A stretch of 63,989 bases of DNA, filler included, from Pelomyxa schiedti (lineage: Eukaryota > Protista > Evosea): the NCBI GenBank assembly GCA_020536535.1. It is 7 parts of 7 records of this genome, joined end to end, with 100 filler letters (N's around TTAATTAATTAA, not from the genome) between each part and the next. Parts side by side here need not be neighbours in the genome. Positions count along the whole stretch, not along the records: positions 1 to 12,647 come from JAHLWZ010001209.1; 6 more parts are not named here. One strand, written 5' to 3'. The first letter of the stretch is position 1; every line of letters begins with the position of its first letter. The position numbers and the translations under genes were made by a program. Positions 1 to 63,989 of this stretch are shown piece after piece. A model generated the notes under the pieces. The model saw only the letters and a list, made by a program, of their open reading frames with translations, ran no database searches and was not told where the DNA came from.

Positions 1-72
1 AACGCGTCTGGTGGTGCGCGGCCCGCGTTCATTTCGCAGACCCATAATGTAACCACGGCCAAGTCGCAGGCG

Positions 73-1206
73 ATGGCGGTCTGCTGCGCGGCGATCGATC
101 GGTGGTCGGGCTCCTACTGCTGCCCGTCGATGGTCGCCTGGGCGCGCTCGACGTCGCTGCTCGGAGACTGGGCCCGCTACTGGGTCCTCAGGCCCGAATC
201 TGATGCCGTTTTCGAGATGCCAACCGAGCACGACGGCGGCCTGAAGAACCACTTGTACCTGAGTGTGTCTCCGACTCTGGGAGTTGTGGGACACCGGTGT
301 TTCACCTGTTCCCCGAACCAAGTTGTTTTGGGGTGCTTGGGACTGGACAGGCTCTTATTCGGGGCTGTGGACCGTGGGGATGTCGTCACCGTGCAACTGC
401 AGGCGCCCTGTGGTAATATTCCGCCTGGGAGGATGATTTGGAGAATGTACGACCACAATGGTGACACTGTTGCCTGCAACAGGAGTTGGATTGTGGTGTT
501 GAGTGCCTCGAATCCAGTTTTTGTCCCCGAACTGTATGTGTGGAAAGTGGTGCGCGGTGCTCCAATCGAGCCAATGATTCAGTTCTCTAAGGTGCATAGA
601 GCACATAGAATTCAGTTCTCACCCTTGTGCGATGATGTTATTGTGATTGTGGACTCTGGTTCAGTAACGTTTGTTGACTTGGTTGAAAGCTTCAAAGCAA
701 GGGTGCTGGTGGTCACATTGAATTTTGTGGCCGCTGACCCCTCTCCACTACTTGGGGTGTTGTGGATGCCAAATGGTTCCCTCTGCACACTGCATTGCAT
801 CACCAATTCCAAATCCTGTTTCCTATTGGAACGCACAACCGGGAAGCGGCATCAGTTTCAGAAGTTCCCCGATGTCGTAAGGCCCATTGGCATAAGCCAC
901 GCCTTTGTGATGCCAATGGATACACCGCAGTACCAGGTTTACAACACTGGAAACCTCGCATCACCATCACTATGCATTCCATGCACGTGGGCACGTCACC
1001 ATAAACCATCAGGCCTCATTGCATCAACAACACTCAAAAGAAGGTTGCTTTCCAGTGCCACTGAGATACCCCTCAGAGTGCATGATTCCGTAACAGGGTT
1101 TTGCTTTGGAGACTTCACTGTGCACGTGGATCTTGAGAGAATTGTGAGGGAGGTGGAAAAATGGGCACTCATACTTGAAAAAAGAAAGGGCCCATCCTTG
1201 AAATAG
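73..1206 (+). CDS. Uncharacterised intronless protein, 'SPTLG/CNxKW' family (377 aa)
   Basis: Uninterrupted ORF; motifs LSVSPTLGVV, CNRSWIVV, VDLVESFKARVLVV and VHDSVTG are shared with five other ORFs in the window. Confidence 0.75.
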   Translation: MAVCCAAIDRWSGSYCCPSMVAWARSTSLLGDWARYWVLRPESDAVFEMPTEHDGGLKNHLYLSVSPTLGVVGHRCFTCSPNQVVLGCLGLDRLLFGAVDRGDVVTVQLQAPCGNIPPGRMIWRMYDHNGDTVACNRSWIVVLSASNPVFVPELYVWKVVRGAPIEPMIQFSKVHRAHRIQFSPLCDDVIVIVDSGSVTFVDLVESFKARVLVVTLNFVAADPSPLLGVLWMPNGSLCTLHCITNSKSCFLLERTTGKRHQFQKFPDVVRPIGISHAFVMPMDTPQYQVYNTGNLASPSLCIPCTWARHHKPSGLIASTTLKRRLLSSATEIPLRVHDSVTGFCFGDFTVHVDLERIVREVEKWALILEKRKGPSLK

Positions 1207-1254
1207 TCTTTTAACAATGCAATACTTTTTGACCGACTCAAATTTGATCATCCT

Positions 1255-2580
1255 TCATTCAACATCAGTCCCTGAGTTCTGAGAGTCAAAGGCCACAGTG
1301 ACGTAACCAACATGGAACCCTGTGGCACCATCATGCACTGCAAACGTGATTTCAGTGTCACTACCATCAAAGACTAGCTCGTCTGTTGTTGAGACAATGA
1401 GGCACGACTGGCTGTGGAGTGGTGGCCAGGCCCATGTGCATTCAACTTCAAGTGAGGGTGCCACATCTCCAGTTTTGTAGACAGTAAACTGGGAGGTGAG
1501 TCTCACAAAGATGTGACTGGTTCCAATTTGCACTGCTGGTGTGCCTAGCTGTGGAAAGCGAACACTGGGCTTGCCAGTCTCATTATCCACAAGGAAGAAA
1601 CTTCCCCCAGAGTCGTCATAGTGGAGTACGCATACAGAGCCGTCAGGTCTCCATGTGAGAGCACCAGTGGAATCACTATCACCGCACCACTCCTTTAAAA
1701 CCACCTTTGATGTCACAACCAGTTTGCTTTCTTTAGAGCTGGCTTGCAAGTCACAAAACTGTACAAAGCCTCCTCGAGGCCAACAAGAAGGAAAGGCCAT
1801 GAGAACATCATCACTGAATGGTGAAAAACGAGTCATCAAGGAGACTTCAATCCCTTCAAAATGAAGCTCCGGTTTCACTACATCCCCTCCAACTACTTTC
1901 CACACATGTACATTGGGACCGCTCCCAGCGAACCCAACGATCCACTTCCTGTTGCAAAGGAGGTGCTCGCACTTGGTATCAAGGACCCCAACTCTTCTTG
2001 TTGGTGCCACACCATCAACACCCACTTCCGCAATGATGTGTTCTGCAAGGGAACTCCCAATGACTCTCGATTTAATCAGCACCCTGCTGTGCCCAAGAGA
2101 ACCGCACACAGAATTCAGGCTATTTCGGAACGAAGAGTGGCCGACAAGCCCCAGGGTCGGTGACACACTCACGAACAAGAAGTGATCCCTGATCGGCAGC
2201 GTGAACACAGCCTCGTCGCAGGGGGTGAGGACCCAGTCCACAGCCCACGCCCTGAACACCTCCGTCGATTGTATCCACTCAATCATCGATGGTGACACAC
2301 AACAACAACAACAACAACAGCCGCCAACAGAGATGTTTGACCCATCACCATCACAACCACTGCCAACAACAGCCTGTGCAATCGTCGTAATTGTTGGTGT
2401 TGGTCTTCCTCTCCTCCTTCTTCTTGTTTCGGTGGTTGGGGCACAAATGATGGCCATCACCTGCGACTTGGCTGTTGTTGTTGTTGTTTTGTGTTTTGGT
2501 GGTGTTGGTGTTGTTGCTGGCGGCACTTGAGAGGTTTGTTGTGTCGGTAGTTGGCGGGGTGACGATTCGCTGAGCCCCAT
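1255..2580 (-). CDS. Uncharacterised 'SPTLG/CNxKW' family protein (up to 441 aa), convergent paralog of 73..1206
   Basis: ORF with VSVSPTLGLVG, CNRKWIVG, CDLQASSKESKLVV and VHDGATG; low-complexity N-terminus, so the start codon is uncertain. Confidence 0.75.
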   Translation of the reverse strand: MGLSESSPRQLPTQQTSQVPPATTPTPPKHKTTTTTAKSQVMAIICAPTTETRRRRRGRPTPTITTIAQAVVGSGCDGDGSNISVGGCCCCCCCVSPSMIEWIQSTEVFRAWAVDWVLTPCDEAVFTLPIRDHFLFVSVSPTLGLVGHSSFRNSLNSVCGSLGHSRVLIKSRVIGSSLAEHIIAEVGVDGVAPTRRVGVLDTKCEHLLCNRKWIVGFAGSGPNVHVWKVVGGDVVKPELHFEGIEVSLMTRFSPFSDDVLMAFPSCWPRGGFVQFCDLQASSKESKLVVTSKVVLKEWCGDSDSTGALTWRPDGSVCVLHYDDSGGSFFLVDNETGKPSVRFPQLGTPAVQIGTSHIFVRLTSQFTVYKTGDVAPSLEVECTWAWPPLHSQSCLIVSTTDELVFDGSDTEITFAVHDGATGFHVGYVTVAFDSQNSGTDVE

Positions 2581-2871
2581 CGTTCTTGCTTTTTTTTTTT
2601 TTTGGATGGTGAACGGGAATCTGAGTATCGTTGCCTCAAACTAAAGCGTTAGTTGTGAAAGTGATGACTTCCCGAAAAAGGGAATCGCGGTGTCGGCACA
2701 GAGCGACCCTCAGAAGTCGGACAACTTCCAGGAATTCCATGACACCTGACGCTGTGCATTGCGTCCACAGAATACTCGGAATTCATGGGACTCTGGGCTT
2801 ATATCAAATGTATTCAAAATATATATGCTTCATTATATGGACTGGATATCTGTGGTTATGCTGTGGGGGTG

Positions 2872-4336
2872 TCATGGCTGCAGGTCATTCAGCTCCAACG
2901 ATTTGTGAAGCGATTTGTTCTTCCTGGCTCTGCACCACATGTGTGTGATGTACGCTCCAAACGCACACCCTCCAAACACAAAAACAAACCCAAACGAAAG
3001 CAGCACCCACCACCCTCCTGAAATTTTCTCCTTGCTGCTTCCACTGGTGCTCATGACAGAACTGCTCCACATGACTGACGAAGCAGCCGACGATGATGAT
3101 GGCTGTGACACATCGGCTGGTGATGACGATGTGGATGGGTACGTGGATGTTGAGGTGGACTGTGATTCTGACTGTGACGATGAGGTTGATTCGGAATCAG
3201 ACATTGGCTGAGAAGAGATGGATTGTGAGAGAGAAAAGGACTTGGAATTTGACTTCAAGAGAGATGATGAAGCAGAGAAAGACACCGAGTTTGACTGTGA
3301 TGACGAGTCTGATGGCAGTGGTGAAATGGATGCTGACTGTGATTTCCAGTGGGATGGTGAAAGGGATTCTGAAAGTGATGGAGATTCTGAAACTGATGTG
3401 GACTCTGATTCACCTTGAGGGACGGAACCAGGTGCCGAGAACGAACTTGATGACGACAGTGGCTCTGACTGTGAAACTGACTCAGAAGATGATTCTGAGA
3501 AGGGTGACGCTTGTGACGAATACAAAGACACGGAATGGGATGAGAGGGAAACAGAAGATGACTGAGAACCCGATGATGACCGAGAAACAGATGCTGACAA
3601 GGATATTGAATTCAATGACGACTGAGATGACAGTGACTGAGAACCTGATGATGACAAAGGTATGGAATCGGATGATGACAGTGACTGAGAACTCGATGAT
3701 GACTGTGAAAAAGATGAGGAGTCAGAAGAGGATGACAAAGATTGGGAATGAGATGATGACCGTGATGAGGAATATGATGACGAAGGCAATGGCACAACAG
3801 AGATATCAAGGCTATAAGGACCAAACGAAGTCGAAAGCTGTGAAGCAACCACGATGTAGTCTCCACTGCTGGCAAGATCAAGAACCACTTGTGTACTATC
3901 CTTTGAGGAAAGTGAGCGACATTGTTATAAACTCAAAAAGCTCACCTCCCCTTCGCATGTAGAACAGTTAGCATTTGACACCTCAATGTATGTACTATAT
4001 TCTGCCGAAATTCGGGCTGTCAACGTTCCAGCTGGTGCAGTGAAGGTGTAGCAGTCACCTGCAGAAAAACTTAGTCACACACGATTCATGGGTGAAGGAC
4101 GACAACCGTGATAATTATCCAACAGACGACATGGTGTAGGTTGTGGGGATGTAGCCGCGAGTGAGCCTCCATCAGAGTATGGAAGAGTGATAGATGCGCA
4201 AATCTCACATTGTTCCCCTGCAACAAAAAAAAAAACGTGAGTTTGTGAAACCAACAGTGAATATTGTGAAACCCGAGCATGACCAGCCACTCCAAGGCAA
4301 CACGAGCAGCAAAGTAATAAGTGCCACACGCAGCAT
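2872..4336 (-). CDS. Surface protein copy 1: signal peptide, PPC-like Cys domain, Ser-rich stalk, TM helix and short tail (4 exons)
   Basis: Manual splicing gives MLRVALITLLLVLPWSGWSCSG|EQCEICASITLPYSDGG...TPCRLLDNYHG|DCYTFTAPAGTLTA...CSTCEGE|DSTQVVLDLASSGDYIVV..., then ~250 Ser-rich residues and GGWWVLLSFGFVFVFGGCAFGAYI; GT-AG introns. Confidence 0.8.
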
Positions 4337-4552
4337 TTCGTTTTTTCCTTGCAGAAGTGACAAAAAGGGCGTGGGTTTGGTTGATGTCCTGGTTTATATG
4401 TCTTCGACATTCACCACATCATTTTATTTACTTCTTTTTGTAAGGATTTAGGGGAATGGGAAGTGCAATCAAGATCATCAACGAAACTCATCAGGGGGTT
4501 GATGGTGCGCTACCGGCACAACATCATTCGAAGTTTGATAATGATTGTTTCG

Positions 4553-5659
4553 TCATGACTGTTGAACTGACTCGGAATGTGATGAATGTGACTCTGAGAA
4601 GGGTGACGCTTGTGACGAATACAAAGACATGGAATGGTATGATGACTGAGAAAGAGCTGATGATTGAGAACTCGATGATGACGGAGAAACAGATGTTGAC
4701 AAGGATATTGAATGCAATGATGACTGAGAACTCAATGATGACTCAGAAGACGATGACAAAGAAATAGAGTGTGACGATGACTGAGAAGACAGTGACTGAG
4801 AACCTGATGATGAAGACGATTGGGACAAAGATAGGGAATGGGGTGATGACAAAGAAACTGAATGTGACGATGACTGAGAATACAGTGACTGAGAAAGAGA
4901 ACCCGATGATGACTGTGATAGAGATGATGATAAATATAGGGAAGTGGAGGATGACTCTGACTCAGAACTCGATGATGACTGTGAAATAGATGATGACTGT
5001 GAAAAAGATGCTGAGCCAGAAGAGGATGACAAAGATTGGGAATGAGATGATGACTGAGATGAGGAGTCCGAGGAAGACGACAGTGATTCTGATAATGGTA
5101 CCACAGAGATATCAAGTACATAACTGCCAAACAGTTCAACTTGCAGCTGGGAAACAATCACTGTGTAGACTCCACTGGAAACTGAAACTACTACTTGTTC
5201 AGTACTCTTGGAGGAAGGTGAGCTGCATTGTTATACACTCAAAACACTCACCTCCCCTTCGCAGGTAGAACAGTCGCCATTCCCCACCTCAAGGTAACCC
5301 ATATAACTCACTGATGAAATTTGGGCCGTCAACGTTCCAGATGGTGCAGTGAATTTGTAGAAGTCACCTACACCAAAAAAACGAAAAAAAACCTGAGCGT
5401 GATTCCTAGAGGAGCACCAACCGTAATAATTTTGCCCTGGATAACATGGTGTATCTTGTGGGTCTGTGTGAGACAGGTTGCCTGACCCATGGTATGGAAG
5501 AGTGACAGTGGAGAAAACTGAGCATCGTTCACCTGAAAAACAACAAAAAAAACAGAATGATGTGAGTCTGGTGAATTTTGTTGTTGCTCGCGAACCAGAG
5601 CACGACGAGCCACGCCAACACACCACTAGCACCAAAGTAATAAGGGCCACATGCACCAT
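4553..5659 (-). CDS. Surface protein copy 2: signal peptide, PPC-like domain and Ser stalk, no TM (4 exons)
   Basis: MVHVALITLVLVVCWRGSSCSG|ERCSVFSTVTLPYHGSG...TPCYPGQNYYG|DFYKFTAPSGTLTA...CSTCEGE|...; the stalk ends HSESVQQS* with no hydrophobic anchor. Confidence 0.75.
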
Positions 5660-6282
5660 TTCGAATTATTTAAATAAATTGGAATGGGTTGATGTGTCTG
5701 CAACATTCAGGTCTTCTCCAGTGCCAGAACAACAACAGGACGTACACCCGTGTTCACCCAAATGTTTTCGATTTGAGATCGGAAACAGGGCAAAAAAGAT
5801 TGCAGAGGGGCTCGACTCGTGTGCACTTGTTGGTTCCAAAAAAAAAAAACAAGAATCGGGTTGTTGGTGATGCCACGTGAGTGTGAGAGTTCGAGCAGCA
5901 AGGTTTACACAACGAGCGCATCGAGGAGATCCCCGTGTGGTGATGCGAATGGAGGGTGTCTCACTTGCCACTGTGTACCGTCACCGACATATGCCCCTTG
6001 ACCGTGAGTGAGGGCAGAACCGACCACCACCTAAGATGACTGAAGGGATGAGACAGTACTTGCGGGACTTCAAGTTGCACTGATATCAGCCGCGCAACTA
6101 AGGCACTTGGGTTTTCATACCACACACATACCAAAAAGCAAGTTGGGCAAAGAAACGAGGTACTGACTCTCCCACCCTTATTAATTTTTATTAAATTATT
6201 TAATTGCATTTAATTACATGCAGTTCAATAGGCACAAAGAATTTTATGGTATATGCAAAGTCCGGAAACAGTCTTCATCAGG

Positions 6283-6766
6283 TCAGCTTGAACGTTTTGG
6301 GGGATGCCTAGTTTGGTGCAGCTCTAAGGCATCATCCATGTCCTTCACTGAGATTGCCTTGATCAGATCACATCGATACTCTTCACGTGCGCTGCGGCGG
6401 AATACATTCAACTGAAACCTTTCCAGGCCAGGGTTGTGGGATGCTTCCGCCTGCACTCGCTTCCACCACCTCTCCGCCGGCTCGTCACTTCCTTGTGTCA
6501 ATGCCAGGAAGCAGTCGGTCTCTGACTCGTCACTCAACACACCAAATCGCTTCAAGAACCTTCGCTTGAACTCTTCCAAACTCGTGATATCCCTTGCCAG
6601 TACTGCAAAACCAACAGCTGAGCCTATCATGGCCAGTCTCGCCTTGCTCAAAGGTAATGGAATGATCACAGGCTGCCACTATCCCGAGACGTTTCTCAAG
6701 AAAACAAGGTGCACCATGTGTGGGTGGCGAGTTTTGGTGCCTCCGCTGGCCTGCATTATCAACCAT
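6283..6766 (-). mobile_element. Degenerate retrotransposon Gag-like fragment
   Basis: ITSLEEFKRRFLKRFG...LALTQGSDEPAERWWKRV resembles the Ty3/Gypsy retrotransposon Gag core (W.EFK..FL..F...L.Q..ES...Y..RF); upstream frames are broken; no pol or LTR seen. Confidence 0.45.
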
Positions 6767-6921
6767 CCACGATTTCGCCGTGGTTGATGGGCATTGTCAA
6801 TTATTTTTCGCTGCAGCCAGTTGATGATGCTCATCGATCCTGCGCTACCGTAACGAAGATGGTCGCAACAACATTATTCGAAGTTTGAATGCTTCGTCAT
6901 TTAGACTAGAGATCTGGTGTT

Positions 6922-6986
6922 ACATTGGAGGGCATTCAGCTCCATTGAATCAGGAAGTGAGTTGCTGTTCCTGGCTCGGCACCACA
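6922..6986 (-). pseudogene. Remnant 3' end of a sixth surface-protein copy
   Basis: Reads VWCRARNSNSLPDSMELNALQ versus MWCRARKNSNSLPDSMELNDLY in copy 5; DNA nearly matches ~11483-11540. Confidence 0.75.
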
Positions 6987-7021
6987 CTCTCACGCACAAA
7001 CACAAACACAACATTTTCTCG

Positions 7022-7135
7022 TTCTGTTACCCAAAAGACCTCTTCTGTCCGCTGTATGTGCGCATCCCCTTCCCCATAATTACAATTCCGCCTTTACGTT
7101 CTTCATTCCGCACTGCACAAACTCAATGTTATGTT
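7022..7135 (+). repeat. Degenerate local duplicate of ~7690-7785
   Basis: Shared ccgctgt(a)tgtg..catccccttcc and gttcttcattccgcac.gc.cacaaact segments. Confidence 0.55.
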
Positions 7136-7628
7136 TGAGGAGAAGGCATACAACCCGCGATTGTGGGACACTGCGGGTTTGAAACCCTTCCCTCTGTGTG
7201 TGACTGAACAATTCCTTCAGCTGGCAAAGATTATTACAGAATAAGACCCTGTTGCTATCCTGGAACAGACATTTTTTGTATTCTAGTTTCTATGGGTTTA
7301 TTTGTTGCGATGAACTCATCTGCTTTTCTCTTGTCAACCCTCACAGTTTTGTCAGATTTCCCACCACTGCCTGACTGATCCTGCTTGCCGGAAAAGTGTG
7401 AGAGAGTTTTTGTTGCTGTGTGCTGAATTGTGGAGTGTTGATTACCAAAGAGAATCAACGGCGGTGTAGTGAAATCTCCGACTTGGTGCTGGTCATCCTG
7501 TTTCGGACACTGGTGGCCGTGAACTCACTGCGCCAACTGGAACCCCCTCGGGTGTGTGCTGTGCTGCTTTCCGCCTTCTCATATTATTGATAACTTCACT
7601 CAACAAAACAAAGGAAAGATTCACGGAG

Positions 7629-8458
7629 ATGGGTGGTTGCAACTTTTCAGAAAAAGTTTTTAAAATTCTTCCGCACGAACTGTGGATGTTCATTTTCTCT
7701 TCCGGCTTTCCGCTGTGTGCATCCCCTTCCTTGAATTAATAATCAGTTCTTCATTCCGCACCGCGCACAAACTGTCAGTTCCATGAATAATTCACACTTT
7801 GCACAGGTGTGCCGAGATTTCAGAACTCTTTCATCGTCTGACATTCTTTGGGCGCGGTTCATCCCGGAGACCATAATCAGTTCCTCAACCAACAAGGGTG
7901 CCACTCTCAAGTCCTTGTTACGATCAACAGCTGCGTTCTACTTGTACAAAAGCAAGAATTGCATATTGAAACCATTAATGGACAAATACCAGTGAGCGGG
8001 TTTTAATTGTTACCAATAAAATTGACCGACTTGCAATAGCCAAGGAAATGCTTGAAGATAAGTGCTAAGCCTTAGCTTACTCCGCGTTGCAGCAAGGGCA
8101 CAGCACCGCTGATGATGGCAAAATTGCTCAAATGAAGCAGTCCGTTACAAGGAATATGTTGCAGCACTCATTCCCAGAGCGGAACCTCAAGTGTTTTATG
8201 GATGTGATGGCCAAAGCACCAGATGTACTGGGGCACAAGTGTGCTGCAAAATCAGCCCCAACTGCTGAAAGTGTTCCCATTGAACGTGGGAATTGTGCAG
8301 CACACCGGCCATATCACAATATGACGAGAGAGATCGGCAGGCATGGTGGAATCGTGATTGCATTACCAGAGGGATCGCTGTGGGATCAACGTTCTCAACC
8401 GGGACCCTTTGACGGTGGCACTGTCTCCGATATTTTAGTAAAGGAATTAATTACTTAA
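7629..8458 (+). CDS. F-box-like protein, multi-exon, possibly pseudogene
   Basis: FKILPHELWMFIFS ... VCRDFRTLSSSDILWARF matches the F-box consensus LP.E....IFS...VC+.FR.L..D.LW; exact splicing and 3' end unresolved. Confidence 0.5.
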
Positions 8459-8712
8459 TGAACAATAAGTGGATAAGGAATTGATACGTAGTTTTGCATT
8501 TGATCATTGTGCACAGATAGAGTGTTGTATGCATAATTCCCTCGTCATTTTCCGCACTAATCGTATTGCAAGACAAGATACATTCTGCCACTGTGGAAAT
8601 GTACGCTTCAGTGCCGCGAAATATCGGAACCCTTTGATGGTGGCACTGTCTCCGATATTTTAGTAAAGGAATTAATTACTTTATGAACAATAAGTTCGCT
8701 GGATAAGGAAAT
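8408..8712 (+). repeat. Direct duplication of ~65-80 bp at ~225 bp spacing
   Basis: tttga(c/t)ggtggcactgtctccgatattttagtaaaggaattaattact occurs at ~8408 and ~8634. Confidence 0.85.
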
Positions 8713-9242
8713 TACTTTACTGAGCTCAGTAAACATACCTATATTCACAACTTCAGCAGCGATAGCTCTGAGAGTAATATTGCATTGTTGTAGGACCGCC
8801 ATGAGGAGAAACACTCTAAGGCTATCCTACAATCTCAGTTATTCCTCTTGACAGAAGTCAGAACAGGAATAACAACTCTTCTGGACTTACCACAAAGTAA
8901 TAGACAAGCATACATAGTACTTTCTGAGGCGCTCATTAACATGAGTTAGCCCTTGTGACACATCTGGAGGAATCTGAGTGGAAATAACTGAACTCGCCCC
9001 TAGGGGTGCTCATAGCCACGATCAATGCGCTATTGCACGTTAATTGCCACCCCCAAAAAAAAATTACCATTCACCTGAACGACAACCCACGACTCACACC
9101 GAACTCATTTTCATATTTTTGTTCGTGTCGACACGACGAAATCGGTAATTAATGAAAAAGTTCAAGAAAAGAAGATGCGGTTCTGATAGGTCCTACCCCT
9201 TCAAAACGCTTTACAAAAGAGAATGTAGCTGTCATTGCCTCA

Positions 9243-10178
9243 TTATCCACACAACCCGGCCGCACACCTAATGGCACAAAAAGATGGCGGGAGAGAGGAA
9301 GACTCTGAGGATGAGAGGGAATCAGATAATGAGGATTCAGAGGAAGAGAGAGAATTGGATGATGACAGAGATGAAGATTCTGAGGAAGATTGGGAATTNN
9401 NNNNNNNNNNNNNNNNNNNNNNNNNNNNNNNNNNNNNNNNNNNNNNNNNNNNNNNNNNNNNNNNNNNNNNNNNNNNNNNNNNNNNNNNNNNNNNNNNNGA
9501 ATTGGATGATGACAGAGATGAAGATTCTGAGGAAGATTGGGAATTAGATGATGATGACTGAGACGAGGAGTCTGAGGAAGATAATTCTGATGACGAGGAC
9601 TGAGCTGCCCCCACAACATAGATATCAACAACATAATCGAAATCGGCATCAGAGTACCCTTCGGTAACAATCGCAATGTAACTTTCGCCTGCCACAACTT
9701 CACGTGTCATGAGGGTCCGATCCTTTAGGTGAAGTGAGAATCAAATTGCTGGAAAACCAAAAAGCTCACATCACCAATGCATTGACAGGTACCAGTCTCC
9801 AATTCCAGCCACGACTTGTAGGGTACAGGGTCCGCAAGTTTAAAGGTCAACGTTCCCGCAGTAGTTATTGTGAATTTGTAGTAGATCCCTATAGATGCGA
9901 AGACATTTCAGATTCGTTTCGATGGGAAATGAGTTCTACAAACCAGTCAGGCCATCACCCGTCCAACATGGAGTTGGCTTTGGATCCGAGGTTCCTAAGT
10001 GGCCTGAACCATGGTATGGAAGCGTGACAGTGGTGGCGGATGAGCAGTAGTCTACACCTACAAAGCAAAACAATGTGAACCTCGCAAAACTCACAACAAC
10101 TAACAAAACGCGCGAACCGAAGCAAGAACCACAGAAAGACAACAACAGAAGAGCAAGGGTTCGTCCGGGACGTGGCAT
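9243..10178 (-). CDS. Surface protein copy 3: signal peptide, PPC-like domain and short Ser stalk, no obvious TM
   Basis: ...SFCGSCFG|VDYCSSATTVTLPYHGSG...TPCWTGDGLTG|IYYKFTITTAGTLTF...TCQCIGD|DRTLMTREVVAGESYIAIV...; stalk spans the N-gap at 9399-9498, so its length is unreliable. Confidence 0.7.
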
Positions 10179-10492
10179 GCAGATGGTTTAAAAATGTTAA
10201 GTAAATTTTGTTAAGTAATTCTCGAAACAGCGTGAACTTTCTGAACGGTGTTTTGGGAAAATAACAAAAATAAGAAAACAACATTGAAGTTCGTGTCTGT
10301 CCGACTCGGATGTTTTGGAAATTGAGTGCACTCACAAGACAACAACTGTAACTCTCTCGAACATACCAGAACATCAGAGTCGACCGAATCCAGCAAGTCA
10401 GTCTCTCAGTCTGCGTTGCGAGTGCTCGGATTTCCAGATAGATTGTCAGGAAAGAGAACCCTTAGCATGGCACTACATACCCGGTCAGTGCA

Positions 10493-11306
10493 TCAGAACG
10501 CCCTCCCACAATCCACTGAAGTTTCACTGGATTTGATGATTGGTGCTGGGAGCACCCAGTTCCCGAACAAAAAAAAAATTCTTTTTCTCACACGTGGTTG
10601 CGGTGTAGTGACAGCAACCAAACAAACACTCTCAAGGACATAGTCACCATGCTGACCTATCTCCTGCTGTGAAACAACCACTGGGGAAAAAGTTGATACC
10701 TGCGTTTTGCCCTTTGGGAAAAGTGAGAACTGCATTGAACTTGTGAACTCAAAAAAAAAGCTCACCTCTGCTACGCACGTAGAACAGTCTCCAGATCCCA
10801 GTTCAAGGTAACACTTGTAAGTAGTGGACGAAAGTTGAGCTGTCAAAGTTCCAGCCGGTGCAGTGAATTTGTAGAAGTCACCTATATACAATAAAAGACA
10901 GTGCCTCAGCACTGGCTTACAGATAGCTACAAAGCACTCTTTTTGTACAAACCATTAAAAGGTTGATCCGAATAACAGGGGGTTGTTGGGTCAGTGGGTG
11001 CCATGGTGCCTGAGCCATGGTATGGAAGAGTTACCGTGGTGAACTTTGAACAGAGTTCCCCTACAAAACGAAATTAACTTTAAGTCAATTTTCCACAGTG
11101 GACGTTGAGTGGCACTGACCAACAACACCCACCCACGCCATTGATTTTTCAAACTGCTCAATGGCCTCAGTATACTTACCCAGGCTGCACAATGCTTTTC
11201 CGAGGTTGTTCAGAGTCTGATTATTGTTGTCAGAGTTGGGAAAGGCTCCAAATTTACCCACACCTGAGGAAAGTTTGGGTCTGATGTTGCATAATCGCCA
11301 CGCCAC
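10493..11306 (-). pseudogene. Surface protein copy 4: TPR-like 5' exon in place of the signal peptide, internal deletion, no stalk
   Basis: Exons ELCSKFTTVTLPYHGSG...TPCYSDQPFNG|DFYKFTAPAGTLTA...CSTCVAE|GKTQV...; upstream ORF LNNLGKALCSLGKYTEAIEQFEKS has a phase-1 G|GTCAGT donor (intron 11061-11119). Confidence 0.6.
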
Positions 11307-11472
11307 AAGGCTTGAGGCCTTTAGGCCAGAGCGAGAGGTTGAACTAATAAAATGACGAAGATTATTTCGGTAACGATGATCATCAATTGATTATTTTATT
11401 CACCCACGTGACACGACATTCAACGACGCCGAAAAACGTCACACACCGACCATACCAAATGTATTCACAATT

Positions 11473-12647
11473 TTAATACAAATCATTCAGCTCCATTGAA
11501 TCGGGAAGTGAGTTGCTGTTCTTCCTGGCTCTGCACCACATGTGTGTGATGTACGCACCAAACGCACATCCTCCAAACACAACAACAACCCCTAACGAAA
11601 GCACCACCCACCACCCTCCTGGAATGCTCTTGCTGCTGCCACTGCCACTGGTGCTAATGACAGAACTGCTCCGAATCACTGACGAAGAAGTAGAGGATGA
11701 TGATGATGGCTGTGACACATCAGTGGATGATGTGGATATTGAAGAGGAACTGGAAAGGAGGTGTGACTGCGATTCTGAGCGTGACTGTGAAGTTGAATCA
11801 GAGTCGGACATTGATGCTGACTGAGAATTGGAAAGTGAGTGAGATTGCGACTCTGATTCTGAAACAGATTCTGAGAGTGATAGAGATTGTGAAAGTGACC
11901 CAGAAGATGATTGGGATGATGACAAAGAAATAGAATGTGACGATGACTGAGAAGACAGTGACTTAGAACTCGATGATGACTGAGAAGACAGTGACCGAGA
12001 AATCGATGACGACCGAGAAAGAGATGATGACTGAGAAAGAGATGACGACCGAGAAATCGATGACGACCGAGAAAGAGATGACGACTGAGAAAGAGATGAC
12101 GACAAAGATATGGAATTGGAGGAAGATGACTGGGAACTCGATGATGACTGTGAAGAGGATGATAGGGAAGATGACAGTGATTCTGATAATGATGACACAT
12201 GGATATCAAGTACATAATCGCCATAGGAACTCTTCGAGTTCTGGGAAACAACCACCATGTACTCTCCACTGCTGGAAACAGCAAGTTCTAGTACTTTCTG
12301 ACCCTTTGGGGAAAGTGTGAATTGCATCGCTTGTACACAAAACACTCACCTGTAAAAGACATGATGAACAGTCGCCAGTTGCCAGTTCCATGTACCAGTT
12401 GTAATTAGTGGACGAAAGTTCAACTGTCAACGTTCCCTCAGCAGGTGCCGTGAATTTGTAGAAGTCACCTAGATACAGGAAAACATCAGCCCGGTTTCAA
12501 TAGGAATGCGTCATACAAACCAGCATAAGTATCACCCTTCGCGCATGGAGTGACTTTTGGGTCCGAAGTTGTCAAGGAGCCTGAGACATGGTATGGAAGA
12601 GTGACTGTGGTTGAGACTGAGCATAGTGTCCCTACAAAAAAAAAAAA
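11473..12647 (-). CDS. Surface protein copy 5: PPC-like domain, Ser stalk and TM; 5' exon cut off by scaffold end
   Basis: TLCSVSTTVTLPYHVSG...TPCAKGDTYAG|DFYKFTAPAEGTLT...CSSCLLQ|GQKVLELAVSSSGEYMVV..., then stalk and GGWWVVLSLGVVVVFGGCAFGAYI. Confidence 0.8.
11965..12105. repeat. Imperfect 18-nt tandem repeat encoding the Ser stalk (SSSLSQ/SSSISR)
   Basis: Units such as gatgacgaccgagaaaga / gatgatgactgagaaaga / gatgacgaccgagaaatc repeat in series. Confidence 0.75.
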
Positions 12648-12747
12648 NNNNNNNNNNNNNNNNNNNNNNNNNNNNNNNNNNNNNNNNNNNNTTAATTAAT
12701 TAANNNNNNNNNNNNNNNNNNNNNNNNNNNNNNNNNNNNNNNNNNNN
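12648..12747. other. Artificial scaffold linker (N44-TTAATTAATTAA-N44); the same linker occurs at 21938-22037, 28696-28795, 39096-39195, 58175-58274 and 62073-62172
   Basis: Identical six-frame-stop 12-mer centred in 100 nt at six sites. Confidence 0.97.
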
Positions 12748-12962
12748 ACATGCCATGACAGCCTGTTCACCATTGTAAATCCCCCTCTCCCTTTTCATCG
12801 CACCCCCACTCAAACATAATTATCCCATACTGACACCACTCAGGTACCCCAAGTGAGTGCGCCAGCGAGGCGGCCAACTGCACAGCAAACCACAGATTAG
12901 GACTCGAGTTGCGACAACCTACTAAAAGGCAAAATGACAAATAAAGCACAACTCAAACACAG

Positions 12963-13660
12963 ATTGTGAGTGGTTTGAGGCACCCCAACATTGTGAAATG
13001 CCTTGGGATATGCACAACTGCAGCTGGGAAACTATTTATTGTGTCTGAGCTCATGCATTGCAGTCTCAGGCTGCCTTCTCTCCAAGGTTTTCTTTTTTTT
13101 TTTATAAGCTGGACTTTACTAATGCAAAACCGAAACGACTTAATTTCCAAGAAAATGCCGGGATTGCACCTGGTATTTCCAGGGGAATGGACAACCTTCA
13201 CGGGTATTCTTAAAGTCATATATCTCCACTCCTAACATAAAACAGACAAAATTACATGCACCGCGATCTTGCCAGCAATAATATCCTTTTGGATGCAAAT
13301 ATGTTATTTTGGTGTGTGTTTCTTCACTGTTCATAGTATAGGAAAAGGTGTGTCCCGAGTAATGAATTCTAAAGGCGTGAAATATCTGTAGTTTACATGT
13401 CTCCTCAGATGAGGACCGGCAATTACATTAATCCTCCGTTCCTCACCATTTAATCCGTTAAGGAAGTGGTTCAGCTTTGCCTGGAAGCCACTGAACCTGC
13501 CATTGTTGAATGTCTTGGCCAGAGGGATGCGTTCCTCCAAACAGTGAATCGTTAACGCACCTGACTCTCCCTTGTTTCTTGGTACCCTCTCAATTCGGAA
13601 TGTGTTTTACACCCACCCTAAACCACCACTTTCAAACAGTGACTGAACAACTCTCCACAG
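12963..13660 (+). pseudogene. Degenerate TKL-type protein kinase
   Basis: SGLRHPNIVKCLGIC...LFIVSELM; GISRGMDNLHG; YMHRDLASNNILLD; VYMSPQ; DFG not found, and frames/splice sites are broken. Confidence 0.65.
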
Positions 13661-13733
13661 TCGTGTACTTGTTATGTATTCCCCATCAACACAGAACAAA
13701 AAAGCACTGCTTTCAGAGGTTTTTCTTTGTTGT

Positions 13734-16339
13734 CTACAACAACAAATTGATTTTGTCCTTGATAAGTGCACGACAATCAGGGCATTTCTTCATGAATGTG
13801 GCACACTGTTTGTTTTTTGTTTTGGTGTCAGTTGGGATGTTAAGAAAAGAGAAGAGAATAACAAACAACACAGACCTGAGAGCACACTACAACGTGACTA
13901 CAAGGCTGAAACTGAACGTTTGGTGGCCTCTCATCACATTCCATGCAGACGTTGTGGTTGTTGTTCACCACAACTGAGGAAACAGATGTTTGTGTCACTG
14001 CAGTGACCGTGGCTGTGCATCCTGGAAGAGTGGCAGTGCGGCTTGTTGCTGCGTCTCTCTTGTGCCTTGAAACCATCAGATCAAGCATGGCTTGTTGAGC
14101 CTGAGGGAGCAACTCGGAGAGCATTGACCACACACCAGGCATCCCAATGAACTTCTCGTCACCCTCCAGCCCTTGCTGAAGCTTCCACTTGCCCTTGAAT
14201 TCCCTCTGAAGCTCTGAACATTCTCTCTGTGTTTCCTTGATAGCCTTGTGGAGTGTGCCTGCGATTGAAACCTGCTCAGAGAGCTCCTTTGACAGCACTG
14301 TGTGTTTGTCAGCAAGCTTTGTGCACTCCTCAAACTGGCACCTTTGGAGCTGTGCCAGAGTGTCTGAGAGAGCGCACAGCAACTGGAATGGTGGTGTGAA
14401 TTGGTCACATGGAAGCTGAAGTCCATTCACAGTCAGAGGTTTCATCAGAATGCCATCCACAGTTTCATCACTCCCTGTGTTTTGTTTTTGTTTTATTTGT
14501 CAAATGAAAGAGACACCGTGAACGATTTTTTACCTTCTTGTGATGGAACAGTGAGGCTGTTCTCTAATGTGGATACTGTGGAGGACTTGATTGCCAAAAT
14601 CTTTTTCGTCAACGTTGAGATGTTCCTGGCACACTCCTGAATCTCAGCCTCACTGTTCTGCACTGTCAGTGTCTGCCCAAGGAGGTGCCTGCATGCGTGA
14701 TCTGATTTGATAAGTTTCATTGTTAGTGTGGCCTTCAGATCAGTGAGTTCTTTCAGCCTTGATGCCAGTGCCTCGTTGCTTTCTGTGGCTGGTTCTTTGC
14801 CAGTGATTCTTCAAGCAACACGATCTCAGATGCTGCCTTTTGCAACTGGGATTGGAAGAGTGTGGCCAATGTGAAAGTTTCCTTCAGTTCAGGGTGTGCC
14901 TTCCCCGCAATCATTTTTGCTGTTGTTGTTTCTTCATCTTCTTGTTTTTTTTGAAGTTTGTCTTGCAATTGTTGGAGCTTTAGGTTCACCTCTTTGAGGT
15001 GCTCTTCATGCTGTTTGTCGTTTTTTTCTGTGATCTTCTGTTGCAAAGAATAAGACATGAAAATTGATGGCAACGTCAGACTGACTCACCTGCCACTCTG
15101 TTTCAGCTGCTCTCATTTCTTGTTCCATTTTTGCCTTCAGCTCACTCTTTTCTTTGATGTGTTCCTGCTTCAGTTTCTGGTTGTTTTGTTTTGTTGGCAA
15201 GACAAAAGTAAGAAAGAAAAAAGTAGTAAGAAAGAAAGAAAGAAAACAAAACACACCTCCATCTGTTGAAGGAGTTGAAACTGTGATGATCCCATTTGAT
15301 GTTGCACCTCTGAATTCCAACTTTGAAAGATGTTGTTGTTGAGGGTGCCCTTCACAAGAATGGATGATGACAGTGTTGCGACACCCTCACCACAGCACTC
15401 CCATCCACTCCCATCACCACATCTTGTGAAGGTGCCTTCAAACGTGTCACCGTTTGGCCACCTCCTCATCCCCTCTTGTGGCACACCACACACCCACAAT
15501 CCAGTGAATGATGAGCCATCCCTTGACCACGTCTTCGTTCCTTCACCATACTCCTTGCCACCAACCCACTGGCCATCATACCTGTCACCGTTTGCCCACA
15601 GCCTCATGCCCTGACCATCGAACACGTCGTTCTCCCACTCACCAACATAACTCCCTCCTGCTTGTTCTCCTCCAAACAGGATCCTCCCTGTTCCACATTT
15701 CTTGCCGTGATTGAACTGACCGTGGTACATGTCACCCGAGCCATCAGGCGACCTCCACGTTCCCCACCCGTGCCACTTGTGCTTGTCCCACCCACCCTCG
15801 TACACAGTGGCCCCGCTGTTGTTGCCGGTTCCTGTGGTGTTGGCGGTCTTCCTCCTCCGTTGCACACCCCAGCCCTGCATCTCACACAGCTTTGTTGCCG
15901 CGTTCCAGGCCCACTCGCCATCCCACACGTCCACGCCGTTGCTGTGGTGGGATGTTCCTCTTTTCCATTGGCCGTCCCTGCACAGCCCCTCGTACCGCCA
16001 TCCGTCGGCGTAGTGGAACACACCCCACCCATCCATACTGCCCTCGTGCCGCTCGCCCCTGTGGGTGTTGCCATTGGCCCACTTGGTCACGCCGCGGCCG
16101 TGCTGCCGCCCGTCCTTCCACTCACCCTCATACGTGTCGCCGTTTGTCCATTTGCACGCTCCCCTGCCGTCTCGTGTGCCGTTAACCAGACGGCCAGTGT
16201 ACGCACCTCCACCAGGCTTCGTGGTGTCGTCGACAACCACACTCACCACCCCTTCTTTTGCCATTAATTCCCAGAAAGATGCATCTTGATTGTTGATCAT
16301 ACTAACGGTGAAGTGGGTGTGAATGAGGTTGGTGTCCAT
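13734..16339 (-). CDS. MORN-repeat, coiled-coil, C-terminal RING (C3HC4-type) putative E3 ligase, multi-exon
   Basis: Many MORN repeats (YEGEWKDGRQHGRGVTKWANG), coiled-coil exons, then CMECDERPPNVQFQPCSHVVVCSQ|CATFMKKCPDCRALIKDKINLLL*. Confidence 0.85.
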
Positions 16340-16599
16340 TGTCCCTTCATGAATAATTAAAAGAATGGGAAAATGGTCAACACAATGAGTTGGGGAACAA
16401 CTTTAACAGCACCTACAGTACTTCTCTTTACATCACTGTTCCTGATTTGGGACTTTGTTGTCTGGGCAGTGACACTTGTGTCTTTGATTGCCACCAACCG
16501 TCAAGAAAAATCGATGACTGCAATGAGGCCATCAGTGAATTTTGCAACAGGACCATGGTGGTGCCAGTGTTTAGGCTCCTTGTTATTACTACTAAGTAA

Positions 16600-16705
16600 T
16601 TTTGTTTACAAATTGATTTTTCCTTGATGATTGCACAACAATAAGGGCATTTCTTCATGAATGTGGCACACTGTTTGTTTGTGTGCGGCTTGTTGCTGCT
16701 TGAGC
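16600..16705 (-). pseudogene. Orphan copy of the RING terminal exon of the MORN-RING gene
   Basis: caaacag|TGTGCCACATTCATGAAGAAATGCCCTTATTGTTGTGCAATCATCAAGGAAAAATCAAT is near-identical to 13734-13810; preceded by gcagcaacaagccgcac, also found at ~14036-14052. Confidence 0.75.
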
Positions 16706-17902
16706 ACTCCAGGGCAATGGCAATGGGAAAGGGGGTGAGCTGGGGCGTGTGTTGTGGAGGATCTCTTCAATGTGAGTAGCACCAAGAGGATCCCAGGTTG
16801 CAGTAACTATCGCCAACTGTGCACCACTAATGAGATCCTTGATCTGAAATGACACAGTCCCCTCTATGGAGCCACTGCAGGGTGTAGAATAAACTCCTGT
16901 GCCTTCAGGTGACAGAAGATCTACTGTCGTATCTTGAATGCAGTTGCAGGGAGTATCCAAGTCAGAAGCACAAAACACCTGTTGGTTGATTCCCAGTTTG
17001 GTTGGAGTTTCGTTGTTAAGGGTGGCAACCAGGTGTGAGGGCTTGTGTGTGACCAGTCTTGTGTATTCTGAAGAAAAGATCTTCACCCTTTGAGATACAG
17101 TGTTGTACACCTTGAAGCCCTTCTGAAATGAATGTATTGTTATCATTTCCTCAGCAGATACCCACAGCATGTCAATTGGAGAGGCGTAAGGCAGGGCAAC
17201 CCTTTTTGCAATCACAACGGCGTCGCTTTCCATACTATGAGGCAGGTCAACAAACAATACGTAGTTCCCCTGGAGCAGCTCCATTATCATCACTGCCAAC
17301 ACATCTCCCTCGCCAGGTGGAAACCCACTTTCAATGAGATACAGGTCCCCCAGGTTTATGTCAAACCCAGGATTCTTGGGTTCACCATTCTCAATTTTCC
17401 ACAGGGTAAGAATGTTGAACGAGCCATGCGCCAGCCACTTGGCGTTGCAATACCATTCAGTGCCGTAAATCCCTGATTGTAGGATACTGACAAACCGACC
17501 TTTGTTGTTCATTACACATTCTTTGTTTTTCAGAGCCACAACAAAGTTGCTGCTCCCTGGAATTCCGCACTGTATTCCCTTCAACATTGGGGGGATCCAG
17601 CACGCGCAGCTCACAACTCCAAGCGTGGGTGACAGCTCCAAGGACACGCAACACCTCACATTCCGAGTTGTATCTCCATTGCCAACACTCTTGTCAACCA
17701 GGTCAAGAACGTGCCTTGTGGGACCCACCACCCACCTCCTTCCAAGCATCTCCAGAACGTGGAAAGATCCCCTCAGCAGTTGCACGGCACAGCCTGGGCC
17801 ACATCGGCGGTCAAAAAAGATCCCACATGCCAAGGCAACGAACTGAGCGCGAGCGTCGGTCACGGGTCGGAGGCTCGGCGTCGGGAGCCACTGGTCTGAC
17901 AT
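16655..17902 (-). CDS. 'SPTLG/CNxKW' family protein (415 aa)
   Basis: Intronless ORF with ARAQFVAL...RRCG, LELSPTLGVV, CNAKWLAH, VDLPHSMESDAVVI and IKDLISG. Confidence 0.8.
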   Translation of the reverse strand: MSDQWLPTPSLRPVTDARAQFVALACGIFFDRRCGPGCAVQLLRGSFHVLEMLGRRWVVGPTRHVLDLVDKSVGNGDTTRNVRCCVSLELSPTLGVVSCACWIPPMLKGIQCGIPGSSNFVVALKNKECVMNNKGRFVSILQSGIYGTEWYCNAKWLAHGSFNILTLWKIENGEPKNPGFDINLGDLYLIESGFPPGEGDVLAVMIMELLQGNYVLFVDLPHSMESDAVVIAKRVALPYASPIDMLWVSAEEMITIHSFQKGFKVYNTVSQRVKIFSSEYTRLVTHKPSHLVATLNNETPTKLGINQQVFCASDLDTPCNCIQDTTVDLLSPEGTGVYSTPCSGSIEGTVSFQIKDLISGAQLAIVTATWDPLGATHIEEILHNTRPSSPPFPLPLPWSAQAATSRTQTNSVPHS

Positions 17903-18196
17903 GTTGGTCTCCGGACCGTCGGCACTGTTGATTATTTTTCGGCGTATTTAACCACGAAAAAGCGATCTTCGGAACGCGCCCTGCAGCGCTTGTCGTCCCT
18001 GTACAGCCCCTACGAGGTCCCATCGGGGAAGTTGGACAGGCCCCAACCGTCGGAGCAGCGCCACTCCCATGAGAAGGGTCAATGCGACACATTGTTGATT
18101 CTCAATGACTCGGGGCGGAACGTAAGTGTGTCTGTCCCACGTTGTGTGTGTGTGGCACCACCTCGTGTGCAGCATCATCAGGTGGATGATACACGT
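17309..18196. repeat. Segmental duplication, second copy at 21056-21937
   Basis: Near-identical over ~880 bp, covering the 5' ~200 codons and ~290 bp upstream, with scattered substitutions and a small indel. Confidence 0.92.
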
Positions 18197-18759
18197 GGGG
18201 GGTGGGGTGGGGGTGGGGGGGAAAAAAAAAACTGGCTGTACCATTCAAATGAATCGAAGACGAGGCGATGAGGAAGGGAAACACAAGCGGATGAACGAAG
18301 TGCACTGCCCAAGCGGAGAACAAGCCCCCCATGGTTGGATTTATTCGCGTCACCCTGGTAGAGGCCCCACTCCAGGAGTTTGTGTGAAGAGCTGCAGAAC
18401 GTTTTGGCCCCCCTCCCGCCACTGCCCCCCCATGCGTCTTTTTCTTTTTTTTTTTATCAGTGCTTTGTTGGGTTTATTTTAGCACATCATTTGAGTATAA
18501 TTCCTTCTGGGACGGGACCCTAAACATGCACCCGCCAGACCGGTGTCCGCAATAATGGGAAAAGTTTAAAAATAGATTTCGAATATTTTGATAAAAACGA
18601 TGTCGACGGTTGGTTGCGTGCGAGGGCCTCCTCGTCCCCGCCGCTTTTTGTTGTTGTGGTGACAGTTGTGCACTATTGCTTGCTTGGCATTTGTGATCAA
18701 TTATGGGAACAACTGCTTGTGACACAACAAGCCAACAAACAAAAGGAAAAACACAGTTG

Positions 18760-20679
18760 TCACTTTTTATTGGGGTGCTTCCTCTTAACACCATGTTGTA
18801 GTGGTTGAGCAGCAACAGCAACAATGCCTTCAGTGTAGGTTGTGAGTCTGTATGATGCCTCCGCTTGGAGCGGTACAGAAGATGAGAAAGAGGAAGCCAT
18901 CCTGTACCACCTCACAGCCTCCCTCACATCCTTGGTGACACCCTTGAAGCCGTACTCGTACACCTCACCAAGCCCAATCCAGGTCTCTGGAATCTCGGAA
19001 TCAGTGGATTCACGAAGGAGCTGCATGGCTTCACGTGAGGTTCCTGGTGCCAGTCCATGCCAAATGAGCTTGCACAGCAACCAAGCAGCCTGCGGGCAAG
19101 GGGCATTCTCCTGATGGGCAAGTTGGATTGCCTGGCGGTAATGTTGCCCAGCTGTTATGGTATCCTTGGGTGTAACCTTGGTGCCATCCTCGTACATCAT
19201 TCCAAGGCATAGGTGCGCTTCCACAACCTCACCACAGGCAGCCTGTTGCAGCAACCTGAGCGCTTTTGCTTCGTCTTTCTTGACTGCTGTTCCCGTCAGA
19301 TAGCAGTGTCCCAATTTGAACTGAGCTTGATGGTTGCCTGCCTTGGAAGCCATTGACAAGTACAAAATAGCCTTTTTGGAGTCCTGCTTGACCACCAAAC
19401 ATCCTCTTTTCCCTTCCATGAAAAGAGTGCCCATCAGAGTTTGTGCTTTGGTGTTACCTTGGACAGCAGAGAGCTTCAACAAACGCAGTGCCTCTTCTTG
19501 GTTGTTTGTATCCAGCCCCCAGTCTCTTGAGCTAACAGGAGAACCAAGGATAACTGACATCGCATACTGCGCCTCAGGCAGGCCTCTGTCACATGCAAGC
19601 TTCAGCCACTTCATTTTATCCTCCTTCCTCAAAGAGTTTTCAAACATCGCAAACTGGCACAGTGGTTCTCCTTTTTCAGCACCCATTTGCAAAAGCCTGA
19701 GACCCTCTTCGCAGTTCAGAGGCACATCAGACAAGCCAGTTGTTTCATCAACTGTCATGTGGCCCAATCCCAGCAAGGTGAGGGCAGCACAACATCCCTG
19801 CGAGGCGGACTTATGAAGATACTCAATGTAGCCAAGGCCGTGCATGATGTAGAGCCAGACTTGGGCAAGTGGGTGACCTCTGTCAGCTGCGATCTTGATG
19901 TGCTCAAGGCTCTTTGCGTTGTCAGTGAGCAGCTGCGGTCCATACGCCTTTGAGAGTGCAAAACCAAGCAAGAAGTGTGCCACTGTGTTCAACTTCCATT
20001 TGCTGGAGTCTCTTTGTTCTTCTGGTTTTATGTGTTTTTTTTTTTGTGTTATTCACCAAGTAATCAATGTAGTTATTCAGAATAAAAAAGCAAACAAACT
20101 TGCAGTCGCAGTAACAACGGAATCAAGGAAGTCAACCATCCATTGTTGCACCTGTTTGTTCCCCGACACACCAAACTGATCAGACACCGCAAAGTCCAGC
20201 GGCCACAAAGGCTCCAGCAGCCCGGCCTCGTCCGTGACCAGGAACGTCCACACCAGGCTGGCCAGCGCCGCCGCGTCGCTCTCGGGCCTGCTCTCGCCCG
20301 CGCGGCTCGCCGGCACCACCTGGCGGCGGTACACCTCCCTCTGCTGCTCAGCGGCGCCCAGCTGCGACCACTTGCCGCGCAGGTGCCTGTGCTCGCCGCA
20401 GCGCGCCCCGCCGAGCACCAGCTGCAGCGACAGAAGGTAGGCCCCGTGGGTGTCGCCGTCGGCCCAGCTGCTGAGGCACTCGGTGGCCATTTGCGCGACC
20501 GACGCGACGCAGCAGGGTGGCAGCGGCGGCGGTGGCGGCTGAGACGGCGGGGACGACGGTGGCGATGATGATGACCTTGGTCTTTTTGTGGTGTCTTGAC
20601 GCTCGCCTCCCTTTGGTTGTTTCTGTTGTTGTTGCTTCGGTTGTTTCTTTGTGCCTCGGTTACCAGTGTTGTTGGGCAT
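18760..20679 (-). CDS. Sel1-like repeat protein with low-complexity K/Q/P-rich N-terminus (at least 2 exons)
   Basis: Repeated Sel1 units (AQFKLGHCYLTGTAVKKDEAKALRLLQQAA; GEVYEYGFKGVTKDVREAVRWYRMA); upstream exon starting at 20679 joined across an intron at ~20020-20100; 3' end uncertain. Confidence 0.8.
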
Positions 20680-20818
20680 TTTTTTTTCCTTGTGATTCAA
20701 CAAGGGCTACTTGGTGTCATTCGTCTCAGGCTTCATCATCTTCATCGAGGAATTTATTTCCTTTAAATTCTGTAAGGACGCAAGGAAAATGATGAACACC
20801 CAAGTAAGTGTGACAGAG

Positions 20819-21649
20819 TCAGTTATCGTATGTGACTCCAACTTTGGCAACATTGAAAGACATGGACATGACTTGGGAGCCAGAAGCAGCGTCCATAACC
20901 TGGAGTCTGTTCCCTGTGGTGACAATCAGTAACCCGCCACCACATAAAAAGCTGCNNNNNNNNNNNNNNNNNNNNNNNNNNNNNNNNNNNNNNNNNNNNN
21001 NNNNNNNNNNNNNNNNNNNNNNNNNNNNNNNNNNNNNNNNNNNNNNNNNNNNNNNCTCGCCAGGTGGAAACCCACTTTCAATGAGATACAGGTCCCCCAG
21101 GTTTATGTCAAACCCAGGATTCTTGGGTTCACCATTCTCAATTTTCCACAGGGTAAGAATGTTGAACGAGCCATGCACCAGCCACTTGGAGTTGCAATAC
21201 CATTCAGTGCCGTAAATCCCTGGTTGTAGGATACTGACAAACCGACCTTTGTTGTTCATTACACATTCTTTGTTTTTCAGAGCCACAACAAAGTTGCTGC
21301 TCCCTGGAATTCCACACTGTATTCCCTTCAACATTGGGGGGATCCAGCACGCGTAGCTCACAACTCCAAGCGTGGGTGACAGCTCCAAGGACACGCAACA
21401 CCTCACATTCCGAGTTGTATCTCCATTGCCAACACTCTTGTCAACCAGGTCAAGAACGTGCCTTGTGGGACATACCACCCACCTCCTTCCAAGCATCTCC
21501 ATAACGTGGACAGATCCCCTCAGCAGTTGCACGGCACAGCCTGGGCCACATCGGCGGTCAAAAAAGATGCCACATGCCAAGGCAACGAACTGAGCGCGAG
21601 CGTCGGTCACGGGTCGGAGGCTCGGCGTCGGGAGCCACTGGTCTGACAT
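20819..21649 (-). CDS. 'SPTLG/CNxKW' family protein, recent paralog of 16655..17902, interrupted by an assembly gap
   Basis: First ~198 aa nearly identical to the 17902 gene; C-terminus after the N-gap (LQVMDAASG) fits the family motif. Confidence 0.7.
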   Translation of the reverse strand: MSDQWLPTPSLRPVTDARAQFVALACGIFFDRRCGPGCAVQLLRGSVHVMEMLGRRWVVCPTRHVLDLVDKSVGNGDTTRNVRCCVSLELSPTLGVVSYACWIPPMLKGIQCGIPGSSNFVVALKNKECVMNNKGRFVSILQPGIYGTEWYCNSKWLVHGSFNILTLWKIENGEPKNPGFDINLGDLYLIESGFPPGEXXXXXXXXXXXXXXXXXXXXXXXXXXXXXXXXXXSFLCGGGLLIVTTGNRLQVMDAASGSQVMSMSFNVAKVGVTYDN

Positions 21650-22937
21650 GTTGGTCTCCGGACTGTCGGCACTGTTGATTATTTTTCGGCGTATTTAACC
21701 ACGAAAAAGCGATCTTCGGAACGCGCCCTGCAGCGCTTGTCGTCCCTGTACAGCCCCTACGAGGTCCCGTCGGGGAAGTTGGACAGGCCCCAACCGTCGG
21801 AGCAGCGCCACTCCCATGAGAAGGGTCAATGCGACACATTGTTGATTCTCAATGACTCGGGGCGTAATGTGTCTGTCCCACGTTGTGTGTGTGTGGCACC
21901 ACCTCGTGTGCAGCATCATCAGGTGGATGATACACGTNNNNNNNNNNNNNNNNNNNNNNNNNNNNNNNNNNNNNNNNNNNNTTAATTAATTAANNNNNNN
22001 NNNNNNNNNNNNNNNNNNNNNNNNNNNNNNNNNNNNNTTGCTGTTGTTGGTTGTTATTGCTACTGTTGTTGAAGTGTTGTGGTGTGTCTGGGGTGGTTGT
22101 GCGTTTGTGGAACTCCTTGTTGGGTGCAGGTTCAAATTGTAATCAGAGTGTTCAGCTTCAAATATTTGTGTATTCTGCCACTCAATGCATTCTTCAATGA
22201 ACTCCTCAATGTCATCTGGCAGCGTGTTAGTTGTTGGAAAGTGTAAATTTGCGTACTGGATGAAACAGAGTGCTTGAAACAGGAATTCATGTCCGGGTGG
22301 GATTCAAACACTTTCTTCATAACTGGAGATGATGATGCATGTTGGCTGTCAATATACATGAGCTGTTTGAGGGTTAGAGCCCAAAATACATATGGAGGGA
22401 TGAAAAACCGGAAGAAAGTTGGTTCCTTCACTCAGAAAGGGACTGCTAGTAACGCAGTACATTGGACGGGCTGTTACAACAAGCAATGTTCCAAAAGCGG
22501 CAAGGAGTTCATATGGACATTCAAAATCCCATGCGGTTGTTCTGTTCAAGGGTTAAAAAGTTGAAATGAAAGTAAGAATTTCTAGGAGACATACAGCAGG
22601 AAAGTCACATTTGGTAATGGCCGCGTTGAAGATGAAGTGAAAGATGAGAATTGTTCGACTTGTAGTCTGGAGCCGCAAACAATATACAACACATCATCAG
22701 CCAGTGAAATATGGTTATTAATAAAAAACGACGCATCACTGTGTGCTTTCTTGAGTGTCAGATGAGGATTTGAAGAAAAGCAAAGAGAAACCTGCATCAT
22801 AGAGAACGAGCCGAGGGAACTGAAAAGCTTTCTTGAAAAGAAGACTAAGCTGTGATTTAATGTGGATTGGAGCATCCTTTCCCTCAAAAGCGGTGTCGTC
22901 TTCACCATTAATGTTTTTAGTCCAGTAGCTATAGTCT

Positions 22938-24197
22938 TTATTTATATTTCTTGCTGTTTGTGAAGATAGGCAGGAATCGTCTTGGGAATTTGGCATCCCA
23001 TTTAAGGAGCTCATTTGAGCAGCCTTTTGCATCTGATAAAGGGAGATTAGAAATAATAGCAGTGTGGGTTTTTCGCACCATTGTCCTGATATTGGCTTCG
23101 ACGACTTGAATATTCCGCCGGATTTTAGCAGAATTCCCAGTAGTGTTTTGTTGGAGTATCTTTTTCTGTAGGTTTTCCCGTTTCACAATGAGGCATGCCA
23201 GCTGCCACTTATCGTTCCTGGGCAGGCACGATGGCACCTGTGTGGGGTCTCCAACAATATCTTTTCTGCTTGTGATTTTGCCCAACTTTGCCTCCTTCCT
23301 TGCCCTCTTCAGCTGATTGTTCATAATCCTACGCACGCCCGGTGCCACCCTTGCACCACAGCCACCAACAGCAGCCTTAACCACACCACCTCTGTTGACA
23401 CCACCCACAATCACGCCACGTTTGATTCTAGCAGCCATTATCCCGGCCCTGGTGTTATTAATAGTAGTAGATGTGCCAGCGTAATTCCCAGTGGTCTCTA
23501 CATTACTAGCAACAGCAGGCCCGGTAATTACCGCCGCAGGTCCAGCACGAGCACGAGAGTCAGTAGTACTGCCGACACCGCCAGTACTAGTAGCAGCCAC
23601 GGGATATGGCCCCCCCGTGGGCCTGCCGCGCCCCGCTCCCCGCTGGTCCCCCTGCCGCGCATACTGTTGTCTGGGCGTCGCCATCGTCACCATCATCATC
23701 CCCACCCCTCGGGCTGCGGCTCTGCCACTGCCCCTCGCCCTGCACCCCCTGCCGGGCCCCGCCGTGGCCCTGCTGCCGCCTTCCCCGTGGGCCCCTCCTC
23801 GCCCCGCCGGCACCCTGCCGGGCCCCGCCCCCCGCGCCCCTCTTCCTCCTCCCCTTGGGGCCATCGCCCCGCGGCCTCGGCCTCTTCTCGCTGCGGCACC
23901 CCCCCGCTGTTGCGGCGCCTCGCGTGGCCTTGTGCCCGCTGAGCCGGTGGGCACGGGCTGCTGTTGCTGTTGCTGGTGGTGGTTGTGGTGGTGGCGGTAC
24001 TGTGCGTGGGCATCGGTGGTGGGCCACCCCGGCGACACCAGCATCTGCTGCGCCGTGCGGATGCGCTCGTTCATCGACATGGACGACATCGGCATTGGTT
24101 GCGGCAGTGTGGTGATAGTCGTGGCCAGGGGTGCGTTCGTGCGTGGTAGCGACCCCTGTGGTTGTTCCGGGGCGTCTGTCGCAGGGCCACCCCACAT
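22938..24197 (-). CDS. Low-complexity RGG/His/Gln-rich protein with basic helical C-terminal region
   Basis: 419-aa ORF; RRGRGRG, RGGGRGARG, GRGRPTGG, HHHNHHQQQQQQ; may continue into degenerate ORF fragments at 22132-22908. Confidence 0.55.
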   Translation of the reverse strand: MWGGPATDAPEQPQGSLPRTNAPLATTITTLPQPMPMSSMSMNERIRTAQQMLVSPGWPTTDAHAQYRHHHNHHQQQQQQPVPTGSAGTRPREAPQQRGGAAARRGRGRGAMAPRGGGRGARGAGPGRVPAGRGGAHGEGGSRATAGPGRGCRARGSGRAAARGVGMMMVTMATPRQQYARQGDQRGAGRGRPTGGPYPVAATSTGGVGSTTDSRARAGPAAVITGPAVASNVETTGNYAGTSTTINNTRAGIMAARIKRGVIVGGVNRGGVVKAAVGGCGARVAPGVRRIMNNQLKRARKEAKLGKITSRKDIVGDPTQVPSCLPRNDKWQLACLIVKRENLQKKILQQNTTGNSAKIRRNIQVVEANIRTMVRKTHTAIISNLPLSDAKGCSNELLKWDAKFPRRFLPIFTNSKKYK

Positions 24198-24401
24198 TCG
24201 TTCCGAACGATTTGAAAAATTAAATAGGGTGAGTCTGGCCTAGTTGCAGTGAAGGGTGGGGGGGGCCGGGGTTCGGTGCAGTGAAGGAGGGCCCAATGAC
24301 TGGAACCAGTGGCCTTGACAAGAAACCGAGAGGAGCTTTTCCCAATTTGATTAACATCATAATAACTAACGTGACACCGACACACAAGGGGGGGGGGCTA
24401 G

Positions 24402-26011
<1,610 letters not shown>

Positions 26012-26082
26012 CACCAATAAAGAAGGAGCGGAAAAGAAATGGTTTTGGTGATGCTGTTCTGTTCTTTTAGAATTTCCGTATT

Positions 26083-28571
26083 TTAACCCATTCTGGGATC
26101 GCGTTCTCTTTTTCTGTTGTTGGCGTGAGAGGGTAGTTTGTTTGAGAAGAAGGTTACCGTGGTGGTGCTTGGAAAATGTGATCGACACGAAGAATCATCT
26201 CGGCGGCCTCTGTTTGTTGTAAGTATTATTTAACTAGGTGTATTTAAAATACCCGCTGCGGCGAGCAGAACGTGTTTCTTAACTTTGATTGGTTCAATTA
26301 TTCCAAGGGTATTCATATCCCCGATTCTGCCGAGGTTCATGTCTTTAACCTGTGTTAGTACAGTAATTTCAACTGGGAAACAAACCAAGTCCGGCTGTCG
26401 TGGAACCCGAGGCATGGGCAGCTCGTAGTTGTGACACCAATTCACTGGAATCATATCCAGCATTATCGGCGATAATTGTTGGAAGAACTCTAAGTGCCCT
26501 GGCAAAGGCCTCTATTGCTAGCGCCTTCTTTCCTAACAAGGGTAAGCCAATAACCTCCCTCAGCACGGGTTGGCATACCGGCTGTCTGTCTGGCAAGCTC
26601 GTCCACAGCCAATGACATGGCCATTTCAGTACACCCACCACCACAAACAACTTTGGGTTCCTTTACTACCACAGACAGAACGCAAAGAGCATCGTGGAGA
26701 GACCTAATACCGTAAGAAAAGAAGGGTAAATTGATAAACCTCTCCGCTTCCGCAACGATATGGGAAGTTGGTCCCCTCAGAACGATTGTGCAAGCTTCTC
26801 CTCTAGCAACGCCACTGAACTTGATTACCTTCATGAAGGTTAGACATGTAATAGCAAGAGTTTAATAATACCATATCCTCGCCGATCATAACTTCTTCAA
26901 TAAGCTTGCAGGTTCCGAACTTGACTAACTCTGGGTGATCAAAAGTGCTTACTATCTCAGCACCAGTCACCAGCGCCAATCTCTCTACCCCCTCAAAGTC
27001 GGCATGTTCGATTGCCATAATGTTTCTCTCCGCGAAAAACTGTTCTGGAAGGTTGTAGATAAGCTGTCTGTTGATGAAAACGTTGACGCCGTGATCAGCA
27101 ATTTTCTTGCACTTGGCCAGCATTCTGGCCTATTGCACAAATAAGTTGGGAACAGTGTGGTAACAAATATGTTTCACACCCTCTCGGCCTCTTCTATCTC
27201 GGCAACTTTGGCCACTGAGTCAACTTGCACTTTTGCACCAAAAATCTTTATTCTGTCAGTGTCCATTGCTGTGTTGGCCAGAAGAATTTTGGCATTCTCA
27301 ATTCGCTTTGGCTGGCCTACACCAACCTTTTTCTCCAGAAGAAATCTGTGTTTAATTAATTGTGTAAATGGAAATATTATTCTGTGAGGTATACCCTTCT
27401 TCCAAGAATGAGGAACGCAACGATCCACTGTTCTTTTTGATAATATGAATACTCTCTAGATTTCCTCCCTATAAAAAACCATTTGTACCAATTTTCGAAA
27501 GTGGACAATGTAAGTACATGTAGTCTCATGACAGCATCAACTGCCATTGTGGCAAAATGGTCTTTTTCGGCCTGCAAAATTTTGGAGCTCAGTGTTGTAC
27601 GAGCGACATTGAGTAAGTAATTTCTTTGTTGTTCTGAGGAGAGAGTTAAAAAGACATCAAGAGGTCAAGTGCCTACCAGGGTTTGCAGATACATCGAAGG
27701 AACATGCCTCCAGTGCTCTCAGAGTGACAGGGACGGCCATCCTGAACCCCTCAATGACAGTCTGAGGATGCAATTTGCTGGCTAGTAGTTTTTCTGCCTC
27801 CCGCAGTAACTCACCCGCAAGAACGCACACACTGGTTGTCCCATCCCCAACCTCATCATCAATAGTCTTGGATATTTCTAGAATTAGTCAGTTACGGCAT
27901 TAACAAATTAGCTCTGGGATGTGCAGGTATAAGCTCACCAACGAGCACTTTGGCAGCAGGATTATCGATGTGAATGCTCTTGAGAATAGTGGCACCATCG
28001 TTTGTCACAGTTACAGCCTCAGCAGCACCCGAACCTGACCCCAGCAAAATTTTATCCTGTNNNNNNNNNNNNNNNNNNNNNNNNNNNNNNNNNNNNNNNN
28101 NNNNNNNNNNNNNNNNNNNNNNNNNNNNNNNNNNNNNNNNNNNNNNNNNNNNNNNNNNNNAACGAGCACTTTGGCAGCAGGATTATCGATGTGAATGCTC
28201 TTGAGAATAGTGGCACCATCGTTTGTCACAGTTACAGCCTCAGCAGCACCCGAACCTGACCCCAGCAAAATTTTATCCTGTATATAGAGTTTTTGGTGAA
28301 TTTTAGCAATGATGAATTACATAGTGTAAGGAAGCAACAAAACAAACACACACCATTCCAAAGGGACCCAGCGTAGTTTTTACCATGTCCGTAACAGCAA
28401 TAGCCCCAACGAAGGACGACTAAATTGTGGGAAAGGTAAGTACGCGGGCGATTGCTGAATCGGGTTATCCCATAATCAAAACGACGAGGTAGATCGCGGT
28501 AGTACCACTCTCGCACCCTCGGTGCCGGTCTCTATCGTGTCCTCTCTAACTACGCTCATTGGTTTCGCCAT
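26083..28571 (-). CDS. CCT2: T-complex protein 1 subunit beta (chaperonin CCT), multi-exon
   Basis: [95 protein letters not shown]|KRERDPRMG*. Confidence 0.95.
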
Positions 28572-29982
28572 CGGGACTTAGTGTCGCACCACCGATCTAA
28601 TTTATTTTCTTTGTCTTTCAGGTGCAACTGAACAGATCTGTCAGAGGAATGAACTTGATTCTCCCTGGAAGGTGTGTCGTGGTGACACAGTGTCTNNNNN
28701 NNNNNNNNNNNNNNNNNNNNNNNNNNNNNNNNNNNNNNNTTAATTAATTAANNNNNNNNNNNNNNNNNNNNNNNNNNNNNNNNNNNNNNNNNNNNCAGTG
28801 CACCACTCACAAGGTCACACAATTCTGGTGGAAAGCTGGGAGAGTCTAGATGTTGGAGTCTGCCCAGGAATCGTTGTTGTTTCCCGTGCCGCTTCACTGA
28901 TGGCTGGGATAACAACGGAAATGGAAGCGGAGACAGGAGGACGTTCGGTTAACGTGATTGTGACGTTGTTTAGGTAGCCTGCCCCATAAGTGTAGAGAAC
29001 TCCACACGGCCTTTGCTTGGAGGACGCGAGACCCAATCCTATTCTACACTCGGCACACGCGGTGTTTCGTTCGTAACCGCGCAAGACGTTTAAAAAGGTG
29101 AATTTTTGGTTTTTCTTTCGACTTTTCTGTGTACCAATTTGAAACAGGTTTTTTTGGAAGAGCGGTTAGTGTGTTGTGCCGGTGTGTGCTTACTGCGTAC
29201 GCCTGTTGGCTTTTTGTATGTGGAAGATCTGACGTTGGGATCTAGCTATGCACACCGTATCAGTGACGACAAGGGTGAGAGATTCGAGAGGACAACGAGG
29301 GTAATCACTTCCGCTTTCGTACGATGCACACCGTAGAAAACGCTGTTGTGGGGCTCACCGGTACCTATTGCAACTACATCTAAGCCTTGTTTTGTGCGGC
29401 ATACGTGACAAACTCTCCTTATGTATACGCTGACTAGGTATGCGAGATTAATTGCAACAATAAGCCTCTTCCTCGCCGCACATAAACACTTTTGAGTGGT
29501 GTTTCACAACTCACCGTTTTCAGGCTCCACTTACACTACTTCCAAGACACGATGGATTTAGGCCGGCATTGGTCACGCTGCGGCCACCAAGCAAATTACA
29601 AAGGAAAGGTACCCTCTCTCCTTCGTCCTGCAATAACCTCACCGGCTCAAGCAATTCAGAACCACATATACAACACCATGGAGTTTTAACTCCTTCTCTG
29701 GAGCTGATACTTGTCGCTCTCGCAGGTCATTCATTTTTCAAACCACCAACAACTCCCTTAGTGAATGTATTGAGACTGAGGCTAACTACCAACTTTAATC
29801 CAAATCCTAATCCAAATCCTTTTCACAGTTCCCAATAGAAAGCAACGATAAGCCAAACCACTGAGGAGCTCTGCCTTTCCCTTTGACAACAATACCCACT
29901 TGAAAATAAAAAAGAGAACCACATTGAAACAGGAACAAAGTTGTTTCTTTTACCGAGTTTTGTTTGGTGTGGCGTGGATGAA

Positions 29983-30649
29983 TCAGTCAATTATTATCAC
30001 GCCGTTCTCATCTTGGGTATACGTGGCTGTGGTGCCTGGGACAGTACCTGGCATTGGAAGCACGGGCATGGGCATGGGGGTTGTTGTCACAGGCAAAGGG
30101 GTTGCAAGGGGCACAGGAACCACAAACGATGGGGAGTGCCATGGGGGCAAGAGGGCCGGCGAGAGGGCCCAATCACGCATGCTAGCTCTGCTACTGCTAG
30201 TACGAGTAGGCTGTGGGTGCGGTTTGGCGGCGTCGGGGGCGACGGCAGCAGCTCTGACGAGTGGCAGGCGGCTGGGCGGGGGGTTGTTCCGGCGAACCAA
30301 CTTGGCATGCAAAGCGGCGTGGCCCTTGGTGTGGGCGTCCTTGTCGGCGGCGTCGTCGGCGGGGATCTTGTACTTCAGGGTGCCAAGGGCAAGGAGAAAC
30401 AGGGCCGAAGATGGACGTTCGAACTCGATCCACGAGTGCTTTGATTCACTGTCACGGAGATGCCTCGACTTTATTACATCGTGAACAACGTATGTGCTAT
30501 GGTGGCCGTTATTTTCGAAGGAGAAAACAAAGAAGGAGGCGGTACCCTAGGGAGATCTGCCGCTTAGTCTGGAGGCGTCCAATGGCATGTTCCATATCGA
30601 TCGGGGTCGTTTTGTGGTGCAAGTCCGCAACGTACACCCACGAATGCAT
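29983..30649 (-). CDS. Putative divergent RRM protein with Pro-rich tail (at least 2 exons)
   Basis: HSWVYVADLHHKTTPIDMEHAI (RNP2-like) and KHSWIEFERPSSAL (RNP1-like) joined across a GT-AG intron at ~30500-30545; 5' end uncertain. Confidence 0.4.
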
Positions 30650-31377
30650 TATTTGTTTGTTTTTATGATTTGGATCTCCGGAGTCCGGGTCTTACTTTTT
30701 TTTGATAAGGACATGTGATTGGAGGGAGACTTTCACTGACACACATCCAAGGGTCCTCCCCAGGAGTCCAGAGCCATGATGAGATTTCGTTGACCCCAAC
30801 TTGGACAATTCCAAGGAGTGGTTTTGCTTTGGGTGTTGATGTGATCCCACGGGTGGCTCCCATAACTTCCCCATGCGGCCAGTGGCTGTTGGATGGGGAC
30901 TCTGGAGGGGTTCTTGGAGAACTTACAAATCGCTCTACTCCAAGGATCCACAGTGGGACTGGTTGTGGGACGGCTGGAAAGGCTGATGAAGTTGACCATT
31001 TTCGTTTTCAAAGGGTGGTCCCCCAGCGGCAACTTCTTTCCGTCACATTGCTGTGAGTCGGGGCCAGAGGGATGAGGTTGTTTCGACGCGAACATCACTC
31101 ATGGGACTCTGTGCAGGGAATTGGCCCACCTGCGGCTTAAGCCCCACTTGTGTGGAGCCCGACGGCCCTACTACGCACTTTCGTTGTTCACAGTTCTGTA
31201 AAAAACGAAGTTGCCAGTTTCGAGATACTCTGAGAGGTCCCATTGCAGGTTGACCCAATCGCAGCAACAGTTTGAGAACCTCTTCCATGTGCATCAGCGG
31301 GTCCCGATTGGACCATGTCCACCGGAAAGAACGAATTCATCAAAAACCGAAGCGATTTGATATTGAGCGGACACACG

Positions 31378-33408
31378 ATGGGTGGGTGTGGCATTGTGGC
31401 TTCATTTTTTGGTCTTTTGGCGGCGGTTGGGTTGGTATTGATTCGGTTAGTAAGGCGTCCCAATGCCCCTGAGGGTGCGTTTTTTTTTTCTTCTTCTTCT
31501 TTTTGGATAGGATGCGATTGAGCGTGGTTGACTTAGTTATGCAGGGAGGAGAAGTGTAACCGTTTTTGTTCTGGGTGACTTGGGACGAAGCCCTAGAATG
31601 CAATACCACGCAAACTCGCTTTCATCAGTGTTCCATGTTGACCTCGTTGGGGTGAAAGGTTGATTTGCCTCTTTGCTTTTGTGTTAGGGTTGGGTGTTGC
31701 CTGGCATTCTTCTTACGCATGCTCATCCACTTCAATGTTGTCAGGAACCACACCCATGGATATGATCACACAAAATAAGAACATCTCCGTTCACGAATTG
31801 GTTCCTTTCCCTGCACTTCCACGAGGCCTACCTGCCAGAGGTCTACTCTTTGTCCCCTATGCCCCGTTGAAGCTTGCCATTCAAATTTTGCAACTGTTTT
31901 ACGTATGTCTTTCTTATTCCTTTGGATGCAGAACACACAGTTAAGCTCCCTCCAAGGTGTTCTTATTTCGTGTGCGAAAGCCATCCTACTTCCTCATTCA
32001 GAATCCACCATCTTTACCAACTCTTGGAGTTGTCTGGATAGTTTCACGTCTCAGAGGTGCTTGTTTCGTTGTTGACTGGCACAATTTAGGCTACACAGTT
32101 CTTGCCAATTCACTAAATTGGGGATACACTCACCCTGTCATTGTGGTAGCAAAATTGTACACAGTTCCTTTTTTTTTTTTAGATCGACTCCCACCTAATA
32201 ACAGATGGGAGTTCACCTTTGGAGCCTTGTGTGGGGATAGGCACATTTGTGTTACTAATGCTCTCAAGAAGAAACTGTGCTCAGAATGGCGTGTGAAGTG
32301 AGTGAAACATACTTCATTATCTTTGTTTACACAGTAAGGCCTTCCCTTGTGCAGGTTCTTCATGATAGACCCCACGAAATTTTTTCTCCTTTGACCAAAG
32401 ATCAACGTTCCAAGGTGCTCCTTTACACTCCTTCGTTTTTAACTGTGTGCTTCTACAGACTCTGGAGTGGTTAATGGAAAATATCTCCGACTCCGAAACT
32501 AAGGAATATATTGAAATGCTGCACAAGAGAGATCAACAGTAACTCCTCTTCAATTTCTTAATATTCTTCCCGTTCCTTACTGGCCGGTAGTGTGATCTCG
32601 AAAATAGCCATGGGCGTCTCCTCCACTTCATGGACCCCAGACGAGGATTTTGGCGTTTTACTGGAAGCTCTTGCGAAATATGATAGCCAGGCCAATATTC
32701 CAGGGAGCTGCTTGCCGCGGCTTCTTTTTGTGATTACTGGTACGTTTTTCCATGGCAGTTCGTATCTTTAATACTTTTCACAGGAAAGGGGCCAGAACGA
32801 GAGAAGTACGAGGAATTGATCAAAGACCTGGCAATGACACATGTTGCTATTTGTACTATATGGCTCCCTCATGACAAATACCCCTTGGTTTTAGGTAGAA
32901 ACATCCAACAATGACTGAAAGTAAATTCACCCCTTTTTTGCCAGGGTGCTCTGACTTTGGTGTCTCCTTACATCAGTCGTCCTCGCAAATTGATTTGCCA
33001 ATCAAAGTTCTTGACATGTTTGGAGTTGGTTTGCCTGTTTGCTCCCGCTTTTATCCCTGGTATGTGCATGTCTGGTTGTGGTTTGTAGTAACATGGCCCG
33101 CACAGTTTACAAGAAGAACTGGTGCATCCCGGGGAAAACGGATTTACCTTTGACACCTCTGAGGAATTGTTCACCCACATCCAAGTAAAATTAATAATCC
33201 GTTGCAATGGATTTCACAACTCAACACAATGCCCAGAAACTCATGATGGACCCGACCATTCTGGCAGTCATGCGTGAACGTGTGTTCTGAGTCTCCCAAA
33301 CCTCCACTGCGTTTTAAACTCACCCTATGAACAGATATAGTACAACAAGTTGCTTCCTCCAGATGGAATCCCACTTGGGTCTCTGCTTGCTCTTCCGTGT
33401 TTATGTAA
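31378..33408 (+). CDS. ALG1: Chitobiosyldiphosphodolichol beta-1,4-mannosyltransferase, multi-exon
   Basis: N-terminal TM, VLGDLGRSPRMQYHA, QNPPSLP, VDWHNLGY, SSTSWTPDEDF, ITGKGP, LHQSSSQIDLPIKVLDMFGVGLPVC. Confidence 0.95.
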
Positions 33409-33543
33409 CCAAAAAAGAAAAATCCAAAAAAGCACAGAAACAATAGTCTCCTTTATTTTCTCCCCTTACCCCAAGCCACTGGGAATAGTGCCAATAGTCC
33501 AAGCCCATTAGCAGCATAGTCCAGGGTAATACCAGTGGCTAAC

Positions 33544-34593
33544 TCACACACCACAAACAGCAGGGCAGTAAACTTTTGTCCACGGGGCCCACTCGCCCAG
33601 AACCATCAGCACCATGGTCTTCTTGATCCTCATTCCCCAGCCCAGCGCACGCCGCAGCAGCCCCGGGTGCCGCGTCATCGGCACCAAGCACACCAGCTCC
33701 CGCCCCGGGTCCGCCGAGGCCGCCGCCACCGACGCCGCCCCGCTGCGGGCCAGGTGCACAAACACCGCCTCGTCCTCGCACGCGCAGCACTCGAGGAACA
33801 GGCTCGAGAGCCCCAGGATGCGCCGCGCCGGGGGGTGTGCAGCGGGCCCCCCGCCCCCCTCGCCGCTGCCGCCGCCGGGGAGCTCCTCGCGGTAGCACAC
33901 CATCGCCGTGTCGTCGTGCTCGAGGCCGCTGATGCCGCTGCAGGAGAAGCCGCACAGCGAGGAGACGAACGCGGAGCACGAGGCGGGGGTCACGAGCCCC
34001 TGGGCCAGCGCGGCGGCCAGCGGGCAGGTGCGCAGCCCCAGGGGGTCGGCCAGCGCCGAGCCGAGCCGGTCGGCGTCCCCGAGGCCCGGGACGCGCAGCG
34101 AGTCGGCGGGGCAGGTGAGGTACGCCAGGGTCTCGCGCGCGACGAAGCCGCTGCGGGCGTACAGCGCCATGGCGTCGAGGTTGTGGCCGTCGACGCACAG
34201 CCGCAGGCTGGCGCCCCCGCGGGCCGCGGAGAGCTGCAGGGCCCGCCGGCACATCTCGGAGCCGAGGCCGCGGGCGCGGAGGTCCGGGGCGACCGCGAGG
34301 GGCCCGAAGCCGTGGGCGGGGTCGGCGCCGTCCGCGACGACGAAGTTGACGGCCACGAGGCGCCGGGCGAGGGGGTCGACGGCGAGCAGGCAGAGGTCCT
34401 GCGGCAGCGAGGAGACCACGAGGGAGCACACGGCCAGGTCGGAGAGGTCCTCCGTGAAGCCGGTGCGACGCTGCAGGTCCACGAAAGTGGTTTGGATCAG
34501 CTTGGCAACATTGTCGGGTTGGCAATAACGGGACATCTCCGGGTCCCTCAAAGCCTCCGCCAGCGTCGTGTGGCGCCAACCGCCCGTACTCAT
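33544..34593 (-). CDS. GNAT-family N-acetyltransferase, intronless, GC-rich
   Basis: FGPLAVAPDLRARGLGSEM (motif A), NLDAMALYARSGF (motif B); C-terminal LLRRALGWGMRIKKTMVLMVLGEW; likely start MSTGGW at 34593. Confidence 0.85.
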   Translation of the reverse strand: MSTGGWRHTTLAEALRDPEMSRYCQPDNVAKLIQTTFVDLQRRTGFTEDLSDLAVCSLVVSSLPQDLCLLAVDPLARRLVAVNFVVADGADPAHGFGPLAVAPDLRARGLGSEMCRRALQLSAARGGASLRLCVDGHNLDAMALYARSGFVARETLAYLTCPADSLRVPGLGDADRLGSALADPLGLRTCPLAAALAQGLVTPASCSAFVSSLCGFSCSGISGLEHDDTAMVCYREELPGGGSGEGGGGPAAHPPARRILGLSSLFLECCACEDEAVFVHLARSGAASVAAASADPGRELVCLVPMTRHPGLLRRALGWGMRIKKTMVLMVLGEWAPWTKVYCPAVCGV

Positions 34594-35101
34594 CGTAAGT
34601 TGTTTTGCTGTAGCACCACGAAAAACGGAAAAGGGAGTGGGAAAACCACTTGAATTGAAACTGGCAGAAATTTTGGGACTCACACAGGGTTTTTCTGGGT
34701 CCAGGTAAAGAACTGGACCGGGTCCGGTTTTTTTTTTTGGATAACCTCTGTTCTTGTGACCCTGACAATCCAGAGTCTTTTTCAAGTAAAAAATTCATTT
34801 CTCCCTTGCAGCAGACACAGACGCAACCAAACCAGGGGGATATCATCGGCTGTTTTTTGGCCCAGGTTGCAGCCCAGCACCCAGATTTTTCCCTCCACAG
34901 GGCACAGAGAAACTCGCATTTGTCGCCGATTTTGATTTTTGGTGTGAGTCCCAATTTTTTTCGAGATACCCTCAACAGGACGTGCTTGCCCGCGGGTGTG
35001 CGGTGGTGTTCATGGGGGTTGGAAACTAAACTCTCAAGACGAAACCAAAAAAAAACTTCAAGCCACCGAACCCAAAGGGTGAAGCCAGGGTCCTTACAAA
35101 A

Positions 35102-38100
35102 ATGATAAATCAAATATTTGTCAAATGGCTCACTGGACACACCACTACTGTCGATGTTGAACCGTATTACACTATCGGGTATGTGAAGTGTCTTCTATGG
35201 GCAAAACACGGGATCCCTGCACACCGTTTGAGTATTCTCTTCGCCGGGTGACTTTCACGAATCATTTATATGGTTTAATGCACTACAGTCGCGCGTTAAA
35301 GGATGAGCCATCTTTGGCAGATTACAATATCCAAAAGGAATCAACAGTGCATGCTGTTTTACGGCTTACCCTTCGACGTGAAAATGATGCTCGCTTTGTG
35401 GTCCTGTATGACAACCATTCACATTATTTTCAGATTCCTGGGCCACAACACGTATTGCTCCAATATCAATATTTCCAGTATCACTTACCTTTACAGGTGC
35501 GTGCATTACTGATCCAAGCTAATGTTCCTCTTCACACTGAAGTTGTGTCAGTTGTGTTCCAGAATAACCCAATTGGGTTAGATGATAGTATTCCTCTCTT
35601 GGAATTAGGGAGTGTGATAACTTGCACCACCTTCACCAGCTACACGTTTTCGATACAAACTATGCGTAAAAAGCAAGATAAGCACTTGGACCGCCCTCCA
35701 GTTACTTTTAGTGCAGTCAATATTCGAATTAAAACCTTCACACAAGCTCCCTTTCTATGGCTCATTCATAGACATTTCACGTAACTCGGCTGCTGCTTAT
35801 CTCAATTCGCAAATTCAAGTTTTTTTTGAAGCCACAACAATGTTCACCATCGTAAATGTTAATGTACACTTCATTGGCCATGCTTTACTTAAATGGACAA
35901 AAAGGAAATCCGCATTGACAACCTTCATATTTTTGAGGAAATTGGATCAGTATATTGCCACTTTCAATTTTCCCTCATCTTTGAAATAGGGAAGTAATGG
36001 GCAAGTATTTGCATGCACATTACCAAATACAAAATATAAATTGGCTTTGAAAAAACTGTGGGACTTTTCAACTTCATACCCTGGGCGTACCAAAGAGTTT
36101 GATATTCCAGCTTGTTTTCCCCATGAAAATGTAGTGGCCTCAGGTTTGTTTTCCTACTAAGGGAAAAAAAAAGATTTCTGCTGTGTTGGCAACATTTGAA
36201 GGACACACAATTCAGATGACGCAATGTGAGATCGACTATGGAGTAAACTTCACAACCTACTTTTTAATGGAACGATACCCTATCTCACTCTTAGCTTGTA
36301 TTTTTACTTGCATTCTACCTCTTTGCCCACTTGGTGCAGATATTTCTCAACATTGTCTTCTTCCAGAGAGAGAATTGTTGCTCCTGACATTGCAAATCGC
36401 CAAAGGCCTTTCCCATCTCAAGAGCTGTGGCATTGCACATCGCGACTTAAAGCTTGATGATATTATGCTGAAAAATGGTAACTGCCTTTCTCTGTCAGTT
36501 GGTTAAATTAAATATAAGGGAGTGTGATTATCATCGACTTTGGTTGTGCAACAACTGAGTTTGTTACAACTAAGTGTGATGGCCACCTAGCTTCTCTTGC
36601 TCCAGAAATACGCTATGAAAGAGACATATGGGTTTTGAGCTTTCTTTTTTGTCCTTTTTTACAAAAAACAAAAAAAAAAAAAAGGACTTCACCTATAATG
36701 ACGCATGGGCTCTTGGGTGCCTAATATATGGAATGTGCAAGCTGGATAACCCCTTTGGAGTTCAGTTGAATCTTTTCAAGATACTATTAAATTCCAACAA
36801 GCACACAGCTTGAAGTTTTGGCCTGCCCACCACACCTCCCTTGTGGCTATGCCATTTTGGAGACCCTTGCATTCCGCCTACTAGATTTAACACCTACAAA
36901 GAGGCTCAGTATTGAAGATGCAGTAATGTTCCTGGAACAAGCTCTGTGGCCTCTTAATGCATCACACTATCAGGAAGAAGTGCTTGTAAGGCATCTTTCT
37001 CCATTTCTTATTGAGCCCCTTTTATTTGTTATTGGTTTCACCACTAAAACTTCCCAGAGGCACCTATCTTCCTGTCACCGTCAACTTTCAGCTGAAACGT
37101 TTGCAGGAAATGTTGAAGCGAAGTTATTTGTCCAATATCTTCTCCGATTTGTATTGCAATCACCTTTTCACAGTTTGAGTAAAGCTCGTCATCGAAACCA
37201 TTTTGCCCTTATTAAGGTTTATCCACTTTCGTTTATGTGCATCTGCCAATAGTTGAAGTACTTCCCAGAGATGGGATTTCCTATTTCCTTGATACAAAGT
37301 ACTCTGATCCATCTTAGAAAACAGGGCGAGTTTGTAACAACCATCACTGACTTCCTTTCATGCCTCCTCAAAGAATCTATTGCACCCCTCTCACCATCAG
37401 CCATAGCATCCCCAGAAGTGCACTCAAATACTCCACTGCAAGAACCACAACCATCCCAGACAACTGAGCAATCAACAACTCAATTGTCAACTTCAAGTGT
37501 GAGTGTTGTGTCAGTAGATAGTCTCCGCACTGAACACCATTTGGCTCTTTTGGAAATCAACCTATTAAATGATGTGCACCTTTCTGACTTACGGCTTGTG
37601 CAGAAAATTGCTACTGTATGTTTTGGCATTACAATTTCTTTCTTTCTTTCTTTCTTCTAAAAAAAAATCCCAGGGAACCGAGGGAATGGTCTTCAAAGTA
37701 TCTTGTGTTCTTGCCAGTGACGAATTTGGAGAAGTATCATATGCTGCCAAGGCAAGACCAAAAATGACTGCACCCTACTTATTAATTTTAGGTGATTCCT
37801 AATTTGGAAGTAGCTTCACTTCCTTCTTCACAGGCCCTGTGGACACCAGAGATTTATGACAGCATCCGTAAGATTACAAATTTGTTGATGCACCTAAAGA
37901 TCTCAAAGGACAAATGAAATCCCACACAAATGTACAGAGATTAAGTTGCAACTCCTTTGGTATGCAAGAAATTGTCTTCCTCCCTTATTCTTTGTTAGAT
38001 AAATTGCGGAAGATAGGGAGACACCCTTCAATTTGCCATTATGTGAAGCACTACATTGGGGAGCTCCCCACTGATGTTTGATCCCTTACCCCTTTTTTTC

Positions 38101-38831
38101 TTTTAACTGTACTCCTACCAGTGGTTCCATAGTGGTGATGGAGTTTATCACACACAAGCCCAACTTCAAATTCCATTTTTGGTTATTCTCTTCCCATATA
38201 TGTCAAATACATTGGCCTCTGTGATGAGCAGAAAATCACTTTCTCTGAATCAAATTTGTTCCTTTTGGAAGGATATCCTACTGGGGCTCGTAATCCTGAG
38301 CAAGTTCATGGTCCTGCATGCAGATATAAAACCTGATAATATCCTCATATCTGGTCTCTTCCATCCATTTTGTCACATATGCTCATCCCTTAAAAACAGA
38401 TACAAATAAAGCATGCATCACTGACTTTGGAGCTGCCACCAGTCTGCTGGGTGACCAAAGCAAAAATATCCAACCTTGGTACTCTGAGCCATACTGGACA
38501 ACTGCACTCTATCGCCCTCCTGAGGTATTACCTACCAACAATTATACTGACCCAATACATTTACAACAAGCTACGGCGAGCCACCGGGCTGATTTCCCAT
38601 GAAAAAGCTGATGTGTGGGCCTTGGGTGCAACAATGCTCACAGTGATGCTCACACAAAACAGGGTTGGAGTTCCTGAATACTACAACTATGAAGAGAGTC
38701 AGGTCAGTGCTCTGTGGGAAGCCGTCTTCCCACCATCAATCCCCTTCCAAAATTCAGGCCTCCAGTATTCTGTGGATGTTAGGCCATGTGCCACAAATCT
38801 GCTACGCACCCTTCACCACCTCTCAAGTTGA
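35102..38831 (+). CDS. Ubiquitin-like domain plus two protein kinase domains, multi-exon (could be two genes or degenerate)
   Basis: QIFVKWLTGHTTTVDVEP...LFAG|RALKDEPSLADYNIQKESTVHAVLRL; kinase 1 HRDLKLDD/DFG/LAPE/DAWALG; kinase 2 GTEGMVFKV/HADIKPDN/TDFG/KADVWALG; 3' end approximate. Confidence 0.65.
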
Positions 38832-39771
38832 AAATACAACTTTCATTGGGTCCTCTTCTTTGTGGCATCCAGCCAGCCAATAACTTTGGTTCGCGAAAAC
38901 TTTGGTCGGAAAAACTTTCGTTCTCAGTCTTTCCTCAGCACCAAAGTTTGTTGGAGCCAAAGTTTTCCAACCTACTACGCTACACGACGCTCGTAATAGC
39001 GACTTAGCTCTTCCTTCACAAGACCAAATAACTCAAACGCAACAATAGTTTATTCAACACTCAATTACTCAACCAATTTAACGACCATTGTGATCNNNNN
39101 NNNNNNNNNNNNNNNNNNNNNNNNNNNNNNNNNNNNNNNTTAATTAATTAANNNNNNNNNNNNNNNNNNNNNNNNNNNNNNNNNNNNNNNNNNNNGTTCT
39201 AGGTGTCGCCTGGATCTCCCTCAGGGTCCCAACAGATTCGCGGTAGTTTTCCCAGAAATCCATCAGTGATTAGAACCGTACTTAGAACTACAGCGACGCG
39301 AAGTCACCTCGCCACAAACAGACAGGATGGGCCGGGGTTTTTTCTTTCTTGTGCTATGTCCTCCACCTGGGTTTGGGTGCAACTCACTCGTATTGTTTGG
39401 AATTAGAACGAATTAGAACGTCACAGTTAGAATATTACAACAAGAGTGATGGCTATCAACAGCAAGACCAGGCAGGCACACAAGGTCATTTTGTGCCTGA
39501 GCCACGTGATGTCGTACTCGGGGTAACAATAACTATTCCTAAGGAGAAGCTGCGGCACAGCCACCATTCTAAGCACAACGAGGAACCTGTCATACAAAAG
39601 CAGAGTCCCGATGGTGGCCCCAAGGATTCCATGAACCTGCTGGTATGTTAGAGAGTGTACACAGAAATAATAGCGGTGTTCGCTTTGTGTTTCTGTCGGT
39701 TTATGTATTGGTGGTGTGTGCTAGGAATTGGGAAAAGACACAAACCACTGAGCGGCGGATATCCGGCACCT

Positions 39772-42425
<2,654 letters not shown>

Positions 42426-42795
42426 TAATCAATTTCCACGAAGGCCAGCCTGATCAATATTTGGCGGAGTAAAATAATCAGCAGACCGGAAAGCTGTACT
42501 TTTCGTTATCGTCGCTCCGGATCGGCCGTCTGGTGTTTTTTTTATTCCGCCATTTCTTGTGAAATGAACGGTGTGTACCCCGTACTAAAAAAAAATCCTT
42601 TCGAAGTATTAATATAACCATATCCTGGTAAATAGTGAAATAATATTTGCTTACCCTTTCTCTCCACACACAACAACAGGCCAACAAGTGGGCAACTCCA
42701 AACGCGATCCAACAACAACAGTTGCGTTCACGAACCCAGCCACGGCTAGCGCACACCCCACAAACCACCGCACAACCACCCAAAGCGTTGTTGCG

Positions 42796-44963
42796 ATGTC
42801 ACGGATAGTGTGGGACTGGGTGGTGCCGTGGCTCATACCGCGGCACCACCGGCGCCACCTGCCACTGTCGCGCAACCAGTGGCCCGCCCTCCGCGACAAG
42901 CACGCCGCGCGGCTGTGCGCCGTGGCCGAGGGGCTGTTCCCGCTTGTTTCGCGGGTGTGCTCGTCACTCGTGAGCCACTATGACAGCCACTACCAAGTAC
43001 TCGACGCAGCTGCAGAGGCCGGGGCCACCTCGTGTATAAGCTGGCTCATCAAGAGCCACAACACGGGGGGAGGCCGGGACACAAGCGGCGATATGAATAG
43101 CACTGGTGCTACTGCTGATGGACGGGAGCGAGGAGAGGGCTGTGATGGAGAGGAGAGGGTTGCTGTGCTGAGGAGGATGAGGAGGAGAGCGGAAAAGGAG
43201 TTCATTCATGTGCTTGGGGGGTTGTGTTTTGGGGGTCACTTGGCAGTAGCACAGAAGCTGGTTGATGGCCACTTTCCAGGGATTGTGTGGCCAGGTTGCG
43301 GTGACAGGGGTGAAAGCAGCAGCAGTGCCGTTGCTTTAGAGGTTAAACTCAGTGATTACATTAGGTCTTCTGACCTTTTGGCAAGGGTGTGTGAAAGGGG
43401 GCACAGTGATTTGGTGAAGTGGATGGTTGACCAATTCAACATCAGGGAGCCTTGGGAGTTTGTGCAGCCTTTCGCGAAGGCTTTAGCAGGGGGCCACTTA
43501 GATTTGGCAAAGTGGATGTTCAACACATTCAATTTGCTGCAAGTACTCAGCAATTGGGATGCGTTTGGCACCTTGGAGATACACCAAAATGCATGTTACA
43601 GTGGTAACCTGGATGTTCTCAAGTGGTGCCTAGAAATCTTCCCTCTGGAAGATGAGGAAGACATGGCCCGGGATTTATTAGCGAGTTGTCTCAGGGGAAC
43701 CAACAGTGTTGACGTGTGCCAATACCTCAAAGACCACCTCCCTGTTCCTTTCCTACTATCCTCACTATTCAAAACAATCAGGAGGCTTGACGCTCTGAAG
43801 TGGGCGATTTCTTCATTCCCTTCTTTGTTCAGCACTCCACGCACCCTTGAGGATTTGGAGGCTCTTTGTGCAACCCCAGATGGGCTTAAATATGCCGTGG
43901 AGGAGCTCCCGCCATCAACATCACTGCTTAGAGTGGTATGCAGAATGAAGAAAGGCAACAACACTCCAGTTGTGAAATTGTTGTCATCGAGGATGACACT
44001 TTCCCAAGAGGATGTCAGTGAGGCTTTCTGCACCTCTTTGGCCAACAACAACGTCTCGATTGCATCTTGGTTGGATGAGACCTTCCACATCCTGAATACT
44101 AGCTCGCGATCCACTTCTGTGGGATCTATTCTTGTTGAGATGTGCAAAGCTATCAGTTCTCCTGGTGGGGATTTCTCGAGTAGAGAGGGTTTGGAATGGC
44201 TTGTGAACAACCCGTCAATGAGAGGTGTTGAGGAGAGGTTCGTGGTTGAAGCTATTGAGGAACTTGTATCGAGGGGAATGTCCAACGTACCGCTCCTCAT
44301 GATTGAAAGGTTTCCAATCTCGGAGCCAAAGAGGTCAGAACTACTGGTTAGTGTTCTTACCGAAAGTATCAAGTCGTACACAATCACACAAGTGAAGAAG
44401 GTCATTTCAACGGGCAACTTCACCAAAGAGTCTGTTGCCATGTGCCTTGCAAATCCTACTTGTGCACAGTCAACTAAAGTTGTGAAGTGGCTGGCCTCAC
44501 ATTTCCAACTCGGGCACGAGCACACCACAGCTGAGAACAACAGCCTTATGTGCAACTTGCTCATTTGGGGACAGGGAACTTGCGCAGAATGGCTCATAAA
44601 CAAGTTCCACATCACCCTAACTGAGGTTACTTCCTTGTCCCCTATCCACAACCAACCCTTTTTTCTCAGTTTTCTGGCTTCTCATCATTGGAAACACCCT
44701 CTTTCCTTGAGACTGACTTGGCCACCTGGAAGACTTTCCTTGAGGTGTTCCAAGGCATCACAACGACTCTGATCAAGAAGAACTTCTTCCTTCAATTTGT
44801 GTGCCAGTCACCAATCATTGCACAGTACACAATGAGGCTATTTCCTTACCTGACCATGCATGACATTGTCAAGTTCTGCTCCGAAGCACCAAAGTACAAC
44901 TTCTCCCTGGAGACCATTTTTTGGCTGAAGCAGAGCCACCCCAACATCTGGGCTTCACATTGA
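42796..44963 (+). CDS. Large uncharacterised protein with divergent ankyrin-like helical repeats; frameshift or intron near 44630-44690
   Basis: ORF 42688..44772 (likely start MSRIVWDW at 42796); repeats GHLAVAQKLV, GHSDLVKWMV, GHLDLAKWMF, SGNLDVLKWCL; apparent continuation in another frame (LETDLATWKTFL...). Confidence 0.7.
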
Positions 44964-44984
44964 CCTCAAAAAAAAAAAAAAAGT

Positions 44985-45075
44985 TGTGTGGAATAAAATG
45001 ACCTCCATCAGCCGTGGGTGGCAAACGAGGAGGAGATACCATACCATGGTGTTGGGAGTTCGTATTGGGTGACCC
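44985..45075 (+). repeat. Intergenic direct repeat; other copies at 48034-48130 and (partial) 47791-47833
   Basis: tgtgtggaataaaatgacctccat.agccgt.ggtg...ggaggagataccatacca...gtgaccc is shared. Confidence 0.8.
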
Positions 45076-45242
45076 ATCAGCAATGAAGGTGGGCCCCCTA
45101 TGCGGAAACCCCATAACGGATGCCTAACAGCCCAACAATCCTGTGCCTCCGACAGCCGACTGGGACTTGTGGGATTCAAAGATCGGCTTTTCACTGAAAT
45201 GTACATTTGATGGTTTTGGAATAGACCGTCAGACACGCCAAA

Positions 45243-46466
45243 ATGACCACAGACGCACATCGCTGCCCTGTCACCGCGGAACCCGCGATCCCCACGGCCC
45301 AGTCCCAACTCCTGTCCCTGATGCTCGCGGCGCACCCGCGATGCGGCGCCCGCACCGCCCTAGCCTCATCCTCGTCCGCCGCCCCCGGGGGCCTGTGGCT
45401 CTCCTTCCTACGCGCGCTGTGGTCCGACTTCATCGTGCCCTCGCAGCTCCGCCTGGTCGCAGACCTGGACCTTTGTAGCCTCCCCGACGTAGGCCTGCAG
45501 GTGTGCGTGCACCCCGTGCTCGGCGCACTCACGAGGCCGGTCACGACCCACAAGTACGTCGAAGGCCTCCGTATGGGCGCGGACCACCACTTGGTCTCTT
45601 CCGATAAAGGCAAACTCTGTGTCGTGGCGGCTGCAGGGGACTCCTTCGACGTTTCGCAGGACGCCAGCAACTCCCACAAGTACGCACACGGGTGCAATTC
45701 CACGTGGATTCTCATGTTCAAGGCCGAGGAGAACGGTTTCACTGTGACAACCCACACAATGACCATCACCAAGGCACTTGACCTGGATGCCCTTAAGTTC
45801 GAGCAGTGTGATGTTGAGTTGCCGTTCCGTTGCTACGTGAAGGATGTGTCATTCTGCACCAGGCCTGATCATGGCCAGGCTGTGGTGGTTCTGAGGAAGC
45901 CGTCCGACCCGCTGCTGTGCATCATGGTTGTAGACGTTGCAAAGTCATTCACGTCGCGGGACCTGGTGGTACTTTCCTCGACCCGGTGTGCAGTCACTGA
46001 TGAACCACAGTATCTCGTTGTATGCACAATTCTGAGCATGAGGCAGTCCACTGGCGCCCGCTGCTTCGTCCTCGTGGCGAGCCCCGACTGCACCCTAAAT
46101 AGTTACTGCAGTTTGTGCATGATCTGTGACAGTGCGGGCACTGTGTCTGAGTTTCCAGTGGGTACCAAGATGGACCCGCTCTACGCCACCCTGTCGAAGC
46201 TGTCACCCACGCAGTTCTGCGTGTCTCATCGCTCGTTGGTTGAGATATGGGATTGTGGCAATGACTCGGGGCCACCGAGGGTTGTGAGGGTGCTACAGTC
46301 TGAGCTTGGTTATTATGTGGATGAAGTGGAGGCAAATTCGGGATTCCTGTTTGTGAGGCTCCGTGACAAGATCAAAGTGATTGAGGCTTCAACAGGTGTG
46401 TGTTGGATAACTGTTGGCGGATTTCCAGATCGCATCATGAGGATGGATCAAGTCACTTGTCTCTGA
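45243..46466 (+). CDS. 'SPTLG/CNxKW' family protein (407 aa)
   Basis: TAQSQLLSLMLAAHPRCG, VHPVLGAL, CNSTWILM, VDVAKSFTSRDLVV, EIWDC, VIEASTG; intronless. Confidence 0.8.
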   Translation: MTTDAHRCPVTAEPAIPTAQSQLLSLMLAAHPRCGARTALASSSSAAPGGLWLSFLRALWSDFIVPSQLRLVADLDLCSLPDVGLQVCVHPVLGALTRPVTTHKYVEGLRMGADHHLVSSDKGKLCVVAAAGDSFDVSQDASNSHKYAHGCNSTWILMFKAEENGFTVTTHTMTITKALDLDALKFEQCDVELPFRCYVKDVSFCTRPDHGQAVVVLRKPSDPLLCIMVVDVAKSFTSRDLVVLSSTRCAVTDEPQYLVVCTILSMRQSTGARCFVLVASPDCTLNSYCSLCMICDSAGTVSEFPVGTKMDPLYATLSKLSPTQFCVSHRSLVEIWDCGNDSGPPRVVRVLQSELGYYVDEVEANSGFLFVRLRDKIKVIEASTGVCWITVGGFPDRIMRMDQVTCL

Positions 46467-46508
46467 ATGGGGCATGTGTAAATGAATAAAAAGAACCAGT
46501 TCTTTTTC

Positions 46509-47720
46509 TTACCACACACAAGAAACGTCATAGAATTTGTTTATGTACTCAGTGACCACCGTCAAGGCGAGAACACAACAACCAGAGGAAGCATCCATCA
46601 CTCTCAGCTGGGTTCCCTGCCACTCAATCAAAAACCCAATGGCCGTGGCCTCAGCAATCCCAGGTGCCCTGGCCCCAAAGTTGATGACCCTGAGTGGCTT
46701 GGCTACGTTGTTGCAGTCCCAGATTTCAGCAGTTGACGTTGGGGTAGAGGACGAAAGGCAGAACATCGACTTGCCGAGCTTTGACAGCACGAGGCAGATG
46801 GCACTATTCCTGGTGAGAACTTGTTCCACGGCTCCAGTCGATTCCATCACTCGAAAGACAGTGTCGAAAAACACAATGGCCCTGCAGATGAAACACTGTG
46901 CGCCGTTCCTCATTTTGAAGGAGAATGCCTGTCTCAAAACTTCGGCATCAAAAAAATCCCATGTGGTTGAAGAACGAACACAGAGGTTCTTTTTTGAGTG
47001 GAACGTCCTTTCAGCATCAACAGCCAGTATCCTTGCCTTTGCAGACAACTGCCAGGACAGACCAATAAAAAGCACATCTGGGTCCATCACCTCAAACCAC
47101 ATGATCACTGTAGGTTGGTCCACACCCAAACCATCAACCTGCACATTGACACACTCCCTTGCTGTTGCCTCCAGAGGTTCCTTTTCCCCCGGTGTTGGAA
47201 TTTGCAGTATGCCCACATCAACTCCATGTGGTTTCCCCAGTGTATTAGGGGAACTGCGCCAAGTGACAGCAACCCACTTGGAGTTTGTGCACTGTGGCGT
47301 GAAGTCCGTCCTGTGGCCGAGGAGGTTCACAGCACTTGAGAGCGGGGATGGTGAGGTGGTGTCAAAGATTATCAGGGCAGGGTCGTCCTGTCTGATACTG
47401 GGCTTGAGAATCCTCTTTGAATCCACCCACCACATTCCGGCGAATTGCTTCGCGAACTCCGCGGGCCTCGTTGCGGACATCAGCAGGGGCGACACCCACA
47501 AGTGGAAGTTGCACCCACGCCCGGACACGATAACTTTCATCGCGGGCCCGTATTCTACAACGTTAGACCACACAGCTCGCAACGCCGAGGGAAGCAGGTA
47601 CGAACACATCCCACAATTGCGTGTCGCGTGGGCAACACCGCATCGGGGGTGTGTCGACATCAACAGAGCAACGAACTGTGACTGTGCAGTGAGCGTCGTT
47701 TCAGTTGTAATCATCATCAA
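46509..47720 (-). CDS. 'SPTLG/CNxKW' family protein (403 aa), convergent with 45243..46466
   Basis: TAQSQFVALLMSTHPRCG, VSPLLMSA, TNSKWVAV, VDAERTF, EIWDCNN, VMDASSG; intronless. Confidence 0.8.
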   Translation of the reverse strand: MMMITTETTLTAQSQFVALLMSTHPRCGVAHATRNCGMCSYLLPSALRAVWSNVVEYGPAMKVIVSGRGCNFHLWVSPLLMSATRPAEFAKQFAGMWWVDSKRILKPSIRQDDPALIIFDTTSPSPLSSAVNLLGHRTDFTPQCTNSKWVAVTWRSSPNTLGKPHGVDVGILQIPTPGEKEPLEATARECVNVQVDGLGVDQPTVIMWFEVMDPDVLFIGLSWQLSAKARILAVDAERTFHSKKNLCVRSSTTWDFFDAEVLRQAFSFKMRNGAQCFICRAIVFFDTVFRVMESTGAVEQVLTRNSAICLVLSKLGKSMFCLSSSTPTSTAEIWDCNNVAKPLRVINFGARAPGIAEATAIGFLIEWQGTQLRVMDASSGCCVLALTVVTEYINKFYDVSCVW

Positions 47721-48241
47721 ACGAATTAAGGGAACTAGAAAAATACAACTGTGTGGGAACTAATGAAACCCCATGATCCTTTGATGGACAACCATGGAGG
47801 GGAAATATACCAGGCTGTTGCTGTTGGGAGTTATTTTTTCCTGCCACCCCACTGTGCAAGGCGGGCTTTGACCAGAACTCCCAGCACACGAGCCACATCC
47901 CAAGGAAGCCAATCTGTTCTGGATACGAAAGTTACTTGTGGGACACAGGAAAAGTACAAGATTGACTGAGACGACGTTGGTACTGCTGGCACTGAAGGAC
48001 TGAGGAAAAAAGGAGATGGCACTGAAGGAAAGATGTGTGGAATAAAATGACCTCCATGAGCCGTAGGGTGCCACCATGGAGGAGATACCATACCACGTTG
48101 TTGCTGTTGGACTTGCTCGATGAGTGACCCCTACCTGGGAGGTTACCCTTTTTTAAGTCCCAGTAGCATTGCTAGAAGCGAAAAGTTGTTCATTTTCCGT
48201 AATCGCCACAGCCAACTTGTGGGAGGGGAAAAAATAATGTG

Positions 48242-51200
48242 TTAGAAGCTGAAGTCCACAAAGTTGGTGAGGATTTCAGTTGCAATTTGCACCCGCTCTC
48301 TCAGTAGCAGTACTTTCTTGTCATCGCCCAGCATAACACTTCCTTTGCCTGTTGTTGTTGCCAGTGACTTGGGTCCAAAGTGCTGCATCAAGAACAGAAG
48401 TATCCCGTGTGACAGTGCCTTTGTTCTCTTGAGTGCCCTGTCGAACTGGTCCTCCTGCCCATCCTCACTGTAATTCTCCTCTTCCTGAAGCCATTCCTCC
48501 ACAGCCGGGTCCAATTCTCCCCTCTCGCTCCACTTGTTGCTGTTGTTTCTTCCTCCTTCTTCACCTTCTTCTCCATCGTCAGAATCTCCCTCAAACTCAT
48601 CCTCCTCCTCGTCGTCATCATCAGGTTGATTGTTGCCGGACCCGGAATCATCATCGGCTCCTTTGCGGCTTCTGTGCTTGCGATGGGGGTGCCGGCCAGG
48701 ATCAAGTACTACGGAATTGAACACTTCAGATACTACGGCTGTTTCGAAGGAAGTGAGGAGCGTGGCGAAGAAGAACTTCCAGAAGAATATGCTGTTGGTG
48801 GATATGTCTTCGAAGTGGTCAACCTGCGGTGATGATGAGAAATTTCAGTCCGAAGCAGAGCGGAACATACTTTGATACAGGTTAGGTTCAGAACTCTGTG
48901 GCCGATCAAGTTTGCATAGAGCTTGGCAAGGTTGGTCAGTTCTTGCTGCGTCGATGTACTACAGAGTTTAATGCGGTCCCACCAACAGAACTGAAAGAAA
49001 TTAGGGCATGCTGTAACCAAGTTTTGGCAGTAACCTTGAAACTTTTGCAGAATTGTTTATCTTGCTGGCACAACTTCAGGGAAACCCAGAAATAATAGGC
49101 GTTGTAGGCTTTTTCCTTTTTTTTTTTGAATATCTTAAGTCAACTTATTCCCTTGTACCTTCTGACATAGATATATTATTATTTGAGCAATGTCGTTAGT
49201 ACGTCGTCCTTTAAGACCCATGTGCAACAGTTTATTTACAGCTTCCATATAATCCTTGAATGAAGGTTGGTATCACCGAAATAAGGTGGAAGGGGTGCCT
49301 ACACTACAAGAAAGCAGCGTACAGAACACAGCTTTTTGAGAATCTGTGTTCATGTGATGTTGTTTTGCGAGAATGTGAAGAGGCTCAGTGGCTGTAGCAG
49401 GTGCTGCCGCCGTGCTGCTCATTTTTTTGGTATTTGCAGAGCCACTGATCGGGGTAGTAAATGCTGATCCTATCATCCACCATCTACCTGAGAAAAAGAT
49501 GAGCACAACGACAAAGTGTTGAGGGAAAACCTGTTTTGTTTGGTGAGATGAGATCTTCCCACGAGATTTTCAGTTCGTTGTCGCCAAGGTAACCACCTGC
49601 AAGCATTGAATAACAGTGAAAAAAAAAGGAGGATTGAGGTACCGTGCTTAATGAGAAACACGTAAATGGACTTCCAGATATTGTCAAAAATCGGTTTATA
49701 TTCAGAGTCATATGGCCTGTTGTTCTTCAATGCAAATAACGATTCTAGCATGAAATTCATCCGGATACTGGGAATGCCTTGGAAAGAGTGATTAACATTT
49801 TATGTGTTTTGAAGAAATTCTCACTGGCTAGCTTCGAAACCCTCTGCTGCACAAGAAGGACAATGCTTTTCAAAGCAATGGGATCATCTTTTCGCAACTG
49901 TTGTCCACAGTCTATAATTAATTGGTTGGGAAGGGAAGAAAGAAAGGAAAAGTACGTTGAACAAGAAGAAGTAACAAATTAGTATCATCTTCTGTGAGGG
50001 TTGTAACAAGTTGGCGGATAATACCATAAATGATTTGGCAATGTATAATCTAAAAAGTGTGGGATAAACTCTGTGTTAAGGGAGAGGTTACCTTGAAGTT
50101 ATAAAGATAAGTAAATAAAAGTATCATTGAGGTGCAGTCCTTTCCCTCCGTATACCTAGTTTGGAATTGAGTTGCCAGAAGCTCCAAGAAAGTGGCACCT
50201 GAGGATTTAAGGAGTGGAAAAAAATCGGGGTGAAAAAGTTTACCTACATCTATCCCAACAAGGGTGTGTAATACAGATAGAAAGGCCACATGCGTAATGA
50301 TGTGCTTTGCCATAATTTTTCCAGTCATAAAATTGCAACTGTCGAGTATGGCCTGATTAAGAATCTCAGAGACATCTGGGAAAAATAATGAGAGGGGGCG
50401 AATGAAACGATAAATTACCGGCAAATGCATTGGTGGAAAACAGCTTTTGAGCTTCTTCAGCTAGTTTCACAAGATTTGCGTCGGCAATCCTACGAATAGT
50501 TCAGCGTTAACATAAAAACCTTGTTCCTCACCTATTAACAATTCCACGCACTTGACGGGCAACAATTTGATTAATCTGTCTAGGAGCAAGACGTAAATGA
50601 GGTGGCGTGTACTTTCCCTGTGGTGCTGGACTTGATTGAGCCGTATTTGGGAGTATTGGAGGTAGGCTTGTTGGTTGAGCCAGAAGGCTCCCTTCTTGAT
50701 CAAAAGCAGGGGAAACAGGGCCAGCTGATTGTGGCGGCTCCACTGTACTTTCAAAAACTGTGGCTTCATCTTCATCTTCTTCATCATATTCGTCTGGTTC
50801 CTCTTCATTCTCATCATCATCATCCTCATCTTCCTCTTCATAAGCTTCTTCATCGTCATCCCTCTTTTTGGTTGGTTTTTCATGTTGACTGGATTCAGCA
50901 TCCTCTTCTGGTGAGTTATATGAGTTCTAGTTATACTTAATAATGTTTACCTTCTTCACTTTCACCACTCAGTGAATAATCGCTTTTTTCCTCATCAGAT
51001 TCTTCACCCAGTAAATCTATGTACACAATAAGACCAACAATCGTAGGTAATGATTCGTACATGCAAGTCCATCAATTTTGAATTGTTTTGGGAGAGGTGC
51101 CCCTTTTTTAATATGCAACTTGCTCTCTAGATTGGCCAACTCCTTCTCTTCCGGTGTGAGAGCCTGATATATTTTTAGCTTGATGATGTAACATCTCACA

Positions 51201-52458
51201 TTACAGTTCTTCTCTTCTTAGGTGATGGGGCAACAGCAACGTTTTGTTCCTCTTCACTAGCAGACTCGCCATCGAAGAAATCTTCATTGCCACTGGATTC
51301 CTCATCACTAACTTCATAGGTGCCACCTTCATCGAGGTCTGTGTCGTTTTCGGAGTCATCCCCGCCCTGTGAAGTTCGGAAGGATTTATCTCGAGCGAGA
51401 ACTGAAGGTGTTGTCTTTGGAACTGGGGCAGGAAATTTTGTGGTTTTACTGGGAATCTTGGCTGCAGTGGTTTTTTGTGGGATTTTGTTTGGCTCAATCT
51501 TTCTTTTTTGTGGTTGTTGCTTCGTTGGTGGGCTGGCGAGGGTGGCATCTGGTTTGCTTGTGGATAGTTTCGGTATTGGTGCTGCAGTATTAGTTGGAAT
51601 GCCTTTTGCCTGATTATGGTGTTGTGTATTCACTTGTTTTTGGCTGAGTCGCTGTGGTCTATTTTGACGCGATTGAAGCTGTTGCTGCCTTCTTTCTTCT
51701 GCAGCCTTTTGCTTTTGAATTCGTTCTTCTTGCTTTCTATTCCATTCTTGGCGGGCTCTTTCGATTGCCATCTTTTTCCTTGCCCTAAATTCGGCCTTCT
51801 GGTCCATATCAATTTTTCCCTTTAAGGGCCTTCCACGTAGAACCTTTCTGGATACCTACAACCCAATATCAGCATCCCAAAAACACAAGACAAACTATAT
51901 TAAACCAAAACAAAAGGCACACAACCCATAATTACAACTGGTCAACTAACACCCCGACCCCACCACCCACGCCACGCCACACATCAACGCTCGCGCACAC
52001 GCACACGCACGCACCTTTAGAGCCACGCCCAGAGGCAGCACCTTGTTCAAATGGGGCACCCACACCCCGTTGCCCCCGACCCCGACCCCCGCCACCATCC
52101 CTGGCAGCAGCTTGGCCCGCTTCTTCCCCCCCTTCCCCGTCTGCCCCGGGCCCCACCCCCCTGCCCCTCCCTCCCCTTGCTCCCCATCCCCATCCCCATC
52201 CCCAACCATGCGGGGCACCGGGGCGATGGCCAGGAGGCTCGACTCCACCCCGCTCCCGATCCCCATCCCCATCCCCGTCCCAGTACCCGTGCCCAGGCCC
52301 CCTGCGTCTTCCCCGGCGCCACCCCCGCTGCGGGTGGTACCTGCCCCGCCGCCGCGCCCCCCGCGACCGCCGCGTCCGCGCCCCGCGCCGGCGAAGGACC
52401 TCGTCCCCTGCGGTGCTCCAACAGTGCTGCTGCCGCCGAGTCGTCTCGCGCCCCTCAT
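48242..52458 (-). CDS. NOM1: Nucleolar MIF4G/MA3 protein NOM1 (Sgd1), multi-exon
   Basis: LPKQFKIDGL, GKYTPPHLR...RQVRGIVNRL, FMLESLFALKNN, GRWWMIGSA, HMNTDSQKAVFC, FQFCWWD, NLAKLYA; Gly/Arg-rich first exon splices in phase 0 (GVALK|VSRKV). Confidence 0.88.
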
Positions 52459-52637
52459 AGCCCCAGCCCCTGTGTGCTCGGTTTTTTGATTTGTTGCCGA
52501 ACAATGTTCGGTAGTCGAAATTAGCCGAAGTGCAACTGCGCTGGTGGGGTAGAGTAAGAGGGTTTCTCCAGGTTTTTTATTTCATTTGAGAGGTAAGTGG
52601 TGAAGGGTGAGGACCCTCGACACAGACCGGTCTGTGT

Positions 52638-55803
<3,166 letters not shown>

Positions 55804-56019
55804 TTATTGTTTAGTGAATTGTTTATCTGATCGTTTCTACCAGAATTTTCCCTTGGGCACCCAGGAGTCTTTGCAACCATCTTGCGAGGCACATAAAAAA
55901 AAACACTTCCCCATCTCCTTCAAGGCTCCCCTCGGTTCAGTCAATTCTCAGCCTTTCAACAAAATAAAAAATCGATTCCCTTCTGTGAAGTCAAAAAGCT
56001 GATTGAAATCTCTTGGTGT

Positions 56020-58174
56020 ATGGCGGGACACACGACTGGCGTGGGGGGTGGCAGTGGCCTCACCAGTTCCGCTGCCCTTATGGGATCCGCGATTGGAGAC
56101 GCCAGCGACGCGGCACCAACTTGGTGCCTGTCGTGCGGCTCGCCGTTTGACCTCGACTCACGAAGGCCAATGCTCCTTGACGTTTGTTCGCTCCTTATTA
56201 TAATATATATAAATATATTTAGAAAATTTTCGTCTTCGAAAAGCAGGCTGTGATATTAATGTGGTCTTGGGGAGAGGACAGTTACGTCAATTCTTCGAAC
56301 TAATAACTACAACACTAGTGCGGAGACAATATATGTTTGAAGTGTTTAACACGATTGTGTGCTGTTCAATCACTGGGTGGCATGAAGCAGCTGCCAGAGT
56401 TGGCTTATCCCACAGCAACGAAAACCACAACAACCACAACAAGTTCTTCAAGCGCCACCACTGGTATACCACTGCCAATCGTCAAGCTGGAGTTCCCATG
56501 CTACCCTCTGGATGTAGAGTGCCCTAAATGTCAATTACATAGCAAAACAAGAGAAGGCATATCACACTTCAAAGAAAATTCTCAGCTGGTGGCCGACCTT
56601 GAGAGCCGTGGTGTGTATTCCAATCAAAGTTATAGTCACCATGCCTAACATTGGACAAACAAAAACAACAGCCAAAGGTCCTGCATGCATTGAATGCAAC
56701 AGGTTGGATGTGGAGTTAGGAGGTCATTTTTCCCTAGTTTCAAAAGTTTTTATTCACCACCGACTCACGCACAGAATGCAGCCGGTGTGGTGATGTATTT
56801 TGTGTGAAGCACTTTGATGAACTCCACAGTACAAATCAAAAGAAGACACACAAACTGCTCCCAATCACTTCCAATTCTGCTGTGAATGAATGTACAATGC
56901 CCTGCCACATTGTCAAGCTAACAGGCACTTAGATTTCTGTCCAAAGCATCCAAGGAAACAGAAAGACCTGTTTTGCGTTGATGACAACTGCCTTGTTTGT
57001 GCATCTTGCGCTTTTTCAAAGCACAGGGGTCACAGCTGCGTTCCAATTGAAGATTATACCCAACAAGGAGTTTCTAAAATTCCACCAGCCATGGACCAAG
57101 TTACAAGGACATTAGAAGAAATAAGAACAGCAATGACAGTAGTAGAGGACACAGAGCGCTCAATTAATAAGGTGTTTGCGGAAATAGTGGGAGACTATAT
57201 TGACAGTCGCAAAAAAGAAATTCCAGATGTTTGAAGATGATGTGAAGGTAGCACGTGCACAATTAATTGAGCAAGTTACATTTCGGACAGAAACCCTCCT
57301 GGAAGAGTCACTGTCTGTTAAAGCGTACAAAGGTAACTTCCGAAAAAATTCAAAACAATACAAAAAAAAAAAAACAGCTCATCAATTCAAGTTCGAAGAC
57401 TGGAAGAACAAAAGAAATTACTTACTGTAGTACTGAGCCAAATGCAAGAATTACACCAGGCTGGTACAGTCAATTTACAAGCAAAGCCGCCGGATCCCTT
57501 AAAATTGCTTGATTCATACCAATCCCTTTTATCCATATCTAAGGTAAGCCCAATCCTTTTTGAACAACAACAACTAAAACACCGCAAGGAGACACAAGGC
57601 TCCCTGCCTCTGGTTCCAGTTGAAAGCGATAATATCACTCAAAGTATTGACATCACAACAATCGAGAAGGCAGTGAAAACCATGGGGATTGTATCCTGCG
57701 GCAAGGCCATCACCCCTCCCACCCAGCAACATCCAAAAGTGCTTCTGAAGCTATGGGGTGCCGCCGGCGGCTCCGGCGACAATCATACTGAATACCTGGT
57801 TGCCGGAACCGGCGGATTCACAGAGGCCGAATTCTCAGTGCCCAGCGGCACAGAGCTCAGCATTATGGTTGGACAAGGAGGGGAGAGCGGGCACCACGCC
57901 GGGACCACTTCCCGGTATGGAGGGGGAGGCCCAGGAGGCGATAATGGGAGCTACAACGGGTGCAGCGGCGGAGGAGGGACATTCGTGTTCACCGGCGAGA
58001 GCCTGGAGTCTGGGGAGGTGCTGGCGGCGGCAGTGGTTTTTGGGGGGCAGTTGATGTGGATGTTGTCGTGGTTGTTGCTGTAATAAGGTGGGTGATAATA
58101 CTGGCGATGGTGGCTTGTTTGGAGCAGAGGCTGGTCGCGGTGGAGGGGCCACTCTCTGCGTTGTTGTTGATGTG
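56020..58174 (+). CDS. TRIM-like protein (degenerate RING, two B-boxes, coiled coil) with C-terminal glycine-rich domain; 3' truncated
   Basis: CLSCGSPFDLDSRRPMLL...CPKC; CIEC...CSRCGDVFCVKH...H; CPKHPRKQKDLFCVDDNCLVCASCAFSKHRGH; LWGAAGG...MVGQGG...YGGGGPGG...SGGGGTF. Confidence 0.75.
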
Positions 58175-58274
58175 NNNNNNNNNNNNNNNNNNNNNNNNNN
58201 NNNNNNNNNNNNNNNNNNTTAATTAATTAANNNNNNNNNNNNNNNNNNNNNNNNNNNNNNNNNNNNNNNNNNNN

Positions 58275-60082
58275 GTGCTTGGGGAGAAAGAGGGTCCGGG
58301 AGTTTCATTGACAAGCACACATAAACAGAAAAAAAGTCGAACCGGCCGGAAATCGATCCGGCGATCTCTGTTGTTTCGATCAGGTCCGAGTGAGGCGAAA
58401 AAACTTTTTGATTATCGAAAAAAACCGCGGTGGTGTTGTCAGTGCTGATGTTACATCGTCGTAGTCGGAGGAAATCAAAGCCACACAACTCAAAGAACAA
58501 CCAAAGTAGACGACAGAACTTGTTGCTAGCAATTGAGGCAAAACAGCAACAAAAGGCACTTCATTCAACACCAAAACAACAAAAAGATGCTGAAGAGTCA
58601 ACAGAGGGAATGGAGGTGTGTTTTTTAATCTTTTTTTTACTTTCAAGTGTCTTAGCAACATCATCAGCAAGACCAATCACCTGTTGTGTCAATAACCAGT
58701 CCTCTGATGTTATCTGATGGTGTTGGCAACTGTTCACAAATCTGTCAGCCACCATGCTCATTGTTGATCCAGCCATCATCCCCTTTTCTCTCATTAAGTC
58801 AACAAGTTTCTGTGATTAACCAGCAGTTGTTGTCAACAAAACCTCAAGTAAGTTTTTGGTATTTATAACCCCTAATCTCCTATAAGTCTCTTCATTTCCC
58901 AGTGATAAGTACACCAGAACATCTCAATTTATCTTGCAAAACACAGTCAGCTTCATGTGCAATGTCTTCAACTTTGTGTAAGAAACATAGAGTGGACTAC
59001 CTTCATCAAACAAACAAGTCTCGTGTGCTTCAGGCAGTTAAGACATCTTTACAACCTTGGTGTCATAACAGTGATTCACTTTTACAATTAACACAAGTAT
59101 ACACATTAAAAAGTACTGTAAACTTAAATAGCTATAGGATTTGTATTATTCTTTGAAAGGAAAAAAGAAAAAGCAACAACAAAGAATGAAAGAGCAAGCT
59201 AGTAACACTCTTTTTCAATTTTTTCACAATAAATCTGCTGGGGATTATTTTCTTTCACATTGTACTCTAAGCCAACTGGCTTGCCTATGTACTTTATGGT
59301 TACAACCTTGTGAGGTTCTTTTCAATAATATAATAGAGTTTTTCACAAATGTTAGGTTGTGGATCTAACTTAAGTTTACCTTTTATCTATTCTTGTCGAC
59401 AAAGATTACAATTAGTGTGTCAAATCCTCATTTGTTAATAGTAATCTCTTAAAAGTTACTTCAACAAGAAAACATTACTGCATGGCAAACTGAATGTCAA
59501 ACACTTGTGCAACAACATCGACAAAACACAGCACAAGGACAAAAGAACTTAGCAATAGAGAGTCATCTTTTGCAATGGTTAAGTGATGAACTTCATTCAT
59601 TTACTCCCTTGGGTATCAAAAAAAAACTGAGGGGGGTGAGGGGAGCAGGGGCGGGGGTGGCGGGGGGGAGAAAAAAAAACCAAGGGAGGCCCTGAGGGAG
59701 GTGAGAGTTCAAGGAATGTTTGACAAACATTTTTGTAGGTAAATCCACCAAACACCTAAAGTTTGGAACTTTTCATGTGGCATATGAGTCTTGGTGTTCT
59801 GATTGCGGAAGACAAAACAAAACCTCATTCTCTTATCCAAAGTTCTTAAGCATGGTACAACACATTACATTTTAAAGATTGAATAACAACAGTAGTGATT
59901 TTAGTGTAAAGAAAATCACTACTTACACACTATTAAACCTCCTAAGAAAACCACCAACTACCCTCACTCGGACCTGATCCAAACAACAGAGATCGCCGGA
60001 TCGATTTCCGGCCAGTTCGACTTTTTTTCTGTTTATGTGTGCTTGTCAATGAAACTCCCGGACCCTCTTTCTCCCCAAGCAC
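58275..60082. mobile_element. 121-bp inverted repeat pair (58275-58395 / 59962-60082) around ~1.57 kb of degenerate AT-rich sequence; possible non-autonomous TIR element
   Basis: The reverse complement of the left copy matches the right copy with 2 mismatches by eye; no transposase recognised. Confidence 0.55.
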
Positions 60083-62172
60083 GGAAGTGATTTGGAATCT
60101 TGCTCCTGTGAATTGTTGGCAATAACTTGTACAACACGATGGAAACACTTTCATTCAAGCCACACAACGCATTGCGTACGAGCACCAGTTACAATGTGAG
60201 CAGGAAACTCCGGCCCAAAGAATTTTATCAGAATTTTTTTTCGACCCTTTTAATCGAATTGTTTTGTCATGCACAATCAAACAGGTTTTTTGTAATCAAT
60301 TTAGGAGAATGATACACCTGAAAGACCAAAGTTCAAGGTTAAACTTGTTACATGAACAGTAATGAATGTAATCACTGTGGGTTGCCTTAGAGTGTGTTGG
60401 TAATGTTAGCATTCCTATCTTAAATAAACCTTATCAGTCATTGCTGTTACACTTTTACGTTTCATTAATTGTTGTAAAGGTGAGTTCTTTCTGGCATTTG
60501 AGTAATATTTTGGTGACTCAAACAGAATGCAAGAACTTCATGCAATTCATGACAGTCAAGCTCATCACATTTCAATGTCAGAAGTCTTTCCTCAGGTGCA
60601 CAATCTTCAAATTGGAATTGAGCCTTACCTATTGTGGATCAAAAACCATCATCTCTGCGAGTGCCAGCAGTGACTCTGAGGGTGCTAGTGATAGTGAAAG
60701 TCTGAGTAATGTTGAGAAACTCAGGGAAAAAAGCATCAAAAAGAAGGACACAGAAAACAGATAATTCACAGACATGAAGCTGCTTTCTGAGTTGTTCTCC
60801 AAAGGTTTTGTCAAGTGCATTGACAAGAGCAAGATTGAGAACATGAAGCCATGATGTTGTCATGACAGGATGTTGACCATCTCTGGTGGATTCATCAAAA
60901 TAGAGGTGGAAAGCTGGTACCTAGGAATCAGAGAAGAATGAAAGGTGATTAAATACATTCAGAACTCAAGGCTAGCACCTCAGGATCTTGTTGTTGACCA
61001 TCAATGAAAGGTCAAAGCACATGCTCTCATCTGAAGTCACACTTGAGTCTTACATACCAATTTCTTTTTCTGTTTTGCTGATCCTGCAAGAGTCCATTCA
61101 CCAGTTTCTTTGAGGAGAGGTGATGCCCTAGGATTTTCTCACAAATCCCTGTTGGTATTCTTACTTGTCAACCTCTAGAAAGTCAGAAAAAGGATGAGGG
61201 TGTAACATAACTCTTTCTAGTCAACCAAGACATAGCATTGGTGTTCTTGTACTCTTGCTGGTATTTATCCCATAAAGCAATTAACTCCAAGGTCTGGAAA
61301 GTTTCTTTTACTGAGTTTTGTAAAGAAAACAAAATTGAGGTAAAGTTACCTTCATGCTAAGACACCTGCACTCACATTGATAGATCCTTGATTTCAAAGC
61401 CATTAACACCAACCTGTTCTCACAAGGTGGAAAACTGTGATTGAGGCATTTGGTACTAGAACACCGGGAAGCATTGGCTCCCTTTCTCCGGTACATCTAC
61501 TACAACTGGAGATCCACAGAACAGGTGAAACGGTTTACTGCTGCCTCATTAGAGAAATGGCTTTCAGATCCAAACTTGATGATTCAACAGCTAATCTTGC
61601 TGGATTTCTCCCACTCTGTCTTTGACTTGGCCTACAAGTTAGCTGAGGGAGCTTCAACAGCACCAGTGTTTTTACCATCAACTTGCCTGCTGGGTTCAAG
61701 GCACATTTGATGGCCTCTGAAGTATGTTGGCTCAAAAAACAACTTGCTGCTACACTCAAAACTGGTATACAAGACAAAGCATAACTGAAGGAGGTTTCCT
61801 TGATAAATTTCGTTGTTATAGCCTCACACCACACAAATTGACTGAAGGTGTGCTCAGGGCAGCTGCTCATTGGTCATACAACCAGCTGAAAGCAGCTGAA
61901 AAAAAGCTGTTGTGTCATCAACAGAGTTTATTTTCTGAGTTGTTGCATCACATGTATGGTCTTGCTTCACCAGAGAAGAGATTACCCCTTGTGGAATTCC
62001 AATTTCCCCCACCAAAACATACAGTTCCTCTTGCTGTGTTGGTACCAATAGCTCCACCACCTCTAAGAGATGNNNNNNNNNNNNNNNNNNNNNNNNNNNN
62101 NNNNNNNNNNNNNNNNTTAATTAATTAANNNNNNNNNNNNNNNNNNNNNNNNNNNNNNNNNNNNNNNNNNNN

Positions 62173-62880
62173 ATAGGGTGACTTCAATGTTTGGGTCCTG
62201 CTGCAGCGGTGCTCGATCAAGGAGGGTCCGTTGCCAACAAAGAAGCGAAGAAAGAAGACAAGGTGATTCCACAGTGAGGCAAGTGATTTGTTGTTGCACA
62301 GCTCCCTGAAGACGCGTTGGTCACTCGGTATTTTCTCAACAAAGTCGACTGGAAGGCTATGTGTGTTTGGCTCGTTAGTGTCACTTTAGCAGTGCATTGT
62401 AATTGTACCGTTGGAGGACAAGAGAACCGAGAGGGTGAATCACGTTTGGGTGATCAGGGACCAGACACAGGTTCACACACTCAGCCATGTACCCTGCTTC
62501 AGCAGAGGCTGTTGTTGTGTGTTCTCCCAGTTGAAAAGAACCTTCATCAACATTGTATGCTCAACCGGTACATCAAGCATACATCAAGGTGGTACATGGA
62601 AACGGGATCACCGGCTTCAGAACCCATTTTGTCCCAGTTCTCCAAGTGAGGACACCGAACAGGGGCACTGCTCGAGCGAGGCAGCCTCGAACCAGTGCTG
62701 CGCGTAGTCGCTGGCGGCCACGCCGACGCCGTCGAGGAAGCACGCGGCGAGCCCCGCCATGGCCCGCTGGTGGCCGGCCACGGCCGCCCGCAGCAGCGCC
62801 GCCGAGGGGGCTGCCAGGGAAGGGACGCACGGGCCAGATACATGGCTTCCTCGTTGCCCTGGGCAGGCTACCCTCTCCTG
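62173..62880 (-). pseudogene. Degenerate Sel1-repeat plus kinase N-lobe gene
   Basis: LLRAAVAGHQRAMAGLAACFLDGVGVAASDYAQHWF; GSEAGDPVSMYHL; MKVLFNWEN.../YMAECVNLCLVPDHPNVIHPLG; several frameshifts. Confidence 0.55.
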
Positions 62881-63098
62881 AGGAAGTGGACGTAGGCGAC
62901 TGGACTCGATTCCTTCAGAATTGAAAACGAAATTTTTCCAAAACCAACAAAAAAAAGCGAAAACAGTGGCATTTATTTTCACATTACACTCTATGTTTGT
63001 GTGGGTTTGTTGAACAGCCTCTGGCGGTTCAGAAGTGGTTAAGAGGGTTTTTGCTCATCTGGGTTTTTTATTGGCTTCATCTTGAAATTGGTTCTCTC

Positions 63099-63989
63099 TC
63101 AGTCAGAGGCAGCAGATTTCTTCAAAAGGGATTCGAGCCGTGTGGCACACACCTGGAATGCTTTGTTGTTGTTGTTTTTTTTTGTTTTTGTTGGGTTTGT
63201 TCAGGAAAACAGAAAGGAACGAAAGAGAAGAAGCCAAACTTGGACGTGCGTGTCTGTCGTGAGCCCAGCAGTCAGAGGTCAAGGATGCGAGTTCGTCAGG
63301 AAAGCCTTCAAGTGGCAATCTCTGTTGGTGTGTGTGGGTGTTTGTCACAGTGTCAAACAAATTGGGGTGTGCTTTTGGGAGATACCTTTCCGGCAAGAAC
63401 AAATTCAGTTATTTCTGATGATGTTTGGTTGGTTGGTTCGATTATTTGTTTGGGAGGGGGTGTGTGGGAAGGAAATTCATACGCCAAAGGTTTGAGAACT
63501 CCGAGTAAGGTACTTTTCCTGTTGCAACTTGATACACAATCAGTGCAAAACTATTTTTTTTTTGTGTAACTTAGGAAAGGGAACACAATGTTTGATTGGT
63601 TGGTGTGCATGTGCGTGTGCATGCACAAGTTCAGATTCAATCTTCACACTCAAACACTCCCACACTCAACCCACACACACCTGTATACATCAGCACTCCA
63701 GGTGTACATGTTCGATGAAAGCAGTTCCTTTTTTTTGTTTTTGTTGATTGTGAGAGAGAGTTAGTTATTTTTGTTGGATACTCACAGGAGCCATAAATGC
63801 CGGTGTGCCAATCTGTGTGAATTGTAACATTCTTGGAGTGAGCCATAAGAATGCAAACGAGTTGAAAGAAATACCCCTTGTGTCAGGGCTTGTGTTTGTT
63901 GTGCTTGTGAAATGTTCCGAGATGTGCCGAAATCTTGAATGATGGCATGGTAAGTAAGTCTCACGCACACACACACAAAAAAAAAGGGC
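63099..63989 (-). CDS. TKL-type protein kinase, C-lobe exons only (5' end beyond the window)
   Basis: QDFGTSRNI, IGTPAFMAP|ELL, SADVYS, GKVPY, LTSDCWAHDRHARPS; GT-AG introns. Confidence 0.85.

What the first reader, a model, noticed from the sequence alone, without database searches (positions are those of the whole stretch)
2872..12647. Tandem array of diversified surface proteins with a fixed-length hypervariable loop
Five copies on the same strand share the scaffold C..(T)VTLPY.GxG...TPC-x7-G|D.Y.FTAP.GTLT...Y.E...G.CS.C and two intron positions (phase 1 in the Gly after the loop, phase 0 after CxxC). The four copies with a visible 5' exon also share a phase-1 intron there. The segment between TPC and G is exactly 7 aa in all five but shares almost no sequence: RLLDNYH, YPGQNYY, WTGDGLT, YSDQPFN, AKGDTYA. 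A second variable patch sits before the YLE strand (SAEYST, SSVSYMG, ADPVPYKS, SSTTYKC, SSTNYNW). Inference: a conserved fold with CDR-like loops on a mucin-like stalk looks like a receptor or adhesin repertoire for recognising prey, symbionts or self. I know of no description of such a family.
Basis: partly seen in the sequence, partly recalled or inferred. Interest (0 to 1): 0.85.

Follow-up and report, generated by a model that had tools for sequence, protein, structure and literature searches.

The report
Amoeba surface mucins capped by PPC domain
A small tandem cluster of genes in the anaerobic amoeba Pelomyxa schiedti encodes membrane-anchored, serine-rich "mucin-like" proteins tipped by a divergent copy of a binding domain well known from bacteria (the PPC / collagen-binding fold); its loops vary, but not measurably faster than neutral drift.

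Summary
The piece is a whole 12,647-bp contig of Pelomyxa schiedti. It carries five diverged copies (32-59% aa identity) of a three-exon, about 110-aa cysteine-containing domain, all on the minus strand.

The fold is a known one. It is a divergent PPC / collagen-binding-domain beta-sandwich:
- phmmer hits to Pfam-verified bacterial PPC repeats, E 1e-8 to 1e-4;
- hhalign probability 96.8%;
- AlphaFold pLDDT 90, with top Foldseek hits to collagenase PPC/CBD structures.

Only copy A, and probably E, have the full architecture: signal peptide, domain, 53-62% Ser stalk, TM and short tail. B and C lack a TM. D is a fragment. An orphan tail remnant lies between B and C.

The x7 loop is one of about four equally variable patches. 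By strand topology these appear to lie at the membrane-distal end. Codon models give omega 1.4 there (not different from 1) and 0.6 for the scaffold.

A paralog on another contig, Pelo_3935, has five tandem domains with the same intron pattern, 5-6-aa loops and equally variable sequence.

Best reading: a birth-and-death family of mucin-like surface adhesins. A diversifying receptor repertoire is neither shown nor excluded.

The parts
2872..4336 (-). Copy A, the only copy complete within the contig (438 aa by my model). It has a signal-peptide exon 4336-4273, domain exons 4217-4107 and 4058-3946, and a last exon 3900-2872. The last exon holds the end of the domain to about 3787, the Ser-rich stalk about 3786-3082, and the TM plus basic tail about 3081-2875. 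The stop is at 2872-2874.
   Evidence: Splice model and translation. It equals NCBI Pelo_16896 (P0001) except for the 5' end. Stalk is 53% Ser.
4108..4128 (-). Copy A x7 loop (RLLDNYH), the last seven codons of exon 2, directly before the phase-1 intron.
4553..5659 (-). Copy B. It has a signal peptide, the domain (x7 loop at 5423-5443) and a 60% Ser stalk, but it stops after the stalk with no TM or tail. It is not annotated in the NCBI record.
   Evidence: The 3' junction block is shared with 6865-6900.
6925..7010 (-). Orphan remnant of the C-terminal TM and cytoplasmic tail of a family member, with no domain or stalk attached.
   Evidence: Repeat family D12. tblastn with the copy-A tail hits 6987-6925.
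9243..10178 (-). Copy C, the most divergent copy (32-44% identity). It has a signal peptide, the domain (x7 loop at 9945-9965; CxC instead of CxxC) and a Ser-rich stalk interrupted by the assembly gap 9399-9498. It ends at 9243 without a TM.
9399..9498 (.). Assembly gap inside the stalk repeat of copy C. It is flanked by identical 47-nt ends (9352-9398 equals 9499-9545). The frame is preserved both as written and if the ends are merged.
   Evidence: TRF finds a 45-nt period next to it.
10493..11060 (-). Copy D, a gene fragment. It has the three domain exons (x7 loop at 10954-10974) with a 6-aa deletion in the sixth strand. It has no signal-peptide exon, no stalk and no TM. A TPR-like fragment lies directly upstream (11088-11390).
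11473..12631 (-). Copy E. Its 5' exon is lost at the contig edge. It has the domain (x7 loop at 12522-12542), a 62% Ser stalk (about 12189-11683), and a TM plus tail (about 11682-11476) whose DNA is about 90% identical to that of copy A.
   Evidence: (family D10).

Best explanation
The array is a lineage-specific, tandemly duplicated birth-and-death family of Pelomyxa schiedti type I membrane glycoproteins. Each intact member has four parts. First comes a cleavable signal peptide. Next is one N-terminal beta-sandwich domain of about 110 aa, a cysteine-bearing and highly divergent PPC / collagen-binding-domain module. Then comes a 170-235-aa stalk that is more than 50% serine and is presumably heavily O-glycosylated and extended. 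Last is a single TM helix with a short basic cytoplasmic tail.

The inferred mechanism is that the stalk holds the PPC-fold cap away from the membrane, where it acts as a binding (adhesin or lectin-like) module. Solved proteins of this fold act as binding modules.

The strands and the four conserved cysteines are under weak purifying selection. The loops at the distal tip, including the x7 segment, are essentially unconstrained in sequence. The x7 segment is constrained in length, probably because it is a strap between the TPC cysteine and the next strand.

Unequal crossing-over in the repetitive stalks swaps and deletes 3' ends. This would account for TM-less copies, fragments, an orphan tail, and a TM/tail region that is younger than the domains.

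Shown: gene structure, homology, predicted fold, architecture, selection estimates. Inferred: surface location, glycosylation, binding function, loop geometry.
For: Organism and contig.

Gene models, signal peptide, stalk and TM.

PPC homology:
- An exhaustive phmmer search of 1.8e9 representatives returns 18 non-self hits. Of these, 14 (P0004-P0008, P0010-P0012, P0014, P0016-P0019 and the paralog P0002) match the 111-residue query (P0001:65-175) over about residues 30-110 or more of it.
- Thirteen of the sixteen hits scanned score 42-177 bits on PF04151.
- An hhalign comparison of an amoeba-only profile with the bacterial PPC segments gives probability 96.8%, E 2.6e-10.

Fold: AlphaFold mean pLDDT 90.3, pTM 0.83, eight strands. 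Top Foldseek hits are the B. anthracis collagenase PPC domain 5sv5 and the ColG collagen-binding domain 1nqj/1nqd/2o8o, with E 7e-6 to 1e-4 and TM 0.62-0.68.

Selection: GY codon model gives omega 0.60 for the scaffold (2dlnL=11.1 against omega=1) and 1.43 for the distal loops (2dlnL=0.35).

Recombination: A-E dS is 0.25 in the TM/tail against 0.71 in the domain.

Family depth: Pelo_3935 on another contig has five tandem domains plus a TM, with the same intron pattern of phases 1, 0, 1.
Against: - There is no expression, localisation or glycosylation data.
- The Pfam PPC model itself is below threshold (15 against 25.9 bits).
- The acidic residues that are invariant in the bacterial PPC segments are not conserved here, so binding chemistry cannot be transferred.
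- Whole-domain omega of 0.73 and three truncated copies are also compatible with a family that is largely decaying.
- The loop geometry is deduced from strand order, not from coordinates.
Confidence: 0.6

Rival explanations
1. The array is part of a diversifying receptor or adhesin repertoire. Positive selection drives CDR-like loops at the distal tip of a fixed scaffold, to recognise varied prey, endosymbionts or self.
For: - The variable patches fall in four loops that, by topology, share the membrane-distal end. Mean identity there is 0.20 against 0.50 for the opposite-end loops (p=0.003).
- The omega point estimate in those loops is 1.43, and several pairwise dN(variable)/dS values exceed 1.
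- The signal peptide, TM and tail are much better conserved than the ectodomain.
- The genes are in tandem.
- P. schiedti lives with prokaryotic endosymbionts (abstract of PMC10579272).
Against: - Omega is not distinguishable from 1. Intron 2 is randomised between copies, so an unconstrained loop is expected to look unrelated.
- A 7-column window this variable arises in 24% of column shuffles.
- The same loop varies equally between the five repeats within the single protein Pelo_3935, and its length there is 5-6.
- Three of five copies lack a TM or are fragments.
- No further members were found in the protein databases.
Confidence: 0.2
2. The array is mostly a graveyard of decaying duplicates of one functional gene, and the variability is simply pseudogene drift.
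For: - B and C lack a TM. D lacks the signal peptide, stalk and TM. There is an orphan tail remnant.
- TE-like gag debris lies between the copies.
- Whole-domain omega is 0.73.
- Only copy A has a usable NCBI model.
Against: - All five copies keep open domain exons, all splice sites and all four core cysteines.
- Scaffold omega is significantly below 1.
- A and E keep low-complexity ORFs of more than 800 nt open, with a conserved TM/tail.
Confidence: 0.15
3. The apparent array is an assembly artefact, with single-cell MDA chimeras or collapsed alleles producing it.
For: The assembly comes from amplified single cells (PMC8887013). There is a gap with overlapping ends.
Against: The copies differ by 41-68% at the protein level and have different intron sequences and lengths. 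They cannot be alleles or mis-joined identical repeats. Only the stalk of copy C is affected by the gap.
Confidence: 0.03

Closest known systems
Bacterial pre-peptidase C-terminal (PPC, PF04151) domain / clostridial collagenase collagen-binding domain (ColG s3b, ColH s3; B. anthracis collagenase PPC 5sv5)
   Same: Same beta-sandwich fold in the model (TM 0.62-0.68). There is detectable sequence homology over the core from the D-x-Y-x-F strand to the last Y-x-L strand. The size is the same, about 110 aa. From general knowledge, these domains act as binding modules.
   Different: - It is eukaryotic and split by two spliceosomal introns.
- It falls below the Pfam threshold.
- The acidic cluster (NDDGG-type) is replaced by a CxxC motif, and there are two further conserved cysteines.
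- It is not attached to a peptidase. It forms the N-terminal cap of a mucin-like TM protein.
C-terminal claudin-binding domain of Clostridium perfringens enterotoxin and PliG lysozyme inhibitors (same fold group in the Foldseek list)
   Same: Foldseek E 3e-5 to 1e-3. These are single-domain binders built on the same sandwich.
   Different: TM-scores for the enterotoxin domain are lower (0.38-0.55). No sequence similarity was detected. The resemblance is in fold only.
Mucin-like / serine-rich surface glycoproteins of protists (for example Entamoeba SREHP and proteophosphoglycans, trypanosomatid mucins); from general knowledge, not tested here
   Same: A signal peptide, a long Ser-rich low-complexity region built of short degenerate repeats, membrane anchorage and tandem gene copies.
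   Different: Those proteins are mostly GPI-anchored and have no folded PPC-type cap. Here there is a TM helix with a conserved cytoplasmic tail. No sequence relationship was tested.
Pelo_3935 (P0002), the P. schiedti paralog on contig JAHLWZ010000301
   Same: Same domain (E 2.4e-10), same cysteine pattern, same intron positions and phases, and a TM with a cytoplasmic tail.
   Different: It has five tandem domains and no Ser-rich stalk. The Cys-to-intron loop is 5-6 aa rather than 7. It is a single gene, not an array; no family member was found within the 2.4 kb upstream and 10 kb downstream held in locus L002.

Membership tests
PPC domain (PF04151) / collagen-binding-domain fold | Scores above the Pfam gathering threshold | tested here: not met
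   15.0 bits against the 25.9 cut-off, E 0.048, and only profile positions 3-20 are matched. P0002 scores 14.7 bits.
PPC domain (PF04151) / collagen-binding-domain fold | Significant sequence or profile similarity to bona fide PPC domains | tested here: met
   phmmer E 1.8e-8 to 7.5e-4 to proteins carrying 2-7 Pfam-verified PPC repeats. hhalign probability 96.8%, E 2.6e-10.
PPC domain (PF04151) / collagen-binding-domain fold | PPC/CBD-type beta-sandwich fold | tested here: met
   Model pLDDT 90.3, pTM 0.83. Top PDB matches are 5sv5, 1nqj, 2o8o and 1nqd. This rests on a predicted structure, not a solved one.
PPC domain (PF04151) / collagen-binding-domain fold | Conserved acidic residues of the bacterial domains (invariant Asp positions in the aligned bacterial segments) | tested here: not met
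   D56, D73 and D74 of the bacterial alignment have no conserved counterpart. The amoeba copies have CxxC in that region.
PPC domain (PF04151) / collagen-binding-domain fold | Located C-terminal to a secreted peptidase | tested here: not met
   No other Pfam domain is found in P0001. The domain is N-terminal. Many bacterial hits also lack a peptidase.
Mucin-like type I membrane glycoprotein | N-terminal signal peptide | tested here: inconclusive
   Exon 1 of A, B and C encodes M-(basic)-hydrophobic run-small residues, by inspection. No predictor was available. D lacks it and E is cut.
Mucin-like type I membrane glycoprotein | Long Ser/Thr-rich low-complexity stalk | tested here: met
   53%, 60% and 62% Ser over 235, 179 and 169 aa in A, B and E. 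The repeats are degenerate with 18-57-nt periods.
Mucin-like type I membrane glycoprotein | Single TM helix and cytoplasmic tail | tested here: met
   A and E have GGWWV...FGAYITHMW followed by CRARKN.... This is not met in B, C and D.
Mucin-like type I membrane glycoprotein | O-glycosylation and surface exposure | not testable with these tools
   Needs biochemistry.
Diversified (CDR-like) receptor repertoire | dN/dS above 1 in the variable loops | tested here: inconclusive
   Omega is 1.43 over 20 codon columns; the LRT against 1 gives 2dlnL=0.35. Five sequences give little power.
Diversified (CDR-like) receptor repertoire | Variable residues clustered on one exposed surface | tested here: inconclusive
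   Strand alternation places loop7, L34, L56 and L78 at the end opposite the C-terminus. Mean identity is 0.20 against 0.50 (p=0.003).
Diversified (CDR-like) receptor repertoire | Loop length fixed across paralogs | tested here: not met
   Seven in all five array copies, but 6, 6, 6, 6 and 5 in the five domains of Pelo_3935.
Diversified (CDR-like) receptor repertoire | Large repertoire of intact, expressed members | not testable with these tools
   Only P0001 and P0002 are in the protein databases. Within the contig, only 1-2 of the 5 copies are intact.

The most novel reading that the evidence does not exclude
The PPC-fold cap is a non-immunoglobulin variable recognition module. A larger and mostly unannotated genomic repertoire of these genes would diversify its membrane-distal loops under positive selection, while recombination in the stalk shuffles anchors. 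This would give an endosymbiont-bearing amoeba a variable surface receptor set for discriminating bacteria and archaea.
Probability: 0.12. Interest if true: 0.75.

Novelty: new variant of a known kind. Interest (0 to 1): 0.38.

Why it matters
If the architecture is real and expressed, it shows a bacterial-type PPC / collagen-binding fold recruited as the exposed cap of a eukaryotic mucin-like membrane protein. The domain has been re-engineered with cysteines in place of the acidic cluster, and it has been resident long enough to acquire conserved introns. It gives a concrete candidate for surface adhesion or particle recognition in Pelomyxa, an amoeba known for stable prokaryotic endosymbionts. 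It also flags a family that automated annotation largely missed: one of the five copies is modelled usably, and that one has a wrong 5' end. It is not, on present evidence, a hypervariable receptor system.

Tried and rejected
- Word-indexed protein searches returned only the window's own protein or nothing. Queries were the last exon, the domain of P0001, and the family alignment. Length limits and poor annotation of the family make these blanks uninformative.
- PDB sequence searches with a single sequence and with a profile gave nothing meaningful. Only the fold comparison worked.
With the exon-3 alignment it found 143 pattern matches but no relative.
- Among the remaining hits, P0003 is a coiled-coil protein whose repeated short stretch matches query residues 64-101, with no PPC Pfam hit. 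It was discarded as spurious. P0013 also lacks a PPC Pfam hit. P0009 and P0015 match only short repeated stretches and were not scanned against Pfam. None of these three was used as evidence.
- A literature search for PPC domains in amoebae found nothing. The P. schiedti genome paper does not mention the family.
- Pairwise Nei-Gojobori dN/dS on the 7-codon loop alone is too noisy, with 4-5 synonymous sites.
- Intron 3 is conserved above shuffled expectation (0.61-0.85 against 0.49) while intron 2 is randomised. Introns therefore could not serve as a clean neutral yardstick.
- Model coordinates are not exposed by the tools, so disulfide pairing and surface mapping could not be computed.

Full report
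**Source.** The domain-bearing last exon of the first copy retrieves one database protein at 100% identity. It is hypothetical protein Pelo_16896 of Pelomyxa schiedti, seen on a single contig of 12,647 bp. The contig is JAHLWZ010001209.1 of assembly GCA_020536535.1, so the piece is an entire scaffold of this free-living anaerobic archamoeba. The published assembly comes from micromanipulated single cells. It is intron-rich, at 7.4 introns per gene, almost all GT-AG (PMC8887013).

**Checking the observation.**
- Motif scans of all six frames place LPY, TPC and FTAP/FTIT five times, always on the minus strand.
- Reading the minus strand and splicing at GT-AG sites gives five gene models. Each domain is encoded by three exons of about 37 codons.
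- The intron after the variable segment always splits a Gly codon (phase 1). The next intron lies three residues after the CxxC motif (CxC in copy C), in phase 0.
- tblastn with all copies finds exactly five domains in the contig, plus an orphan piece of the C-terminal tail at 6925-6987.
- The copies are old and clearly distinct: 32-59% protein identity over the domain.

**The gap.** Gap 9399-9498 lies in the serine-rich stalk of copy C. The 47 bases before it equal the 47 bases after it, and that is the maximal end overlap. The serine-rich frame is the same coordinate frame on both sides. The ORF is therefore continuous as written and also if the ends are merged. The true number of stalk repeats is unknown. 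The gap does not touch the domain.

**State of the copies.**
- Copy A is complete. It has a 21-residue signal-peptide exon joined by a phase-1 intron, the domain, a 235-aa stalk with 53% Ser, a TM helix and a short basic tail.
- Copy E has the same 3' architecture, and its TM/tail DNA is about 90% identical to that of A (family D10). Its 5' exon lies beyond the contig edge.
- Copy B stops after the stalk with no TM.
- Copy C ends without a TM after the gap.
- Copy D has only the three domain exons, with a 6-aa deletion. It has no stalk, and a TPR-like fragment sits where the signal-peptide exon should be.
- Between B and C lie a weak gag-like ORF, local repeats and the orphan tail.
- The NCBI annotation models only copy A usably, and it reads the signal-peptide exon out of frame from an upstream ATG. 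B is unannotated. One 355-aa model spans E, D and C.

**What the domain is.**
- Pfam gives only a sub-threshold PPC hit: PF04151, 15 bits against 25.9.
- An exhaustive phmmer search of 1.84 billion representatives returns 18 non-self hits. One is a second Pelomyxa protein, Pelo_3935. Thirteen are bacterial or metagenomic proteins in which the matched stretches are tandem repeats that score 42-177 bits on PF04151. Of the other four, one has no PPC Pfam hit and is a coiled-coil repeat protein, one is a repeat protein with no PPC Pfam hit, and two match only short repeated stretches and were not scanned. None of these four was used as evidence.
- A profile built only from the amoeba sequences aligns to a profile of the bacterial segments with 96.8% probability, E 2.6e-10. 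The alignment runs from the G-D-x-Y-x-F strand to the final Y-x-L-x-I strand.
- AlphaFold2 on the joint alignment gives a confident eight-strand sandwich, pLDDT 90.3 and pTM 0.83.
- The best PDB matches are the PPC domain of B. anthracis collagenase and the ColG and ColH collagen-binding domains (E 7e-6 to 2e-3, TM 0.62-0.68). PliG and the claudin-binding domain of C. perfringens enterotoxin follow.
- The scaffold is therefore a known fold and superfamily. It is a strongly derived version. The acidic positions that are invariant in the bacterial segments are not conserved, and the amoeba domains instead carry four conserved cysteines: one N-terminal, one in TPC, and the CxxC pair.

**Is the loop special?**
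- Its mean pairwise identity is 0.17, against 0.46 for the domain.
- A 7-column window this low appears in 24% of column shuffles.
- Using the DSSP strands of the model, the poorly conserved elements are the x7 segment, L34, L56 (with strand 6) and L78. L23, L45 (CxxC) and L67 are better conserved.
- All inter-strand loops after strand 2 are 2-6 residues long, so successive loops must alternate between the two ends of the sandwich. The variable ones then share the end opposite the C-terminus, which is the end away from the stalk. Mean identity is 0.20 against 0.50 for the other end (Mann-Whitney p=0.003).

**Selection.**
- Pairwise Nei-Gojobori estimates give dS 0.4-1.2 and dN/dS 0.33-0.96 for the domain.
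- On the ML tree, a Goldman-Yang model gives omega 0.73 for the domain. The structurally defined scaffold has omega 0.60 (2dlnL=11.1 against omega=1), and the distal loops have 1.43 (2dlnL=0.35).
- Intron 2 is no more similar between copies than shuffled sequence. An unconstrained 7-codon segment is therefore expected to look unrelated.
- The loops behave as neutral. Positive selection is neither shown nor excluded with five sequences.
- The TM/tail of A and E has dS 0.25 against 0.71 in their domains. A-B identity is mosaic along the gene. This indicates recombination or conversion, which is plausible in repetitive stalks. It also explains TM-less copies and the orphan tail.

**The wider family.**
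- Pelo_3935 lies on a 74-kb contig. It has a signal peptide, five tandem copies of the domain, a TM and an acidic tail.
- Each of its domains shows the same introns: phase 1 at the residue before the aromatic strand, phase 0 a few residues after CxC, and phase 1 between domains. The exon structure therefore predates the array.
- Its Cys-to-intron segment is 6, 6, 6, 6 and 5 residues long. It is as dissimilar between these internal repeats as between the array genes.
It also shows that sequence freedom of this segment is a property of the fold rather than evidence of a repertoire.
- No other members were found in the protein databases or in JGI metagenomes. Given the poor annotation, this says little about the genome.

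**Conclusion.** The structure and homology claims are well supported. The array encodes mucin-like type I membrane proteins capped by a divergent PPC / collagen-binding-fold domain, and it evolves by tandem duplication, stalk recombination and decay. Two things rest on analogy with other proteins of the fold and with mucin-like stalks, and are untested: a binding (adhesin) role, and an extended glycosylated stalk. The CDR-like repertoire idea remains a minority possibility, to be settled by a genome-wide paralog census, site models, structural mapping and RNA-seq.

Noticed in passing
window 4273-4410 (-): The NCBI model of Pelo_16896 starts at an upstream ATG (4410) and reads the signal-peptide exon out of frame, without intron 1. 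A 64-nt exon 4336-4273 with a phase-1 GT-AG intron gives a classical signal peptide that is conserved in copies A, B and C.
   Followed up: partly
window 9544-12526 and 4553-5659: The annotation of the record has one 355-aa model spanning copies E, D and C, and no model at all for copy B. The family is therefore largely invisible in the predicted proteome.
   Followed up: partly
window 73-1206 (+) and 1255-2580 (-): These are two convergent paralogous ORFs, 38% identical over 362 aa (E 1e-58), with no Pfam match. The second has a low-complexity N-terminus rich in Thr, Pro and Cys. Function is unknown.
   Followed up: partly
window 11088-11390 (-): An open frame with a single TPR-like motif lies directly upstream of copy D. 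TPR_10 gives E 4e-6, just under threshold. It may be fused in frame through a 7-aa exon, which looks like a gene-fragment junction.
   Followed up: partly
window 6283-6669 (-): A 128-aa ORF has a weak retrotransposon-gag match (PF03732, E 0.007, below threshold). It lies in the gene-poor stretch between copies B and C.
   Followed up: no
window 4510-4560 and 6865-6900; 8400-8470 and 8625-8695: A block of about 45 nt directly follows both the truncated stalk of copy B and the orphan tail remnant. Separately, there is a 71-nt direct repeat at 96% identity, 225 nt apart. Both are unexplained and may mark rearrangement or mobile-element ends.
   Followed up: partly
introns at window 3901-3945, 5207-5251, 9723-9769, 10712-10765, 12304-12349 (-): The third intron is conserved between copies well above shuffled expectation (interior identity 0.61-0.85 against 0.49). 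The second intron is randomised. The reason for this constraint on a 45-54-nt intron is unknown.
   Followed up: partly
L002 2386-5282 (Pelo_3935): This gene has five tandem PPC-like domains, each built from three exons with intron phases 1, 0, 1. The modules are symmetric in phase, consistent with domain multiplication by exon duplication.
   Followed up: yes
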